Shown here: piece by piece, positions 1-64,000 of the stretch
Layout of the letters: each line of letters opens with the position of its first letter
Numbering within the stretch: the first letter of the stretch is position 1
NCBI GenBank assembly: GCA_050949565.1
Contig: JBMNFY010000007.1
Coordinates: 190,973 to 254,972, forward strand
Direction: 5' to 3'
DNA: 64,000 nt
From: Kiritimatiellia bacterium
Lineage (GTDB): Bacteria; Verrucomicrobiota; Kiritimatiellia; RFP12; UBA1067
The notes under the pieces: generated by a model
The model's database searches: none
What the model saw: the letters and a program-made list of their open reading frames with translations, nothing else
Told to the model about the DNA's origin: nothing
Position numbers and translations under genes: made by a program

Positions 1-344
1 AGATCGGCAAAGTCTTTTCAATGGATCGCTTCCATGCGACCGATGACCTCAAGGAAAAGGCGGTCGCACTGCGAGACAAGGTATCCGAGTTGAGCCTATA
101 TGCCAAAGACGCCATGTCCGACGTAGCGGTCGCGGTCTGTACACTTGCCGCCGTCAAACTGCTCAATGGCGTCGTCTTCCCGCTTGCTTCGTTCGGTTTT
201 CTAATCTGGCTGGTGCGCGGTTGTCTCTGGCCTGTGCTCGGCCTGAGTGACCGTCCTTTGGACAGTGACGATTTCCGGCGTCTCCGCGATTTTCTGCATC
301 ATCCGCATCCCGAAAAAACATCGGCCACACCTCCTAAATCCTAA
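1..344 (+). CDS. 3' part of a hypothetical membrane protein (start probably upstream of window)
   Basis: ORF 21..344 has a hydrophobic segment (VAVCTLAAVKLLNGVVFPLASFGFLIWLV) and stops at TAA 342-344. Confidence 0.55.
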   Translation, partial: IGKVFSMDRFHATDDLKEKAVALRDKVSELSLYAKDAMSDVAVAVCTLAAVKLLNGVVFPLASFGFLIWLVRGCLWPVLGLSDRPLDSDDFRRLRDFLHHPHPEKTSATPPKS

Positions 345-360
345 CTCCTAATTCCTAACT
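332..360. repeat. Heptamer tandem repeat (TCCTAAN)n, target of the IS insertion
   Basis: tcctaaa tcctaac tcctaat tcctaac; resumes after the IS as aactcctaaa (2024-2033). Confidence 0.75.
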
Positions 361-602
361 GAGGCTCTTGCAAAACCCCCTCGTGACATGGGCGTCCCGC
401 CCATGAAACACGGGCAGGATGCCCGTGCCACGCCTGCACGCAAGGGATTTTGCAGGATTTTCTGACGAAGAGGCGCAGCGGTTGCTGAAAAACGGACGCG
501 ACAGGGCGTTTTTCCCGTTTTTCGGATGTTTCCGGGCAGACCCCGGCGCCTCCGCCCGGTCGCGGGCGGGTTTTCAGGGAGGGCAGTCTGCCGCGGGGCC
601 GG

Positions 603-1719
603 TCAGGGAAGCATTCTGAGCATCTGCTCGGCGGCGATGACCAGCAGCCCGAAGGCCAGATGCGCCGCCACCTTCGCCGGGCCGCGCACCCGGACGTTCC
701 GTCCGCCGTGCTCTTCGTGCAGATGGCTGTTGACGCGCTCGGACGGCCGTGCGTTCGTGGTAGCGCCGGGCTTCCGCCGGGGAGAACTCGATCTTCTCGC
801 CCCGGCGCGGGTTGTGGTCGATGAGCGCCACGTGCCCCAGCCGCGCCGACATCTCGCGGATCTCCTTGGCGTCGTAGGCGGCGTCGGCCAGATCATAGAG
901 GTTGACGATCCGTCCGGCGGTCATCTGCGCCAGCGGGATGGCGGCCTGGCTGTCGTGCAGGCTGGCGGAAGTGAGTATGAAGCTGACCGGGATATCGCCG
1001 TCGATCACGTCCAGATGGGCCTTGTAGCCGCGCCAGCATTCTGTCTTGCCCTTGCTGTTCTTCTTGCAGCCCCAGTCGCAGGACGCGGGCAGGTCGGCCA
1101 GGTTTTCCTTCAAGCCGCGGTTGAGCTGCAGTTGCAGCCGTGTCGGATCCGGCGGCGGCGCCGGGGGCTCGCCCTTCCTGCGCCGGCCGCGTTTGCCGCG
1201 CTCGGGGGCGGGGGCCGTCTCCGGCTTGGCCGCGGCCTTCTCGCGGGCGCGGATCGCGGTGGCGTCGCGGCTGACGTGCCCGGCGAGCTTGTCGCCATAG
1301 CGGGCCTTGACCATCGCCTCGTGGATTTCCTGAGGGCACCCGTTTTTGGCGAATTCGGCGAAGGCGCGCGAGAAGGTCGACGCCGAGGGCACTTCGCCGA
1401 GCGTCTCCCAGCCGCACAGCCGGCGCAGGGCCGGACGGTGGCGGATGGCGTCGATCAGGCCGCTCGTGGTGTCGAAGTTCCAGACGGTCTTGCCTATGAA
1501 CGCCTTGCACATCGCCAGCCGGTCGCACGGCGGGCAGCCGTTGCCGCACCAGCGGTAGGCGCCCATGTGATCCTGCGGGGCGCACAGCTCGCAGACCGCG
1601 ACGAACTGGCGGTGCTTCTCGTCGAGTTCCCCGATCTCGTCCTCCAGCATCGGGAAGAGCCATGACTGGATGCTGTTCCACAACTGGCCCAGAGGGGGTT
1701 GATGTCGCGTTTCCTTCAT
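603..1719 (-). pseudogene. DDE transposase with a +1 frameshift near the C-terminus
   Basis: ATG at 1719 after an AAGGAG RBS. Motifs LRRLCGW..VPSASTFSR, SRDATAI, WRGYKAHL, HDSQAA, LADAAYD. One extra base at 741-742 separates RYHERTAV from ERVNSHL...HLAFGLL (ORF 603..896). Confidence 0.85.
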
Positions 1720-1813
1720 GCGTTTTTGTCTCCTTTCCGCGTTTGTTTTTCCGTCCTTACGGATGATGGAGGCATTGTAACATATTGCGCGGCAACAAGA
1801 TACAACAAAAATC

Positions 1814-1832
1814 GGGGGGGGGGGGGGGGGGG
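1814..1832. repeat. G19 homopolymer inside the IS, upstream of the transposase
   Basis: Run of 19 G read directly from the sequence. Confidence 0.85.
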
Positions 1833-2038
1833 TAGACAAACACCCCGGAATGTGCGACAATACCCCTGTTCGTTTTGGGCGCGGTATGGTGCCGTGCAGA
1901 AGGCGACGCGGCGTGGGGCGGAGCGTCATGCCCGGCCGCGCCGGGCGGTGGGATGGTTCGCTGACAAGACGTCCCGCCCGCAGGCCGTCAGGCGTTGCGG
2001 TGTGGGGGTTTTGCAAGAGCCTCAACTCCTAAATTCCC

Positions 2039-2983
2039 ATGCTCACCCCCTACACCACGACACTGACCGATGAAGCCGAACGCCGCGGCATCCGCGTGGT
2101 CCTGATCAACAACGATCCCGACCTGCCGATCTTCGACCTCATCAGAAACGGCCAAAGCGTGCGCTGCTTCAACGCCCTTACCGATCAGGTCGGTGCGGCT
2201 ACCTACCATCTGGTCAATCACAAGCGCGCCTGTCACAATTGGCTGGTGCGCCAGCGTATCCCGGTGCCGGCGCAAATCGTCTATGACGACGCGCATCCTG
2301 CGCTCGCCTTGGACTTTCTCCGCGACCACGCGCCGATTGTCGTCAAACCCTGCATGCAGTGGGGCGCGCGCGGCGTGTCGATGAGCGTGCGTACCCCCGA
2401 AGACCTGCAAGCCGCCGTCCGCCGCGCACGACGCTTCGAGCCCGATGTGATTCTGGAAGAGACTGTGCCCGGTGAGGATCTGCGCGTGATCCTCGTCGGA
2501 GGCGAGTTGGCAGCCGCCATCCGCCGGACGCCTGCCACCGTCACCGGCGACGGCATCCACACGCTGCGCCAACTCATCCTACGCCGTAACGCCTCCCGCC
2601 GCCGCGAAGATCCCAGCAATCTGATTCCGTGGGACGCCGAAACACGTCGCAACCTCGCGGAACTGGGCCGCACTCCGGACGAGGTTCCGTCTTGCGGCGA
2701 GCAGGTGCGCGTACGCTTGACCAACAACTACCACACTGGCGGCACAGTCGACATCGTCACGGACAAGGTGCCCGTCCGTGCACTCCGCATCGCGCAACGC
2801 ATCGTGCGCAGCCTCAATCTGCCGCTGGCCGGTGTCGACTTCCTGATTGACCGCGCCACACGCCGTTTCACGGTCATTGAGGTCAGTCCCGACATGGCCA
2901 TCTCGCCGCCCGAAGGCGCGACCGTCGCGCAACGCTTTCTCGACTTTCTCTTTCCCGACACACAAAAAAAGGAACCCTCATGA
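2039..2983 (+). CDS. Stand-alone ATP-grasp peptide ligase (cyanophycin synthetase/Ngg C-terminal domain-like)
   Basis: VVKP...GARGVS, ILEETVPGEDLRVI, RTPATVTGDG, NYHTGG, AGVDFL, IEV motifs. Confidence 0.75.
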   Translation: MLTPYTTTLTDEAERRGIRVVLINNDPDLPIFDLIRNGQSVRCFNALTDQVGAATYHLVNHKRACHNWLVRQRIPVPAQIVYDDAHPALALDFLRDHAPIVVKPCMQWGARGVSMSVRTPEDLQAAVRRARRFEPDVILEETVPGEDLRVILVGGELAAAIRRTPATVTGDGIHTLRQLILRRNASRRREDPSNLIPWDAETRRNLAELGRTPDEVPSCGEQVRVRLTNNYHTGGTVDIVTDKVPVRALRIAQRIVRSLNLPLAGVDFLIDRATRRFTVIEVSPDMAISPPEGATVAQRFLDFLFPDTQKKEPS

Positions 2984-3846
2984 AACATGCCTGTACCCTG
3001 ATCGCCGGTGCCTTCTGCGCCGTGCTGTTCGCCCGTTCGGAATCTACGATTGAATATCGCTATCTGGACGAACTCGCTTCGCCCAAACGCTGGGCACCTG
3101 CCGAGTGCGAGGTGACCGTCTCGCCGCACCGTGCCTGGGAACATCCGGTCGCCTGTATGCACATTCCGGTCGACTTTCACGCCGGTGAAAAAGCCTACCC
3201 CATCGGCTGGCCACGCATGTACCTGAATCTGACCGAAGAAGAGCGGGGCTGGAACGAATACGACTGCTTTGAATTCCAACTCTATACTGAAAGCTCTCGC
3301 GAAAAACTGCCCACACGTCCCGTCACTTTTCACCTCTACGACACGCAGGGGCAGAAGAAGCTCATCGAGTTGCAGCAGGCTACACTCAAAGAATGGCGCA
3401 CCGTCAGCGTCAATCTCTCAGACCTCGGTCTGGCCGGACCGGTTGCGCGTCTGGGTTTCAATATCAACGAATCCGACTACAACGACAAAGACTGGGTCGC
3501 CTTCCATGTCGGCGGTTTCCGCTTGTCGCGTAGGACGGCACCGCATGTCACAGAGCTACGCGCAGTAACGCCGGTCCTCTTTTGCGATAGCCGCGTGCTG
3601 CCGATCGAACTCGTCATCGAGGGTCCGGCAGCACAACTCGCCTCCGGCATTCCGGTGCAGCTTCGTTCCGGTACACGCACGGTACTCACGCGCAGCCTGC
3701 CGGTGGCACGCGGTCGCCAGACACTCTACGTGCCTTTGGATGCAAAGCCGCTCCCGCCCGGTGCCTATACCGTTGTCGTCACCCCGGATGCCGAAGGACG
3801 CGGACCCGAAGCGGCTGTCACCGTGACGACCTCACCTTGGCAATAA
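2980..3846 (+). CDS. Exported hypothetical protein (carbohydrate-binding-like fold possible)
   Basis: Signal peptide-like N-terminus; ATGA overlap with the upstream gene. Confidence 0.6.
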   Translation: MKHACTLIAGAFCAVLFARSESTIEYRYLDELASPKRWAPAECEVTVSPHRAWEHPVACMHIPVDFHAGEKAYPIGWPRMYLNLTEEERGWNEYDCFEFQLYTESSREKLPTRPVTFHLYDTQGQKKLIELQQATLKEWRTVSVNLSDLGLAGPVARLGFNINESDYNDKDWVAFHVGGFRLSRRTAPHVTELRAVTPVLFCDSRVLPIELVIEGPAAQLASGIPVQLRSGTRTVLTRSLPVARGRQTLYVPLDAKPLPPGAYTVVVTPDAEGRGPEAAVTVTTSPWQ

Positions 3847-3886
3847 TGACACCCCCTCCCCTCTTTCATTTTCACTAAGGAGCACC

Positions 3887-6184
3887 ATGAAAACACGTAT
3901 TACACTCGCCCTCTTCGTGGCAGCCGCATCATCCTCCCTCTATGCCGCACCGGTCATCTTTGATTTGGGAACCGCCGACTCCCCCTTGCACGACGGTGCG
4001 CTGCGCGTCACCGAAAAAGGCGGCGAACACGCCACATGGGAATCGGCCGCGCCGCTTGCCGCGCGGGCCAATCCCATCCAGCGTGATTGGGTCGAAAACA
4101 CCCACGCGCGGCGCAAGGATCCACCCGCCTCCTATCATACCGAACTCACCTGCGATTATGTCGCCGCCACTGCCCCCGCCACGCTGACCCTCGCGTTGCC
4201 GTCCGGCTCCTACCGCTTGGTCTTGCTCTGCGGTCGTGCCGGAGGACACGCCGCACAGGTGTGGGACACCTGTGTGACCACCGAGGACGGAGCCAGCGTA
4301 CAGGCCACGTTCGCCGGAGCTCATGAACTGCGAGCGTTAACGCTGAACGCGACCACCGGTACACAAGGCATCCGCCTCGCCCTGACCACACGCAGCCGCT
4401 GGGTGCTGAACGCCGTGATCGCAGTGCCGACCGCCGAATGGGAGACCGCGCAGCGCGACACGATTGAACCGCTGCTCCGCGACGCGCTGCTGCTACCGCG
4501 CGACGTATTGGCGTCATGGAAGATCGTCCCGCGTCCCGATCCCTCACCCGAACCGGTCTGGACCGAGCGGCAGCGGCAGGACGGCGTGGCCGTCTATGCG
4601 CGGCCTTGGTGCGAGCCGGTATGGCCCGACCACAAACCGCGTCAGCACGAACTGGACGCACCGGTGCGCGCCTTCGCCGCCCAGGGCGAATATGAGCCAA
4701 TGACCTTTACGCTTCATGCGTTGCGCGCCGTCACCAACGTTGATGTCCGTCTCAGTGCGATGGTCTGCACCAACGGCCGTACGCGCATCGAGATCCCGGC
4801 TGAAGACATCGACCTGCGCGCGGTTCGCTACATGTACGTGCGTCCCAACTACAACGCCTTCAACACCACCTACCGCGCGCCGGACGTCCTGATGCCTTGG
4901 CAGCCGCAACCGATTCCGCGCGGCGAAAACCTGCGCCTCTGGCTCACCGTGCATGTGGGGGTCGGCCAGCCCGCGGGCCTCTATCACGGACGCGCGACCG
5001 TCACTGCCGACCACACGAAGCTCGAAGTACCGCTCACGCTGCGCGTCCTGCCGATCACGCTGCTCAAAGACCAGTCACTCGTTTACGGTCAATACTACCG
5101 TCATCCGCTACCGAACAGTGAAGGCGCGCCGGACACATTCTCGCGGGCTTGGTGGCAGCGTAAAGCCGAGGCCGAACACCGCGACATGCGCGAGCACGGC
5201 ATGAACACCGTGGTGCTGGGCTTGTGGGGCAGGTACAAGGACGGACGCTGGCTCTTCTCGTTCGACACACTGCAACGTCATCTCGACCTTGCGCGCAGTG
5301 TCGGCTTCGACAAGCCGTTTGTCTGTTCGTTCCCCTGCTCCGCCCTCTACCACAAACACATGAAAGCCGACATGGGCTCGCACCTCTCGCAGATCAAGAT
5401 GCCACCCGACGCCTTTTTCGACGAACTGACCGAGATGGTACGAACCATTGAGGCCGAGGCCCGCCGCCGCCAATGGCCCGAACTGCTCTACTATCCGGTG
5501 GACGAGCCCTCGACCAGTCCGGACTCGGTCGCCTTCATGACGCGCGTCATGGCCGCCATCAAAAAAGTCCCGAAGGTGCGGACCTACGTCACAGCCGATC
5601 CCGAACACGAGCCCTTCGCGCAAATGCGTCCGTATGTGGATGTCTGGTGCTGCCAGCCCTTCTCGCTGGGACGCGAAGCGATACTGGCCGACATGAAGGC
5701 ACGCGGCGTCGAGTACTGGTGTTACCCCAACCACATCTCGGGCGAAAACGACCACACACCCACGATCGGCGCGCGCATGACCTATGGCTTCGGATTCTGG
5801 CAATCCGGTTACCGCTGCCTGATCCCTTGGATCTACCAGTATATGACGGGCGATCCTTGGAGCTATCTGGACGCTTCGACCTCCGACTTCCTCAACCGTA
5901 CTGCGGATGACGGCACGCCGATCCCCGTGGCCTTGTGGGAAGCCTATCGCGAGGGCATTGACGACCACCGCTACATCTTCACGCTGGAAACCGCCATAGA
6001 CCGTGCCGAAGCTGCCGGAAGGCACGAGTCAGCCAACCGTGCGCGTGAGGTCTTGAAGCGCATCCTGGAGACGATGTACATCCAGCCCAAGTACAAGCAC
6101 GACGGCCTGTGGTCGGCCTGCACCTTTGATGCCTGGCGGTGGGCGCTGGCCGAGCAAATCCTCGCTTTGCAGGCTGAAGAATAG
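3887..6184 (+). CDS. Exported putative glycoside hydrolase (GH123/DUF4091-like C-terminus)
   Basis: AAGGAG RBS, signal peptide, AAQGEYEP, YYPVDEP, WEAYREGIDDHRY motifs. Confidence 0.6.
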   Translation: MKTRITLALFVAAASSSLYAAPVIFDLGTADSPLHDGALRVTEKGGEHATWESAAPLAARANPIQRDWVENTHARRKDPPASYHTELTCDYVAATAPATLTLALPSGSYRLVLLCGRAGGHAAQVWDTCVTTEDGASVQATFAGAHELRALTLNATTGTQGIRLALTTRSRWVLNAVIAVPTAEWETAQRDTIEPLLRDALLLPRDVLASWKIVPRPDPSPEPVWTERQRQDGVAVYARPWCEPVWPDHKPRQHELDAPVRAFAAQGEYEPMTFTLHALRAVTNVDVRLSAMVCTNGRTRIEIPAEDIDLRAVRYMYVRPNYNAFNTTYRAPDVLMPWQPQPIPRGENLRLWLTVHVGVGQPAGLYHGRATVTADHTKLEVPLTLRVLPITLLKDQSLVYGQYYRHPLPNSEGAPDTFSRAWWQRKAEAEHRDMREHGMNTVVLGLWGRYKDGRWLFSFDTLQRHLDLARSVGFDKPFVCSFPCSALYHKHMKADMGSHLSQIKMPPDAFFDELTEMVRTIEAEARRRQWPELLYYPVDEPSTSPDSVAFMTRVMAAIKKVPKVRTYVTADPEHEPFAQMRPYVDVWCCQPFSLGREAILADMKARGVEYWCYPNHISGENDHTPTIGARMTYGFGFWQSGYRCLIPWIYQYMTGDPWSYLDASTSDFLNRTADDGTPIPVALWEAYREGIDDHRYIFTLETAIDRAEAAGRHESANRAREVLKRILETMYIQPKYKHDGLWSACTFDAWRWALAEQILALQAEE

Positions 6185-6216
6185 AAACCGCAACCTTATC
6201 TGGACACATCCCTGTC

Positions 6217-7563
6217 ATGAGCCTCTTGTCACGTTATCTTCAAGCCTCACTGGTCAAACGCGTCATCGTCGGCCTGCTGGCCGGTGCCGCGCTCGGTGCC
6301 GGCCTCTGGTACGCCTCCATCGCATTCGACATCAAAGAGCAGGTACAGCAGATGATGCGTGTCTGCTCGCCTTTCGGCACCGTCTTCATCAGCCTGCTGA
6401 AGATGATTGTGATACCCACCGTCTTCTTCTCGCTGGTGCAGGGTGCCTCCTCGCTGCCGTTAAGCAAGTTGGGACGTGCTGGCGGCAAGATCGTGTGCTG
6501 GTACCTCGCCTCCATGTGCGTCTCGGCACTCATCGGGATCGGCCTCGCGCTTTGGATCAACCCCGGTGCAGGCGCATCACTGACAGGCTGGCAAGAACTG
6601 GCGCAGCAATTCGGTTCGCAAGCGCAGGCAATCGCACAGACCGACAGCGCCAAAAGCCTGACCGAGGTCTTGGAGAAACTGCTGCTCGACTTCTTCCAAA
6701 ACCCCTTCCAGGCGTTGGCAAACGGCAACTTCCTTGGCATCATCGGCTTTGCAATCCTCTTCGGCATCAGCATCCGGCTGGTAATCGAAACCACGGAGGA
6801 CACCGCCGTCCAAGCGAAGATGCAGAGCCTGATCAACCTGTGCGACGCCTGCATGCTGGCCGTCAACCGCATCATCGGCATGGTGATGAACTACTCGCCG
6901 ATCGGCGTGTTTTTCCTGTCGGCCGGTATCTTTTCGGTCTACGGTCCGGCGATCATCGGCCCCTACGTCACGGTCTTGCTAGGTGTGGCATCCGGCATTC
7001 TCTTCCTGATCTTCGTGGTGTATCCCGCCGTACTGGCCCTCGTGCTGCGGCAAAACCCCTACCGCATTTTGGGGGCGGTGAAAGAAGCGATGGTGCTGGC
7101 CTTCGTCACGCGGTCGAGTGCGGCGACGCTGCCGGTATCGATCCGCGTCAGCGAAGAACGCCTGGGGATCAACCGCGAGCTGGCGAGCTTCGCATTGCCG
7201 CTGGGCGCGACGGTCAACATGGACGGCGTGTGCGTCCACCTGCCGATGTTCGCGATTCTGGCCGCAAACATGTTCGGCATCACATTGGGCTTCGGCGATC
7301 TCGCGCTGATGATGGTGACGACCGTTCTGGCGGCGATCGGCGCGGGCGGCGTGCCGGGCGGCAGTCTGATGTTGCTCTTCATCATTCTGGGAACGCTCGG
7401 ACTCGACGCCACACAAATCGCGGTGATCGTGGCCTTGGCGGTCGGCATCAATCCTGTGCTCGACATGTTCGAGACCATGGGCAACGTGACCGGCGATCTG
7501 CTCTGCACCTACACCGTCGCCGCACGCGAAGGCCTGACCGACGGCAGGATCCAACGCAGTTGA
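6217..7563 (+). CDS. Dicarboxylate/amino acid:cation symporter (DAACS/GltP family)
   Basis: LLKMIVIP, AFVTRSSAATLP, LPLGATVNMDG, GAGGVPGG, LDMFETMGNVTGD signature motifs. Confidence 0.92.
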   Translation: MSLLSRYLQASLVKRVIVGLLAGAALGAGLWYASIAFDIKEQVQQMMRVCSPFGTVFISLLKMIVIPTVFFSLVQGASSLPLSKLGRAGGKIVCWYLASMCVSALIGIGLALWINPGAGASLTGWQELAQQFGSQAQAIAQTDSAKSLTEVLEKLLLDFFQNPFQALANGNFLGIIGFAILFGISIRLVIETTEDTAVQAKMQSLINLCDACMLAVNRIIGMVMNYSPIGVFFLSAGIFSVYGPAIIGPYVTVLLGVASGILFLIFVVYPAVLALVLRQNPYRILGAVKEAMVLAFVTRSSAATLPVSIRVSEERLGINRELASFALPLGATVNMDGVCVHLPMFAILAANMFGITLGFGDLALMMVTTVLAAIGAGGVPGGSLMLLFIILGTLGLDATQIAVIVALAVGINPVLDMFETMGNVTGDLLCTYTVAAREGLTDGRIQRS

Positions 7564-7898
7564 ACGGCATCCCTCGCTTGTTGCGACCACGTAGTGGCTC
7601 GCAACTTTGAGAGTAAAAGTCCTGCTCGGCTTTTCCCTCGCGAACGGATTTGGAATGCGACGGCAAGCGTCGTTCCGCGCGACGCTGCTTTAGCTTTTCC
7701 GTCAAACAAATTGGGAGCTTGACCCTATCCGTCTGGACGAATAACATAACTGCATCGAATGGGATTGTACGTTTTCGCGAGGTAGGCTCAACTGCAGTTC
7801 GGCGAGACAAGATGATGAATGGACATCTGCTTATCGCCGTTTCGACGATTTATGTGCCCTCGGCTGGACGCGGTCAACGACAGGAGGAGAAAGACACC

Positions 7899-8153
7899 AT
7901 GTTTGGAATGAAAAAGGCAGAGAAAGTCCACCGGGGCGAGTTTGGAACATGTTGCAAGGATCTTGCAGACTGTCTGAAACAGCCGAATGCCCTCATCCGA
8001 AAACAAGAAGACGGGAGGCTGTTTCTCACGATTGGCTATATGGAGACGGATCAGGGAACTGGCTGGTTTGACCACGCTGTGATCTATTGCCCGTTCTGTG
8101 GTTCGAAACTGCAAGACCGCAAGGCTCTGGCAGACACGATAAAGGACAGATGA
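7899..8153 (+). CDS. Small Cys-rich hypothetical protein (CC...YCPFCG); alternative start 7812
   Basis: AGGAGG RBS before ATG 7899; lower-GC context; putative Zn-binding cysteines. Confidence 0.65.
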   Translation: MFGMKKAEKVHRGEFGTCCKDLADCLKQPNALIRKQEDGRLFLTIGYMETDQGTGWFDHAVIYCPFCGSKLQDRKALADTIKDR

Positions 8154-8154
8154 T

Positions 8155-8207
8155 GCCGAACAAAATTTTCCAGCGTACGTCACATCGCTACCGCGCCGCC
8201 GCTGAAA
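8155..8207 (+). other. Truncated attC-like integron recombination site
   Basis: GCCGAAC just after the stop codon; TTCCAGCG/CGCTGAAA L-box pair with one extra base; complementary GTTCGGC at 7797-7803; final R' box missing. Confidence 0.5.
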
Positions 8208-8452
8208 GGAACTACATGATTTTACAGGGTCTCGGCTGCGAGACTTTTGTCAGAAGAGGACAGCCGAAATGATGAACGGAGTATTCCCACCACAACCTAC
8301 TACCTATCGCAGTTATAGCGCGGCACAGGCAAAAGGGCTTAACCTAAAAAAAAGCAGTTGGATGTGCGGATTTTGAGCAAAGGCCTGTAAACATTGGCTT
8401 CCGTTGAGATCCGCGCCGCACCTATCTGGTGCAGAACGCAATTTCTGATTGG

Positions 8453-8593
8453 AACCACGGAACACACCGAACACACGGAAAGGCATGGCTCTGTTTACGT
8501 GTGTTTAGTGTGTTCCGTGGTTAAACAATCGATCCCGATAGCGATCCCGATCCCGATTTGGATGAAACCATGAAACCAGAAACCTTGAAACCA
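8453..8593. repeat. Stack of short-period repeats: inverted 9-mer array, 6-mer array, 8-mer array
   Basis: aaccacggaacacaccgaacacacggaaa...gtgtgtttagtgtgttccgtggtt (8453-8522), (cgatcc)n 8528-8558, (tgaaacca)n 8563-8593. Confidence 0.75.
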
Positions 8594-8622
8594 AAGAGAG
8601 TTGAAGATTCAACTGCTCTTTT
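8593..8622. terminator. Probable intrinsic terminator between convergent regions
   Basis: aaagagagttgaa-ga-ttcaactgctctttt hairpin, 6 nt past the stop of 8629..9357. Confidence 0.45.
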
Positions 8623-8628
8623 TGGGGC

Positions 8629-9357
8629 TTAATTGCCGGACGTGACCTTGAAGGAGTAGAAGCGGCAGCGTCCTTCTGAGCCGAGAATGCCGACACGGAA
8701 CTTCTCGGGAAGGAGCGGATCGCTGAAGCCGACCTCGTGACCGCCGCAACGGACGGTCATCTGTCCCGTCGGCCGTCCACGGTGTATCTTGCGTTCGACG
8801 GTCATCGACAGATCGTAGCGCGTCTTCGGTTCAAAGCGCGTCACGAGCCAGGCGACCTTGTCGATCGGGATGTGCTGCACGCCATCCCCCGGATGTGGCT
8901 TGTGGTGCCAGATATTAAGCCCCCCGTCATAAAGGACGATCTCGTAGAAATCAATGAGTTGGTCACGTCCCTGAGCGTCCTTTGTCATCTCTTTGACGAG
9001 AACGAGTGACGGCGCCATGCGATGGTCGAAGCTGGTCTCGGTTGTGCAGGTCACCTTCCCCGAATAGACGTTCGTCAGGACCAGCGCCGAGAAGGTGTCG
9101 ATCTGGTGCTTTTTGAAGATCTCCTCGTCAGTCCAGGCCGGATCGCTCCAGTTGACGAGGCCGTCCTTCTCTTGAACCATGGGCGTGCCACGGTCCCAGT
9201 CGGGGTTCCGCGGCGAAAGCCAGCGGCTACGATCCCATCGGCCCTCAGCAAAGTCAAAGGACTCGCTTACCGGAGCGGCGAGGCAAAAACAACATGGAAC
9301 CATCGCCGTCAGCGTAAAAGCCAACGTGACGAAGACAAACATCATACGCACTTTCAT
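8629..9357 (-). CDS. Exported hypothetical protein (beta-sandwich-like)
   Basis: AGAGGA RBS, signal peptide, beta-rich sequence. Confidence 0.65.
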   Translation of the reverse strand: MKVRMMFVFVTLAFTLTAMVPCCFCLAAPVSESFDFAEGRWDRSRWLSPRNPDWDRGTPMVQEKDGLVNWSDPAWTDEEIFKKHQIDTFSALVLTNVYSGKVTCTTETSFDHRMAPSLVLVKEMTKDAQGRDQLIDFYEIVLYDGGLNIWHHKPHPGDGVQHIPIDKVAWLVTRFEPKTRYDLSMTVERKIHRGRPTGQMTVRCGGHEVGFSDPLLPEKFRVGILGSEGRCRFYSFKVTSGN

Positions 9358-9401
9358 GATTCAATCCTCTCTGTGAAATTCGACCCAGGCAACAAACCGT
9401 T

Positions 9402-10739
9402 TTAACGCCGCAGTTGCTCCTCGGAACCCTTGCCCGTAGCGGATAACGTGAAGTCGGCGGGCTGCCCCTTCTTCTGCCGGGAGAGGAAATCGAAGCCTGC
9501 GGGGAAGTTGCCGCCGTGTCCGCCCTCGAAGAGCGTGAAGCGCACGTTCGCCGACGTGCGGCGGAAGTGAATGCGGATCGTCTCGTGGTAGAAGGGATCT
9601 TTTTCCCCCGTGTACTTGAGTGCCTCGGGCACGGCCTGATTCTTCTCAATGAAGTCGATGTCGGCTTCGGAAACGCGGTCCTGCTCGTCGGCCAGCACGT
9701 TGAACGCGCGGAAAGAGTGCCCCACGGGCACGGAGCCCTGCCAGCCGTCGTGGATGCCCGTGACGATGTAGACCGGCACGCCCGCCTCGCGCGCGGCGGG
9801 CAGGAAGGTGAGCGGCGACCGATGCTTGTACTCTTCGGGCTTCTCGGTCGGTGTGCCGCCGCAGGCCGACACGAGCATTTTGGCGTAGTTCTTACCGCGA
9901 CCGGGATGCTCCTCAAGGGACTCATGGTACCAGCGCGCGCAATCGGTGATCGGACAGAACGCCGCGCCGCCCGCGAACACTTCGGGGTGGCGTCCGCACA
10001 TCAGCAGCGTCATGTGGCCGCCACCCGACCCGCCGATGATGTACACGCGCGAAGCGTCCACCTTCACGCGCCCCTTCGCGTAGTTCACGGCGTCCACGAT
10101 ATCCTGTACCGCGTAGTCCGAACCGCAAGCCTGCGGCGTGGAGTTGGGCCCGCGGAAGTTCGGCCCCACGAATGCCCAGCCGCTCTTCTCGGCATAGGCC
10201 TGCACACCCTTGTCGTGACTGAGCTGCAGGTAGTCGGCACTCCAGGTATGAAGGCCCACGATGAGCGGCACGGCTTCGGCCTTGGCCTTCTCGGGAGCCC
10301 AGAAGTAACAGGGCTGGTCGGTGCCGTCGAGGGACGACTTAATCCACACGAGACGTTGCTGCCAAACGGCCCAGTCCTTCGTCTTCTGCGGCCCGCCCTT
10401 CTTGTCAACGGTGAGGCGCGCGGCCACTGGCTCGTCGATCTTCACGCCTTTGGCAAACTCTTCAAAGGTGTATTTGCCGAGCTGCAGCGGGCCTTCGTGC
10501 AGAATCCAATTCTGTGGCTTCAACCCCACCACGATGATCGTGGCCGGCCCTTTCTCCGTCGGCGCGAAGTCGAACGAAAGCGCGAGTTGCTTGTGCTCGT
10601 CACGGTCAACCTTGATGTTCGTCACCTTCGCCCCCTCGCACGCGAGCAATTGCCCTGTCGCGTCCAGCGAAACCCTTACCGCCGCCGTCGCTTCCAAGGC
10701 CATCGTGGCCATCATCACCATTAGAGCTATTTTCTTCAT
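9402..10739 (-). CDS. Exported alpha/beta hydrolase (S9/esterase-like)
   Basis: MKKIALMVMM signal peptide; PLIVGLHTWS, GGSGGGH nucleophile elbow, GIHDG, FEGGH. Confidence 0.82.
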   Translation of the reverse strand: MKKIALMVMMATMALEATAAVRVSLDATGQLLACEGAKVTNIKVDRDEHKQLALSFDFAPTEKGPATIIVVGLKPQNWILHEGPLQLGKYTFEEFAKGVKIDEPVAARLTVDKKGGPQKTKDWAVWQQRLVWIKSSLDGTDQPCYFWAPEKAKAEAVPLIVGLHTWSADYLQLSHDKGVQAYAEKSGWAFVGPNFRGPNSTPQACGSDYAVQDIVDAVNYAKGRVKVDASRVYIIGGSGGGHMTLLMCGRHPEVFAGGAAFCPITDCARWYHESLEEHPGRGKNYAKMLVSACGGTPTEKPEEYKHRSPLTFLPAAREAGVPVYIVTGIHDGWQGSVPVGHSFRAFNVLADEQDRVSEADIDFIEKNQAVPEALKYTGEKDPFYHETIRIHFRRTSANVRFTLFEGGHGGNFPAGFDFLSRQKKGQPADFTLSATGKGSEEQLRR

Positions 10740-10814
10740 TTTACGATCACCCGCCAGCATATCCAAGTTAATTAGTGCATGAGTTTGTCTGGGATCGCGC
10801 TGCCCCCAAAAAAC

Positions 10815-10841
10815 CTCTGCGTCTCTGCGCCTCTGCGTTAA
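10815..10841. repeat. Octamer repeat (CTCTGCGY)n, dispersed family
   Basis: ctctgcgtctctgcgcctctgcgtt; further copies at 28604-28620, 34363-34388 and inverted at 53863-53888. Confidence 0.75.
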
Positions 10842-10916
10842 ACAAACAACTTTTTTTATCGCGCTTGTCGAGCCGTAAGCCACCCACCGATTATGTCAAC
10901 CCCCAAACGGCCGCGT

Positions 10917-13307
10917 TCAAAGCCCCGGCACCGGCACGACCGTCACGACAACGGTTGCGTTTGACTGCGTGCCTGTATACCAGGCGCAGCAGTCGGTCTT
11001 CCCTTGAAGCCGGGTCGCCTTCACGTTGCCCGCGTCGTAGATGCGGGGCTCGAACCCTTCGGCGAGAACTTCCGGCTCCGGCCAGGCATCGGGATGCGTG
11101 AAGATGAAATCGGCCTTCGCGACACGGCGCTTGAGCTTCCGCGCTCCGCGGTGATAGTAGTAGTTCGCGACAAGCCCCGTCTTCGGATCGTAGATGAGAC
11201 TCGGCGTCGACTCCCGCACATCGCCGATATTGGTGCGCGCCTTCGTCCATGTTTTTCCGCCGTCCGTGCTTGTCACCTGGAACTGCGTACCGAGCCCCTG
11301 TTCGCAACGTCCGATGAGAAGGATGCGTCCGTTCCCGAGTGAGACGATCGAGGATTCGGTGACCCACTCCTTGACCGGCAGATTAGATTCGATCGTCCGC
11401 TGCTCCCATGTGCGACCGTCATCCGTACTCACAAGAATACCCCAGGAGTTGCCCCCGTCCTTGTGGTAGTTTCCGGCGAACCACGGGGAAACGAGACCGA
11501 GCCCGGTTACGAAGACAGGGTCAAGAACCTGAACCGGAAACGGATCGGGGCGAAGCGAGGCGATCTTCGTGAACGAGAGGCCGTCTGCCGAGCGGTAAAG
11601 CTCATGGCGGCGACTGTCCTCGACGCCCCAGCAACGCACCCACGCAAGCACCGCGCCCGTTGAATCAAGCCCGATGCCCTCGTTCACCTCAGCGATTTTC
11701 GGATCGCTCGCCATCGTCACCTCCGCCGACCAGGTCCTACCGCCGTCCTCGGAGACCTTCGCATAGGAATCGCGGCTGCCCGGATTGGTCGTATGGCCAT
11801 CCGGCGGAAGCGCGTTGTCGCGGCTGTAGGTACAGACGAGCTTCGCACCCATCGCCTGAATCATCGGCCAGGAGTTGTAGCCGCGCCGGTTCTGCACGAC
11901 AAACGCATTCTCCGGCATCCGGCAGTCGCCGATCCCGCCGTTGCGCGCGGGTTCCTCAATGAGGATCTCATCGTGCGGCTCGCTCGGCACATAACCGTGG
12001 GTCGAGCCCTGCACCCAGCGGATGCGCTTGGGACAAGAGAGGTTGTTCCACATCGCCCAGATGCCCGACGGCGGGCAGCAGTAGTCGCCGAGTCCCGCGC
12101 GTGTCACGTTCACAAAACAAGTCTTCGGAATGCGCTTGGCGAGATTGACGGGATCGTAGTACCGGAGGGCCGGTGTCTCGCGGATGTACCAAGGGTCGAT
12201 GATGCGCTTGAGCGTATCGCGGCCGCCCATGTCGCAGTTCCAAGGGATGGACGGTTCGCAAAGCGTGACCGCAGGATCAAGACCCGCCGCCCAAAGCGAC
12301 TGCATGCCGCCCATCGAACCGCCCGCGACGCGCAGGTTCCGGCCATCCCACTCGGGCAGCGACTTCAGATATTCGAGCGCGCGCATCAGGCGATAGGTGT
12401 AACCGCTGAAATAGGAAGTCTCGGGATCGGCGTTCTGCTTCTCGTCGAAACAGAACGTCTTGCCGCCCGAGCAAATCGAGCGGTAAAACTCGTCATAATA
12501 TTCCGGTTCGCGCTCAAGTTCATAGCCGTGCGGCGAGAAGTAGAACGCGATCTTGTCGCCACCGCCCGAAACCGGATGGACGACGTGCCCCTTGTTCGGA
12601 TAGGTATGGCCGTAGCCATGCAGGGAAACGGTAGTCGGATACTTGCCCGGCTTCTTCGGGATCGCGAGGTAGCCAGTTGAAGGCCGGGGCCCCGCACATT
12701 TGATCGAGACCGCGTACATCGTCTCGAAATCATTCTGCTGCTTCGCGATCGGCCGACGATCCGCCTCGAGCGGCACCTTCGCCAGACGTGCCCGACGCCG
12801 CGCCCAGAACGCATCAAAATCCTCCGGTTCTGGGACACTCGTAAGCTTCTCGGGCTCGACGCCTGCGCTGCCGTCAAAGAAAATCCGGCGGTCCTTCTTT
12901 TCGAATGCGTTTAGCGCCCTCTTGCCCTCGGGCGTCGTCGTGTCGCCACGGAATTGCTTGAGCACGGTCTTACCTTTCTCGTCGACGACGGTGGCGGTCA
13001 TGCGCACGAATCCAGCTCTGTCGAGCGCGGTCGTATGGGCGAACAACTGACCGAAAACGAGCGGCTCGCGTCCGTTCGCCCGTTTGCCGTCATCACCCGT
13101 GCGCGACCATGAAATGAAATACTTGCCAGCCGGAAACGCCTCAGCACCCTCGACCGAAAGCGTAAAGATGATCACGTCGCCCGGTTTGTAGTCGAATGCA
13201 CGCCGGTCAGTCGCACCATGCAACACGGCGTTGTCGAGTTCGTCGGCACCCAACGCGCCAGCAACGGCCGAGACAAACAACAGCACCATCCACCGATTTT
13301 TCTTCAT
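10917..13307 (-). CDS. Acetylxylan esterase (CE7/AXE1-like) fused to a BNR/Asp-box sialidase-like domain
   Basis: EPEDFDAFW, LHGYG, GGSMGG, YYDPVNLA, GLGDYCCPP, STH; C-terminal Asp-boxes SEDGGRTW, STDDGRTW, STDGGKTW. Confidence 0.8.
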   Translation of the reverse strand: MKKNRWMVLLFVSAVAGALGADELDNAVLHGATDRRAFDYKPGDVIIFTLSVEGAEAFPAGKYFISWSRTGDDGKRANGREPLVFGQLFAHTTALDRAGFVRMTATVVDEKGKTVLKQFRGDTTTPEGKRALNAFEKKDRRIFFDGSAGVEPEKLTSVPEPEDFDAFWARRRARLAKVPLEADRRPIAKQQNDFETMYAVSIKCAGPRPSTGYLAIPKKPGKYPTTVSLHGYGHTYPNKGHVVHPVSGGGDKIAFYFSPHGYELEREPEYYDEFYRSICSGGKTFCFDEKQNADPETSYFSGYTYRLMRALEYLKSLPEWDGRNLRVAGGSMGGMQSLWAAGLDPAVTLCEPSIPWNCDMGGRDTLKRIIDPWYIRETPALRYYDPVNLAKRIPKTCFVNVTRAGLGDYCCPPSGIWAMWNNLSCPKRIRWVQGSTHGYVPSEPHDEILIEEPARNGGIGDCRMPENAFVVQNRRGYNSWPMIQAMGAKLVCTYSRDNALPPDGHTTNPGSRDSYAKVSEDGGRTWSAEVTMASDPKIAEVNEGIGLDSTGAVLAWVRCWGVEDSRRHELYRSADGLSFTKIASLRPDPFPVQVLDPVFVTGLGLVSPWFAGNYHKDGGNSWGILVSTDDGRTWEQRTIESNLPVKEWVTESSIVSLGNGRILLIGRCEQGLGTQFQVTSTDGGKTWTKARTNIGDVRESTPSLIYDPKTGLVANYYYHRGARKLKRRVAKADFIFTHPDAWPEPEVLAEGFEPRIYDAGNVKATRLQGKTDCCAWYTGTQSNATVVVTVVPVPGL

Positions 13308-13472
13308 GCCCCCTACCCCTCCTTTTGCTTCTGGCATTGTATCAAAATAACCTAATTCAGGAAATGGGTTTACGTCGTCACCTGTTTTACGCTATAGTCC
13401 TGTCCCGGTCACGCACTGACGCTTGATCGGTTTTTTTGTTTCTTCCCCCTATCGCGTAGAGGCAGGCTATTT

Positions 13473-14993
13473 ATGATGAACAAAATCGGTTTTGACAATG
13501 ACACATACCTCGCTGAGCAAACCGAGGAAATCAAGCGTCGCGCCGAGAAGAGCGGCAACAAGCTCTATCTCGAATTCGGCGGCAAGCTCATGCACGATAT
13601 GCACGCGGCCCGCGTCCTACCCGGCTACGATCCGAATGTCAAAATACGCCTTCTGCAAAAGCTCAAGGACAAGGCCGAGATCGTGCTTTGCATCTTTGCG
13701 GGTGATATCGAACGCAAAAAAATGCGCGCGGATTTTGGCATCTCTTACGACACCGACGCGCTCAAAATGATCGATGGCCTGCGCAGTTGGGGACTGCTGA
13801 TCCGCGCTGTGGTCATCACCCGTTTTTGCGGACAGCACGCCGCCAAGCAGTTCCGCGCCCGCCTCGAACACCGCGGCATCAAGGTCTATTATCACTACAT
13901 GACCCAAGGTTACCCCGCCAACGTCGATACAATCGTCAGTCCCGAGGGTTACGGGGCGAATGAGTACATCGAGACCGAACGGCCGATCGTGGTCGTGACC
14001 GGACCGGGTCCCGGCAGCGGCAAGCTGGCCACCTGCCTCACCCAGCTTTACCATGACCGCAATGCAGGACGCTTGGCCGGCTATGCCAAATTTGAAACTT
14101 TTCCAGTCTGGAATCTGCCATTGGAACACCCCATCAACATCGCCTATGAAGCCGCCACAGTCGATATCAACGACGCCAACATGGTGGACCCCTACCATCT
14201 TCAGGCCTACCAAGAGGTGGCAATTAACTACAACCGCGACGTCGATGCCTTCCCGCTGCTGCGTGCCATCTGGGAGAAGATCACCCACGAACCCTGTCCC
14301 TATAAATCGCCGACCGATATGGGCGTTAACCGCGTGGGTTTCGGTATCACCGACGACGAGGTTGTCTGCGCGGCGTCCAAGCAAGAGGTAATCCGGCGCT
14401 ACTTCCGTCACCTTTGCGAATTCTCGTCCGGGCAGACCGAACATATCACCGTAGACCGCATCGAACTGTTGATGCAAAAGTTGGACCTGGTTCCGGAAGA
14501 CCGTGTGGTTGTGACACCCGCGCGTCAGGCGGGCCAAGATGCCATGAAAAAAGGCAAGGGACGTAACGGGATATTCTGCGGCGCAGCCATGCAGCTCAAA
14601 GACGGACGGATCGTTACAGGTAAAAACTCCGAGCAGATGCACGCAGCAGCAAGCATGGTCCTGAACGCGATCAAGGAACTCTCAGGCATTCCAGATCAGA
14701 TCCACCTGATCGCGCCGCAGGTCGTGCAGTCGATCGTGCACATGAAACATGACATCCTCAAGGGCAAGTACACAAGCCTGAATCTTGACGAAGCTCTGAT
14801 CGGACTCGCGGTCAGTTGCGCGACCAATCCCGCCGCCCAGATCGCGATGGAGCGGCTGATCGACCTGCGTGACTGTGAGGTGCACCTGACTCACATGGTG
14901 ACCCCCGGCGACGAGGCGGGCCTGCGGCGTCTGGGCATGCGCTGCACGAGCGATCCCTTCTTCGCCTCGTCCGAGTTGGTTATTGACGCGTAA
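13473..14993 (+). CDS. DUF1846 (UPF0371) family protein
   Basis: KIGFDN...KLYLEFGGKL..D.HAARVLPG, GPGPGSGKLATCL, YAKFETFP, NYNRDV, YKSPTDMGVN motifs. Confidence 0.85.
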   Translation: MMNKIGFDNDTYLAEQTEEIKRRAEKSGNKLYLEFGGKLMHDMHAARVLPGYDPNVKIRLLQKLKDKAEIVLCIFAGDIERKKMRADFGISYDTDALKMIDGLRSWGLLIRAVVITRFCGQHAAKQFRARLEHRGIKVYYHYMTQGYPANVDTIVSPEGYGANEYIETERPIVVVTGPGPGSGKLATCLTQLYHDRNAGRLAGYAKFETFPVWNLPLEHPINIAYEAATVDINDANMVDPYHLQAYQEVAINYNRDVDAFPLLRAIWEKITHEPCPYKSPTDMGVNRVGFGITDDEVVCAASKQEVIRRYFRHLCEFSSGQTEHITVDRIELLMQKLDLVPEDRVVVTPARQAGQDAMKKGKGRNGIFCGAAMQLKDGRIVTGKNSEQMHAAASMVLNAIKELSGIPDQIHLIAPQVVQSIVHMKHDILKGKYTSLNLDEALIGLAVSCATNPAAQIAMERLIDLRDCEVHLTHMVTPGDEAGLRRLGMRCTSDPFFASSELVIDA

Positions 14994-15471
14994 GCGTCAA
15001 CCGGTACCAGAGCATCCGGTCGCCATCGAAAACGAAGCGCCCCTCGAACGCTTTGCCGTCGAGCATCAGCGGAATCCAAAGCCGGTCGTCGGCCCACATG
15101 CGATCGTACGGGATGTCGGATTCCGCACACCAGAAGGGCGCTGCTTCGTCGGTCTCCGTGAGCGTGCCGTCATAGCCGTCAGCGGTGAAGACGCAACAGC
15201 TCAGCGAATAGCCGTCCATAAAGGCAAAATCAAGGTGACCGGCCGAACGCAGGCCGCTGGGCGTCAGCCCCACTTCTTCGCGCGTCTCGCGCACCGCCGC
15301 CTGCTCAGGCGTCTCGCCCGGTTCGAGGCGGCCACCCGGTGCGTTCACTTTGCCCTGACCCAACCCTCTTTTTTTGACGATCAGCAGAAGCCGTCCTTCA
15401 CATCGGATAAACGTGAGCACCGCACGATCCTTCGGCGCCCACTTCTCCCAATCAATCCCGCCATCTTTCAC
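14980..15471 (-). CDS. NUDIX hydrolase, 8-oxo-dGTPase (MTH1-like)
   Basis: KKRGLGQGKVNAPGGRLEPGETPEQAAVRETREEVG Nudix box; IPYDRMWADD; GTG start. Confidence 0.88.
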   Translation of the reverse strand: MKDGGIDWEKWAPKDRAVLTFIRCEGRLLLIVKKRGLGQGKVNAPGGRLEPGETPEQAAVRETREEVGLTPSGLRSAGHLDFAFMDGYSLSCCVFTADGYDGTLTETDEAAPFWCAESDIPYDRMWADDRLWIPLMLDGKAFEGRFVFDGDRMLWYRLTLTRQ

Positions 15472-15473
15472 TT

Positions 15474-15518
15474 CTTACTTCTTCGTTCTTCGTTATTAGT
15501 TCTTAGTTATTCGTTATT
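15474..15518. repeat. Heptamer tandem repeat (MTTMGTT)n filling the intergenic gap
   Basis: cttactt cttcgtt cttcgtt attagtt cttagtt attcgtt. Confidence 0.7.
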
Positions 15519-15936
15519 CCACATGCCTCGATATGAAATTGTCGCGGATGTAGTCGATTGCCTCTTCCAGTGATGGCAGGATCTTGGTGCAGTAGCGCAC
15601 CATCCAGGGCGAGCAGTCCTGAAAACTGAAAGGCGAAAAAGCTACGACGAATTTGCCCAAATTGTGTGCCGCGAAAAAGACCTCCATCGAGGTACCGATC
15701 GAGGACTTATTGTAGTTCACCAGCAGGATGTCGGCATCACGTACATCCTGCAGGTCGAACTCGACGATCTCATTGGCGCTATCGACTTCGCGATCCTTGA
15801 AGTTTCGTCTCATCGGGTCGAGCAGGATAAAGTGGTCGCGCAAGGCTTCCTTGGCCCGTTCGCGCCAAGTCGCAGCCAGATCGGGATGCTCATCCATGAT
15901 CGGGCCGGAGAGATATATCTTTTTTTTCATATTCAT
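15514..15936 (-). CDS. Nucleoside 2-deoxyribosyltransferase/N-hydrolase (NDT/Rcl-like)
   Basis: [28 protein letters not shown] motifs; ATGA overlap with the glyA stop. Confidence 0.72.
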
Positions 15937-17609
15937 GGCACTTGGAAAGTAGCGGTCAGGGCTGCGACTTCCGCGCGCACCTTTTCGATCAACGCCGTAT
16001 TTGAGAGGTCGGAGAGAATGTCGGCGATCCATCCGCCGATCCGTTGCATGTCAGGCTCCCGCATGCCGCGCGTCGTGACCGACGCAGTACCGATGCGGAT
16101 GCCGGAAGTCACGAACGGGCTGTTCTTGTCGAAAGGAATGGTGTTCTTGTTGCAGATAATGCCCGCGGCGTCCAGTGCGGCGGCGGCGTCCTTGCCAGTG
16201 AGACCGTTCCGCGCGACATTCACCAGCATCAGATGGTTGTCCGTGCCGCCAGAGACCAGATGGAAGCCACGCGCCATGAGAGTAGTGGCCAGTGCCTTGC
16301 TGTTTGCTACGATCTGGTGCGCGTAGTCCTTGAACGCCGGCTGCAACGCCTCGTTGAAACAGACCGCCTTGGCCGCGATGATGTTTTCAAGCGGACCACC
16401 CTGCAAGCCGGGGAAGACCGTCTTATCGACTGCTTTAGCAAATGTCTCTCGGCAGAGGATCAGACCGCCGCGCGGACCGCGCAGTGTCTTGTGCGTGGTC
16501 GTGGTCACAAATTCCGCGTACGGCACCGGACTCGGGTGTACGCCGCCGGCCACGAGACCTGCGATGTGCGCCATGTCCACCATCAGCATCGCACCGCAGG
16601 CGTCGGCGATCTTGCGGAATCGGGGGAAGTCCAACACACGCGGATAGGCGCTGGCGCCAGCCACGATCATACGCGGCCGGTGCTCCAGCGCGAGCTTTTC
16701 GATCTCGTCGTAGTCCAGCACCTCGGTCTCCGGTGAGACGCAGTACGGGACGATATTAAAGAGCTGGCCTGAGAAGTTGACCGGGCTGCCGTGCGTCAAG
16801 TGCCCGCCTTGGTCGAGACTCATTGAGAGTATCGTGTCGCCAGGTTGGAGGACCGAGAAGTAGACCGCCATGTTGGCCGAGCTGCCGCAATGCGGTTGCA
16901 CGTTGGCGTGTTCGGCACCGAACAGCGTTTTGGCGCGCTCGATCGCCAAGGTCTCGGCGGTATCCACCGGGACGCAACCGCTGTACCAGCGCCGCCCCGG
17001 ATAGCCTTCTGCATATTTGTTGGTCAGCACGCTGCCCGAGGCCTCACGCACCGCGCGCGACACCGTGTTCTCTGAGGCGATCAGATTGATCGTGCTGTTC
17101 TCTTGGCGGATCTGCCCGACAACCGCCGCGTGAACTTCGGGATCAGCCGCCGCAAGGTGGGATATCTCGGACAGGCGTTCACCGCGCTCAAGTTTGTCAA
17201 TGCGGCGTGCGTGACGTTCTTCCTGCGAGAACGGCGTCTCTAGGAAAGTCCGCGCAATATCGACGGCAACTTCGGGATCCATCGTGCCGGCCAAGACCAG
17301 TACGTTGGCATCATTGTGCGTGCGCGCCTTGACGGCGGCGGCGACTGACCCGCAGAGGGCCGCGCGCACACCGGCAAAGCGGTTTGCTGCGATGCTCATG
17401 CCGATCCCGGTCGTGCAAACCAGAATCGCGGCATCCGCGCGCTTCTCGGCGATCTGTTCAGCGACCTTAATCGCGAAATCTGGATAATCGACAGAGTCAG
17501 CGGAAGACGTCCCAAAGTCTTCTGTCGCATCTCCGCGCGCTGCCAACATCTTGATGACAGCCTGCTTAACATTCAATCCACCGTGATCGCATCCGAGTAC
17601 TAGTTTCAT
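15933..17609 (-). CDS. glyA: Fused ribose-5-phosphate isomerase B / serine hydroxymethyltransferase
   Basis: N-terminus [30 protein letters not shown] (RpiB). Then [42 protein letters not shown] (SHMT). Confidence 0.95.
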
Positions 17610-17659
17610 CAAACTTTGCTCCGAAAGTAAAAAAGGTCATCGTGCTTCGAATGCGCGGG

Positions 17660-17689
17660 ACTATAACATGTGGCGGGTTGCTCCGGCAA
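17660..17689 (-). promoter_or_regulatory. Putative sigma70 promoter of rpiB-glyA
   Basis: TTGCCG-N18-TATAGT with extended TG on the minus strand. Confidence 0.5.
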
Positions 17690-17691
17690 GA

Positions 17692-18123
17692 TCAACTCTC
17701 CCCATCCTCCTTGTTCTTCGGCACGGGCAAACCTGCTTTATAAACACGCATCGCGAGCATGTAGCCGACGGTGACGGTACAACAGAGTAGCAACGGCAAT
17801 ATTGAGCGCAAATAACCGAACAGATCATAGATCAGGGTGTTCCAGAGTGCCACGCCACCAAATCCTGCAACCAGCATACTTAAAAATACAACCCCATAGG
17901 GCACACGCCACAGGATCAACACACGGTAGAGTCCGGCTGCGACAACGAAAAAAGGAGCGGCGACCCACGAGATGCTCAAGCCCAAACCCGCGATTACCTG
18001 CCAAAACGCCCAGCGCCGAGGACCTGAGATCAACAGCGGGAAGTAGTAAGCCAACACAAAGAGTTGCGGCACCAACAACATTGTCACCGCAATCAGGCCG
18101 ACCGTGCGCCACCTTGTTTTCAT
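17692..18123 (-). CDS. Hypothetical membrane protein (about 4 TM)
   Basis: GGAGG RBS, ATGA overlap with lipB, hydrophobic helices. Confidence 0.7.
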   Translation of the reverse strand: MKTRWRTVGLIAVTMLLVPQLFVLAYYFPLLISGPRRWAFWQVIAGLGLSISWVAAPFFVVAAGLYRVLILWRVPYGVVFLSMLVAGFGGVALWNTLIYDLFGYLRSILPLLLCCTVTVGYMLAMRVYKAGLPVPKNKEDGES

Positions 18124-18770
18124 GTTTCCTCCCCGTATTCGAAGACCTCGCGAAAGGAAGTCTCGACCCGCCGCTTCACGTCGGACATGTCCGGCGTCTC
18201 GTCCAACAACAAAGCTAGCGACGTAACATCGGCATCCTGCAATCCGCACGCCACAATACCGCTGTAGTCCGCCATGCGGGGCGACACATTCAACGCGAAG
18301 CCATGCATCGTCACCTGGCGCGAGACACGTATCCCCAGCGCCGCAAGCTTTGCGTTGCCCACCCATACACCGCGGTTGCGCGTGTCGCGTCCAGCTTCGA
18401 CCCCAAACGTCGCCACGGCGCGAATCAGAGTCTCCTCCAGCGCGTCAATATACTCCAACACCCGCAATCTGGCTTCACCCAAATGCAAAATCGGGTAGCC
18501 CACCAACTGCCCCGGGCCATGGTAGGTGACATCGCCGCCACGCGTGGTCGTCACCCGTTCGATGCCAAGCGCACGCAGGCGCTCCTCAGAATAGAGCACG
18601 TGCGACTCGGCGGCAGAACGACCCAACGTGTAGACCGGACGATGCTCCAGCAACAGCAGGGTGTCCGGGCACTCGCCCGCCACCCGCTGTGCATGTATCC
18701 GTTCCTGAAGGGAGAACACCTCGCAGTATCCGGCGTCGCGTCCCAAGTCCCTGACTCTCAACGTCCGCAC
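18120..18770 (-). CDS. lipB: Lipoyl(octanoyl) transferase
   Basis: LLLEHRPVYTLG, RGGDVTYHGPGQLVGYPI, KLAALG, HGFALNV, IVACG. Confidence 0.95.
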   Translation of the reverse strand: MRTLRVRDLGRDAGYCEVFSLQERIHAQRVAGECPDTLLLLEHRPVYTLGRSAAESHVLYSEERLRALGIERVTTTRGGDVTYHGPGQLVGYPILHLGEARLRVLEYIDALEETLIRAVATFGVEAGRDTRNRGVWVGNAKLAALGIRVSRQVTMHGFALNVSPRMADYSGIVACGLQDADVTSLALLLDETPDMSDVKRRVETSFREVFEYGEET

Positions 18771-18796
18771 ATCGCCCTCGCCGGTAGTCTAAACAC

Positions 18797-18831
18797 AAAA
18801 TCCGGTCCCCCCACTGACGTGCGGCGACCGG
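18797..18831 (-). terminator. Putative rpsT terminator
   Basis: Minus-strand hairpin ccggtcgccgcac...gtggggggaccgg followed by attttgtg. Confidence 0.4.
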
Positions 18832-18865
18832 TAAATGAGTGAATACAACAACAAACGCGAGCGCT

Positions 18866-19129
18866 TTACGCCATTTTGGCGATGCTGAGCGCCACGCGCG
18901 ACTTTTTGCGGTTGGCGTTGTTCTTGGGGATCACGCCTTTCTTTGCCGCCTTGTCCAACTTCGAAGAATACTCGGAATACAGCTTCTGCGCCTCTTCCTT
19001 GTTTCCCGCACCAATGGCGTCAAGCACCTTTTTGCGGGCCGTCAGCACACCGCTCCGCACCGACCGGTTACGCAGACGGCTTGCATTAGCCTGCTTCGTA
19101 CGCTTGACTGCACTCTTGTTAATCGCCAT
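18866..19129 (-). CDS. rpsT: 30S ribosomal protein S20
   Basis: KSAVKR..RLRNRS..LDKAAKKGVI.KN.ANRKKSR; AAGGAG RBS. Confidence 0.95.
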   Translation of the reverse strand: MAINKSAVKRTKQANASRLRNRSVRSGVLTARKKVLDAIGAGNKEEAQKLYSEYSSKLDKAAKKGVIPKNNANRKKSRVALSIAKMA

Positions 19130-19176
19130 GAAACATTGCTCCTTAGTCCACTTCCTCAAAACATGGAAAGTGCTCT

Positions 19177-19204
19177 ATAATAACGGATTTAGCCGGGCGG
19201 TCAA
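19177..19204 (-). promoter_or_regulatory. Putative sigma70 promoter of rpsT
   Basis: TTGACC-N16-TATTAT on the minus strand. Confidence 0.45.
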
Positions 19205-19232
19205 CTCGGAAGAGAGAAAGACCAGCAAAAAC

Positions 19233-19562
19233 TCAGGCGCCCAGCGCGGCTTCCAACGCCGACACCAGCGCATCCCCGCGCTGTAACCCCGTGAACTGCT
19301 GCACGACCTCACCGTCCTTGAAGAGGAAAATCGCCGGGATCCCCCTAACGCCGTAACGCGCCGCGAGATCCTGCGCTTCGTCCACATTCACCTTACAGAT
19401 CTTGGCACGGCCGCTCATCGCGGGCGCCACCTGCTTCTCAAGAATCGGTGTCTGCATTTGGCAGGGGCCACACCAAGGCGCCCAGAAATCAACCAGCGTG
19501 ACTCCGCTCTTCACGGTTTCGTCAAAATTCTCAGCCGTCAAATCCAACACTTGCTCGGACAT
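19233..19562 (-). CDS. trxA: Thioredoxin
   Basis: VDFWAPWCGPC active site; AGGAGG RBS. Confidence 0.95.
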   Translation of the reverse strand: MSEQVLDLTAENFDETVKSGVTLVDFWAPWCGPCQMQTPILEKQVAPAMSGRAKICKVNVDEAQDLAARYGVRGIPAIFLFKDGEVVQQFTGLQRGDALVSALEAALGA

Positions 19563-19685
19563 GCTTGTCCCTCCTTTTGTTTGTTCTTAAAACAGGCGTG
19601 GATCATACCCCGAACCCCCGCCGCAATGCAACTCCGCAGTTGCCCGTTTGCCCTTGTCTATTCAAAACCTGACAATCCCATTTTC

Positions 19686-20690
19686 CTATGAAGACCGGAC
19701 GCGCTCCGGAATGCCGCACGCCCGCATCGCATCCAGCAAGTGCGCACGGGCGGCCTGATAATCTTTCGGGCCAACGTATTCGAGAATCAGTGGGGCCTGC
19801 GGCGTGTGCTTGGCTGCCAAGGTCACGAAACGTTTGTAATCAATGTCGCCTTTACCGGCTGCGACACCACGGCTGGTGTGATGCTTGCGGTCTTTGGCAT
19901 GCAGACAGTCGATCCAAGGCGCGAGTTGCAAAAACATTTCGTCGAGGTCGTTGAGTTCCAAAAGGTTGGCCGGATCAAGCAACACGCGTAGGCGCGGTGA
20001 GTTCAGCTCGTCGACAAAAAGCCGCACTCGTTTGGCACTCGAGAAAAAGCTTAGGAAAGAGGGCTCGAACAGCACTTTGGCGTCGTGCTTGGCGGCCATG
20101 TCGCCCAATCGACGGGCGGTCGCAATCATGCGCGGCCAGACATCGTCCTGATACTCCAGCGGCACACGCGGCGCTGGCCCCTGCGGGTTGTAATAGTGGC
20201 CCGCTTCGGTGATAAAAGTGCGCACCCCCATGTGACCGCCGACCTCCATCATCGCTTCGAAATAGGCAAGGTTGGCATTCAACTCGTTGTCGTCGGGATG
20301 TATCAGGTTGGTGTAGACGCCGATGCTGTGGATAGCGAGTCCGGCATCACGATAAATTTTTGCGATCTCCTTGCAACGCGCAGGGGTGAGTCCGGCGAGA
20401 TCGCTCCGGCTGTTGTACTTCCAATACGCGCTATCTGTCTGCGTAAGAAAAAGCTGAATGGTGTTGAAGCCGGCGGACGCGAGTTCAGCGGCAAGGGCAG
20501 CGTTCGTGTGGCCACCGAAGCCGAGTGTTGAGATACCGACGGTCAAACCTTTCGTTACGGTCGGCGCATCGGCCCCGGCGGAGAGCCGCGCAACACCGCT
20601 TAATCCACAAAACGCTGAGGTTTGAACCATAGCCTTGAGTGCCTGGCGGCGCGAGAACATGTGATTCACGGATGGCGTCCTTTCTGACAT
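19686..20690 (-). CDS. Tat-exported sugar phosphate isomerase/epimerase (TIM barrel)
   Basis: SRRQALK twin-arginine motif; LFEP, LDPAN, HAKD, ILEY metal ligands. Confidence 0.82.
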   Translation of the reverse strand: MSERTPSVNHMFSRRQALKAMVQTSAFCGLSGVARLSAGADAPTVTKGLTVGISTLGFGGHTNAALAAELASAGFNTIQLFLTQTDSAYWKYNSRSDLAGLTPARCKEIAKIYRDAGLAIHSIGVYTNLIHPDDNELNANLAYFEAMMEVGGHMGVRTFITEAGHYYNPQGPAPRVPLEYQDDVWPRMIATARRLGDMAAKHDAKVLFEPSFLSFFSSAKRVRLFVDELNSPRLRVLLDPANLLELNDLDEMFLQLAPWIDCLHAKDRKHHTSRGVAAGKGDIDYKRFVTLAAKHTPQAPLILEYVGPKDYQAARAHLLDAMRACGIPERVRSS

Positions 20691-20835
20691 GGTTTAACGC
20701 TAAAATTGACTGAACGCCGCATGATACCATCCGTGCGCAAGGAGAGGAAAGCCAATATCTTTGGGCGGTCAGGATTTTACTCGCTTCTCACTCGTGACAG
20801 AGTGCCGTTTCCCATGGTATAGTGTTGCCACATCC

Positions 20836-21534
20836 ATGAGTAAGAGACCGACACAATTTGATTTTTGGTTTGCCGTCAACAACACGGAGATCGTGATGCC
20901 GCCCAAACGGCACCTCGAAACCTTCGGCAATACTATCATCAACTACTACCTCGTCAGTGAGTTGATGGACGCGGTGGGCAAAGTCCGCGTTCGTGAGGGC
21001 CGCATGCAGGCGCTGCGCCCCCAGATCATCACGCCTTCCGCCTACTCCTCGACTTTGCTCGAAGGGTTCGGCGAGCAGGCGCAGAAATATCTGGAGTGGC
21101 TCAGGGAGCATGAGGATTCGGTGCGTATCCTGCGCTACGGCTATACTCTCAAACAGGAAGCCTTCAGCGAGCAGGTCCTAACCGACTCGACCGAAGCCGT
21201 GCTAGAGCGCGTGACGCGTGAAGCCGCGACCAAGAACGATCCGTTCGCAGCCGTAATCAAAGGCGTGGACGAACCTTGGGATGTCTGCCTCGTGCGCCTT
21301 TTCTGGACCGTGATACAAAACTCTGCGCAGGAAAACATCCGCGAACTGAACGAGCGTCGGCTGTTTGAAATGCAGGACGGCCTGCCGGCGGGCCTGCGCG
21401 ACGAGATTGAGAAGGGCTTTCAGGCCGCCGCAAAAGACGCGAGCATGATCAAACCGCTCGGCAAGCTGTTACAAGACCACGGGCTTTTCGAACGTTTTCA
21501 GGACAGGTTCTTTGACCTCATCCAAAGGGATTAA
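20836..21534 (+). CDS. Conserved hypothetical protein
   Basis: Well-formed ORF (AVNNTEIV..P...LETFG, VRVREGR, GVDEPWDVCL) directly upstream of leuC; TG-TATAGT -10 box just upstream. Confidence 0.75.
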   Translation: MSKRPTQFDFWFAVNNTEIVMPPKRHLETFGNTIINYYLVSELMDAVGKVRVREGRMQALRPQIITPSAYSSTLLEGFGEQAQKYLEWLREHEDSVRILRYGYTLKQEAFSEQVLTDSTEAVLERVTREAATKNDPFAAVIKGVDEPWDVCLVRLFWTVIQNSAQENIRELNERRLFEMQDGLPAGLRDEIEKGFQAAAKDASMIKPLGKLLQDHGLFERFQDRFFDLIQRD

Positions 21535-21541
21535 CACTGCT

Positions 21542-22831
21542 ATGACCCTTACAGAAAAAATCTTGGCGCGCGAATCGGGAGCCAAAAGCGTTGCTCCCGG
21601 CGACAATATCTGGGTCGATGTCGGCATTCTGCTGACGCACGACGTCTGCGGTCCCGGTACGATCGGCATTTTCCAGCGCGAGTTCGGCAAAAACGCCAAA
21701 GTTTTCGACCGCGAAAAGGTCGTGATCCTGCCGGACCACTACATCTACACGGCGGACGAAAAAGCGCACCGCAACGTGGACACCCTGCGCGCTTTTGTCA
21801 AAGAGCAGGGGCTGCCCTACTTTTACGATCCCGGTACCGAAAGTTATTGTGGCGTCTGCCATGTGGCGTTGCCGGAGTTGGGTCATGTGCGTCCCGGTGA
21901 GACGATCTTCGGCACCGATTCACACACCTGCACGCACGGTGCGCTGGGCGCGTTCTCTACCGGCATCGGCAACACCGACGCGGGCTTTATCCTGGGCACA
22001 GGGAAGCTACTGGTCAAGGTGCCACCGACCATGCGCTTCGTGCTGGAAGGTGAATTGCCCGCTTATCTGTCCGCCAAGGATCTGATCCTGCACATCATCG
22101 GCGATATCGGCGTGGACGGAGCGACCTACTGCGCCATGGAGTTTGCCGGTTCCGCTATTGCCAGCCTCAGCATTGACGAACGGTGTACCATCTGCAACAT
22201 GGCGGTGGAAGCCGGCGCCAAGAACGGGATCATCGCCCCGGACAAGAAGACACTGGACTACGTGAACGCCCGCACGCAAAAGCCGTTCGAGCCGCTGTAC
22301 GGTGACGCCGACGCTAAAGTCGTATCCGAGCGGGTCTACAATGTCTCTAAACTCGAGCCGGTGGTGGCGCGTCCGCATCTGCCGGACAATAAGGCCCTGG
22401 CCCGCGATTGCCGCGACGTGAAGATCGATCAGGTGTACATCGGTTCTTGCACCGGTGGCAAGCTGGAGGATTTCATCATGGCGGCGCACATCATAAAGGG
22501 CCGCCGTGTCGCAATCCGAACGCTGCTCGTGCCGGCGACCCGCACAGTCGAACGCGGACTGGACGAGACCCGCATTGACGGCCAGAGCCTGCGGCAGATT
22601 TTCGAGGCGGCCGGCGTCGAACCGATCGCGCCGCCCTCGTGCGCGGCGTGTCTGGGCGGGCCGATCGACACCTTCGGGCGCACCCACGGCAACGAAGTGG
22701 TGGTCAGCACCACCAACCGCAATTTCATTGGCCGCATGGGTTCGAAAGACGCGCAGATTTATCTGGCCTCGCCCTATACCGCAGCGGCGACGGCCGTGAC
22801 CGGACACATCACCGATCCGCGCGACCTGTAG
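21542..22831 (+). CDS. leuC: 3-isopropylmalate dehydratase/homoaconitase large subunit
   Basis: MTLTEKILA, HD, PDH, GTDSHTCT, IGSCTGG, SCAACLG, STTNRNFIGRMG. Confidence 0.92.
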   Translation: MTLTEKILARESGAKSVAPGDNIWVDVGILLTHDVCGPGTIGIFQREFGKNAKVFDREKVVILPDHYIYTADEKAHRNVDTLRAFVKEQGLPYFYDPGTESYCGVCHVALPELGHVRPGETIFGTDSHTCTHGALGAFSTGIGNTDAGFILGTGKLLVKVPPTMRFVLEGELPAYLSAKDLILHIIGDIGVDGATYCAMEFAGSAIASLSIDERCTICNMAVEAGAKNGIIAPDKKTLDYVNARTQKPFEPLYGDADAKVVSERVYNVSKLEPVVARPHLPDNKALARDCRDVKIDQVYIGSCTGGKLEDFIMAAHIIKGRRVAIRTLLVPATRTVERGLDETRIDGQSLRQIFEAAGVEPIAPPSCAACLGGPIDTFGRTHGNEVVVSTTNRNFIGRMGSKDAQIYLASPYTAAATAVTGHITDPRDL

Positions 22832-22862
22832 CGAGTGTCCTCACGAACCGTGGACGCTCAAT

Positions 22863-23085
22863 CGAAACCATGAAACACATGAAACTTCATGAAAATCAGG
22901 AGCATCTTAGAGGTTCCAGAAAACGCTCAACGTTTAACGCTCAAGTAAGTGCGCAAAATTTGGAGTGCGGTGACAAGAGCCGCGCTGTGCGCGGGTCGCG
23001 GCACCGCTTTCGCGCGCCGCTTTGCCACCCCACTCGTGCTTTAAAAGCGGCGTCGCGCGGAATACCGCTTGCCGCCGCACTCCAA
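22863..23085. repeat. Short repeats plus a long REP-like palindrome between leuC and leuD
   Basis: (catgaaa)-type repeats 22863-22893; TTGGAGTGCGG...CCGCTTT...AAAGCGG...CCGCACTCCAA hairpin 22960-23085. Confidence 0.75.
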
Positions 23086-23131
23086 GTTCTTTCGCCAGAC
23101 TTGCAGTCACGCAGTCACAAGGATAAGTTCT

Positions 23132-23680
23132 ATGCTTAACACCACCACCATTCGCGGGCCGGTCTACGTGCTCGAAGACAACATCGACACCGACCTGCTG
23201 ATACCGGCATGCTATCTCAATCTCGTGCCCACGATTCCGGAGGAGTACCGCAAGCTCGGCTCGTACGCGCTGGCGGGACTGCCGGACACCTTCCCGAAGT
23301 TCGCCTCGAATCCGGATGGCACCACCCCCTACCCGATCGTCATCGGCGGACGCAATTTCGGTTGCGGTTCGTCGCGCGAGCATGCGCCGATTGCGCTGGG
23401 CGCGGCGGGGGCCAAGGCGGTGGTGGCGGAGAGCTACGCGCGTATTTTCTTCCGCAATTCAGTAGCCACCGGCGAGATCTTTCCGCTGGAATCCGAGCAA
23501 CGCCTGTGTGAAGAATTTAAGACCGGCGACGAGGCTGAAATCGATATGGCGTCGAACACCATCACGCGTCTCGCGGACGGCGCGGTCTTCCCCTTGAAAC
23601 CGATCGGTGCGGTCGCGCCGGTCATTGCCGCCGGCGGCATGTTCGCTTACGCCCGCGAGATCGGAATGATTAAGTCATGA
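23132..23680 (+). CDS. leuD: 3-isopropylmalate dehydratase small subunit
   Basis: DNIDTDLLIP, GRNFGCGSSREHAP, AESYARIFFRN. Confidence 0.92.
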   Translation: MLNTTTIRGPVYVLEDNIDTDLLIPACYLNLVPTIPEEYRKLGSYALAGLPDTFPKFASNPDGTTPYPIVIGGRNFGCGSSREHAPIALGAAGAKAVVAESYARIFFRNSVATGEIFPLESEQRLCEEFKTGDEAEIDMASNTITRLADGAVFPLKPIGAVAPVIAAGGMFAYAREIGMIKS

Positions 23681-24492
23681 GCGCCAGAACCACCCGCGTC
23701 ATCGCAGTCGCCAACCAAAAGGGCGGCGTCGGCAAGACGACCACGGTCGTCAATCTGGCCGCAGCGCTCTCCCTGATGCAGAAGACGGTCTTGGTTATCG
23801 ACCTTGATCCGCAGGCCAACGCCACCAGCGGTCTCGGCCTTCCGCGCCGATCGGGCTACAGCCTCTATCCCGTGCTCACCGGCGCGGCCGACGTAGCGGA
23901 CATCATCCAGGCCACGCCGTATGAAGGCATCAACATCATTCCCGCCGAGCTTGACCTGGCCGGCGCGGAGATCGAGATTGCCCGGCAGGAGAACCATCTG
24001 GCAGTGGTCCGCAATGCGCTGGATCGAGTGCTCACCGCCGGAGTCTTTGACTATGTGCTGATGGACTGTCCGCCCTCGCTCGGTATTCTGATGACCTCTT
24101 CGCTCGCAGCGGCCGATGGCATCATCGTCACCATGCAGTGCGAATACTACGCCATGGAAGGGTTGAGCGTGATCACCTCGCTGATTGACCAACTCCGCGC
24201 CAACGGCGTCAACCCCGGCTTGCAACTCGAAGGCATCCTGATGACCATGTTTGATGGACGCACACGCCTCTCCGCTGATGTCGTGGCGGAGGTGCGCACG
24301 CACTTCGGAGAGCGAGTCTACGATACGGTCATCCCGCGCAACGTGCGCGTCAGCGAGGCACCCAGCTTCGGTCAGCCGGTTGTCTTCTACGATCCCGCCA
24401 GCCGCGGCGCGGAAGCCTACCGCGCCTTCGCGGAAGAGTTTGCGCACCGCACGCCCGCAGGCAGGTCGGCGGTTCATGGACACCCGAATTGA
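23677..24492 (+). CDS. parA: ParA/Soj family ATPase
   Basis: NQKGGVGKTTT, IDLDPQANAT, DCPPSLG, QCEYYAMEG, IPRNVRVSEAPSFG. Confidence 0.92.
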   Translation: MSARTTRVIAVANQKGGVGKTTTVVNLAAALSLMQKTVLVIDLDPQANATSGLGLPRRSGYSLYPVLTGAADVADIIQATPYEGINIIPAELDLAGAEIEIARQENHLAVVRNALDRVLTAGVFDYVLMDCPPSLGILMTSSLAAADGIIVTMQCEYYAMEGLSVITSLIDQLRANGVNPGLQLEGILMTMFDGRTRLSADVVAEVRTHFGERVYDTVIPRNVRVSEAPSFGQPVVFYDPASRGAEAYRAFAEEFAHRTPAGRSAVHGHPN

Positions 24493-27400
24493 TGAGCGAA
24501 AACAGCTTATTCTCCGGCTATTTGAAGGAACTGCACGCTGTTGCCCGGCAGGGTGACGCGCGTGAAGAGAGTTTTTATCCCGCGCTCGCGGATATGCTGA
24601 AAGCCGTAGCCGACGAAACCGGACGCAAACACGTTCACGTCACCACGTTGCCCAAACCCACCGATGCCGGGAACCCGGATTTTCGCCTGTGGAACGGCAC
24701 CGACAGGATCGTCGGCTATATTGAGGCGAAGAATCCGACCATCGAGAACCTGGACGCCATCGAGGATTCGGAGCAACTCAAGCGCTACCGCGAAACGTTC
24801 CCGAACCTGATCCTGACCAACTTCTTCGAGTTCCGCCTCTATCGCAACGGAGAACGGGTACAGACCGTCCTCGCGGCGCGGCCATTCGTCATGACCCGCC
24901 TGCACACGACGCCACCCGTTGAACGCGCAGACGAACTTCAAGTACTGCTCGACCGCTTCCTCGATTTCTCGCTCCCGAAGGTTTTCACAGCGGAATCTCT
25001 GGCCGTTGAACTGGCCAAGCGCACGCGCTTCCTGCGGGATGAGGTCGCCCAGCAACTCGCGAGAGAGAGGGATGCGCCCAGTGTCCTTACCGGGTTCTTC
25101 GAAGCATTCCAGACCTATCTGATCGGCACTCTGGAACCCGAGGATTTCGCCGACCTCTTTGCGCAGACGATCACCTACGGGCTTTTTGCTGCCCGCACCC
25201 GCTCTGGCGAAACCTTCAGCCGCCGCGCCGCCTTTGACAGTATCCCGCATACGATCGGCGTCTTGCGCGACCTGTTCCGGTTTATCTCGCTGGGCGATCT
25301 GCCCGAGCAACTGGCTTGGTGCGTGGACGACATCGCCGAAGTGCTCGCCGTGGCTGACGCTCCCGGCATCCTCGACCGCTACTATCACGAGGGCAAAGGC
25401 AGCGACCCCATCGTCCACTTCTACGAGACCTTCCTTGCCCAGTACGATCCCAAAGAACGCGAGCAGCGCGGTGTCTACTACACCCCCGAGCCTGTCGTCG
25501 GCTACATCGTCCGGTCGCTCCATAACATTCTCAAGACCGAATTCGGCAAGCGCGACGGCCTCGCCTCGGAGGGCGTGACGCTGCTCGATCCGGCGGCCGG
25601 CACCATGACCTTCATCGCCCGTGCCGTTGCGCTGGCGGTGGCGGAGTTCGAGGCCAAATACGGCACAGGCGGCCGCGCCGATTTCATCCGCCACCACATC
25701 CTTAAGAACTTCTACGCCTTCGAGCTGATGATGGCTCCCTACGCCGTGGGCCATCTCAAGATGAGTTTCTTTCTCGAAGAACTCGGTCACCGTCTCCGTG
25801 ATGACGAGCGCATGCCGTTCTACCTCACCAACACCCTCGACAACGAGGAACTGGAACAGAGCCGCCTGCCCGGCTTCTCCGCTTTGGCCGAGGAATCCCG
25901 CCTCGCTGGACAGGTCAAGCAGCAAACCCCAATCCTCGTCATCCTCGGCAATCCCCCCTACTCCGGCCACTCGACCAACACCGGCGACTGGATACGCGGG
26001 TTGATTGAGACATACAAGCAGGTGGACGGCAAGCCGCTCGGCGAGAAGAACCCCAAATGGCTCCAGGACGATTACGTGAAATTCCTGCGTTTCGCGCAGT
26101 GGAAGATCGAACAGGCCGGCTGCGGCGTAGTCGGCATGATCACCAACCACGGCTATCTGGACAACCCTACCTTCCGCGGCATGCGCCGAAGCCTCATGCA
26201 AACCTTCGACGACATCTACATTCTGGATCTTCACGGAAATGCGCTCAAGAAGGAAACCAGTCCCGACGGCTCGCCGGACAAAAATGTTTTCGACATCCGC
26301 CCGGGCGTGGCTATTGCCTTCTTCATCAAGCGCGGCGGCAAAACGAAGTCCGACGCCGTAGTCCGGCACGCGGAATTGTACGGCACGCGCGAATCGAAGT
26401 ACACATGGCTGGATAGGCATGATGCCAAGAAAACCCGCTGGCGCAAATTGACGCCGCGTACCGACAGCTACCTTTTCATCCCGCGAGACGAGTCGTCGCT
26501 TCGCGTATATGAACGCTTCCTGTCTATCCCCGACATCTTTCCGCTCAACAGTGTCGGCATCGTCACCGCCCGCGACAACTTGACGATCCAGTGGTCGGCA
26601 CAAGATGTCTGGCACACGGTCAACCTGTTCGCAAAATCGAACCCAGAACTCGCGCGCCGCAGCCATCAATTGGGCAAGGACGCAAGAGACTGGAAGGTCA
26701 CACTTGCGCAGCAAGACATTCTCGATTCTGGGCCTAGCCGCGATAAAGTCGTTCCAATTCTTTACCGTCCTTTCGACGTGCGCCACACCTACTACACCGG
26801 ATGCGTCCGCGCGGCTTCCTGTGCATGCCGCGCCACGAGGTCATGCAGCACATGCTGACGGGCGACAATCTAGCGCTGTGCGTGGGAAGGCAGGGACAGG
26901 TCGTCGGTGCAGGTGAATGGAACCTTTGCTTCTGTTCCAAAACGATTGAGGACTTCAACCTCTTCTATCGCGGGGGCAATGTCAATTTTCCCCTCTACCT
27001 GTATCCGGAGCCCGAGCAACCGAAGAAAGACAAAGCCGGGGTCGGACGTTATGTGTCGATGATGCTGTTCGAGCCGAAGGAGCTATATGGCGCACGGCGA
27101 CTGAATCTGAATGCGGCCATTGTTGGCGCGCTCGCGGCAGCCTATGGCAAGGCACCGACGCCAGAGTCCATCTTCCATTACGTCTATGCGGTGCTCTACG
27201 CGCCCACCTACCGCACAAAGTACGCTGAGTTCCTGAAGATGGATTTCCCGCGCATCCCATTCACGTCCGACGCCAAGCTCTTCAAGAGACTGGCCGCGTT
27301 GGGCGAGAAGCTGGTTGCGCTGCACCTGCTGAAATCGCCCGAACTCGACCCGCCGACATGCCGGTTCGAAGGGGACGGCGACAACCGCGTTGAAAAGGAT

Positions 27401-27690
27401 CGTAAGACCGGACTGCGGTATGACGCCGACGAGGAGCGGGTCTACATCAACGCTGAACGCAGTACTTTGCGCCCGTTCCCGAAGCCATCTGGAACTATCA
27501 GATCGGCGGCTACCAGGTCTGCGAGAAGTGGCTCAAGGATCGAAGGGAGCGGCGTCTTGAACTCGACGACATCCGCGCCTACTGCCGCATCGCAACCGCG
27601 CTCGGGAAGACCATCCAATTACAGGATGAGATCGACGCGATCTATCCTGAAGCGGAGAAGCAGACGGTGGTTGTGCCGGAAGACGACTAA
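24492..27690 (+). pseudogene. Single-chain Type IIG/ISP-like restriction-modification enzyme (nuclease-m6A MTase-TRD) with two frameshifts
   Basis: PDF...IEAK nuclease, GVYYTPEPVV, LDPAAGT, GNPPY. Frameshifts near 26800 and 27458. The third frame continues QYFAPVPEAIWNYQIGGYQVCEKWLKDR to TAA 27688-27690. Confidence 0.85.
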
Positions 27691-27702
27691 TGCGGGCACA
27701 AA

Positions 27703-27734
27703 TAGGTAATAAGTAAGAGGTAAGAGGTAATAAG
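27703..27734. repeat. Heptamer tandem repeat (KARGTAA)n
   Basis: taggtaa taagtaa gaggtaa gaggtaa taagg. Confidence 0.65.
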
Positions 27735-27736
27735 GA

Positions 27737-27895
27737 TCGACGGCGGATGCGCCAGCCGCTTGCGGTACGGCAGATTCCGTTCGTCCACACTTTTCACCCT
27801 TCTGACTCAACGTTTCGGCTCGTGAGGACACTCGCCCTCCAGTACTCATCCACGCCCGTCCCTGCGTACTGGAGGGCGAGCGTCCCCGCGAGCCG
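27737..27895 (-). repeat. Direct repeat of 28430-28586: truncated RAYT 5' end plus a REPIN (27816-27895)
   Basis: GTG 27788 reads VDERNLPYRKRLAHPPS, matching the RAYT N-terminus MDERNLPQRKHLAHPPS; inverted REP pair. Confidence 0.85.
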
Positions 27896-27947
27896 CAGAG
27901 CCATGCCCAGTACGGCGGGACGTCCCGAACCGCCGGAAACACGCGCC

Positions 27948-28481
27948 CTACCACCACAACGAATGAACCTCCCCTTGGAACGGCCATGCGTCGGCATCGG
28001 CGACCAGCCCCGCGCGCACGGGATTCTCCCGCACGTACAGCCACTTCCGGTGATACTGATCCCCGTCACGCATCTGCGTATCCCAAAAATCAGCCTGCCA
28101 CCTCCAAGGAACGGCCTCCGATCCACACCCATCCCCCGGCACTGGCACTGGAGGGCGAGTGTCCCCACGAGCCGCACCCGCCAGCCGCATCGTCACGCAT
28201 CTTTTAAAATACCGCCCCCACTGCCGCACCGGAACCGCAGGAAACCGTCCCGGCGCACAAAACAGATGCACATGATCCGGCATGATCACATACCGCCCCA
28301 CCAGCCACGCATCCGCATCGCCGCATGCGCCACGAAACGCCGCATGAAACCTCTCCAACGCCAGAAAGTTCCCGCGCGGCTGCACGGTCAGCGTCACGAA
28401 CAGGATGACCGGACGGTTATCGCGCTCGACCGACGGCGGATGCGCCAGATGCTTGCGCTGCGGTAGATTCCGCTCGTCCAT
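27948..28481 (-). CDS. REP-associated tyrosine transposase (RAYT, HUH/Y1 family)
   Basis: LFVT, YVIMPDHVHL (HUH), WQADFWD, YVRENPVRAGLV...WPF; flanked by REP pairs. Confidence 0.9.
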   Translation of the reverse strand: MDERNLPQRKHLAHPPSVERDNRPVILFVTLTVQPRGNFLALERFHAAFRGACGDADAWLVGRYVIMPDHVHLFCAPGRFPAVPVRQWGRYFKRCVTMRLAGAARGDTRPPVPVPGDGCGSEAVPWRWQADFWDTQMRDGDQYHRKWLYVRENPVRAGLVADADAWPFQGEVHSLWW

Positions 28482-28508
28482 ACTTTTCACCTTTCTGACT
28501 CAACGTTT

Positions 28509-28586
28509 CGGCTCGTGGGGACACTCGCCCTCCAGTACTCATCCACGCCATCCCCCGCACTGGAGGGCGAGCGTCCCCGCGAGCCG
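28509..28586. repeat. REPIN: inverted pair of the 26-nt REP TGGAGGGCGAGYGTCCCCRCGAGCCG
   Basis: Copies at 28509-28534(-) and 28561-28586(+). Same REP at 27816, 27870, 28149, 49675 (partial), 49710 and 54023. Confidence 0.88.
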
Positions 28587-28621
28587 CCCTGCCCTCAAAA
28601 AACCTCTGCGTCTCTGCGTGA

Positions 28622-29602
28622 CTACAGACTAGCGGTCAGCGCGAAGATCACGTCTTCCTCGGTGATAATCCCTAACACTGCACCGCTATCGCGTTCGCTT
28701 ACCAGTGCCAGCGGATGACGGTGTTTGCGCATCAACGGCAGCACGTCGTCGGCACGCTCATCGGCACTCACAAAGAAGGGCTTCTCCATGCTGTCTCTGG
28801 CCAGCAAGACGTCAGGATCGGGATTGGATGCCAGTGCTTTCGCGACATTCAGCACGCCGACACACCGCGTTCCGTCTTCGTTAAAAACCGGCAACCGCAC
28901 ATGCCCGGAATCGCGGACAGTCTGGAAGCAATCGCGCAACGGTGCCGTCTCGCATGTCCTAACCACACGGCTCAGCGGCGTCATAATCTGCGCGGCCGTC
29001 TGGGTATGCAGAGTCAGCACACGATTGATCATTAGCCGTTCAAAGGCAGAGATACGCGAACCGTGCTTGGCGTCGCTGACCACGTTCTGGATATATTCAC
29101 GCGTCATCAGAAAACGTTGGCCGGTGCCGGAGTCCGATTGGGGCACCAGCCAGCGCGTCAGAAAGAGAATGGTGTTGGTCAGCGGCGTCAGCAGACGATC
29201 CATCACATAGAAGGGGCGCGCCACCAACAGCGTCCGCCGCAACGGGCGGGTCGTGAAAAACAGCTTGGGCAGAAATTCGCAGAAGAACAGCACCAGAAAC
29301 GCCATCACAACCGCCCACAACGTCTGAGCTCCGCTGTTGCTCGGGAAACAACTCTGCGCCAAGCTGGCCGACAGTGTAGACAGTATGACGTTCACCAAGT
29401 TATGCCCGACCAACAGCGAGGCCAGACAGCGTTGCAAATCTCCGAGGTGTCCGTGTAAAATCCGCGCCGACTTCACGCCCGCGCGAACTAGGTGCATGAG
29501 TCGCGCATGACTGAGCGACAACAGGCCCGTCTCGGTACCCGAAAGAAATGCGGCGACTAAAGCGCAGAGCAGAATGCCGACGATGTAGAGTCCTGCCTTC
29601 AC
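28622..29602 (-). CDS. CNNM (DUF21)-CBS domain protein
   Basis: AFLSGTETGLLS, LLVGHNLVN, FCEFLPK, IMTPL, SGHVRLPVF, GIITEEDV. Confidence 0.85.
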   Translation of the reverse strand: MKAGLYIVGILLCALVAAFLSGTETGLLSLSHARLMHLVRAGVKSARILHGHLGDLQRCLASLLVGHNLVNVILSTLSASLAQSCFPSNSGAQTLWAVVMAFLVLFFCEFLPKLFFTTRPLRRTLLVARPFYVMDRLLTPLTNTILFLTRWLVPQSDSGTGQRFLMTREYIQNVVSDAKHGSRISAFERLMINRVLTLHTQTAAQIMTPLSRVVRTCETAPLRDCFQTVRDSGHVRLPVFNEDGTRCVGVLNVAKALASNPDPDVLLARDSMEKPFFVSADERADDVLPLMRKHRHPLALVSERDSGAVLGIITEEDVIFALTASL

Positions 29603-30909
29603 AGCACCTCCTCCTCGTCAAGGCTTTCAAGCAGGTCATCATGCACTGCGTTTTCAAGCGCCTCGTCATCCTCTTTCGGGCGTTCCAGCACTTCGAGCTG
29701 GACGGCATCAATGCGCCGCTTGCGCACGCGCCGGACCGTCACACGGCACCCCTGCGCGAGCACTGACTGTCCCGCCTGCAGCAGACGACCGGCGTGGAAC
29801 GTCACCCAACCTGCGATCCGGTCCGCATCATCGGCCTCGAGATCCAGATCCAGTTCGTGGTTCAGTTCCTCCAGACTCACGGTGCCGTCCACCAGCCACA
29901 CATCCGGCGCGACCTGCCGAATCGACGCGTCCTCCTCCTCTGCGGTCGACGCCACAGGGTCTGCGATCAACTCCAGAATATCGCCGCGCGTGATCAGGCC
30001 CGCCGTACCGCCGTATTCATCCAGCACACACGCAATATGCTCACCGCTCCGCTGGAAGGTCACGAGCAGATCATCGAGTGAAACATTCTCCGGCACGAAC
30101 AGCGCTTTACGCGTGGCTTTCTTGGCGTCATGCGCGGGATCAAGCAAAAACCGAACTGTATCAAGAAATCCCTCAATCGCATCTGGGGTGCGCACATAAA
30201 CCGGCAGGAAACGATGCCCCGCCTCGCGCGCGATTGCCACCTGCTTTTCAACCGGCGTGTCCAGATCAATGCCGACCATATCCACGCGCGGCGTCATTTC
30301 GTCGCTGGCCATGAGTTCCGACAGGCGGAGAATGCCATCAACCATCGACGCCTCCTCCTCGTCGAGCACGCCCTGCTCTTCTCCAACCTCGACGACCGTG
30401 AGCAACTCGTCATTGGAGAGCGCACGCCGTTCGCGCCGCAACGCTCTTTTGAAGATGCGGGAGCCGGCGGTCAGCGCGACATTGAAGGGACGCAACAACC
30501 AGAGCCAAAACAACAGCAGCTTACTGCAAATCGGTGCGAGTCGTTCCGCATGGATGACGGCAATGCGTTTCGGCGTCACTTCGCCAAACATAAGCAGGCT
30601 CACGGTCATGAGCGGGATAGCGATCACCTCACCCCAACGCGGAATCAGGCTTTCGATCAGCACGTAACCGACACTGGCAAAGGCAAAGTTCACCAAGGTA
30701 TTGCCGACCAACAATGTAGAGAGAATCAGCGCCGGATCGGCCAGTAATTTTTCCAGCCGACGCCCCGCCGCAGAGTTACGGTTGCGGATGCGCTGAACCT
30801 GAATCGGCGACAAGGAGAAGAGCACGGTCTCACAGCCCGAAAAAAAGGACGAGAGACAGAGCAGCAACACAAGAATGGCACCGGCGCCCAACGTGAAAGT
30901 AGGATTCAT
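29599..30909 (-). CDS. Hemolysin/CorC-family CNNM-CBS-CorC_HlyC protein
   Basis: SFFSGCETVLFS, LLVGNTLVN, FGEVTPK, MTPRVD, LDEYGGTAGLIT, WLVDG. Confidence 0.9.
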   Translation of the reverse strand: MNPTFTLGAGAILVLLLCLSSFFSGCETVLFSLSPIQVQRIRNRNSAAGRRLEKLLADPALILSTLLVGNTLVNFAFASVGYVLIESLIPRWGEVIAIPLMTVSLLMFGEVTPKRIAVIHAERLAPICSKLLLFWLWLLRPFNVALTAGSRIFKRALRRERRALSNDELLTVVEVGEEQGVLDEEEASMVDGILRLSELMASDEMTPRVDMVGIDLDTPVEKQVAIAREAGHRFLPVYVRTPDAIEGFLDTVRFLLDPAHDAKKATRKALFVPENVSLDDLLVTFQRSGEHIACVLDEYGGTAGLITRGDILELIADPVASTAEEEDASIRQVAPDVWLVDGTVSLEELNHELDLDLEADDADRIAGWVTFHAGRLLQAGQSVLAQGCRVTVRRVRKRRIDAVQLEVLERPKEDDEALENAVHDDLLESLDEEEVL

Positions 30910-31676
30910 GGTGTAGAAACGTCATCCACAAACAGTTTGGTGCGATGCCCGCTATTAAGGGTCTCAATCTCCATATCGCGAATCATCCAGCGGTCATCCA
31001 TTTTTTTGACGCGCTGAACCCACATCCTCCGCACGGCATCGCCTTGCGGACCTAGCTGTTCCACCTGCATCAGACAGCGCAACTGGCGATCCACCCAGAT
31101 ACGCACGGCTGAACATCCCGGAATCGGGCTCGGCGGCACCGCAACCAAAATATCGCAGTCGCGTCCGTTATGGCTTTCGCCGCGCGGCTGATCATCAAAA
31201 CGCACATCCTTCCACCAGAGAAAATCCAGCGTCAGGTCCATCCAGGTCATGTCGGTACCCCGGATACGCCCGGCATACGAAGGCTCGGGCACAGGCTTCT
31301 GCTCCGGGCCTTCGAACAGTTGGATCTGCGCCGGCTTCCCCTCTGGTCGCGTCAGCATAGCGCGCTCGACGAGCCCCGTGCCCTTCTGATCCAGCAACAA
31401 CACCTCGGCTGACGGCGGTTGTGCCCCCCACGCCATCAGAAGCTTAAACGGCTGTTGCATCAGCACAATGCCGCGTAGTTTGCGAACGGTCATCGTCCCC
31501 TGCAGCAAAAGCGGCTCGGTCGGTATCAGCCGCGTACAGGCATTTAAAGTTTCTGCTGCCGTCAGGTTTTCCTCGACGACAGCCTCTTCAGAGCCAGGGC
31601 GATCACCGGTCGCCGAAAACGCGGCCAGCATGGGCAACATCGCACAGACCACAACGAGATTCAACGAAGTTTTCAA
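30906..31676 (-). CDS. Outer-membrane lipoprotein-sorting (LolA-like) protein; TTG start
   Basis: IRGTDMTWMDL, VRIWVD, VKKMDDRW motifs; GAGG RBS before TTG 31676. The ATG at 31724 overlaps a predicted -10 box. Confidence 0.65.
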   Translation of the reverse strand: MKTSLNLVVVCAMLPMLAAFSATGDRPGSEEAVVEENLTAAETLNACTRLIPTEPLLLQGTMTVRKLRGIVLMQQPFKLLMAWGAQPPSAEVLLLDQKGTGLVERAMLTRPEGKPAQIQLFEGPEQKPVPEPSYAGRIRGTDMTWMDLTLDFLWWKDVRFDDQPRGESHNGRDCDILVAVPPSPIPGCSAVRIWVDRQLRCLMQVEQLGPQGDAVRRMWVQRVKKMDDRWMIRDMEIETLNSGHRTKLFVDDVSTP

Positions 31677-31723
31677 ACTTACCTCAACGCGTCCACGTCC
31701 ATCGTGTCGCTCTTTTGAACCCA

Positions 31724-31752
31724 TTTATACCACAAAGCACACAGGGTCGCAA
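31724..31752 (-). promoter_or_regulatory. Putative sigma70 promoter
   Basis: TTGCGA-N17-TATAAA with extended TG on the minus strand. Confidence 0.5.
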
Positions 31753-31784
31753 GACGTACGACCGCGTAAACGCGGATCGTACAA

Positions 31785-31822
31785 ATTTAGGATTTAGGAT
31801 TTAGGAGTTAGGAGTTCGAGTT
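31785..31822. repeat. Heptamer tandem repeat (AKTTAGG)n
   Basis: atttagg x3, agttagg, agttcga; reverse complement of the family at 332-360; also at 49598-49627. Confidence 0.75.
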
Positions 31823-31857
31823 AAAAAACTTTTAACGCTCAAGTTATAGGCAAGGAG

Positions 31858-33237
31858 TTAGGATTGCGGTTCAGGCTCGTGTGTGAACAGATCGAAGACC
31901 AGATCCTTCTGGCGCTGCCGTCGCCCCTGCTCGTAACCGCGCGTTCCGCCGTCGTCCGTGAAATCTTCGCCGACCGAATAGATGATACGCCGTTCGGTGG
32001 AGTAGCGAAAGGGCTGTCCGTCGAACGGATCGCGCGGCACGGCGGGCAGGTAGTCCGGCACCAGCGCCTGCAACGTCTCGGGCAGATGCCCGGTCGCTTC
32101 CTCATACGCCCGGCACGCCAACAGCAGCTGTGTAGCAGAAAGCTTGCACGCATCCCCACACGCCCGCCGTACCTTGTCAGCCAGCATTTTTCTTTGATAC
32201 CGCCAGATGCGCAGCCCCAAAACGTTGGCTGACGGCCATCGTAAGCGGTGCGTCTGACCGCGCTTGGCCGACGGGCCGTCGTTTTGGTTCGTATTGCCGG
32301 AAAGAACTCCGGTCGTATCGCTGCCTCCAAGAGGATGGTCAGCATAAGCCGTTCCTGCATGTGCCATCAACAATCGGTAGTCTCCGGCTATCAGATGCCG
32401 GGTGCGGTTGTACTGCATGAAATAGCTCGGTAAATAGACGAATTGAACCCTAAGTCTCACGACCGTGCGTTTAAATTTGCTTACGCCCAAACGGTCTGCG
32501 TAGATCTGATAGGCCCTGCCGCTCCGCGTTGGTTCCAGCAATTCCATTTGAACCGCATAATCACCCCGCGCTGATTTGGCCAGTTCTTGATTTGCGAAGC
32601 GCAGTTCTGCGAGTGCGGCGAGCAGGCGCGCTCTTTCCGTCAGGCCGCACCGCTTGTCGCGCGCCAGAGCCGTCGCTTGGGTCAACCCCATGTTGACGAC
32701 ACCATTGGCAAGCGGATAGTCGATCATGTTCTCCGAGGCCTGCTGAAGCCGACTCCCATACCGTATCAACAACAGTGTGGCGTCAGTCGCCTCGCTCATC
32801 CGCCCCTGTATTCGTTCGAAACGGGCCTGCGTCGCAAGCAGATGATACCCGATTTCAAAAAAACGACATGTCCACATCGGGTCAGGGTCACTTGCTATAT
32901 CCGGCTTCTGGCAGAAGGGACGCTCAACACCAAGCTTGACCCAAGCGATGGCGGCTTGGTTGGTCGCAATGAAGGCGGACACCAGAGCATCATCGTTCGT
33001 TTGTCCACGAAGATATTTGGACGGGACGAAGCCCTGAGGCTCGTACAGCATATTGGAGGCCGCATTCAGAAAGCAGATATAAGCATTTTCTTCTGGCGGC
33101 ACCTCGGTCCGAACGACGGCCAAATCGGAGACATCAGGCGGGGCGATGTCCCAGATCGGCACGTAAATCAACGCCGCTAAAAAAAGGATGACGATGAGGA
33201 ACGCCGCACCGATTTTCTTCACAAGTTGCCGCTTCAT
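31858..33237 (-). CDS. Membrane-anchored hypothetical protein with a pseudopilin-like C-terminal motif
   Basis: N-terminal TM; C-terminal LPETLQALVPDYL..VPRDPFDGQPFRY...YSVGEDFTDDGG. Confidence 0.7.
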   Translation of the reverse strand: MKRQLVKKIGAAFLIVILFLAALIYVPIWDIAPPDVSDLAVVRTEVPPEENAYICFLNAASNMLYEPQGFVPSKYLRGQTNDDALVSAFIATNQAAIAWVKLGVERPFCQKPDIASDPDPMWTCRFFEIGYHLLATQARFERIQGRMSEATDATLLLIRYGSRLQQASENMIDYPLANGVVNMGLTQATALARDKRCGLTERARLLAALAELRFANQELAKSARGDYAVQMELLEPTRSGRAYQIYADRLGVSKFKRTVVRLRVQFVYLPSYFMQYNRTRHLIAGDYRLLMAHAGTAYADHPLGGSDTTGVLSGNTNQNDGPSAKRGQTHRLRWPSANVLGLRIWRYQRKMLADKVRRACGDACKLSATQLLLACRAYEEATGHLPETLQALVPDYLPAVPRDPFDGQPFRYSTERRIIYSVGEDFTDDGGTRGYEQGRRQRQKDLVFDLFTHEPEPQS

Positions 33238-33292
33238 GGTTGGTCTCGAAGATAGCACTGACACGGCGTAAGGAGCAGGCGCTCTGCGTCAA

Positions 33293-34240
33293 TTAAGGGA
33301 CAATCCAAGTGCCTGTCTTACCCTCCAGGGCGTCAGTGATATGCTCAGGGTTGGTGATCAATGCTTTCTTGCCGCCATTTTCAATGAATTGGATACATGC
33401 CTGAATCTTTGGCAACATGCTTCCAGCCGCAAAATGCCCCTCTGAAACGTACTGCTTGGCTTCTGCGACGGTCATTTGATCCAACCACTTTTGCTCCGGC
33501 GTGTTGAAATCAAGAGCCACCTTTTCGACTGCGGTGCTGATCAAAAACAAATCCGCGCCAATCAATTTAGCCAGCAATGACGAACCGAAATCCTTGTCGA
33601 TCACAGCTTCGATGCCTGCCAGCGTGCCATCTTCACGCTCAATCACAGGGATACCGCCGCCACCCACACCGATCACCGTAAAGCCGGCATTGATCAGGTC
33701 ATGGATTGCTCCTGCTTCGACAATCGAAATCGGACGCGGCGAGGGCACAACCCTGCGCCACCCGCGGCCAGCGTCTTCCACAACGGTCCAGCCGTCCTTA
33801 GCCCGGCGAGTTTTTGCTTCATGCTCTCCCATGAAACTGCCGATAGGCTTGGAAGGATGCCCAAATGCCGGGTCATGCTCGTCAACAACCGTCTGTGTGA
33901 CGACCGTTATCGCGTCTTTATCGATCCCACGGCGTTTGAATTCGTTGTGCAAAGCCTTTTGGAGCATATAACCGATGTTGCCCTGGGTATTCGCACCACA
34001 ATAGTCCAGCGGGACCTCATGCAGGGCTGTCCTTGCCAGTTCAGAGCGGCGCAAATTAAAGCCGACCTGAGGGCCATTACCATGGGTGACAACCACATCC
34101 CAGCCGTTTTCAATCATATCCACGATATGCGTGATCGTGTCTTTTGCACAATCATACTGATCCTGAATGGTCTGGCGGGATTTATGCTTGATTAATGCGT
34201 TGCCGCCAACCGCAACAACGGCGATTCCTTGTCTTGTCAT
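33293..34240 (-). CDS. arcC: Carbamate kinase
   Basis: VAVGGNAL, THGNGPQVG, PSKPIG, GRGWRRVVPSP, GGGGIPV, EAVIDKD, GSMLPK. Confidence 0.95.
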   Translation of the reverse strand: MTRQGIAVVAVGGNALIKHKSRQTIQDQYDCAKDTITHIVDMIENGWDVVVTHGNGPQVGFNLRRSELARTALHEVPLDYCGANTQGNIGYMLQKALHNEFKRRGIDKDAITVVTQTVVDEHDPAFGHPSKPIGSFMGEHEAKTRRAKDGWTVVEDAGRGWRRVVPSPRPISIVEAGAIHDLINAGFTVIGVGGGGIPVIEREDGTLAGIEAVIDKDFGSSLLAKLIGADLFLISTAVEKVALDFNTPEQKWLDQMTVAEAKQYVSEGHFAAGSMLPKIQACIQFIENGGKKALITNPEHITDALEGKTGTWIVP

Positions 34241-34415
34241 ATGGGTGCGTATGGTAAATAAAGCGGGGTGAATGCGTCAAGATAAGGTTGACGCAGATAA
34301 GGTTGCCGCGGTGCTTAAAAAGCAATCGGTTGGTGACAGGGATGTGCGACAACCGTAAAAATCTCTGCGCCTCCGCGTCTCTGCGTTATCAAGAAGAGTT
34401 TTGCAAGCCGTCACG

Positions 34416-36587
34416 TTATCTGACTAAAATCACACAACCGCGTGTGGCGTAGAACGTCAGAGACTTGCCGTCCGCCGACCGGACAAGGCGGCGGTGGTAA
34501 CGTGACGCAATGTCTTCGAGAACAGGCATCCCCTCGATGCCGCCTACGGCGGTGAGAAATGTCATGCCGCTACGGCCCTTTTCTCCCCAGAGAATGTCGT
34601 TGATTTTGAGCGTGGCACCGTTTGCGAAGATGAGCTTTCCTGAGGAGACCGACGTGCCGCCAGCAGCGAGTTCCGCTCCGTCTACGACCCAGTCCCCGGT
34701 CACAGTAAGATCGCCGTTGGAGATATCCGGGAGGCCTATGAGGTGTTCGAGCGTGTACGGCATGTCGTCAAAATCGACGCCCGTTCCTGGCGCGAACCTC
34801 ATCGTCGTGAACTTCGCGAGTTGGAGCGAGGTCGTAAAGAGTGTGCCGTCGCCCGGATCCTTCAACACCGCGTAATAGTCGGAATTGGTCACCATCCCCC
34901 GTGCCTGAATGTCCACCGCGAGGCCTTTTGTCGTGCAGCTCGTGCCGGCTGAATCCTTGAACTTGTGGTTCGCGTGTGACGCGCCGGACCCGCCTATCCC
35001 GTTGTAGGCGCGCACGGCGAACGCGTGCGGTCCGGGCGTGAGTGTGAGGTTCGTGGTGACGATGGTCGTCCATCCCGCCTGCGAGATCACTCGTTCGCCA
35101 TCGAGGAAAACGTCGCACGCATCGTCGATGCACACATGCCACGTCCACGTGACGTCCGTCGCGTTCGTGTTCCAAATGTAACCCGCGTACGTGACGAGTT
35201 CGTTTTGGTTCCAGTTGTTCCTCTCCATGCGCGGCATGTTTTTCGTCACCGCGTTCGTAAGCATCAGATAAGGCGTGTCGGTGTACGCCGCTTTCACGAG
35301 AGGCGTATTGGTTTCGCCATCGCCGTAAGACTTCGTACCCTCATTCAGGCCCGCGAGCGACGATCTGTTGAAACGCACCGTGCCACCTCTCACGTCGAGG
35401 AGCCCGGCCCCCATAAGGGAATCATAGACGAGCTCACCCGTTCCGGACTTGACCACTTCAGCCTTCCACGTGCCGGAACATTTCCCCACGTAACCCGTAC
35501 CGTTGAATTCGACCGACGGCAGGTTACAGGATGCGACGCCGTTGAAAATTACCGCAGAGTTGGTAAGAAAGAGCCGCCCGCCGTCCCACGGCACTGCGCC
35601 GTCGGCGTCGATGCGAAGACTGCCCGCGTTCATCGCGATGCCCCCTTTGAAGTCGTTGTCCGGACAGCCGAGGCGCAGCTCCTGATAGTTGCCCATCATG
35701 TTGAATCCGCCGTCGCCGGTCACTTTCTTGGGAAAACGGACAGTGGCGAACGTCGCCGCGTTGTTGCCGCCCTTGAAGTTCGTCATTTTCCGGAGGATCA
35801 CCGGGCCGTTCCACAGATTGTCCTGTTTGTCGACGGAAAGCTGGAAGTAGCCGTCCGCCACGTCCAACGTCCAGAACACCTTGGACAGGACCGACCAGCA
35901 GAACTGGAACTGGGCGTTGTTCGTCAACGTGAAGATGTTCGAGGCGTCGCCCGGGAAGCTGCACTGCGTGGGGAACGTCACACTGCCGCCGCTCGCGATC
36001 ACGTTACCGTTTGTGGTGACAGAATCTTCGAAGAAGAAACTGCCCCCTTTGAGCGTGAGCGTGTACCCGCCGAGATCGGTGGTGCCAAGCAGATCGTGGC
36101 GTACTGTGTCCGTGATGAGCGCATTCCCGGTCAACGTGAGCTTTTTACCGAGGGGGCTCACGATGGAGTTCTGTAACGCCGTCGACAGGCAACGAATCGC
36201 GCCGTTCCCGTCCGGCCCCGTACCCTCGATGATGAACTGCTCATTGCCGAAGCTGAGCGTTTGCGCCGCATTGGTATACGTCTGCAATTGTGCGCCATCG
36301 TAGACCTTTGTGTAGCCGGTCGCGAGGCCGAAGGCGTTTGTGGCCGATGCGTAAACGACACCCTCCCTGATGTGGATGTTGCCTTCGTATTCCGGAAGCT
36401 CACCGATATCCAGCTTGCCAGCGCCAAGCTTCACGAGATCGTCCGTGAGGCCGAGCGTCTTCGCTTCGTCGGCGAGCGCCTGTGCGAGCGTCTTCTCACC
36501 GCTCGCCACGGTGACTTCCACTTCACCCGCCTGCGCGACGAGCACCGCAGCAACAATCGATCCAACCGACAAAAGCAACTTGTTCAT
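34416..36587 (-). CDS. Exported protein with autotransporter-passenger-like beta-strand repeats and a PA14-like domain
   Basis: Signal peptide MNKLLLSVG; LVKLGAGKL, NDFKGGIAMNAGSL, VVKSGTGEL repeats; YAGYIWN..IDD..FLDG..LTPGPH; no C-terminal barrel. Confidence 0.75.
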   Translation of the reverse strand: MNKLLLSVGSIVAAVLVAQAGEVEVTVASGEKTLAQALADEAKTLGLTDDLVKLGAGKLDIGELPEYEGNIHIREGVVYASATNAFGLATGYTKVYDGAQLQTYTNAAQTLSFGNEQFIIEGTGPDGNGAIRCLSTALQNSIVSPLGKKLTLTGNALITDTVRHDLLGTTDLGGYTLTLKGGSFFFEDSVTTNGNVIASGGSVTFPTQCSFPGDASNIFTLTNNAQFQFCWSVLSKVFWTLDVADGYFQLSVDKQDNLWNGPVILRKMTNFKGGNNAATFATVRFPKKVTGDGGFNMMGNYQELRLGCPDNDFKGGIAMNAGSLRIDADGAVPWDGGRLFLTNSAVIFNGVASCNLPSVEFNGTGYVGKCSGTWKAEVVKSGTGELVYDSLMGAGLLDVRGGTVRFNRSSLAGLNEGTKSYGDGETNTPLVKAAYTDTPYLMLTNAVTKNMPRMERNNWNQNELVTYAGYIWNTNATDVTWTWHVCIDDACDVFLDGERVISQAGWTTIVTTNLTLTPGPHAFAVRAYNGIGGSGASHANHKFKDSAGTSCTTKGLAVDIQARGMVTNSDYYAVLKDPGDGTLFTTSLQLAKFTTMRFAPGTGVDFDDMPYTLEHLIGLPDISNGDLTVTGDWVVDGAELAAGGTSVSSGKLIFANGATLKINDILWGEKGRSGMTFLTAVGGIEGMPVLEDIASRYHRRLVRSADGKSLTFYATRGCVILVR

Positions 36588-36894
36588 ACGGTAGAGCCTC
36601 CAGCCTGTTCCACACCGTCTTCTGCACAGCACCATGCCGCACCCAAATGAATGGAATATTCGTGCAAATTCCGGAGCGTTTGTCACTACGCTAGACGAAT
36701 TTCGAATTTTCGATTTTCGTCCTCAAACTACCTATCACTTAGTCGTCCTAAGGCGCTGACCTGCGAATTACGGCTTTTTCTTGACGGGGATACGTAAACC
36801 TGCCATTTTATCAGCCCGACTGCATGCATAAGCATCATGAGCGGTTTGGCTCGTTTGGTGATGGCGTATGCTAAAGAAAGGCCAGGCTCCATTT

Positions 36895-39800
36895 ATGCGG
36901 CGTGACGACATCGAAAAGATCCTGATCATTGGTTCCGGCCCGATCGTAATCGGGCAGGCGTGCGAATTCGACTATTCGGGCACGCAGGCCTGTAAGGCAC
37001 TGCGTGAGTGCGGTTATAAGATCGTTCTGGCAAACTCCAACCCCGCCACCATCATGACCGATCCGGTCATGGCTGACGCCACCTATATCGTGCCGCTGAA
37101 CGCCGAACGCCTGGAGCAGATCATCGCTCAAGAGCGCCCCGATGCGTTGCTGCCCAACCTCGGCGGCCAGACCGGACTGAACCTCTCAATCGAGCTTGCA
37201 AAAAAGGGCATCCTCGAAAAATACGGGGTGAAAGTCATCGGCGTGAATCTCGATGCGATCGAGCGCGGCGAGGACCGTCAGATTTTCAAGGACACGATGG
37301 CCAAACTCGGCATTGAAACGCCCCGCAGCGAGATCATCTATACGGTGGAGGACGCCGAAAACGTCGCCGCCAAACTCGGTTATCCCGTGGTCGTGCGCCC
37401 CGCGTACACCATGGGCGGTACCGGCGGCGGGCTCGTCTACAATATCGAAGAGCTGCGCATGATCGTCAACTGCGGCCTGGAGGCCTCTCTGACCCACCAG
37501 TGCCTGATCGAAGAATCGGTGCTGGGTTGGGAAGAGCTTGAGGTCGAGGTCGTGCGCGATGCCGACAACAAGATGGTGGCGGTCTGCTTCATTGAGAACG
37601 TCGATCCCATGGGCGTGCACACCGGCGACTCGTTTTGCGTCGCGCCCATGTTGACCATTGACAAGGCTGTGCAAGACCGCCTCAAGGATTATGCCTTCAG
37701 GATCGTCGAGTCTATCGGCGTAATCGGCGGCACCAATGTGCAGCTCGCCCACGATCCGAAAACCGGTCGCATCGTGATCATTGAGATCAACCCGCGCACT
37801 TCGCGCTCGTCCGCGCTGGCTTCCAAAGCGACAGGGTTCCCGATCGCACTGATTTCCGCCAAACTGGCCGTCGGTTACACGTTGCGCGACATCCCCTACT
37901 GGCGCGACGGCACACTGGACAAATACGCCCCGTGCGGCGATCACGTCGTGGTCAAATTCGCGCGTTGGGCGTTCGAGAAATTCCGTGGGGTCGAGGACAA
38001 ACTGGGCACCCAGATGAAGGCCGTCGGCGAGGTGATGGCGATCGGCAAGACCTACAAAGAGGCTTTCCAGAAGGCCATCCGCGCCCTCGAGAACGGCAGG
38101 CACGGATTGGGCTTCGCCAAAGACTTTAACCGCAAAAGCCTCACTGAACTGTTGGACATGTTGCGGATTCCCAACAGCGAGCGCCACTTCATCATGTATG
38201 AGGCGCTGCGCAAAGGTGCCACTGACGAACAGATATCCGCCATGACCGGCGTGAAGTCTTGGTTTGTCGGGCAGATGCGCGAACTTGTGGAACTCGAAGA
38301 AAAAATCCTGCACCACAAAGGCTCGGTGCCGCCCGATGACCTGCTGATCCAGGCCAAGAAAGACGGCTTCTCCGACAAATACCTGGCAAAAATTCTCGGC
38401 ATTAAAGAGAAGAGCATCCGCCAGCGGCGCACCGATCTGGATGTCCGCGAGACGTGGCACCCGGTGCCGGTCAGCGGTGTGGAAAATGCCAACTATTACT
38501 ACTCTTCCTATAACGGCGAAACCAACGAATGTGCCGTAAGCGACAACGCCAAGAAGGTCATGATTCTAGGCGGCGGCCCCAACCGCATCGGCCAAGGCAT
38601 TGAGTTCGACTACTGCTGTGTCCACGCCGCCTTCGCGATGTGCGACGCCGGCTACGAGACGATCATGGTCAACTGCAACCCCGAGACGGTCTCAACCGAC
38701 TACGATACCTCCGACAAGCTCTATTTCGAGCCGGTCACACTCGAAGACGTCTTGCAGATTTACGAGGCGGAGAAGCCCGAAGGCGTCATCGTGCAGTTCG
38801 GCGGACAGACGCCGCTCAACATCGCCCGCGAGCTTTCCGAAGCCGGCGTAAAGATTCTCGGCACATCCATTGACTCGATCGACATCGCCGAAGACCGCGA
38901 CCTCTTCCGCCACATGATGGAAAGGCTGGAAATACCCATGCCCGAATCTGGCATGGCCGCTACTTTTGATGAGGCTGTCGCTGTTGCCGACCGGATCGGC
39001 TATCCGCTCATGATCCGCCCGTCTTTCGTGCTGGGCGGACGCGGCATGGAGGTCATCTACGACGAGCCGATGCTGCGCGAGTATGTTGACAAGGCCGTGG
39101 ATGTAACGCCCGACCGCCCGCTGCTGCTCGACCGATTCCTGCAAGAAGCGCTCGAGTGCGAGGCGGACGCCTTGTCTGACGGTGAGAACGTCTACATTCC
39201 GGCTGTGATGGAGCACGTCGAGCTGGCCGGCGTCCACTCCGGCGACTCTGCCTGCGTCATCCCGCCGGTGTCCATCCCGGAGAAGCATCTGAAAACCATC
39301 GAGGATTACACACGCCTCATCGCGCAGGAGCTGCATGTGGTCGGGCTCATGAACATGCAGTACGCGATCGCGAACGACACGGTCTATGTGCTCGAAGCCA
39401 ACCCGCGCGCATCACGCACGGTCCCGCTGGTCTCAAAAGTCTGCAATACCCAAATGGCCAGTATTGCCACGCGCCTGATGCTCGGCGCGAAAATAAGCGA
39501 TCTGGGGTTGAAGCCCAAAGTCATCCCGCATTACGGCGCCAAAGAAGCGGTCTTCCCGTTCGACAAGTTCCCGGAGGTCGATCCGGTGCTGGGGCCTGAA
39601 ATGCGCTCGACCGGCGAGGTTCTTGGTCTGGCCTCGACCTTCGGGCTGGCTTACTACAAATCACAAGAGGCCGCTAATGCCAAACTGCCGACCGAGGAAG
39701 GCACGGTGCTCATCAGCCTTTCGGAAAAAGACCCTGCCGCCGCCAAAGCGGCTAAGGAGTTCATAAAACTGGGATTCAATTTGATCGGCACCGAGGGCAC

Positions 39801-40101
39801 TATCCGTTGGCTGGCAGAACACGGCATCGCGGGCGAAATGATCCACAAGATCAATGAGGGACGCCCCAACGTGCTTGACGCCATCGTCAACCGTCAGGTC
39901 TGCCTCGTGATCAACACGCCCTCAGGCCGCCGTGACGCGCGCGCTGACGATGCATCGATCCGTAAGGCAGCGCTGAAGTACAAGGTGCCGTATTTGACGA
40001 CCGTCGCCGCTGCCGTAGCCAGCGCCCAAGGTATCCGTGTCGCGCGCGATGGTGCCGGCGGCGTGAAATCTATACAAGCCTATCATGCCGATATCCGGTA
40101 G
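36895..40101 (+). CDS. carB: Carbamoyl-phosphate synthase large subunit
   Basis: IGSGPIVIGQACEFDYSG, GVHTGDS, EINPRTSRSSALASKATG, GGGPNRIGQGIEFDY, EANPRASRTVP, and an MGS domain. Confidence 0.97.
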   Translation: MRRDDIEKILIIGSGPIVIGQACEFDYSGTQACKALRECGYKIVLANSNPATIMTDPVMADATYIVPLNAERLEQIIAQERPDALLPNLGGQTGLNLSIELAKKGILEKYGVKVIGVNLDAIERGEDRQIFKDTMAKLGIETPRSEIIYTVEDAENVAAKLGYPVVVRPAYTMGGTGGGLVYNIEELRMIVNCGLEASLTHQCLIEESVLGWEELEVEVVRDADNKMVAVCFIENVDPMGVHTGDSFCVAPMLTIDKAVQDRLKDYAFRIVESIGVIGGTNVQLAHDPKTGRIVIIEINPRTSRSSALASKATGFPIALISAKLAVGYTLRDIPYWRDGTLDKYAPCGDHVVVKFARWAFEKFRGVEDKLGTQMKAVGEVMAIGKTYKEAFQKAIRALENGRHGLGFAKDFNRKSLTELLDMLRIPNSERHFIMYEALRKGATDEQISAMTGVKSWFVGQMRELVELEEKILHHKGSVPPDDLLIQAKKDGFSDKYLAKILGIKEKSIRQRRTDLDVRETWHPVPVSGVENANYYYSSYNGETNECAVSDNAKKVMILGGGPNRIGQGIEFDYCCVHAAFAMCDAGYETIMVNCNPETVSTDYDTSDKLYFEPVTLEDVLQIYEAEKPEGVIVQFGGQTPLNIARELSEAGVKILGTSIDSIDIAEDRDLFRHMMERLEIPMPESGMAATFDEAVAVADRIGYPLMIRPSFVLGGRGMEVIYDEPMLREYVDKAVDVTPDRPLLLDRFLQEALECEADALSDGENVYIPAVMEHVELAGVHSGDSACVIPPVSIPEKHLKTIEDYTRLIAQELHVVGLMNMQYAIANDTVYVLEANPRASRTVPLVSKVCNTQMASIATRLMLGAKISDLGLKPKVIPHYGAKEAVFPFDKFPEVDPVLGPEMRSTGEVLGLASTFGLAYYKSQEAANAKLPTEEGTVLISLSEKDPAAAKAAKEFIKLGFNLIGTEGTIRWLAEHGIAGEMIHKINEGRPNVLDAIVNRQVCLVINTPSGRRDARADDASIRKAALKYKVPYLTTVAAAVASAQGIRVARDGAGGVKSIQAYHADIR

Positions 40102-40117
40102 GTGGAAAAAGGAGACA

Positions 40118-41377
40118 ATGACGATTGATTTGCGTTTTACCGGCCTTTTGCTGTTACTCATCCTCGCTTGCACGACCGTGCGTGGCGACGCCGCCAATCA
40201 GACGATCCAGTGGCGTTCGCTGAAGCAGGTCCAACGCTCGCTGGGAATCACCAATCACCTGTGGGACGGTGAGACGATCTGCTTTTCCAATAGCCAAGAT
40301 GTGCTCCGGTTTTATCCGGGACGCCGCAAAGCCGAAGTGAACGGCACAGTGATCTGGCTCAGTGCGCCCGCCGAGGGCTCCATCACCGATGGAAGTTGGG
40401 GGTTGGCCGCTATAGATCTCGACTTCCTGAAATTGTCGGTTCTGCCACGGCCTCCAGACAACGCGCATGAGCCGTTGCGAGTCCTGCTCGATCCCGGTCA
40501 CGGCGGCGACGATGAAGGGGCGCGGTGTCCCGATCCGTTGGTGAAAGAAAAAGACCTGACGCTGGCCCTCGCCAAACGGATCGGCGCGCAGTTGAAAAAA
40601 GAGGGTCTGCACGTCGATTACACGCGGACGCGCGATGTCACCCTCTCGCTTGAAGCCCGCTCCCGGCTCGCACGCACCAAAAAGGCGGACCTTTTTATCA
40701 GCATCCACGCCAATCATGCCCGAAATCACAATGCGTCCGGTGTGGAGACTTACGTATTGCCGCCGAGCGGTTATCCCGGCACAGCCGAAGGCTCGCGTGT
40801 TCGCGGCTGGCAGATCGGCAACCGCAACGATTTTCATAACACCCTATTGGGATTCTCGATCCACCGGCATCTGGCGGCCACGCCGAAGACGATTGACCGC
40901 GGCCTCAAACGGCAGTCCTTTTTCGTGCTGCGTGAGACCAGTTGTCCGGCTGTTCTGCTGGAGTTTGGCTTCCTCTCCAACACCGGCGAGGCCCGCCGCA
41001 TGTTGCGTACCGATTGGCAGGAACAAAGTTGCGCGGCGGTGGTCGAGGGCGTTCTGGCCTATGCACGCAGCGTCAAGGCGCTGGATCGTGCAGTAGCGGA
41101 AAAACGTGCGCGTGACGCCGAAAACAATGAACGCTGGCGCAAGCATCTTGCGGCACAGGCCGCCCGCGCGGCAGCCGAGGCTGAAGCCCGGACTACGCGA
41201 CAACTGGCCGCCATCACGCCGCCAGTCGCCGCGCCTTTGCTGACCGAACCCAACACCGCGTTGTCAAACACAGTAGTGGCATCGGCCATCTCCATAACCC
41301 AACAACCGGGCACTAACTCAGCGCCGCTTCAAGTTGATACCCTGCTTGAGTTTTATGCTCCCGATAAGGTACAATGA
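40118..41377 (+). CDS. N-acetylmuramoyl-L-alanine amidase (Amidase_3)
   Basis: LDPGHGGDD, EKDLTL, ADLFISIHAN, GVETY, PAVLLEFGFLSN; AAGGAG RBS. Confidence 0.92.
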   Translation: MTIDLRFTGLLLLLILACTTVRGDAANQTIQWRSLKQVQRSLGITNHLWDGETICFSNSQDVLRFYPGRRKAEVNGTVIWLSAPAEGSITDGSWGLAAIDLDFLKLSVLPRPPDNAHEPLRVLLDPGHGGDDEGARCPDPLVKEKDLTLALAKRIGAQLKKEGLHVDYTRTRDVTLSLEARSRLARTKKADLFISIHANHARNHNASGVETYVLPPSGYPGTAEGSRVRGWQIGNRNDFHNTLLGFSIHRHLAATPKTIDRGLKRQSFFVLRETSCPAVLLEFGFLSNTGEARRMLRTDWQEQSCAAVVEGVLAYARSVKALDRAVAEKRARDAENNERWRKHLAAQAARAAAEAEARTTRQLAAITPPVAAPLLTEPNTALSNTVVASAISITQQPGTNSAPLQVDTLLEFYAPDKVQ

Positions 41378-41380
41378 GCC

Positions 41381-43180
41381 ATGCAAAACAAACATGACCC
41401 CGATACTCCCGTTGTTTCAACGCCCGTAGCGAAGCGAACATTGATCAACACCATTTTACTCGCCAGCGCGGTTTTCCTGATCCCGGTGTTGATCGGCCTG
41501 CTTTTCGTCATGGTCTCGCACCGCCTCTCACCCCGTCCGGTTGCGCCGGACGCGGACTCCTGCGCTCAACTCACCAACCAACTCCATGACGGCAGTGTCA
41601 CCCAGGCAACGCAACTCGCCAGTTTGCGACGCGAATTCCGCGGGACTGGCTTGGCAACGGATGACGTGGACATCAAGCTCTGGGCGACGCGCGCGCAGGA
41701 ACCCGAAACGCTCTTCAGTGTGGCGCCCCCCACTCCAGAAAAACGGTGGAACTGGCACCTTTCACAAGACGGGCTTTTCGCTCTGGCGGTCTCAGTGCAA
41801 ATTGACCACCTTGACCAGCGTGATGTCGGCCTCTTTGACCTCATCCGTGAGGAGTGGGTGTGGACCAAGACATTGCCATGGCCCGAAACCCATGAGACCC
41901 CACACGTCTTCGGACGTAACCTCATTCTGCGCTATGTGAAAAACGCAGCCTTTTTCGCACTGGAAATCGATCCTAGCGGCACGATCGTGAGTATCGACAG
42001 ATTGCGCGCCAAGACCTTCGAGATTCCAGCACCCCCGCCAGCGTTCCCGAACATTGCGGGGCAACCCGTAGGTATCCGCCATGGCGTTTATTTCGCAGCC
42101 GACCCCCAAACCGGAAAGCTGAACGGTTATGCGCCAACGCTATTGCCCGGCTTACACGATGTCGGGCCGTATCATATCGGCACCGTTTTGTCAGGGAATG
42201 GACTGCTGCTGTTTCGTGCATTCAACGGCCGTGTGACCGTGTCGGACACGTTAACGGGCACGCTCCTGCAAACATTCGATGCTTGGCCGCACACGACCAA
42301 CACGGTGGTGACCGGCGCGCTGGCGACGGGGGACGGCTCCGGTCTCACGGTTTTTCTCCAGACCGAGTTCGACGGCACGCCGCCGGTCCGCCGCGAGTGG
42401 AGTGTCGCCATCGACGTCTATGCGGGGACCGTCAAGCGCAGCTTTAACGCCGACGCGCTTTTCGCCAAGCCCTCCACTGCCGAAACCCGCAGCGCCATGA
42501 CCCCGGACGGCCGCTGGGTGCTCGCCGTCGATACGGCCAACGCCCTGACGATCAGTCCGGCGGAAACCTCTGACCGCCCATCCGTCAGCATCCCGCTGGA
42601 CAAGGTCGGCATCAGCGACACCATTCGTCACATTGCTTTCTTGGAGCAGGGCCGCTACCTGCAGATGCGCAGCGACACCCACATGTGGTTACTCGATTTC
42701 AAACAGGCCCGCACCTATGGCGGTCTGACGGCCCGCATCGCCACAAGCAGCCGCACGATCCCCCCGGAAGCGTATCAGGTTCCCCCCGCACGTTCCGAGC
42801 CCGACGCCATGCTTGCTGTCTCGGAAAAAGGATACGGCGAACAAGCGCCCTTTGACCCGGATGATCTGGCACACAGTTTCGATGCTGATGCCACAGCCCC
42901 CTCCTACTTGGCTCTGCGCGCCGAGTTCTGTATCGCGAACCAAGCGTGGGGCTATGCCGCTGGCATGCTTGAAGAGATGGCTCGCCTGCAAGAATACGAC
43001 GTGCGTGCTCCGCGCATCAACCCGCTGCTGGCTTCACGCTGCCAGATCATGGCCGGACGGCCCAACCAAGCGCGCACAATCTGCAGCGAGGCACTACAGT
43101 CCTTGATCAGACGCCCTGACACCACCCCGCGCATGATCCTCTACCATCTGCAGGGGTTGCTCTTCGCACAGCCCGAATGA
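41381..43180 (+). CDS. Membrane-anchored hypothetical protein (possible beta-propeller)
   Basis: N-terminal TM helix; S/T-x-D-G turn motifs; tight spacing after the amidase. Confidence 0.65.
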   Translation: MQNKHDPDTPVVSTPVAKRTLINTILLASAVFLIPVLIGLLFVMVSHRLSPRPVAPDADSCAQLTNQLHDGSVTQATQLASLRREFRGTGLATDDVDIKLWATRAQEPETLFSVAPPTPEKRWNWHLSQDGLFALAVSVQIDHLDQRDVGLFDLIREEWVWTKTLPWPETHETPHVFGRNLILRYVKNAAFFALEIDPSGTIVSIDRLRAKTFEIPAPPPAFPNIAGQPVGIRHGVYFAADPQTGKLNGYAPTLLPGLHDVGPYHIGTVLSGNGLLLFRAFNGRVTVSDTLTGTLLQTFDAWPHTTNTVVTGALATGDGSGLTVFLQTEFDGTPPVRREWSVAIDVYAGTVKRSFNADALFAKPSTAETRSAMTPDGRWVLAVDTANALTISPAETSDRPSVSIPLDKVGISDTIRHIAFLEQGRYLQMRSDTHMWLLDFKQARTYGGLTARIATSSRTIPPEAYQVPPARSEPDAMLAVSEKGYGEQAPFDPDDLAHSFDADATAPSYLALRAEFCIANQAWGYAAGMLEEMARLQEYDVRAPRINPLLASRCQIMAGRPNQARTICSEALQSLIRRPDTTPRMILYHLQGLLFAQPE

Positions 43181-43248
43181 CGGGATGGGCATCCCATGCA
43201 TCAACGACCGCAGATGGCGATAGAAAACGCCCTCGTATTTGTTCTAGT

Positions 43249-43276
43249 TTGCCGGAGCGCTGAATTATGCTAAAAT
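43249..43276 (+). promoter_or_regulatory. Putative promoter for a leaderless panB transcript
   Basis: TTGCCG-N16-TAAAAT with extended TG; ATG 6 nt after the -10 box; no SD. Confidence 0.5.
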
Positions 43277-43282
43277 GCCGGT

Positions 43283-44089
43283 ATGAAAAAGTGGAATGCA
43301 GCCTCAATCAAGGCCGCGAAGGGCGTGCACAAGCTCGCCTGCCTGACGGCCTATGACACCGGCAGCGCACGGCTGGCCGATGCGGCGGGCATCGCGCTAT
43401 TGCTGGTCGGCGATTCGCTCGGCATGACGGTCTTGGGTTATGACTCGACGTTACCGGTCACCATGGCGGACATGCTCCACCACACTGCGGCGGTTACGCG
43501 CGGCGTGACCTCCGCGATGGTTGTCGCAGACATGCCTTTTCTCTCCTACCAGATCAACCTCGAAGAGGCGTTTCGTAACGCCGGCCGCTTCATCCAAGAG
43601 GCCGGCGCTGACGCCGTAAAAATCGAGGGCGGCGCGATCCGCGCCGAGTTGGTGCGGACGCTCACGGAAAACGGTATACCGGTTCTGGGCCACATCGGCC
43701 TTACACCTCAGTCCATCAATGTGCTGGGCGGTTACAAAGTTCAGGGCAAGACACACGAGGCGCGCGACCGCCTGATTGAAGACGCTCAGGCGTTAGCCGA
43801 AGCTGGCGCATTTGCCATCGTGCTGGAGTGCACACCGTCCGATATCGGTGCCGCTGTCACCGCAGCAGTTCCGGTGCCGGTCATCAGTGTAGGCGCGGGG
43901 CCGGAGTGCGACGGGCAGATGCTGGTGATGCACGACATGCTCGGCCTGACCGAACGTGCACCGAAATTTGTCAAACCATACGCCTCGCTTGCCACGACAA
44001 TGCGCGACGCCTTTGCCGCGTATGCTGCCGAGGTCGAGGCGGGTTCCTTCCCGGCACCGGAACACTGTTACGCCTCCGCCCCTTCCTGA
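43283..44089 (+). CDS. panB: 3-methyl-2-oxobutanoate hydroxymethyltransferase
   Basis: LTAYD, LVGDSLGM, VADMPF, VKIEGG, GHIGLTPQS, GAFAIVLE, DGQMLV..DMLG. Confidence 0.96.
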   Translation: MKKWNAASIKAAKGVHKLACLTAYDTGSARLADAAGIALLLVGDSLGMTVLGYDSTLPVTMADMLHHTAAVTRGVTSAMVVADMPFLSYQINLEEAFRNAGRFIQEAGADAVKIEGGAIRAELVRTLTENGIPVLGHIGLTPQSINVLGGYKVQGKTHEARDRLIEDAQALAEAGAFAIVLECTPSDIGAAVTAAVPVPVISVGAGPECDGQMLVMHDMLGLTERAPKFVKPYASLATTMRDAFAAYAAEVEAGSFPAPEHCYASAPS

Positions 44090-44099
44090 AGAGTACCCC

Positions 44100-45494
44100 A
44101 TGCGTTCACCTCGTGAAGACATCGTGATCACCGGCCTGTCATGCCGCTTCGCTGAAACGCCGAATCTGGCCGCTTTCTGGCGGAACGTCATGCAGCGGCG
44201 TGCGTTGTTCACGCCTCTGGACGAGCCCCCTGCCGGGGACCCGACGCTCTTCGACCGCCCCTACCCTGCGGCCGCCGCACAGCTCGGCGACCTTTATGCC
44301 TGTACACCGGCCGACCAGTACTTTCCGCGCACGATCAACGCTGGTGAGAATCAAGATGTCTTCTTCACAGTCCAACTTGCAATCGATGCGTTACGCGACA
44401 GCGGCAGCACCATCAGTAGCCTGCCCACAGACCGTATCTCCTTCCGTCTAGGGTATGCGCCGCCCTTCAATACCGCTTCGGTCAACTGGTTGCAGCACAC
44501 CTTCTTCCTCGATCAGACGCTGGACATCCTAGCGAAATTTTTCCCGGTCGCCGGACCTGAGCAACTCGGAGAAATCCGCCGTCAGCTTGCTGCTGCCCTG
44601 CCGACCCCCAATCCGTACGCGTTCCTGTCGGCGCTGGGCAGTGTCATCGCATCCTGGACCGCGCACCTGCTGGGTCTCGCCGGGCCGGCCTTCGTGGTGG
44701 ACGCCGGCACCGTCTCCGGCCATCAAGCCCTGCAAGGCGCGATGGACGACTTGCTCACGCGTCGCGCTGACATCGCCCTAGCCGGTGCCGTGCAGCCGCC
44801 GCTCAACCGGCCGGTACTGCTGGGTCTCTCCGGCACCCTGCCCTTCTCGCGCAAAAAAAACCTTCAGGCCTTTAGCCGCGAGACGGATGGCACGCTACCC
44901 GGCGAGGGGGGCGCCGTGTTTGTGCTTAAACGTCTCAAGGATGCCTTGCGTACCGGCGACCGCATCTACGCCATCATCCGCAGTACCGGCATCGCCGCAG
45001 CCTCGATCGACCAGCACCAACGTGTGCCGACGCCGGAACGCCTGACCCGCGCCATCAGCCGCGCCATGCACACCGCCGATGTCACCCCCGACACCGTTCA
45101 GTTGCTTGAGGCGCACGGCTCCGGTATCCCGCATTCTGATCAGACTGAAGTCCAAGTGATGCAGGAGATTTTCGGTGAACGTCGTGCGGGACAGCCGTTG
45201 GTCGGCGTCGGATCGGTCAAAGGAAACATCGGGCATACACTTTGGGCGGCCGGTGCCGCCGGCATCCTGAAAGCCGCGCTCGCGCTTTCACATCGCGTAC
45301 TGCCGCCGCACGTCTCCGTCGACAAACCGAACCCCCGCATCCTCTCGGCCAAATCGCCGATCTACCTGCTTTCCGACGCGCGTCCGTGGCTACGAGGCAA
45401 CAAAAAGAATCCGTGTCGTGCCTGCGTCGCTGCAATTGATTTTTCCGGCACCTGCGCTGCCGCCATTCTCGAAGAGTACCCGGAGGAGACATGA
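44100..45494 (+). CDS. Stand-alone type I PKS-like ketosynthase lacking the catalytic Cys
   Basis: IVITGLSCRF, FWRN, VVDAGTVSG (cf. DxAC), DGTLPGEGG, LKRL.DA...GDRIYA, EAHGSG, GSVKGNIGH. Confidence 0.85.
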   Translation: MRSPREDIVITGLSCRFAETPNLAAFWRNVMQRRALFTPLDEPPAGDPTLFDRPYPAAAAQLGDLYACTPADQYFPRTINAGENQDVFFTVQLAIDALRDSGSTISSLPTDRISFRLGYAPPFNTASVNWLQHTFFLDQTLDILAKFFPVAGPEQLGEIRRQLAAALPTPNPYAFLSALGSVIASWTAHLLGLAGPAFVVDAGTVSGHQALQGAMDDLLTRRADIALAGAVQPPLNRPVLLGLSGTLPFSRKKNLQAFSRETDGTLPGEGGAVFVLKRLKDALRTGDRIYAIIRSTGIAAASIDQHQRVPTPERLTRAISRAMHTADVTPDTVQLLEAHGSGIPHSDQTEVQVMQEIFGERRAGQPLVGVGSVKGNIGHTLWAAGAAGILKAALALSHRVLPPHVSVDKPNPRILSAKSPIYLLSDARPWLRGNKKNPCRACVAAIDFSGTCAAAILEEYPEET

Positions 45495-48400
45495 CCGGCC
45501 GCATCCACCTCTATGATCCATTCGATTGCGAGCTGTGCCTCATCGGTGCGCCTGACGACACCCGGCTGACCGAGGAGGTCAAACGAATCATTCACTTCCT
45601 TGAACATGCGCCGGAGGTCTCGCTACAGGACGTCGCCTACACCTGCGCCTGTTCCGCGCGCCGCATGCCTGCCGTGCTGGCGGTCGTCGCTGCCTCGGTC
45701 ACTGATCTTCGTGACCGCTTGGTGCTGGCTCACAAGAAGCTGTCCGAAAATGCCGGACGAATCCGCGACAGAAGCGGCACCTACTTCTTCCGTGACCACC
45801 TCTGTCCGCGCGGGCGCGTCGCTTTCCTGTTTCCCGGTGCCGTCTCGTTTTATCCCGATATGCTGCGCGATCTCTGCCTGGCTTTCGAGGACTGCCGAAG
45901 CGCCTTTGATGAGTTGGAGGAGGCGCTTCAGACGGATGACAATCGAACCTTCTCTCCGCCTGATTACATCTTCCCTCCCGCCGCCTGTTATCGCAACAAC
46001 ATCGACACCTTCTCGGCACAGGCCTTCTCCGAATCATTCATCGCCGTCCACGCCGCCAACACTGCGCTCTTCCGCCTGTTCGACCGCATGGGCGTGATTC
46101 CTGACGGCCTAGCCGGATTTAGCGGCGGCGACTTCGCCGCGCTCGAAGTCGCCGGCGTCTACGGCGAACTCTCACGCAACAAACGCATCATGTTCATGCG
46201 CGAGGGCTATCAAATGCTGAGTCGTCTGGTAGAGCGCGAAGACTTGCCGGCCTGCGTCATGCTTTCGTTGATCGACGCGCCGCGCGAGACGCTCGACGCG
46301 TTAATGAAGGCCCATCCCGGCCGGATCGCGCTGTTCTGTTTTCACAGTCCGCGCCAGCAGACCATCGCGATCTCGCCCCAGATCCAGAAAGAGGTCACCG
46401 CCACACTTCAAAAGGTCGGCGTGCGGACCGTGACCGTGCCCATCGACCGGCCTTTCAATACGCCTTGGTGCAGCAAGGTGCTGCCACCCATCAAGCAGTT
46501 CCTTGCGCATTGGGTACGCCATGCACCCAACATCCCGGTCTACTCCTGCGCAACCGCCGAGCGTCTGCCGGCGAAGCCACGCACTATCCAAAATCTCACC
46601 GTCGACCAATGGACCGCGCCAATTCTCTTTGAGGATACAATCCGCCAGATGTATGCCGATGGCTTCCGTGTCTTCATCGAACTTGGTGCACGTGGCAACA
46701 TGACCACCGCCATTGATGAAACCCTCAAGGGACAACCGCATCAAGCTGTGGCCGTCGACCGCATTCACCGCTCGGGGCTGACCCAGCTCCACCATGCCCT
46801 CGGTCTGCTGGCCGCGCAGGGCGTGCCGATCGACCTCTCAATGCTCCACCGCCATCGCCGCAGCCGCATGCTCGACTTCAACCGTCCGCTCTCGGTCGTC
46901 ACGCGCACGGAAAATGAATTGCGCCTCTCCGCCCGGCTGCCAACACTCACCCCCTTCGCCCCGCCAGGTGAATTCCTGATCTCTTCGCGTACCACCCCCG
47001 AACAGGCGCGCAAGGTCGCGCCAGCGATCACCGAAAGACGTGGTTTTGATTTCGGAGCCGACTTCCCCATGCTGACTAACGCTTCGATCCTCGAAGAGCA
47101 GGCCGGCGTCACAATGACAATCGCCAAAACACTGACCCTGGAGGACTATCCCTTCCTGCGTGACTATGCGCTCGGTACCTCGCAACTCTCCTACGCCAAT
47201 CCCGGTCTCAAGGGGCTGACCCTACTCTCCTTAATCTCCAGCCTTGAAATGATGTGCGAGGCCGCTCGCAAACTGGTGCCGCGTCGCCGTGTCGCGCAAG
47301 TCCACAACCTGCGCGCGCAGCGTTGGGTCGGTTTTGAACGCGGTTCGTTGCATGTCATCCTGCGTGCCGAACGCATCTCTTGGCCCGACTCAAGCTACAC
47401 GGCCGTACGCGTTCAACTCCGTGATGACACGCCCAACAGCGCCTTCACCTGGCCGATTGTCGAGGCAATCATCCTGCTGACCGCCACCAGTCCCGCCCCC
47501 CCCTCGATCCAACCGCCACCACTCTCGCACCCGCGCTCGGTCAACTGGTCCGGCCACGACATCTATCCCGATCGCCTCTTCCATGGTGAAAGTCTGCGCA
47601 TTGTGCGCCATGTGGATATCTGGAGCGAAGAAGGCATCGACTTTGAAGTTGAAGTGCCTGGTCGCTCCAATGCCGTCAGACACACCAAGATTCCGCTCTT
47701 CTCCATCTGGCCCATGCTACTGGATGGTATCGTCTCGACCTTCTCGCTGTGGCGAGCACACGAGAAATTTGCCGGTGCCATTTCCATACCCTTCCGTGCG
47801 CGCCGTATCATTTTCCACGCCAACACCTTCGCTGAGGGTGCTCGCTTGCGCGGCTACCTCCGTTTGATCTCGGTCACGCCGCGTTCGCATGTGGCCGACA
47901 TCCAAATCTCCGACGGCAACGGCAACTTGCTTATCCACTTCCGCGGCTGGGAGGAACTGTGCGAACGTGTCCCTCCGGAGTACCACCAGTTCATCCTGCG
48001 CCCCTCAGAGCAATACCTGACCCGTGAACTACCTGTGGAACTGCTGGGTAACCCCACCACGCCCGTCGCCGCCTCAGTCGCCACCGACGTACCGTTCAAT
48101 ATCTTCGAGCACAATCAGGAACTCTGGCTCAAGACACTCGCCCATGTGGTGCTCTCGCCGGTCGAACGCGAAGAGTGGCTCGAAATGCAAGGCGCCACCA
48201 ATCGGCGTGTCGAGTGGCTCTTCGGACGCGCCGCCGCCAAAGAAGCCACGCGACGTTTCCTGATCAAACACCATCAAGCACGCTGGACCAACGCCGACAT
48301 CCCAATCTGGCCCGACGACTCGGGCAAGCCCCACCCGCTGGGGCCTTGGAGCGAACACACCTCTACCAAGATCGACCTCTCGATCACCCACACCTCAAAG

Positions 48401-48802
48401 CTGATCATTGCCGCAGTCGCCGCCAATGCCCGCATCGGTATCGACATCGAAATCCTCGGCCGTGTCCTCAGCGAAGATTTTACCCGCGGCGTCTTCACGC
48501 ACGAGGAATTGGAACTGGCCGCCCACACGGGTGAAGCCCCGGTCACAATCCTGCGCTTCTGGTGTGCCAAGGAGGCCATCTCCAAAGCGCTGGGCACCGG
48601 CATCCGTTACAGTCCGCAAGACCTGCGTATCACGGCCATCGACGCGGTGACCGGCTGGCTTCAGATCGAACTGCTTGGTCAGTGGCTGGAGCCCTTCAAA
48701 CAATTGAAGGGACGCAAAAACCCCATTTACACCACACTCTATGAAGGGCACGCAGTCGCCACCTGTCTGTTGCCGGCCTCCCTTTTTGAAAAACCGGAAT
48801 AG
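45491..48802 (+). CDS. PKS-like linker-AT-DH(double hot-dog)-phosphopantetheinyl transferase fusion
   Basis: VAFLFPG, GFSGG, GFRVFIELG (AT); PFLRDY, LFHG, PMLLD (DH-like); GKP, SITH, GIDIE, FWCAKEAISKALGTG (PPTase); ATGA overlap with the KS gene. Confidence 0.82.
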   Translation: MTGRIHLYDPFDCELCLIGAPDDTRLTEEVKRIIHFLEHAPEVSLQDVAYTCACSARRMPAVLAVVAASVTDLRDRLVLAHKKLSENAGRIRDRSGTYFFRDHLCPRGRVAFLFPGAVSFYPDMLRDLCLAFEDCRSAFDELEEALQTDDNRTFSPPDYIFPPAACYRNNIDTFSAQAFSESFIAVHAANTALFRLFDRMGVIPDGLAGFSGGDFAALEVAGVYGELSRNKRIMFMREGYQMLSRLVEREDLPACVMLSLIDAPRETLDALMKAHPGRIALFCFHSPRQQTIAISPQIQKEVTATLQKVGVRTVTVPIDRPFNTPWCSKVLPPIKQFLAHWVRHAPNIPVYSCATAERLPAKPRTIQNLTVDQWTAPILFEDTIRQMYADGFRVFIELGARGNMTTAIDETLKGQPHQAVAVDRIHRSGLTQLHHALGLLAAQGVPIDLSMLHRHRRSRMLDFNRPLSVVTRTENELRLSARLPTLTPFAPPGEFLISSRTTPEQARKVAPAITERRGFDFGADFPMLTNASILEEQAGVTMTIAKTLTLEDYPFLRDYALGTSQLSYANPGLKGLTLLSLISSLEMMCEAARKLVPRRRVAQVHNLRAQRWVGFERGSLHVILRAERISWPDSSYTAVRVQLRDDTPNSAFTWPIVEAIILLTATSPAPPSIQPPPLSHPRSVNWSGHDIYPDRLFHGESLRIVRHVDIWSEEGIDFEVEVPGRSNAVRHTKIPLFSIWPMLLDGIVSTFSLWRAHEKFAGAISIPFRARRIIFHANTFAEGARLRGYLRLISVTPRSHVADIQISDGNGNLLIHFRGWEELCERVPPEYHQFILRPSEQYLTRELPVELLGNPTTPVAASVATDVPFNIFEHNQELWLKTLAHVVLSPVEREEWLEMQGATNRRVEWLFGRAAAKEATRRFLIKHHQARWTNADIPIWPDDSGKPHPLGPWSEHTSTKIDLSITHTSKLIIAAVAANARIGIDIEILGRVLSEDFTRGVFTHEELELAAHTGEAPVTILRFWCAKEAISKALGTGIRYSPQDLRITAIDAVTGWLQIELLGQWLEPFKQLKGRKNPIYTTLYEGHAVATCLLPASLFEKPE

Positions 48803-48808
48803 GACGAC

Positions 48809-49567
48809 ATGCGTCTGTTGCTTCACAACATTCAATACGGAACCGGACGGCTGCGCCGCTTCGCTTGGCTGGAAACCCTCACGCGCAGCACGCGGCACTT
48901 CCCCAACATCACGCGCTTCCTGCGCCACATGGATCCTGACATCATCGGGCTTGTGGAAGTAGACGCCGGTTCATTCCGTACAGAGCACAAAAACCAAGCC
49001 GAAGAACTGGCCAACGATCTCGATTACTACCATTGCCACCGCGTGAAATATCCGGACAACGGCCTCGGTCGCCGTGTACCGGTTCTTAACAAACAAGCCA
49101 ATGCCGTCCTCTCACGCGAACCGATCTTGCGTTCTGCCTTCCACGACTTCGACACCGGCTTTAAGAGTCTGGCGATTGAGGTGGAGTTAGAGCAAGTCAC
49201 ATTTTTCCTCGTGCACCTCGCCCTCGGAACGCGTGCCCGGCAACGCCAACTCGGCGACCTCTACGACCTGGTCCAAGGTTGCGACAAGCCGCGTCTGGTG
49301 GCGGGCGACTTCAATACCCTCACCGGCGTTTGGGAGATGCGCATGTTCCTACGCGCAACCGGTCTCAAGAGCGCCAACACGCGCCACGCCCCCACCTTCC
49401 CGAGTTGGGCGCCGTGTCGCGAGTTGGATTTTATCTGCCACGACCCCTCCATCACCCCGATCCGCTTCAAAATCCCCCGCGTGCGGCTCTCCGACCACCT
49501 GCCGCTGATGTTCGATTTCGAACCACCCGACACACCCCGGCAGCCGCCGCAAGATGGCACCCACTGA
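48809..49567 (+). CDS. Endonuclease/exonuclease/phosphatase (EEP) family protein
   Basis: HNI, DPDIIGLVEVD, NAVLS, VHL, VAGDFN, TFPS, LDFI, SDHLP. Confidence 0.88.
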   Translation: MRLLLHNIQYGTGRLRRFAWLETLTRSTRHFPNITRFLRHMDPDIIGLVEVDAGSFRTEHKNQAEELANDLDYYHCHRVKYPDNGLGRRVPVLNKQANAVLSREPILRSAFHDFDTGFKSLAIEVELEQVTFFLVHLALGTRARQRQLGDLYDLVQGCDKPRLVAGDFNTLTGVWEMRMFLRATGLKSANTRHAPTFPSWAPCRELDFICHDPSITPIRFKIPRVRLSDHLPLMFDFEPPDTPRQPPQDGTH

Positions 49568-49597
49568 ATCGTCTTCTGCGCCGTGCGCGGCGTCGGC

Positions 49598-49758
49598 ATT
49601 TAGGATTTAGGGGGTAGGAGTTAGGATTTTTACTTGAGCGTTGAAAGTTGAGAGTTGAATGTTGAATGTTTTTTGGCGAGAGTCCCCACGAGCCGCTGGG
49701 GCGCGGCAATGGAGGGCGAGTGTCCCCACGAGCCGCCACCCGCTGTGTGGAAGGATAG
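49598..49758. repeat. Repeat mosaic: two heptamer arrays and two RAYT-family REPs
   Basis: (atttagg)n, (ttgaRNg)n 49634-49670, REP 49675-49695 and 49710-49735 with tail ccgctgtgtggaaggatag. Confidence 0.78.
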
Positions 49759-49784
49759 CTTGTGGATGTATTCGGACTTTTACA

Positions 49785-51263
49785 ATGCTCCTTCTACTCT
49801 TCCACGGGGCGGGGTGTTGTGGCTGGCACGCGATAAAGCCGCTGCCCGACGGCGTGAGCTATCAGGGCGCGCAACTGCCTTGTACCGATGCGCGTTTCCT
49901 CTGTGACGTGACTGGACTCGACGAAAACGGCGCACGAAAAAGCGAACAAGAGATCTTTGACGAAGTGTTTGCAATGATCAACCGCGCTGAACGGATTGTG
50001 GTGATCGACATGTTCCTGTTCAACGCCTTTCTGTGCATGGAACCCAACCCGTATCGTCCGCTGAGCGACGAGCTGACCCAAACACTGATCGCCCGCAAGC
50101 GCGCGGTGCCCGAGTTGCGCGCCGTGCTCATCACTGATCCAGTAAACACGGTCTACGGCGGCATGAAGGCCGCGCACCTGGAGAGCCTCAAGGCGGCCGG
50201 CGTTGAGGTTGTTATGACGCGTCTTTCGCGGCTACGTGACAGCAACACCGCTTGGTCCGTCTTTTGGCGCCTGCTGTTCCATCCCTGGGGCAACAGCCCT
50301 CGTGGGGGATGGACCCCCAACCCGTTCGGTTGTGAACCTGTTACCGTCCGGAGTTGGCTTGCGATTTTGAACCTGAAAGCCAACCACCGTAAAGTGGCCA
50401 TCGCCGATGACGGCACCGAGTTACGCGCACTGATCACCTCTGCCAACCCGCATGACGGCAGCAGCGCGCACACGAATGTCGCGCTCGCCTTCAGCGGCCC
50501 GGCCGCGTACGATCTGCTACGGACCGAGGACGCCGTGCTGGCTTTCACTGACCGCACGCTGCAACCGCTATCGTCCACCGTCAGCAGCAGTAACAACGAC
50601 CAACAGGAGCCCCCGGCCGACATATTCCGTACACGTATCCAAATCCTGACGGAAGAAAAAATCGCCGATGCGGCCGTAGCCATGATCGACGCCGCACAGC
50701 CCGGCGACACTTTGGACCTTGTGATGTTTTATCTGGCTGACCGGCCGGTTGTCCGTGCCCTAAAACGCGCGGCACGGCGTGGAGTTTCGCTGCGCGTCCT
50801 GCTTGATCCAAACAAAGATGCCTTTGGGCGCACCAAGAACGGCATGCCGAACCGCCAGGTAGCACGCGAACTGGTCGCTGTCGGCGTTCCCGTGCGCTGG
50901 GCAGCCACGCACGGTGAACAGATGCATGCCAAACTTTTGCTGGCACGTTACGCCACGGGCATGGGAGACGTGCTACTCGGCTCCGCAAACTTCACACGGC
51001 GCAACTTGCGCGACTTTAACCTCGAGACCAACGCACGACTCACAGGCACCCTCGACACACCTGCCATCAAAGATACCGCCGACTTCGCGGACCGCCTCTG
51101 GACCAACGCCGACAACCGTGTGTTCTCGCTCGATTACGACGCTTTCCGCGACAACACCCACTACCGGACCTGGCTCTACCGCCTGCAGGAAGCCACCGGT
51201 TTTTCCGGTTGGCAACTCCTTATGAACCGGGGTGTACAAACGGTTCGTTGCGCGCGCACATAG
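49785..51263 (+). CDS. Phospholipase D family protein (start uncertain)
   Basis: NHRKVAIAD (HKD), SANPHDGS, HAKLLL, GSANFTRRN..NLE. Confidence 0.85.
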   Translation: MLLLLFHGAGCCGWHAIKPLPDGVSYQGAQLPCTDARFLCDVTGLDENGARKSEQEIFDEVFAMINRAERIVVIDMFLFNAFLCMEPNPYRPLSDELTQTLIARKRAVPELRAVLITDPVNTVYGGMKAAHLESLKAAGVEVVMTRLSRLRDSNTAWSVFWRLLFHPWGNSPRGGWTPNPFGCEPVTVRSWLAILNLKANHRKVAIADDGTELRALITSANPHDGSSAHTNVALAFSGPAAYDLLRTEDAVLAFTDRTLQPLSSTVSSSNNDQQEPPADIFRTRIQILTEEKIADAAVAMIDAAQPGDTLDLVMFYLADRPVVRALKRAARRGVSLRVLLDPNKDAFGRTKNGMPNRQVARELVAVGVPVRWAATHGEQMHAKLLLARYATGMGDVLLGSANFTRRNLRDFNLETNARLTGTLDTPAIKDTADFADRLWTNADNRVFSLDYDAFRDNTHYRTWLYRLQEATGFSGWQLLMNRGVQTVRCART

Positions 51264-51792
51264 GACACGCCGCAGGCTCCCATACCTCGGGCGCCATCTG
51301 CACCAGCGAGAAGGTCGGGTAATCGAAACGCGCCTGCCCGGCACTGCGATCGACCAGCACCAACACGGCTGCCACATCAGCCCCTGCAGCCTTGACGATA
51401 TCGATCGTCTCCTGCACGCGCCCGCCGCGTGTGATGACATCTTCCGCCACCACATAGCGCTGGCCCGGACGCAGCGAGAAGCGCCGCATCACTAAATTCC
51501 CATCCTGCTTCTCGGCAAACACGCTCTGCGTATCAAGCGCACGCGCGATCTCGTGCCCCACCAAGATGCCGCCCAGCGCGGGCGAGATCACGCCGTCGAA
51601 CGTGCTCAGATCCAGATTTGCCTTGACCCGAGCTACCAGCTCTTCGCACAACCGCCCCGCAATGCGCGGGTAACGCAACACATTCGCGCATTGAAAAAAG
51701 CGGTTGCTGTGCAACCCGGAACGCAGTTCAAAATGCCCGCTCAGCAAAGCCCCGATCTCTTCCAGCACCTTCAATACTTCAGCGTCGTTCAT
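51220..51792 (-). CDS. pyrE: Orotate phosphoribosyltransferase
   Basis: GHFELRSGLHS..FFQC, VAEDVITRGG PRPP motif, CPMC..PGS; GAAAGG RBS. Confidence 0.92.
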   Translation of the reverse strand: MNDAEVLKVLEEIGALLSGHFELRSGLHSNRFFQCANVLRYPRIAGRLCEELVARVKANLDLSTFDGVISPALGGILVGHEIARALDTQSVFAEKQDGNLVMRRFSLRPGQRYVVAEDVITRGGRVQETIDIVKAAGADVAAVLVLVDRSAGQARFDYPTFSLVQMAPEVWEPAACPMCARNEPFVHPGS

Positions 51793-51818
51793 CGTCTTAC
51801 CCTTTCTTCTTTCAATCC

Positions 51819-51918
51819 GAGGCTTTTGCAAAACCCCTCGTGGCATGGGCGTCCCGCCCATGAAACACGGGCAAGATGCCCGTGCCACAACTGCAATCAG
51901 GGGGTTTGCAAGAGCCTC
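51819..51918. mobile_element. 100-bp MITE with the IS terminal inverted repeats and an internal REP-like doublet
   Basis: Ends GAGGCTTTTGCAAAACCCCT / AGGGGGTTTGCAAGAGCCTC; flanking direct repeat AATCC; similar along its length to 361-460. Confidence 0.88.
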
Positions 51919-52597
51919 AATCCATGATACGGCCGTCGCGGATCGACACGCACCGTTCCAGACGTTGCGCGCATGTTTCATCATGCGTCACCACGATCAG
52001 CGTCGCACGCTCTTCGCGATTCAACTCCAACAACACACCCATCAACTCCGCGGCATTACGTCGGTCCAGCGCACCGGTCGGTTCATCCGCCAAAATCAGA
52101 CAAGGACGCATCACCAGCGCACGCGCCACCGCAACGCGCTGACGCTCGCCGCCCGAAAGCTGGCCTGGGAAGTGGCTGCATCGGTCAGCCAAGCCCACCC
52201 GCTCCAACAGCGAACGGGCATGTGCGACCCGCTCCTCTGTTTTGTCTGCGCCCCAAGCAGGCACCAACACATTCTCCAGCGCCGTCAACTGCGGCAGCAG
52301 ATGATGCGACTGAAACACAAAGCCCACCTCGCGGTTGCGAAACGTGCATTGCGCACGCTCATCCAAGCCTGCCAAGTCCCGACCGTTGACGCGGATTTCA
52401 CCGCTGTCAGGCCGATCCAGCGCACCGATAAGCTGCAACAGCGTCGTCTTGCCCGATCCCGAAGGGCCAGTTACGGCCAAACTCTCTCCTGCGGCGACCT
52501 GCAACGAAAGTCCCCGCAACACCTCCACCGGCACGCCGCCAGGCATCGTGAATGTTCGCACAACCTCCGTCACCCGCACATCCGCGCCACCGCTCAT
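51917..52597 (-). CDS. ABC transporter ATP-binding protein (LolD/MacB-like)
   Basis: GPSGSGKTT, GFVFQ, LSGGERQRV, LADEPTG, VVTHD. Confidence 0.92.
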   Translation of the reverse strand: MSGGADVRVTEVVRTFTMPGGVPVEVLRGLSLQVAAGESLAVTGPSGSGKTTLLQLIGALDRPDSGEIRVNGRDLAGLDERAQCTFRNREVGFVFQSHHLLPQLTALENVLVPAWGADKTEERVAHARSLLERVGLADRCSHFPGQLSGGERQRVAVARALVMRPCLILADEPTGALDRRNAAELMGVLLELNREERATLIVVTHDETCAQRLERCVSIRDGRIMD

Positions 52598-53757
52598 CGT
52601 CCGCCTCCTTCCACGCACACGAGCGACTGATCGGCCACGCACACAATCGCACCACGCGCACCTATCGTCAAACCGTAGGCATCATCACCGAGGGCGATAC
52701 ACTTCACGGTCCGTTGCTCCGGTGCCACCACACACAACTCGCCCCCGCATAACGCGAAGATGCCGTCATCCGTGGACACCAGTTCGCCCGCCTCAGATGT
52801 ACCGAGCGTCACACGTCCCGTGACCTGCAATGCATCGCCGTCCAACCGACAAAAAACAACCTCGCCCTCCGGCGTGCCGGTGGCGATCTCACCGTCGGAG
52901 GTCATCACCGGCGTAGCAAACGCCTCGCTCTGCGCGACAACCGTCCGCGCCACCAGTTTCAGCGCGACCGGATCAACCGCCACCAAATGTCCTTGGCGCG
53001 TGCCACCGACCAACCGTCCGTCCGGCAACGCCAGCAGGCCGCCCGCCATCTGATCATCCGCCCCGACCTCGATCTTACCACGCGCCGCCCCCGTGGCCGC
53101 ATCAAACAGGTATACCGCACCGTCACAGTTACCATACGCGATCCGCCCCTGCCACATCACCGGTTCGCCATCGCAGCGGTTGGTCGGCTCACCGCTCCAG
53201 ATCACCGTGCCATCGCGCACCCGCAGACAGAAGAGTTGTCCGTCAGCCTGCGACACCAGCCAGACAGCGGGTTCTTCATTGACAACGCCAACACGCGGCG
53301 CGCGCAGAAAAAACCCTTCGGTTGTGCGCGTCCAAACTGTGTGACCGTCTTCGAGTCGCAACGCGATCACATCTCCCTTTCGCGACGCGACGACAACGAT
53401 CCCGTCCGACACCGCGGCAGCCGCTTCAAACACCTGATTGGAAAAAGCCGTGCGCCAGCGTACCGCACCATCGCGCCCCAGCGCCGTCACGCCGCCCGCC
53501 TCATCCGCCACGATCCAGCCCTCCCCCGCCGCGCAAGGCGGTGCTGGTCGGGCAGCAAACGGCACGCGCCACCGAACAGCAATACTGGTGCTCTCGCCCC
53601 TATCACGTTTTGAATCACAACAGCAACAGCACGCCTCCGAAACGGGCGTCGCGGTGCGCGACGGCATCCAGAACGTGACCCACAACGCACACACACAGGC
53701 GGCGGCAAAAAGAAGCGGCAGAAGGAACCGGCGCAATCGGTTAGTGACAGGAGTCAT
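52594..53757 (-). CDS. PQQ-like/BamB-like beta-propeller protein
   Basis: N-terminal TM followed by ACCCCD; repeated A/L-x-D-G-x-V-x-W Trp-docking motifs. Confidence 0.75.
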   Translation of the reverse strand: MTPVTNRLRRFLLPLLFAAACVCALWVTFWMPSRTATPVSEACCCCCDSKRDRGESTSIAVRWRVPFAARPAPPCAAGEGWIVADEAGGVTALGRDGAVRWRTAFSNQVFEAAAAVSDGIVVVASRKGDVIALRLEDGHTVWTRTTEGFFLRAPRVGVVNEEPAVWLVSQADGQLFCLRVRDGTVIWSGEPTNRCDGEPVMWQGRIAYGNCDGAVYLFDAATGAARGKIEVGADDQMAGGLLALPDGRLVGGTRQGHLVAVDPVALKLVARTVVAQSEAFATPVMTSDGEIATGTPEGEVVFCRLDGDALQVTGRVTLGTSEAGELVSTDDGIFALCGGELCVVAPEQRTVKCIALGDDAYGLTIGARGAIVCVADQSLVCVEGGGR

Positions 53758-53791
53758 GCGAGTCGAGTGCGTGTTTTGTGTGTACGCGGTC

Positions 53792-54084
53792 GGGAGCGCG
53801 AGCGTCCTTGCCCGCAGGAAATTGAGCGTTGGGAGTTGAGCGTTGAAAGTTGAAAGTTTTTTAACGCAGAGACGCAGAGGCGCAGAGGTTTTCCACGGTT
53901 CAGCGGCGTAACCGCCGCTGGGCGGGAGGGACGAGCGTCTGCTCGTCCGCGGGCAAGCAGACGCTTGCCCCTCCCGGCGCTCCGCAATGGCCCATGAAAC
54001 TATCCTTCCGCACAGCGGAAGGCGGCTCGTGGGGACACTCGCCCTCCAAATCATGTCAATCAGGTCAGTCATGTCAATCGTGTC
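53792..54084. repeat. Dense mosaic of six repeat types
   Basis: REP-like gggagcgcgagcgtccttgcccgc, 7-mers, 8-mers, GGAGGGACGAGCGTCTGCTCGTCCG doublet, RAYT REP 54023-54048, 9-mers (aatcatgtc)4. Confidence 0.8.
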
Positions 54085-54166
54085 AAAAAATGAAACCTGA
54101 AAACCGGGCACGTTTGCGCATCAGCCGTTTGCACGACACGTTGTTGCGGACGATGACGTCCGCGCT

Positions 54167-54877
54167 TCATGGGGCAAACCTCCACGCAAGGATCACCTGT
54201 CCGCGTGCCTCACCGCGCGCCGCGCTACGTTGCAAGGCTCGTTCCAGCATCGCCGTCGCTTCGCTGGCAGGCGTCAGCAACAGCACATGCACCACCGCAC
54301 CCGCAGCATCGGTTTCAACAAAGAAGCGGCTCTCTCCACTACGCACGGGCAATGGATCGGTTGGCGGCGTGAACGTGAAACCGGCGTCTCGCAAACTCCC
54401 GCTTACGACCGCCACCACGCCGGTACGTGCCTCTGGTAGAGGACGCACGAAGGGGTCTTCGGGAAACGTAGCCGCATCGATTGCTGGTAGCGTCTGTGCC
54501 AACGGTTCGACTGCGGCGGGTTCCCAGACACCGGGATAACGCGCCCCCTGTTCAAGAAAGACTGGCGGACGCTGCTCCTCAATCACGTCGAACACGCCCA
54601 GTTCGATATCGGCGGCAACACCGCCCGGCGGTGTCGACGAGGCACGCATATTGGCCAGTGCCTGCGCGGCCTCTTCCGGTGCCAGTATGACATACGCGGC
54701 GCGCGGTTCGGGGGGCGGTGCAAGCCTACGCGGCTCGAACAGCACGGCGTCGACTGGCAACTGCCACCACAGCATCGTACTCAAGCCAAGCAGCGCGAAT
54801 GCCTGCCACCAGAAACGCACCGGGCGACGCGCCGCGCGCGCCTTGAAACGCTTTCTGTCTTGGTTTTTCCGCTTCAC
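54167..54877 (-). CDS. Proline-rich membrane-anchored protein, possible TonB/TolA-like energy transducer
   Basis: TM helix, Pro-rich linker, C-terminal FFVETDAAGAVVHVLL; directly downstream of exbD. Confidence 0.55.
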   Translation of the reverse strand: MKRKNQDRKRFKARAARRPVRFWWQAFALLGLSTMLWWQLPVDAVLFEPRRLAPPPEPRAAYVILAPEEAAQALANMRASSTPPGGVAADIELGVFDVIEEQRPPVFLEQGARYPGVWEPAAVEPLAQTLPAIDAATFPEDPFVRPLPEARTGVVAVVSGSLRDAGFTFTPPTDPLPVRSGESRFFVETDAAGAVVHVLLLTPASEATAMLERALQRSAARGEARGQVILAWRFAP

Positions 54878-54902
54878 GCCTTCTCTGCTCACCGCAACCG
54901 GC

Positions 54903-55400
54903 TTACTCCGGTTTTTCCGCCACATTGACCTGCCGCATGCCCGCCTCGCGCGCCACATTCACGAAGCGCATCACGTCACCGTGCGGCACGCGCTTATCCG
55001 CAAGCAACAGCAACTCACGGCTGCGCCCCAATGCCATACGGTTCCTGAGCCGTTCGGCGAGCATCGCCATCTGATCCTCATCCTGCGACACATAACGATC
55101 GTCATCGAAAAAAATGAGCGTCTCTTCGTTGCCGGACGTGTCGCGCGGCACCACGATCATAAGCGCGGTCAGCGAACGTCGCGCCCCCTCTCGCAACGGC
55201 GCGCGCGGCAGGTCGAACGCCACGCCTGGAGTGACCACCAATTGGCCATGCACCGCCAGCAGCAACACCACCAAGACCACCGCATTCACCCACGGCACGG
55301 CCCCCAACAGCGTCCGTGCCCAAACACCGCCAAAACGATAGACACTGCGGTGCCTGCGAATCTGTCGGCTCCAACTCTCTTTGCGTTCGGACATCAGCAT
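54903..55400 (-). CDS. exbD: Biopolymer transporter ExbD/TolR family
   Basis: Single TM, GVAFDLP, LLLADKRVPHGDVMRFVN.AREAG...VNVA. Confidence 0.85.
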   Translation of the reverse strand: MLMSERKESWSRQIRRHRSVYRFGGVWARTLLGAVPWVNAVVLVVLLLAVHGQLVVTPGVAFDLPRAPLREGARRSLTALMIVVPRDTSGNEETLIFFDDDRYVSQDEDQMAMLAERLRNRMALGRSRELLLLADKRVPHGDVMRFVNVAREAGMRQVNVAEKPE

Positions 55401-55410
55401 GGCGCAATCC

Positions 55411-56022
55411 TCACGATGTCGGGTGCTCCAGTTTCATAATGTAGGCCACGATTTCGGAGGCGCACGCTTCCATGTCCAGCACAATGCGTTCGATGCGCAC
55501 CATCAGCATCGTGTACATCACATGGCAAGGCACGGCCACCAGCAGACCGGCAACCGTCGCCACCAGCGCTTGCATCAGGCCTGCCGTCAGGTCCGTACTC
55601 TGCACGACCGGCGCCTGCTCATTCATGGTCTGCACGATGCGGATCACCCCCAGCAACGTGCCCAGCAATCCCAGCAACGGCGCGATCTGACAGATGACGG
55701 CGAGCGAAGCCAAGCGCCGTTCCAAGCGCGACATCTCGGCGCGTCCCGTATTGTCCACCGCCTCGCGCAGTGCTTCGTGTGAACTCTGCCTGTGACGAAT
55801 GGCCGTCAGCGTCACAGCCGCCACCGGACCGGGTGTCTCCTCGCAGATCATCATGGCCTCATCAATGTGACCGTTCTCAAGAACGTTGCACACACCTTTG
55901 AGAAAGTCGTTGTAATCGATCTGCGCCCGCCGCAAGTGCAGCAACCGCTCGAAAAACACAATGACCGACGCAATGCCAAGAGCAACGATCAGCAAGAAAA
56001 CCGGCCCGCCTTGTCCCATCAT
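55411..56022 (-). CDS. exbB: MotA/TolQ/ExbB proton channel protein
   Basis: ERLL, IAPLLGLLGTLLG, GLMQALVATVAGLLVAVP. Confidence 0.9.
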   Translation of the reverse strand: MMGQGGPVFLLIVALGIASVIVFFERLLHLRRAQIDYNDFLKGVCNVLENGHIDEAMMICEETPGPVAAVTLTAIRHRQSSHEALREAVDNTGRAEMSRLERRLASLAVICQIAPLLGLLGTLLGVIRIVQTMNEQAPVVQSTDLTAGLMQALVATVAGLLVAVPCHVMYTMLMVRIERIVLDMEACASEIVAYIMKLEHPTS

Positions 56023-56024
56023 AC

Positions 56025-58499
56025 TTACGCGCCTCCCATCCTTTTACCGCGCAGCCGTTCAATACGCTGGCGTGCTTCATCTGCGCCCGGCACGCCTGAC
56101 TGTACCACCCGCTGCAACACGCGAATCGCCTGATCGGGGTGGCCTTTCTGTTCATAGAGTTCCGCGACCGTGAAACCGGAGCGTACGAAGAGACCTGTGC
56201 TACGCTCATCAAACCAAGTGCCACGCGTACGCTCGTTTAAAAACCGGACAATCACTTCGGTATAATACTGGTCGATCGCCTCGTCGATCTGTTTCAATTT
56301 TTCAAGACACCGGCCCGCCTTGAACTGGAGCTGCAACATCAGGGAGGGTGTCAGATTGTCCTGTGCCAGCATCTGCCGATAGGCTGTGAGCGCCTCGCGG
56401 TAACGTGTGCTGTTGCCGGCGCCCATGGCAAAAAGTGCGTCCCCCTTGCGCAGCAGCGCCAGGCGCGCCCACTCGCTCTCCGCTGACTGGGTGATGACCT
56501 GATCGAGCAACAGCACCGCCTCGTCGTAACGTGCCAGTTCCATCAGGGCGTCCGCCTGCACCAGCAGTGCCTCCGGCAGACGCGTGCTCTGCGGATGGGT
56601 GCGCACCAGACGCGTGACCAGTTCGATGGTGCCGGTAAAATCATTCGCGGCGAAAGCCGCGCGCGCGGCCCACACCAGCGCAGCATCGGCCCAGCGGCTC
56701 GTCGGCCAACGGTCGGAGTAGTCGAGAAAGAAACGCCGTGCCTCCGCATAGCGCCCGCGGTTGAAATCAAATTTCCCCAGCCACAGCATCATGTCTGAGA
56801 AGCGCGGAGATTCGGGAAAATCGAGCAGGAATGAGGCGGCGGCCGTCCGTGCCTCTTGATCGCGTCCGAGTCCGTACAAGCAGAGCGTCATCATGAAACG
56901 CGCCTCGTCACGCCGTTCCGGCGCATTCTCAGCTACTGCGGCAAAGTCCTGCATCGCCGCCTCAAAGCGATAAGAACGGTAATGCGCCTTACCGCGCCCC
57001 ATCCAGGCATCCGCACGCACCGGCTGCTGCGTGTACGTATCCAGCACCGATTTATAGGTGCGTACTGCGTCATCAGTGTCGCCCGCCTCCGTCTGCATCG
57101 CCGCCAGACTGAGCAGGGCTTTGGGTGCGACCGCACGATCGGGATAGGTGTCCGCCACCAGCCGGTAGCGCGCACGTGCCTCGCTGTCTAATTTGGCACG
57201 CTGCAATGCGTCGGCACTCTGGTACAGCGCCCGATCGGCCAGTGCGGAATGTGGAAAATCATGCGCCAACGCCGCATAGACCTGCGCGGCCTCCTTGTAG
57301 CGCTCCTCAGCCAGAAGAGCATCACCCTGCTTGAAGAGGCACTCCGCTTTCACGGCCGGATCGCTGACCTGCTGCGCGGCACGCTGAAACGCACCGCCAG
57401 CCTCGGTATAGCGGCCGAGTTTCATCAGCGCCCAACCGCGCCCCTGCAACACATCGGCATCATGCGAGGACGAGGGATAGGTCTCCAGAAAAATGCGGTA
57501 TTCGGCGGCTGCCCGTTCAGCCCGCTGGGCCTGCAAGAGCGCATCGGCCAGTTTGAGATGCGCGCGCATCGAGGCCGGATGATCGGGGAACTCGCGCACC
57601 AACGTCTTCACCAGACTTTCCCCCTCGTCGATCGTGGTAGTCGACCCGCACAGGAGATCGGCCAAATGGAAGCCCGCCAAGCGCCGCGTTTCCGGTGCCT
57701 TAGCGCGTTCATAGGCCGAACAAGCATACGCCACCGCTTCATTGGTCTTGCCGCTGTCAAAAGTGAACACGCTCATCTCGACCAACGCTTGCACGCGCGC
57801 CGTTTCGGTTGCTCGCTCATTCATGGCAAGTTGGTTGAGGATCATCGTCGCTTCGGCACTACGCCCCTGGCGCATCAGAATCCTGCCGCGCAACAATGCG
57901 CCGTCGTAGACAGCATAACCGGCCGCCGCGCCCAACTCCGCCTGCATCTTAAGCACCTCCAGAGCCGCGTCCGCGCGTCCGGCCTGATCCAAGGCCCCCG
58001 CCCACTCCAACGCGTTCTCCGCGCGCGTCTGCACATTGGTCGAGCCGCGATCAACCTCGGCGAAGAGCTTGAGAGCACCCTCCAGATCATCGGCCGCACG
58101 ACGCGCACGCGCTGCCGTGCGCCGCAAGGCATCCGCGTAAGGCGCCCCCGCACTCACCGCCGCTTCCGCCGTGCGTGCCGCGTCAAGCGGCCGGCCGGTA
58201 TGCAGGTACGCCACGGCCCGCCAATAGGCCAAAGCGCCATCGGTCAACGCCTCGCGCGTCGCGGCGTCCACATGCTCCAAGCGCTCCAGTATCTCGGCAT
58301 AGCGGCCCTGACCCCGCAGAGCCTCCAGCAAAATCGGCAAGGCCTGAGCGGACGGCTTGCCCGCCGCCAACGCTTTTTCAGCGTGCGTCTGCGCAAGCGG
58401 ATAGAGCTTGTCGTGCAGGGCCGCGCGCGCCGTGGTCAACTCATCCGCCACTCCCGCACAGCACCAGCCTACAAGCGTTACCGCTACAATCTGTCGCAT
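56025..58499 (-). CDS. Exported multi-TPR protein
   Basis: Signal peptide; many TPR repeats ending Y/FP.S (FPDHP, YPSSS, FPHSA, FPESP, HPQST). Confidence 0.85.
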   Translation of the reverse strand: MRQIVAVTLVGWCCAGVADELTTARAALHDKLYPLAQTHAEKALAAGKPSAQALPILLEALRGQGRYAEILERLEHVDAATREALTDGALAYWRAVAYLHTGRPLDAARTAEAAVSAGAPYADALRRTAARARRAADDLEGALKLFAEVDRGSTNVQTRAENALEWAGALDQAGRADAALEVLKMQAELGAAAGYAVYDGALLRGRILMRQGRSAEATMILNQLAMNERATETARVQALVEMSVFTFDSGKTNEAVAYACSAYERAKAPETRRLAGFHLADLLCGSTTTIDEGESLVKTLVREFPDHPASMRAHLKLADALLQAQRAERAAAEYRIFLETYPSSSHDADVLQGRGWALMKLGRYTEAGGAFQRAAQQVSDPAVKAECLFKQGDALLAEERYKEAAQVYAALAHDFPHSALADRALYQSADALQRAKLDSEARARYRLVADTYPDRAVAPKALLSLAAMQTEAGDTDDAVRTYKSVLDTYTQQPVRADAWMGRGKAHYRSYRFEAAMQDFAAVAENAPERRDEARFMMTLCLYGLGRDQEARTAAASFLLDFPESPRFSDMMLWLGKFDFNRGRYAEARRFFLDYSDRWPTSRWADAALVWAARAAFAANDFTGTIELVTRLVRTHPQSTRLPEALLVQADALMELARYDEAVLLLDQVITQSAESEWARLALLRKGDALFAMGAGNSTRYREALTAYRQMLAQDNLTPSLMLQLQFKAGRCLEKLKQIDEAIDQYYTEVIVRFLNERTRGTWFDERSTGLFVRSGFTVAELYEQKGHPDQAIRVLQRVVQSGVPGADEARQRIERLRGKRMGGA

Positions 58500-58527
58500 G
58501 ATACAAGGCACGTTATTACGATCCTTT

Positions 58528-59880
58528 TCAGGGCTGCACCGGAATCACCGCAAACAGGTGCGGCACCGGCTTACATGCCGCCCGCGCCTGACGATCCAGG
58601 TCAGCCACCTTTTCAATCACCTCACCGCGCCGCTCCCAAGCTTTGAGATACTCCGGAACCTTGGACTCGTAGTACCCGGTCTTACCCATCTTTGTCTCGG
58701 CATATACCCGGACAGCCGCCAGATCATCGGGGTCCACTTTGCGGTGGCGCAGGAACCAGCGTACCGCCGCGTGGTTACGCAACACGGTTTCAGTTGAGCG
58801 GCGCGCCTCGTTAAGCTGCGCCACAGCCCGTGCCTGACGGACCTGCGGCGTCGCGTCATTGGAAGCCAGATTCACGCCCTTGGCAAGCGCCTCGGCATCG
58901 AATTGGTCGACCGCGGCGCCATCGATCCGCAGTTCGTATCGGCCGGGTGCCAACCCCCGCACCGTCAGGACCTCCTGGTTGAGTTCACGCTCGATCGGCA
59001 CCCACGCCAGCAGCGGACGCGCTGCCGGATCAATCGGAAAGGGCAACGCCTGCTCAAGCACCGTAAAGGACCATCCGCCGTCCCGCTTTTCAAGTCCGGT
59101 GACCGTCGCGTTTTCACTCGCCACCACCCGGCCCGCCGCCGCATCAATCTCGACGCGGGCGACCAGCGCCGGTGCACCCTGCGCCTTGAGAAACAGCCAG
59201 GCCATCATCAGATGCCCCGGCGCACCGGGATGCACACGGTCAGGCCCGATGATCGTGAAAGACGGATCCGACCGCTGCCGTTCAAGGTTGAGAGCAGTCA
59301 TCGGTGCATGGAAATCGACGACCGTATCTTTGTTTTGCGCCGCCAGTTCGCGGACGATCTCCGCGCACCGCGCCAACCCGTCGTTACACCCCGGCTGGTT
59401 GTTGTTGCGGTCATTGACCCCGGTTTGATCGAACGGCGACGGCGTGACAAACAGCAGACGCGGCTCCCCCGCCTCGGCACGCAGACGTGCGGTGAGCCGC
59501 TCCATGTTGGCGCGGTACCTCTCCAGCGCCTGTCGCTGGGCAGCCCGTTGCTGTTCATTGGGCTCCGCCACATAATTGCCGCGGCCTACGTCGTTCATGC
59601 CGAACATGACAACCACCGCAGCCGGTTTATTGGCTGCCACGTCATCCGCCAACCGCCCTTGTGCGCCACCTGCCGAATCACCGGAAACTCCGGCATTAAC
59701 AAACCGCACCGTGCGGTCAGGAAAACGCGTCAGGTAGTAGTCGTAAATGTAACTGTGAAACCGTCCGCCGTGCGTGATGCTATCGCCAAAAAAACAAACC
59801 GTTTCGCCGTCTTTGAAAAGCTCGGCGCGTGCGGAACAGATCAGCAACGCGCCGATCAATCCGGAAAGGAACCGTTTCAT
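58528..59880 (-). CDS. SGNH/GDSL hydrolase
   Basis: FGDSIT, NAGVSGD, FGMND, DRVHP blocks; signal peptide. Confidence 0.9.
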   Translation of the reverse strand: MKRFLSGLIGALLICSARAELFKDGETVCFFGDSITHGGRFHSYIYDYYLTRFPDRTVRFVNAGVSGDSAGGAQGRLADDVAANKPAAVVVMFGMNDVGRGNYVAEPNEQQRAAQRQALERYRANMERLTARLRAEAGEPRLLFVTPSPFDQTGVNDRNNNQPGCNDGLARCAEIVRELAAQNKDTVVDFHAPMTALNLERQRSDPSFTIIGPDRVHPGAPGHLMMAWLFLKAQGAPALVARVEIDAAAGRVVASENATVTGLEKRDGGWSFTVLEQALPFPIDPAARPLLAWVPIERELNQEVLTVRGLAPGRYELRIDGAAVDQFDAEALAKGVNLASNDATPQVRQARAVAQLNEARRSTETVLRNHAAVRWFLRHRKVDPDDLAAVRVYAETKMGKTGYYESKVPEYLKAWERRGEVIEKVADLDRQARAACKPVPHLFAVIPVQP

Positions 59881-59984
59881 GCATAATCTCCGGACAGCCG
59901 CAATGGCACCCTTGCCACCCGGCCATCAACACAGCGTGCATTTTGCCATGTTCCCCGTCTCCGGTCGATACCAAAGCCGCTTTC

Positions 59985-61286
59985 TTACGTCGTTACCTCA
60001 GGTTTGCCCGGCACAGCAGCCTTGAACTCCGGCATCATCGGCACGTCGCCTTTTTCGAAATCGGCCGCCGTGATCGGATGATTCATGGAGTAGAAGGGAG
60101 AGTCCTTGTTCTCGAGCAGATCGCTCATGCGCACCATCTGACCGGTATAAGCGGCAAGCGTGCCGATCATGCCGGAAGCTGTCGCCATCGCGATCTGTTC
60201 GCCCTCATGCAGCAGATTGCCGCTGAGCAGCCCCTCCAAAAAGTCCGCATGCTCCATGATCAGCATGTTGTTGTCGCGGCCTTCGATCGCCTTCTCGTCG
60301 AACGGGAACGGCTCGCTCGTACCGTTGGGCCGCAAGATTTTGCTGCCCAGCACGTCGATTTGGCCTTCAGTGCCGCTCAACACCGCGCAGCAACGATCGA
60401 AACAGCCGTTGATCTGACGCGCTACCGTATGCACATGCAACCCGTTGCCATAATCGTAGTCAATCCCGAAGCAGTCGTAGGTATTGCCGGTCGAACGCTG
60501 GTGGCGCGCCCCGATGCCCATCGCCTGCTTGGGCAGCCGCCCGATGAACCAGTTGGCCAGATCGATCTCATGCACCGCTTGCTCTGTCAGGTGATCAGAA
60601 GACATCTCGCGGAAGTGGTACCAGTTGTTGGCCAGATACGAAGCGTTCGTGTCCTCCGGACGGCGCTTGCGCAGATAGTTGGCAGGGCTCATCGCGCCAT
60701 GGCAACGGTAGACCACGCCACCGCGAATTTCGCCGATGACACCATTACGCACCGGCCCGATCATCCGCAAAGCACGGTTATTGTGACGGTGGCACGTCCC
60801 CGAGAGGATCGACAGCTTAGCCGCCTTGGCAGCCTCCACTACCTGCAAGAAGTGACGCAGGCCCGCCGGATCGGTCGCAACCGGCTTCTCCGCGAAAATG
60901 TGCTTGCCCGCCTTGACGCACGCCTCGGCATGCCGCGCGCGGAAGATCGGCGGCGCGCACAACAGGATGATCTCGGCATCCGACTCCATGAGCTTCAAAT
61001 ATCCGTCGGCACCGCCAAACGCAAACTTCTCATCGCATCCGTTGGCGCGGCATACCGCCGCCGCCTTGTCTTTGAAAAAGTCGGCCGCGCCGACCATCAC
61101 CGCCTTATGGCCCAGCCGCGCGGCAGCGGCTGTAATGTCACGAGCCGCACCTGATCCGCGTCCTCCGCAGCCAACCAGCGCAAACTTGAATACACGCTGC
61201 CCCTGCCCCAGCGTGATGGAAGGCGCGGCAGCCAGTGCCGCTCCGAAGGCGGTTGTTCGCTTGATAAACGTACGACGATTCTGCAT
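59985..61286 (-). CDS. Tat-exported Gfo/Idh/MocA oxidoreductase
   Basis: NRRTFIK, LVGCGGRG, GKHIFAEKPVA, EQAVHEID. Confidence 0.9.
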   Translation of the reverse strand: MQNRRTFIKRTTAFGAALAAAPSITLGQGQRVFKFALVGCGGRGSGAARDITAAAARLGHKAVMVGAADFFKDKAAAVCRANGCDEKFAFGGADGYLKLMESDAEIILLCAPPIFRARHAEACVKAGKHIFAEKPVATDPAGLRHFLQVVEAAKAAKLSILSGTCHRHNNRALRMIGPVRNGVIGEIRGGVVYRCHGAMSPANYLRKRRPEDTNASYLANNWYHFREMSSDHLTEQAVHEIDLANWFIGRLPKQAMGIGARHQRSTGNTYDCFGIDYDYGNGLHVHTVARQINGCFDRCCAVLSGTEGQIDVLGSKILRPNGTSEPFPFDEKAIEGRDNNMLIMEHADFLEGLLSGNLLHEGEQIAMATASGMIGTLAAYTGQMVRMSDLLENKDSPFYSMNHPITAADFEKGDVPMMPEFKAAVPGKPEVTT

Positions 61287-61367
61287 TTTTTCTCCTATTG
61301 TGACTCAACTCTTTTCTGATAACCCTTAATCCCGACTAAAAAACGTGGCTAGTGGCCATTCAGACCG

Positions 61368-62339
61368 CTAGGCACCCTGTCCAGCGAAAAACCGATCCAT
61401 CAGCGCGCTGTGCTCGGCGTCGGTGTATCCGCCACTCTCAATCGTGACCCAGCCGTTGTAACCGACCTCATCAATCACCTTGCGTACCGACACCCAGTCC
61501 ACACTCCCCTTACCGATCGGCACAAAGTCACCGTCGTTTTTCTTCGTGCGGTCGATCTTGAAATCCTTGATGTGGAGCCTGACAATCAACGGTCCCATGG
61601 TTCTCAGCCACTGCTCCGTGGGCGCATACTTCACGTGGTTACCGAGATCCAAGTAAGCGCGAACCCGGTCATGCTTGAACAGACGCACAAACGCCGTAGC
61701 GAAGTCCGGCATCACCCACATGCTGTTCCACACGTTCTCAAGCCCAATCGTAACGCCGTTTTCAACCGCCACCGGAATCAGCTCTTCCACACCCGCACGC
61801 GCCAGATCCGACGCCCGATTATGCGTCGCGATGTAATCGGCGAAAGGTGCGTTGTCGCCTTCCACGACCGACTTGATCTGGCAGGTCGCCGGATCATACA
61901 CGATCTTGAACTGCGTCGGCCTCGGTATCGTTCCCCCCATGCGGAGGCAGGGCACGAGCAACATGGCATCCGCGCCATACGCGGCCGTCACACGGATCAG
62001 GCGCTTGATATCTTCGATCGACCGGCGGCGCGCCTCGGCATCTGCATTACCGAAGTCGGCCCAACCGGCCATAAACGAATGGATTTTGACGCCATGCTTC
62101 TCCGCTATGGCGCGTCCCTTCTGCGCGTCCTCAAGCGTGATATCCTTCTTGGTCAGTTCCACGCCCGGAAACCCCGCCTTGGCAATCCGCTCGCAGGTCG
62201 CGTCATCGGCCACGGGAGCGATCAACGCCTTTTGCAACTTGGTTTTAAATCTCGGCTGCTCAGCCGTCCATCCCCGCAGCGGCATCCCGGCCGCCACGCC
62301 TGCCAACGCCATTCCTTGCATAAACCCACGTCTGGTCAT
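61368..62339 (-). CDS. Tat-exported sugar phosphate isomerase/epimerase (TIM barrel)
   Basis: TRRGFM, GLENVWN, LDLGN, LHIKD, GYNGWVTIE. Confidence 0.88.
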   Translation of the reverse strand: MTRRGFMQGMALAGVAAGMPLRGWTAEQPRFKTKLQKALIAPVADDATCERIAKAGFPGVELTKKDITLEDAQKGRAIAEKHGVKIHSFMAGWADFGNADAEARRRSIEDIKRLIRVTAAYGADAMLLVPCLRMGGTIPRPTQFKIVYDPATCQIKSVVEGDNAPFADYIATHNRASDLARAGVEELIPVAVENGVTIGLENVWNSMWVMPDFATAFVRLFKHDRVRAYLDLGNHVKYAPTEQWLRTMGPLIVRLHIKDFKIDRTKKNDGDFVPIGKGSVDWVSVRKVIDEVGYNGWVTIESGGYTDAEHSALMDRFFAGQGA

Positions 62340-62471
62340 CTCGATCCCCTTCTTTAACAGTTACGTACCTTCACTCTGAAATCCAACCAAATCTGTGTTC
62401 GGAGTGTAGAGGTTTAGGCCCAGAATGTCAACAAGACCGCTTTGTTGACCCGCGTTGTTTTGGGGTTCGGG

Positions 62472-62501
62472 TTGACTGATCGGCCCATGATGTGGTAGAG
62501 T
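62472..62501 (+). promoter_or_regulatory. Putative sigma70 promoter
   Basis: TTGACT-N18-TAGAGT with extended TG. Confidence 0.45.
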
Positions 62502-62601
62502 CCCTGCGTAATTGAATGTGGAGGTAGCGCAGGGGCGGGGTAGTCGTCACCTCCTGGCCCGAGAAAGAGCCGCCCAGAGTCAGCTCTAACGTTATTTGGA
62601 T

Positions 62602-63579
62602 ATGCCAACTCCTCCATACCTTTATTGCGTGATCACGGTCAGCATCCTGTGGACGCTCTGGTTCATCGCCCTCGGTTTGGAGCGCGGGTGGTTCCGCGAC
62701 GTATGGCAGGGTTGGGCAACCTTGCCGCCTTCCACGAAGGCCATCATGGCCGTGTTATGCGTGTATTGCACGGTGATCGCGCAGAAGCCGACCAACGTGA
62801 ACAACTCCGCCGCGTCGCCGCACACCGGACAGCCGGCGGGCGGCGCGGTCGCTCAGCAACAACAGGCGCAGCCCGCCTCGCCCTCAACGCCGCCGCCCTT
62901 GCCCGCGACGCAGGGCGGACCGTCCGGCGTCCAGTCCGAACCCTCCCGCATCGTGCTCCAGGCCACACTCGCCGCCGACCCCAGAGTCGCGGCCGCGTTC
63001 AGCGGCGAGCCGGGCTGGAGCCTGCCCGCCGCCGTGCCCGCCACGCCCAGGCTCAACGCGCTCTCGTTCGCGGGCAACGCGACGAACCCCGTCTCCCCCG
63101 TCTGCTTCTCCAATATCGCGGCGGTCACGGTCCAGACCCTCATGCTCGTGACGCGCGGGGACGCCGCCGACCTCGCCACGCTCGTTGACGCGCCGGAGAC
63201 GGCGCGCCTGCGGCTCGTTTCCGACGGCAGCCGCCAGACGGAGCCGGGGGCGGCGGAGCTGTCGCTGACCCGGCAATTCATCCCGCAGCAGTGGCAGGTT
63301 GTCGCCGTCGACTTCGAAAGTCCCGCCGATCTCACCGAAATGTTTTTCGGCGGCACAGCCGGACGCCCCGCCTGGAATCGCGGCTGGCGGGGGGAGATCG
63401 CGGAGATCTTGGGGTTCAACACGCCGCCGGGCGCGGATGTCCGGGCGGGCGTGGCCAACTATCTCTCGATCCGCTGGGGTCTTGCCCCGCACCCCGCCTC
63501 GCCGGAGCAGCGCCGGGCTGCAATCGACGCGGGACTCAGCTACGGGCTTGTGTGGGGGTCGGTGCTTCTCCTAAAATGA
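62602..63579 (+). CDS. Hypothetical membrane/exported protein with a LamG-like C-terminal part
   Basis: Two N-terminal hydrophobic segments, Q/P-rich linker, NRGWRGEIAEIL...NYLSIRWG; ends GSVLLLK. Confidence 0.65.
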   Translation: MPTPPYLYCVITVSILWTLWFIALGLERGWFRDVWQGWATLPPSTKAIMAVLCVYCTVIAQKPTNVNNSAASPHTGQPAGGAVAQQQQAQPASPSTPPPLPATQGGPSGVQSEPSRIVLQATLAADPRVAAAFSGEPGWSLPAAVPATPRLNALSFAGNATNPVSPVCFSNIAAVTVQTLMLVTRGDAADLATLVDAPETARLRLVSDGSRQTEPGAAELSLTRQFIPQQWQVVAVDFESPADLTEMFFGGTAGRPAWNRGWRGEIAEILGFNTPPGADVRAGVANYLSIRWGLAPHPASPEQRRAAIDAGLSYGLVWGSVLLLK

Positions 63580-63598
63580 GTGCGATGACGTGAAAACC

Positions 63599-64000
63599 AT
63601 GCTTCCAATCTGTTGCGCAGCGGCCGGTTTGCTGGCCGCGGTCTTGCCGGGGCGGGCCGCCCTTCCCCAGTGGTATCAGGACGCGGGGCTGCCCGCGGCG
63701 GACACCGACGGCGACGGCATCCCCGACGCCTGGGAGCGGAGGACGTTCAGCGACCCGGCCGTCGCGGACTCCCACCTCGACCGGGACGGCGACGGGCTGA
63801 CCGACCTGGAGGAGTTTGCCTTCGGCTCCGACCCGCGCACCTTCTCGACCATGGGCGACGGCTGGTCGGACCTCGAGAAGCGCGGCGCGGGGCTGGACGC
63901 CGCCTTCCGGGTCGTGCCGACGGTCAGCCACGCCCAGTGGCTGGCGTGGCTGGGCTGGGACGCGCAGACGTGGCAGAGGCTGACCGCCACCGACACGGAG
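63599..64000 (+). CDS. Partial exported protein with Ca-binding TSP3-like DxDGDG repeats
   Basis: Translated by hand: MLPICCAAAGLLAAVL...DTDGDGIPDAWE...DRDGDGLTDLEEF..GSDP; open at the window end. Confidence 0.75.
   Translation, partial: MLPICCAAAGLLAAVLPGRAALPQWYQDAGLPAADTDGDGIPDAWERRTFSDPAVADSHLDRDGDGLTDLEEFAFGSDPRTFSTMGDGWSDLEKRGAGLDAAFRVVPTVSHAQWLAWLGWDAQTWQRLTATDTE

Follow-up and report, generated by a model that had tools for sequence, protein, structure and literature searches.

Among the described systems, those closest to the locus analysed here are the PfaBC-like proteins with an integrated 4'-phosphopantetheinyl transferase (PPTase) that belong to 'Type M'-like secondary-lipid (PUFA-type) synthases, known from Renibacterium salmoninarum, Frankia, and Streptomyces avermitilis (SAV_7361), whose products are uncharacterised and in which ketosynthase (KS), acyltransferase (AT), dehydratase (DH), and PPTase domains follow one another in the same order as in our locus, KS-AT-DH-PPTase. 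Enediyne PKSEs, which also end in a PPTase, have the domain order KS-AT-ACP-KR-DH-PPTase. To our knowledge, PcpS is the sole PPTase of Pseudomonas aeruginosa. Within the portions of the sources that were available, PPTases of Types M-T are characterised by the motifs P1a, x(G/D)xP, and P1b', hShxH (PMC3098273), and a fused pfaDA gene beside pfaBC-PPTase is a described arrangement (PMC13291983). The same kind of partial source documents that SPPT, the Sfp-type and sole PPTase of Synechocystis, serves the FAS ACP (PMC5605751), that PcpS acts on AcpPs (PMC5686131), and that the PPT domains of fungal FAS cluster with AcpS-type PPTases (PMC6042109).

The genes of interest lie within a 64,000-nucleotide stretch of the genome of a Kiritimatiellia bacterium (the window), in a tight panB-A-B(-EEP) block, all features of which are on the + strand. 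Its first gene, panB (43283..44089; PF02548, E 2.8e-109), encodes ketopantoate hydroxymethyltransferase, an enzyme of the pantothenate/CoA branch, the source of the donor substrate of PPTases. ORF A (44100..45494; 464 aa) is a stand-alone KS fold of the PKS type; its frame extends upstream to a GTG (43956..45494), and its plausible ATG, at 44100, sits 10 nt past the panB stop. ORF B (45491..48802; 1103 aa), which Pfam, an AF2 model, and Foldseek resolve into a KS-AT linker, AT-like and DH-like parts, and an Sfp-type PPTase, has zero internal stops. Its start shares an ATGA with the end of ORF A, which couples the translation of the two genes, and GGAGGAG lies just 5' of this overlap; the two long, coupled, frameshift-free ORFs reported by a first-pass annotation of this DNA are confirmed. 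The order panB-KS-B is retained in 30 of the 59 related loci whose sequence reaches far enough 5', and a KS is found directly 5' of the ORF B homolog in 62 of the 73 loci with room for one; where the KS is unlinked, a full-length ortholog is present elsewhere in the genome (four of five genomes checked). A gene of the exo/endonuclease/phosphatase (EEP) family (48809..49567; PF03372, E 1.5e-16) starts 6 nt 3' of ORF B, and is its neighbour in 10 of the 74 related loci that have space for it; this linkage is confined to the closest relatives and the gene is probably outside the core. A PLD-type gene is located two genes 3' of ORF B. Metatranscriptome contigs from four runs of four studies match the genes at >=99% identity, some of them spanning the panB-to-A and A-to-B junctions, and since DNA carry-over is possible these matches are not proof of transcription. 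The first-pass annotation had seen no ACP, KR, or ER in the window; the window indeed holds no ACP, while the statement on KR and ER is to be narrowed to the 20 ORFs that were Pfam-scanned between 28.6 and 62.3 kb, none of which gave a match.

ORF A matches PF00109 (1.8e-28) and PF02801 (1.5e-28). Alignment to solved KS domains places Thr204, within DAGTVSG, at the Cys of DTACSAS, in agreement with the loss of this residue noted in the first pass, and identifies EAHGSG and KGNIGH as the two KS His motifs, both kept in the window copy. Of 120 homologs, just 2 have C at the Cys position, the other 118 displaying A, G, T, S, F, M, I, V, or L, and Gln occurs there in none of the 120. The two His residues are kept in 97/120 and 110/120 homologs (His339 being replaced in 22/120, and His379 being H in 110/120), and Lys374 is K in 116/120. 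As judged from these alignments, ORF A lacks the complete Cys-His-His triad of an active PKS or PUFA-synthase ketosynthase, and also the Gln that marks a KSQ or chain-length-factor decarboxylating KS.

ORF B opens with a KS-AT linker subdomain (aa 18-78, 45542..45724; PF22621, 2.1e-08, and PF22336, 5.8e-06) that phmmer matches to positions 496-560 in the KS-AT didomain of CurL; in fused synthases, such a linker packs between KS and AT. An AT-like domain follows (aa 106-465, 45806..46885; PF00698 at aa 180-435 with 51 bits, CurL alignment, and a Foldseek TM of 0.82 against the salinomycin AT, 7vt1_B), and is joined by a predicted disordered linker of 49 residues (aa 473-521, 46907..47053; pLDDT <50) to a DH-like double-hotdog domain (aa 531-865, 47081..48085; PF14765 PS-DH at aa 696-819, and profile mapping). 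The PPTase domain (aa 866-1103, 48086..48802; PF01648 ACPS at aa 981-1061, and TIGR00556) completes the protein, for which the Pfam scan gave no PP-binding or KR match. The AF2 model of ORF B (mean pLDDT 88.7) is confident throughout except for one linker, and Foldseek ranks PKS structures of the KS-AT-DH-KR type first for it (8i4y_A, E 2.4e-34). A phmmer search against the PDB returned matches in the AT region only (E <= 0.001), and the DH and PPTase assignments therefore rest on profiles and folds.

Within the AT-like domain, phmmer alignment to CurL (4mz0) equates GAVSF with GQGSQ, GFSGG with GHSVG (Ser211, nt 46121), R237 with the AT arginine, and PFNT with AFHS (Asn323, nt 46457). Of 121 homologs, 82 keep Ser211 and 38 have lost it, 113 keep Arg237, and position 323 is occupied by N in 111, by H in 7, and by S in 3. 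In the DH-like domain, profile alignment to canonical relatives matches FLRDYALG to FLRDHTLG (Tyr559, nt 47165), and shows that Asp745 of LLD is kept; across the homologs, position 559 is Y (83), F (35), N (2), or S (1), and His in none, and Asp745 is D in 82/121 and lost in 36/121. With Ser211 kept but its His partner replaced by Asn323, the AT is not expected to be an active malonyl/acyl transferase, and with Tyr559 in place of His, Asp745 notwithstanding, the DH is likewise predicted not to be an active PKS dehydratase. Every motif that the first pass had named in the AT, DH, KS, and PPTase maps to the place it had indicated.

The C-terminal domain scores 52.6 bits with PF01648 (cut-off 25) and 52.4 with TIGR00556 (cut-off 45.35); PF17837 (4PPT_N, aa 902-943) stays under its cut-off of 27 with 20.8 bits, and TIGR00516 reaches 31.1 bits in a protein scan and 24.6 in a genome scan, its cut-off being 59.8. 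The PPTase motifs are SGKP (944-947), H967, GIDIE (983-987), and FWCAKEAISKA (1023-1033), so that GIDIE and FWxxKEAxxKA are kept, as first reported. Of 121 homologs, 118 have GKP, H967, D985, E987, W1024, K1027, E1028, and K1032, the remaining three being without an aligned residue there. In the full-length AF2 model, the PPTase halves form two alpha/beta units (block-mean pLDDT 86-97 in the ordered part), and PptAb and Sfp align with the domain over ~230 columns. A domain-only model, with a mean pLDDT of 64.9 and a poor N-terminal half, retrieves PPTases only as its top Foldseek matches (AASDHPPT, PcpS, PptAb, Sfp), a result that speaks for the PPTase fold as such. In superfamily, motifs, and two-subdomain size of ~230 aa, this region has the features of an intact Sfp-type (group II, W/KEA) PPTase, and it does not appear to be of the AcpS type (group I, ~120 aa).

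The pair is conserved across Kiritimatiellia. Comparison with 7 orthologs, at dS 0.4-1.3, yields dN/dS values of 0.06-0.13 for the KS, 0.09-0.15 for the AT-like domain, 0.04-0.12 for the DH-like domain (the lowest of ORF B), and 0.06-0.17 for the PPTase, an overall range of 0.04-0.17 that is set beside the 0.05-0.16 obtained with the same orthologs for panB, used as a yardstick. The least constrained part of ORF B is the linker region at aa 466-530 (0.16-0.23). The frames listed for the order run the full length free of stops even where identity falls to 31-36%. The positions of the KS Cys, AT Ser/His, and DH His/Asp vary, the PPTase residues being present in 118/121; at the same time, AT Ser211, Arg237, and the two KS His residues appear to be retained above what chance decay would be expected to leave. 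The proposal that the KS, AT, and DH are pseudoenzyme-like, made in the first pass together with a suggested test for conservation at dN/dS below 1 among orthologs, has been sustained on both counts, since the substitutions, taken as a type of change, are conserved and under strong purifying selection, which is not the picture of neutral decay in one strain.

PF01648 and TIGR00516 match ORF B alone in the host genome (92% complete); a strongly diverged PPTase with a different fold would escape PF01648, and the search was positive in 10/10 bacterial control genomes and 151/151 genomes of a phylum sample. The host has an ordinary FabD-FabG-AcpP cluster (AcpP with DSLD, on C17 at L168:8313-8561), FabF, and a second ACP of 87 aa (L167:6842-7105; PF00550, E 1.8e-08) beside a cardiolipin-synthase-like PLD-type gene; among its contigs, C17 and C1 carry the two PP-binding matches, and C7 carries the window. 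The genome gives five KS matches, which are accounted for by ORF A, a gene resembling FabF, and an isolated KS locus of 594 aa, and a profile search found no PKS partner, KR-bearing PfaA/PfaDA partner, or integrated ACP in the host genome. The wider search for acpS/sfp, free ACPs, and a partner, suggested at the outset, returned the PPTase of ORF B only, two small ACPs, and no KS-AT-ACP-KR gene.

The same picture extends to the order, sampled with 121 genomes, 98 of them outside family f5 and 23 within it. Outside f5, PF01648 has a match in 96/98 genomes, exactly one in 91/98, and an extra one in 5/98, most of these matches being in frames of 1,030-1,593 aa, and other classes of the phylum have their PPTases mostly in AcpS-sized frames. 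The AT/DH part is present in 95/121 genomes of the order and in 0/23 of f5, where 21/23 genomes carry a stand-alone PPTase (frames of 275-787 aa, mostly ~280-390); G134, one of 16 genomes of the order in the phylum sample, has a stand-alone PPTase of 274 aa, and G158 is without the fused gene. Judging by family f5 and G158, the lineage can do without the dead domains. The early suggestion that ORF B might replace AcpS fits this phyletic pattern: the PPTase of ORF B is unaccompanied by any other match, both here and in almost all of the sampled relatives that have the gene.

Regarding the origin of the pair, a tree of 134 representatives places the degenerate clade inside ACP-less split proteins with canonical residues. 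In two relatives, G098 (of the same class) and G261 (a Verrucomicrobiota MAG), genes for a KS and for an AT-DH-PPTase are accompanied by a PfaA-like KS-AT-ACP(-KR) gene, all three having canonical residues, and each genome has a second PPTase elsewhere; a PfaA/PfaDA-type partner is present in these two and also in L089 and L105. In a Brocadia MAG and in Rubrivivax gelatinosus, an ER-KS-AT-ACP-KR-DH is followed by a fused KS-AT-DH-PPTase, a form found outside the degenerate clade. For the KS-AT of these canonical proteins, the best-scoring model is PfaA TIGR02813. Long frames seen in relatives (1,400-1,590 aa) were considered as further KS fusions and rejected, as in the 2 examined of ~12 the KS has an ORF of its own, which overlaps in a different frame. 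Source names of the homologs include 'polyketide synthase' and 'acyltransferase domain-containing protein'. As far as tree and domain architecture can tell, ORF A/B is a decayed, orphaned descendant of the described but uncharacterised PfaBC-like architecture with an integrated PPTase; the label of a candidate undescribed system, given in the first pass, is not supported in light of the available portions of PMC13291983, PMC3098273, and PMC6042109.

The explanation that we consider probable is that of an orphaned, catalytically dead pair of the PfaBC-PPTase type, the PPTase of which became a housekeeping holo-ACP synthase. The process would have started from the 'KS + AT-DH-PPTase' subunit pair of a PUFA-type secondary-lipid synthase; the ancestor of the order would have lost the PfaA-like partner, with its ACPs and KR, and the separate PPTase, and the active sites of KS, AT, and DH would have decayed, the Sfp-type PPTase staying intact. 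This PPTase, presumably active on AcpP, would transfer 4'-phosphopantetheine from CoA to the AcpP of type II FAS and to the second small carrier. A and B could still assemble in the manner of a KS-AT didomain, and the dead domains would be kept for a non-catalytic job, be it as scaffold, in dimerisation, or in carrier docking, on which the PPTase now depends; the tight conservation of the dead pair would follow from its tail being apparently the sole ACP-activating enzyme in the order. The notion of a functionless relic, in which KS, AT, and DH are heading for deletion and selection acts on the PPTase alone, finds some comfort in the missing catalytic residues and in the one family of the order that lives with a 274-aa stand-alone PPTase. 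It is barely credible, however, in view of dN/dS values of 0.04-0.15 in KS/AT/DH, which are at the level of panB at dS 0.4-1.3, of the full-length, stop-free frames listed for the order to 31-36% identity, of unlinked KS genes kept in 4/5 genomes checked, and of an AF2 model confident except for one linker; the selection data appear to have already largely refuted it.

The constraint on the DH-like and KS-like domains, at least equal to that on the PPTase, is very strong, beyond the expected needs of a passive scaffold, and leaves room for a new activity. A possible, if doubtful, extension is that the ~1,330 dead KS/AT/DH residues form a pseudoenzyme module with a new job, the control or targeting of an essential PPTase: apo-AcpP may be caught by the surfaces with which KS, AT, and DH once docked their carriers, or the AT pocket (Ser211, Arg237) may read malonyl-, acyl-, or free CoA and couple holo-ACP formation to pantothenate/CoA supply, a version that the conserved panB-A-B block fits. 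The first pass had proposed an acyl-CoA/ACP-binding sensor or a means of targeting the PPTase as possible roles. It is also conceivable, though unlikely, that the pair is an acyl-metabolism enzyme with rewired chemistry, for example a malonyl-CoA/ACP-binding decarboxylase or KSQ/CLF-like priming factor, or an AT that binds acyl groups via Ser211 and Arg237, the PPTase being only one of its activities. The equal constraint on KS-like, DH-like, and PPTase domains would suit such an enzyme, as would the retention in the window of both KS His motifs, AT Ser211 and Arg237, and DH Asp745, and, among homologs, of Arg237 (113/121), KS His379 (110/120), and Lys374 (116/120), but none of the classical catalytic residues is kept throughout: the KS Cys is lost in 118/120 and never becomes Gln, KS His339 is replaced in 22/120, and the AT Ser, AT His, DH His, and DH Asp are lost in 38/121, 114/121, 121/121, and 36/121, respectively, in a genome without PKS partner, KR, or integrated ACP. 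Finally, the PPTase of ORF B could serve a special carrier, such as the 87-aa ACP, with AcpP being activated by an undetected PPTase; the second carrier does lie beside a PLD-type gene, another of which is two genes 3' of ORF B, and the genome is 92% complete. This is quite improbable, as an AcpS missed by chance can account neither for the single PF01648 match in 91/98 relatives outside f5 nor for the complementary pattern of f5, and the PF01648 search was positive in 151/151 phylum genomes and 10/10 bacterial controls.

If the conversion of a dead synthase pair into a holo-ACP synthase holds, the locus traces an evolutionary path in living genomes, which begins with a working PUFA-type synthase of three genes and a PPTase encoded apart from it and ends with an orphan pair in which phosphopantetheinyl transfer is the sole surviving chemistry, and a PPTase that is now indispensable would explain the absence of AcpS across a whole bacterial order. 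With three large dead domains that evolve as slowly as the live one, A-B offers a test case for pseudoenzyme function and structural entrenchment, and should a pseudoenzyme module truly be at work, it would represent the first essential holo-ACP synthase under the control of a fossil megasynthase. The pair is also an annotation trap, which a biosynthetic-cluster miner may score as natural-product potential. Kiritimatiellia are common in digesters and animal guts, and if the PPTase is both essential and dependent on the dead domains, it would constitute a lineage-specific weak point of the group.

Literature searches, made without supplementary files, yielded nothing specific on this architecture or on Kiritimatiellia PPTases. 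The fungal FAS, invoked in the first pass, is a poor parallel, its PPT domains grouping with the AcpS type in the available part of PMC6042109, whereas the PPTase of ORF B has Sfp-type motifs. The enediyne PKSE, compared here by domain order, is an iterative type I enzyme with a C-terminal Sfp-type PPTase after the DH, but this second early comparison fails because the ACP and KR that a PKSE should carry between AT and DH on one polypeptide are absent from ORF B and its nearest canonical relatives, the KS-AT of which is PfaA-like. With KS0, KSQ/CLF, and inactive DH domains, the pair shares a Cys-less KS fold that keeps its His pair in most copies; the Cys position is, however, variable here (A, G, T, S, and others), never Gln, and there is no assembly line to serve. 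In presumed cellular role, the nearest counterparts are Synechocystis SPPT and PcpS, since an Sfp-type (W/KEA) enzyme in an AcpS-less genome would be predicted to activate the FAS ACP, PcpS (7bcz) being among the top fold matches of the ORF B PPTase; those enzymes are, however, free-standing and of ~230-250 aa, whereas ORF B adds ~865 dead AT/DH residues in cis, along with a 464-aa dead KS partner. In architecture, the Type M-like systems remain closest, a link that rests on domain order, on the available parts of the cited papers, and on Streptomyces and Frankia matches, SAV_7361 and the Renibacterium protein being compared by architecture: ORF B has the matching motifs SGKP and LSITH, its canonical relatives adjoin an ER-KS-AT-ACP-KR-DH that corresponds to the fused pfaDA, and the KS-AT-DH-PPTase order, nested in the family tree, points to the same family. 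Unlike those systems, the locus described here is split after the KS (KS + AT-DH-PPTase), has apparently parted from its PfaA/PfaDA partner, with its ACPs and KR, which was not found in the genome, and has shed its KS Cys, AT His, and DH His, while its PPTase stands as the sole one of the genome.

The KS-like ORF A (44100-45494, forward strand) has its best start at the ATG at 44100, 10 nt past the panB stop, and is joined by an ATGA overlap, with GGAGGAG immediately upstream of it, to ORF B (45491-48802, forward strand; 1103 aa), whose end is followed after 6 nt by the start of an Exo_endo_phos gene. Across 80 related loci examined, a KS-like gene lies directly upstream of the ORF B family in 62 of the 73 that have enough sequence there, the panB-KS-B order is retained in 30 of 59, and the downstream EEP gene is retained in only 10 of 74. 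The 11 loci devoid of an adjoining KS carry different genes upstream instead; in four of five of these genomes that were checked, a full-length KS ortholog (43-67% identity) is located elsewhere, and none was found in the fifth, G155. Open frames of ~1,400-1,590 aa in some relatives could be read as KS fusions, a reading that was rejected, the KS being a separate overlapping ORF in both cases examined. Metatranscriptome contigs from four runs (biogas/digester studies) span the genes at at least 99% identity, which suggests, short of proof, that panB, ORF A and ORF B are expressed.

Three long ORFs near the pair, of 599 aa (41381-43180), 756 aa (34416-36686) and 468 aa (31858-33264), had no Pfam match at E <= 0.001; the first, with amidase_3 on one side and panB on the other, is matched in the related locus L051 by a counterpart of 43% identity. 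In several MAGs of one or two genera, relatives from the order (G182, G213, G241), ORF B is divided between two contigs near aa 391-404, at the same place each time, and the PPTase motif then lies ~1,460 nt from a contig start. Strain variation or a repeat may thus repeatedly interrupt assembly within the AT-like domain.

Pfam detects both KS halves in ORF A. In ORF B its matches are a KS-AT linker at aa 18-78, an acyltransferase domain at aa 180-435 that scores weakly, a dehydratase of the PS-DH family at aa 696-819 and, at aa 981-1061, a PPTase of the ACPS superfamily; a 4PPT_N match falls below threshold. The top NCBIfam model for ORF A is PfaA (TIGR02813). For ORF B the generic type I PKS model NF045894 comes first and PfaA next, and the PPTase domain model exceeds its cut-off. 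The AlphaFold2 model of ORF B, built from a 50-sequence alignment, is confident save for the linker at 473-521 (mean pLDDT 88.7), and its best Foldseek matches are KS-AT-DH-KR synthases, with isolated AT domains at TM 0.8. A model of the PPTase domain by itself is poorer (pLDDT 64.9), and its top matches are all PPTases (AASDHPPT, PcpS, PptAb, Sfp, fungal FAS PPT and AcpS).

The first-pass annotation had described rewired catalytic motifs beside an intact PPTase, and every residue that it named stands. Alignment to the CurL KS-AT structure places GAVSF on GQGSQ, GFSGG on GHSVG and PFNT on AFHS, with Ser211 kept and Arg237 falling on the AT arginine. In alignments to solved KS domains, Thr204 occupies the position of the nucleophilic Cys and both KS His motifs are kept, while profile alignment to canonical relatives sets Tyr559 on the DH His and finds Asp745 retained. 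The PPTase keeps SGKP, His967, GIDIE and FWCAKEAISKA.

These features extend well beyond one strain. Among the candidates scored, 574 ORF B relatives were recovered at E <= 0.001; the best 120 are 45-94% identical and mostly ~1,090-1,140 aa long, with a few incomplete, and those with names are Kiritimatiellia or Kiritimatiellae MAGs. The homologs of ORF A follow the same pattern. When 121 ORF B-family and 120 ORF A-family proteins were mapped onto the window's residues, PPTase positions G945, K946, P947, H967, D985, E987, W1024, K1027, E1028 and K1032 were present in 118 of 121, the remaining three having no aligned residue. The other catalytic sites vary: KS position 204 is Cys in two of 120 (else A 50, G 22, T 18, S 11 and others), AT position 323 is N in 111, H in seven and S in three, and DH position 559 is never His (Y 83, F 35, N 2, S 1). 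Ser211 is found in 82 of 121, Asp745 likewise in 82, Arg237 in 113, and the KS residues His339 and His379 in 97 and 110 of 120. Nei-Gojobori comparison with seven orthologs, the closest of the 80 loci (dS 0.34-1.38 over genes and domains), gave dN/dS of 0.06-0.13 for the KS, 0.09-0.15 for the AT-like domain, 0.04-0.12 for the DH-like domain, 0.06-0.17 for the PPTase and 0.16-0.23 for the linker (aa 466-530), with panB as a yardstick at 0.05-0.16; in six of the seven comparisons the DH-like domain changes at a lower rate than the PPTase. Every domain is thus under strong purifying selection despite the lost catalytic residues. The pair is a conserved family and no local wreck, and the earlier suggestion of a pseudoenzyme gains support.

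The distribution of PPTases bears on a second suggestion, that ORF B replaces AcpS. PF01648 and the acpS model each hit nothing but ORF B in the genome that the window belongs to, which has 4.66 Mb and is 92% complete. All 151 genomes of a phylum-wide sample have a PPTase match, mostly in AcpS-sized frames outside the class; of the 16 from the order, 15 have one match each, in frames of 1,092-1,568 aa. A denser sample of the order gave a match in 117 of 121 genomes. Outside family f5, 96 of 98 have a match, 91 of them exactly one and five an extra one; most of these frames are 1,030-1,593 aa long, and the shorter ones, about ten, lie at contig ends or in genes divided over two contigs. The stretch of ORF B ahead of its PPTase (aa 101-865) occurs in 95 of the 121, and was not found in any of the 23 f5 genomes or in the sole f42 genome. 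Family f5 has a stand-alone PPTase, in G134 a protein of 274 aa that is 29% identical to the PPTase of ORF B. This complementary distribution is what would be expected if, in every genome that has ORF B, its PPTase did the housekeeping work, and on such genomic evidence replacement of AcpS appears probable. In f5 (for example G134) and in G158, the KS-like gene's partner and ORF B are absent; the neighbours of the Sfp-type G134 enzyme (L171:2457-3281) are unrelated (homoserine dehydrogenase, Asd, PBP), and this enzyme may be either a reduced ORF B or a substitute for it.

The window's genome holds an ordinary type II FAS, with a FabD-FabG-AcpP cluster (AcpP with DSLD) and a FabF-like gene; no large synthase was found in it at its 92% completeness. 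Besides AcpP, a search for free ACPs recovered an atypical 87-aa carrier with a GVDS motif, followed by a 136-aa ORF lacking a Pfam match and a 499-aa PLD/cardiolipin-synthase-like gene (all three within contig C1, L167:6842-9158). A further PLD-type gene sits two genes past ORF B (49659-51263), and carrier and PLD-type genes may represent a carrier-dependent lipid-head-group pathway. A lone 594-aa KS gene (contig C17, L166:7384-9168; PF00109 and PF02801, then a weak second KS-like stretch) has unrelated neighbours (FGGY kinase, rRNA dimethylase, beta-galactosidase).

Among 1.84 billion cluster representatives searched, 14,925 count as relatives at E <= 0.001, of which 1,255 reach E <= 1e-30. 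Among the best 150 of the 14,925, those outside the Kiritimatiellia clade are KS-AT-[ACP]-DH-PPTase proteins, either fused (~1,550-1,990 aa) or split after the KS (~1,100-1,390 aa), with canonical residues in the KS (DAACASS, EAHGTG, SMIGH), AT (GEGSQ, GHSxG, xYHT) and DH (FLxDHTLG); the PUFA-type ACP motif LGIDSIKRVEILG occurs in 50 of 151. In a midpoint-rooted FastTree phylogeny of 134 representatives with >80% coverage, the degenerate proteins form one clade, nested within split proteins that lack an ACP and have canonical residues. The DH His is gone from all 13 of its members; the six deepest-branching still have the AT His, and two of those six the Ser also. Four intact relatives display the ancestral arrangement. 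A Brocadia MAG and Rubrivivax gelatinosus each have an ER-KS-AT-ACP-KR-DH gene of 2,760 aa ahead of a fused KS-AT-DH-PPTase. In a Verrucomicrobiota MAG (G261, locus L195), the genes after a PfaA-like KS-AT-ACP-KR gene encode a KS of 467 aa and an AT-DH-PPTase of 1,104 aa, a layout shared by G098 (L250; same class, another order), the KR model having been applied to the G261 frame only. In G261 and G098 alike, all these residues are canonical, and a second PPTase is encoded elsewhere. Directly 3' of the AT-DH-PPTase gene lies a phosphoesterase gene in two settings, of the EEP family in the window (48809-49567) and of the type I phosphodiesterase/nucleotide pyrophosphatase kind in the Verrucomicrobiota cluster that is intact (L195:13586-15211), which may be coincidence or may reflect a link to the 3',5'-ADP/CoA by-products of the PPTase reaction.

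The most economical reading is that of an orphaned subunit that lost its partner while retaining dead domains. That ORF A/B would be a PfaBC-PPTase-type subunit is well supported by comparative sequence evidence, as is the proposal that its partner synthase disappeared, as did the other PPTase of the lineage, a loss that would make the integrated Sfp-type enzyme essential. The KS, AT and DH would no longer catalyze their classical reactions, and a non-catalytic role is the likeliest reason for their being kept. The slow evolution of the DH-like domain and the partial retention of Arg237, Ser211 and the KS His pair leave room for ligand or carrier binding, or even for a new activity, and the strength of constraint on dead domains is the central puzzle of the finding.

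Within this orphaned-subunit reading, the label of an undescribed system gives way to that of a decayed, repurposed member of a known, uncharacterised PUFA-type synthase family. The literature, supplements apart, yielded neither the Kiritimatiellia pair nor a catalytically dead version. According to the papers concerned, few bacterial PKS-integrated PPTases are known (SACE_2343, SAV_7361), their products are unknown and they cluster with Sfp-type enzymes (PMC6042109); Synechocystis has one Sfp-type PPTase, which serves the FAS ACP (PMC5605751). In PMC13291983, the arrangement of a fused pfaDA beside a pfaBC with integrated PPTase is compared with the uncharacterised secondary-lipid synthase of Renibacterium salmoninarum, a species that PMC3098273 places in Type M. 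There the PPTase motif hShxH is allotted to Types M-T, and the LSITH of ORF B is alike.
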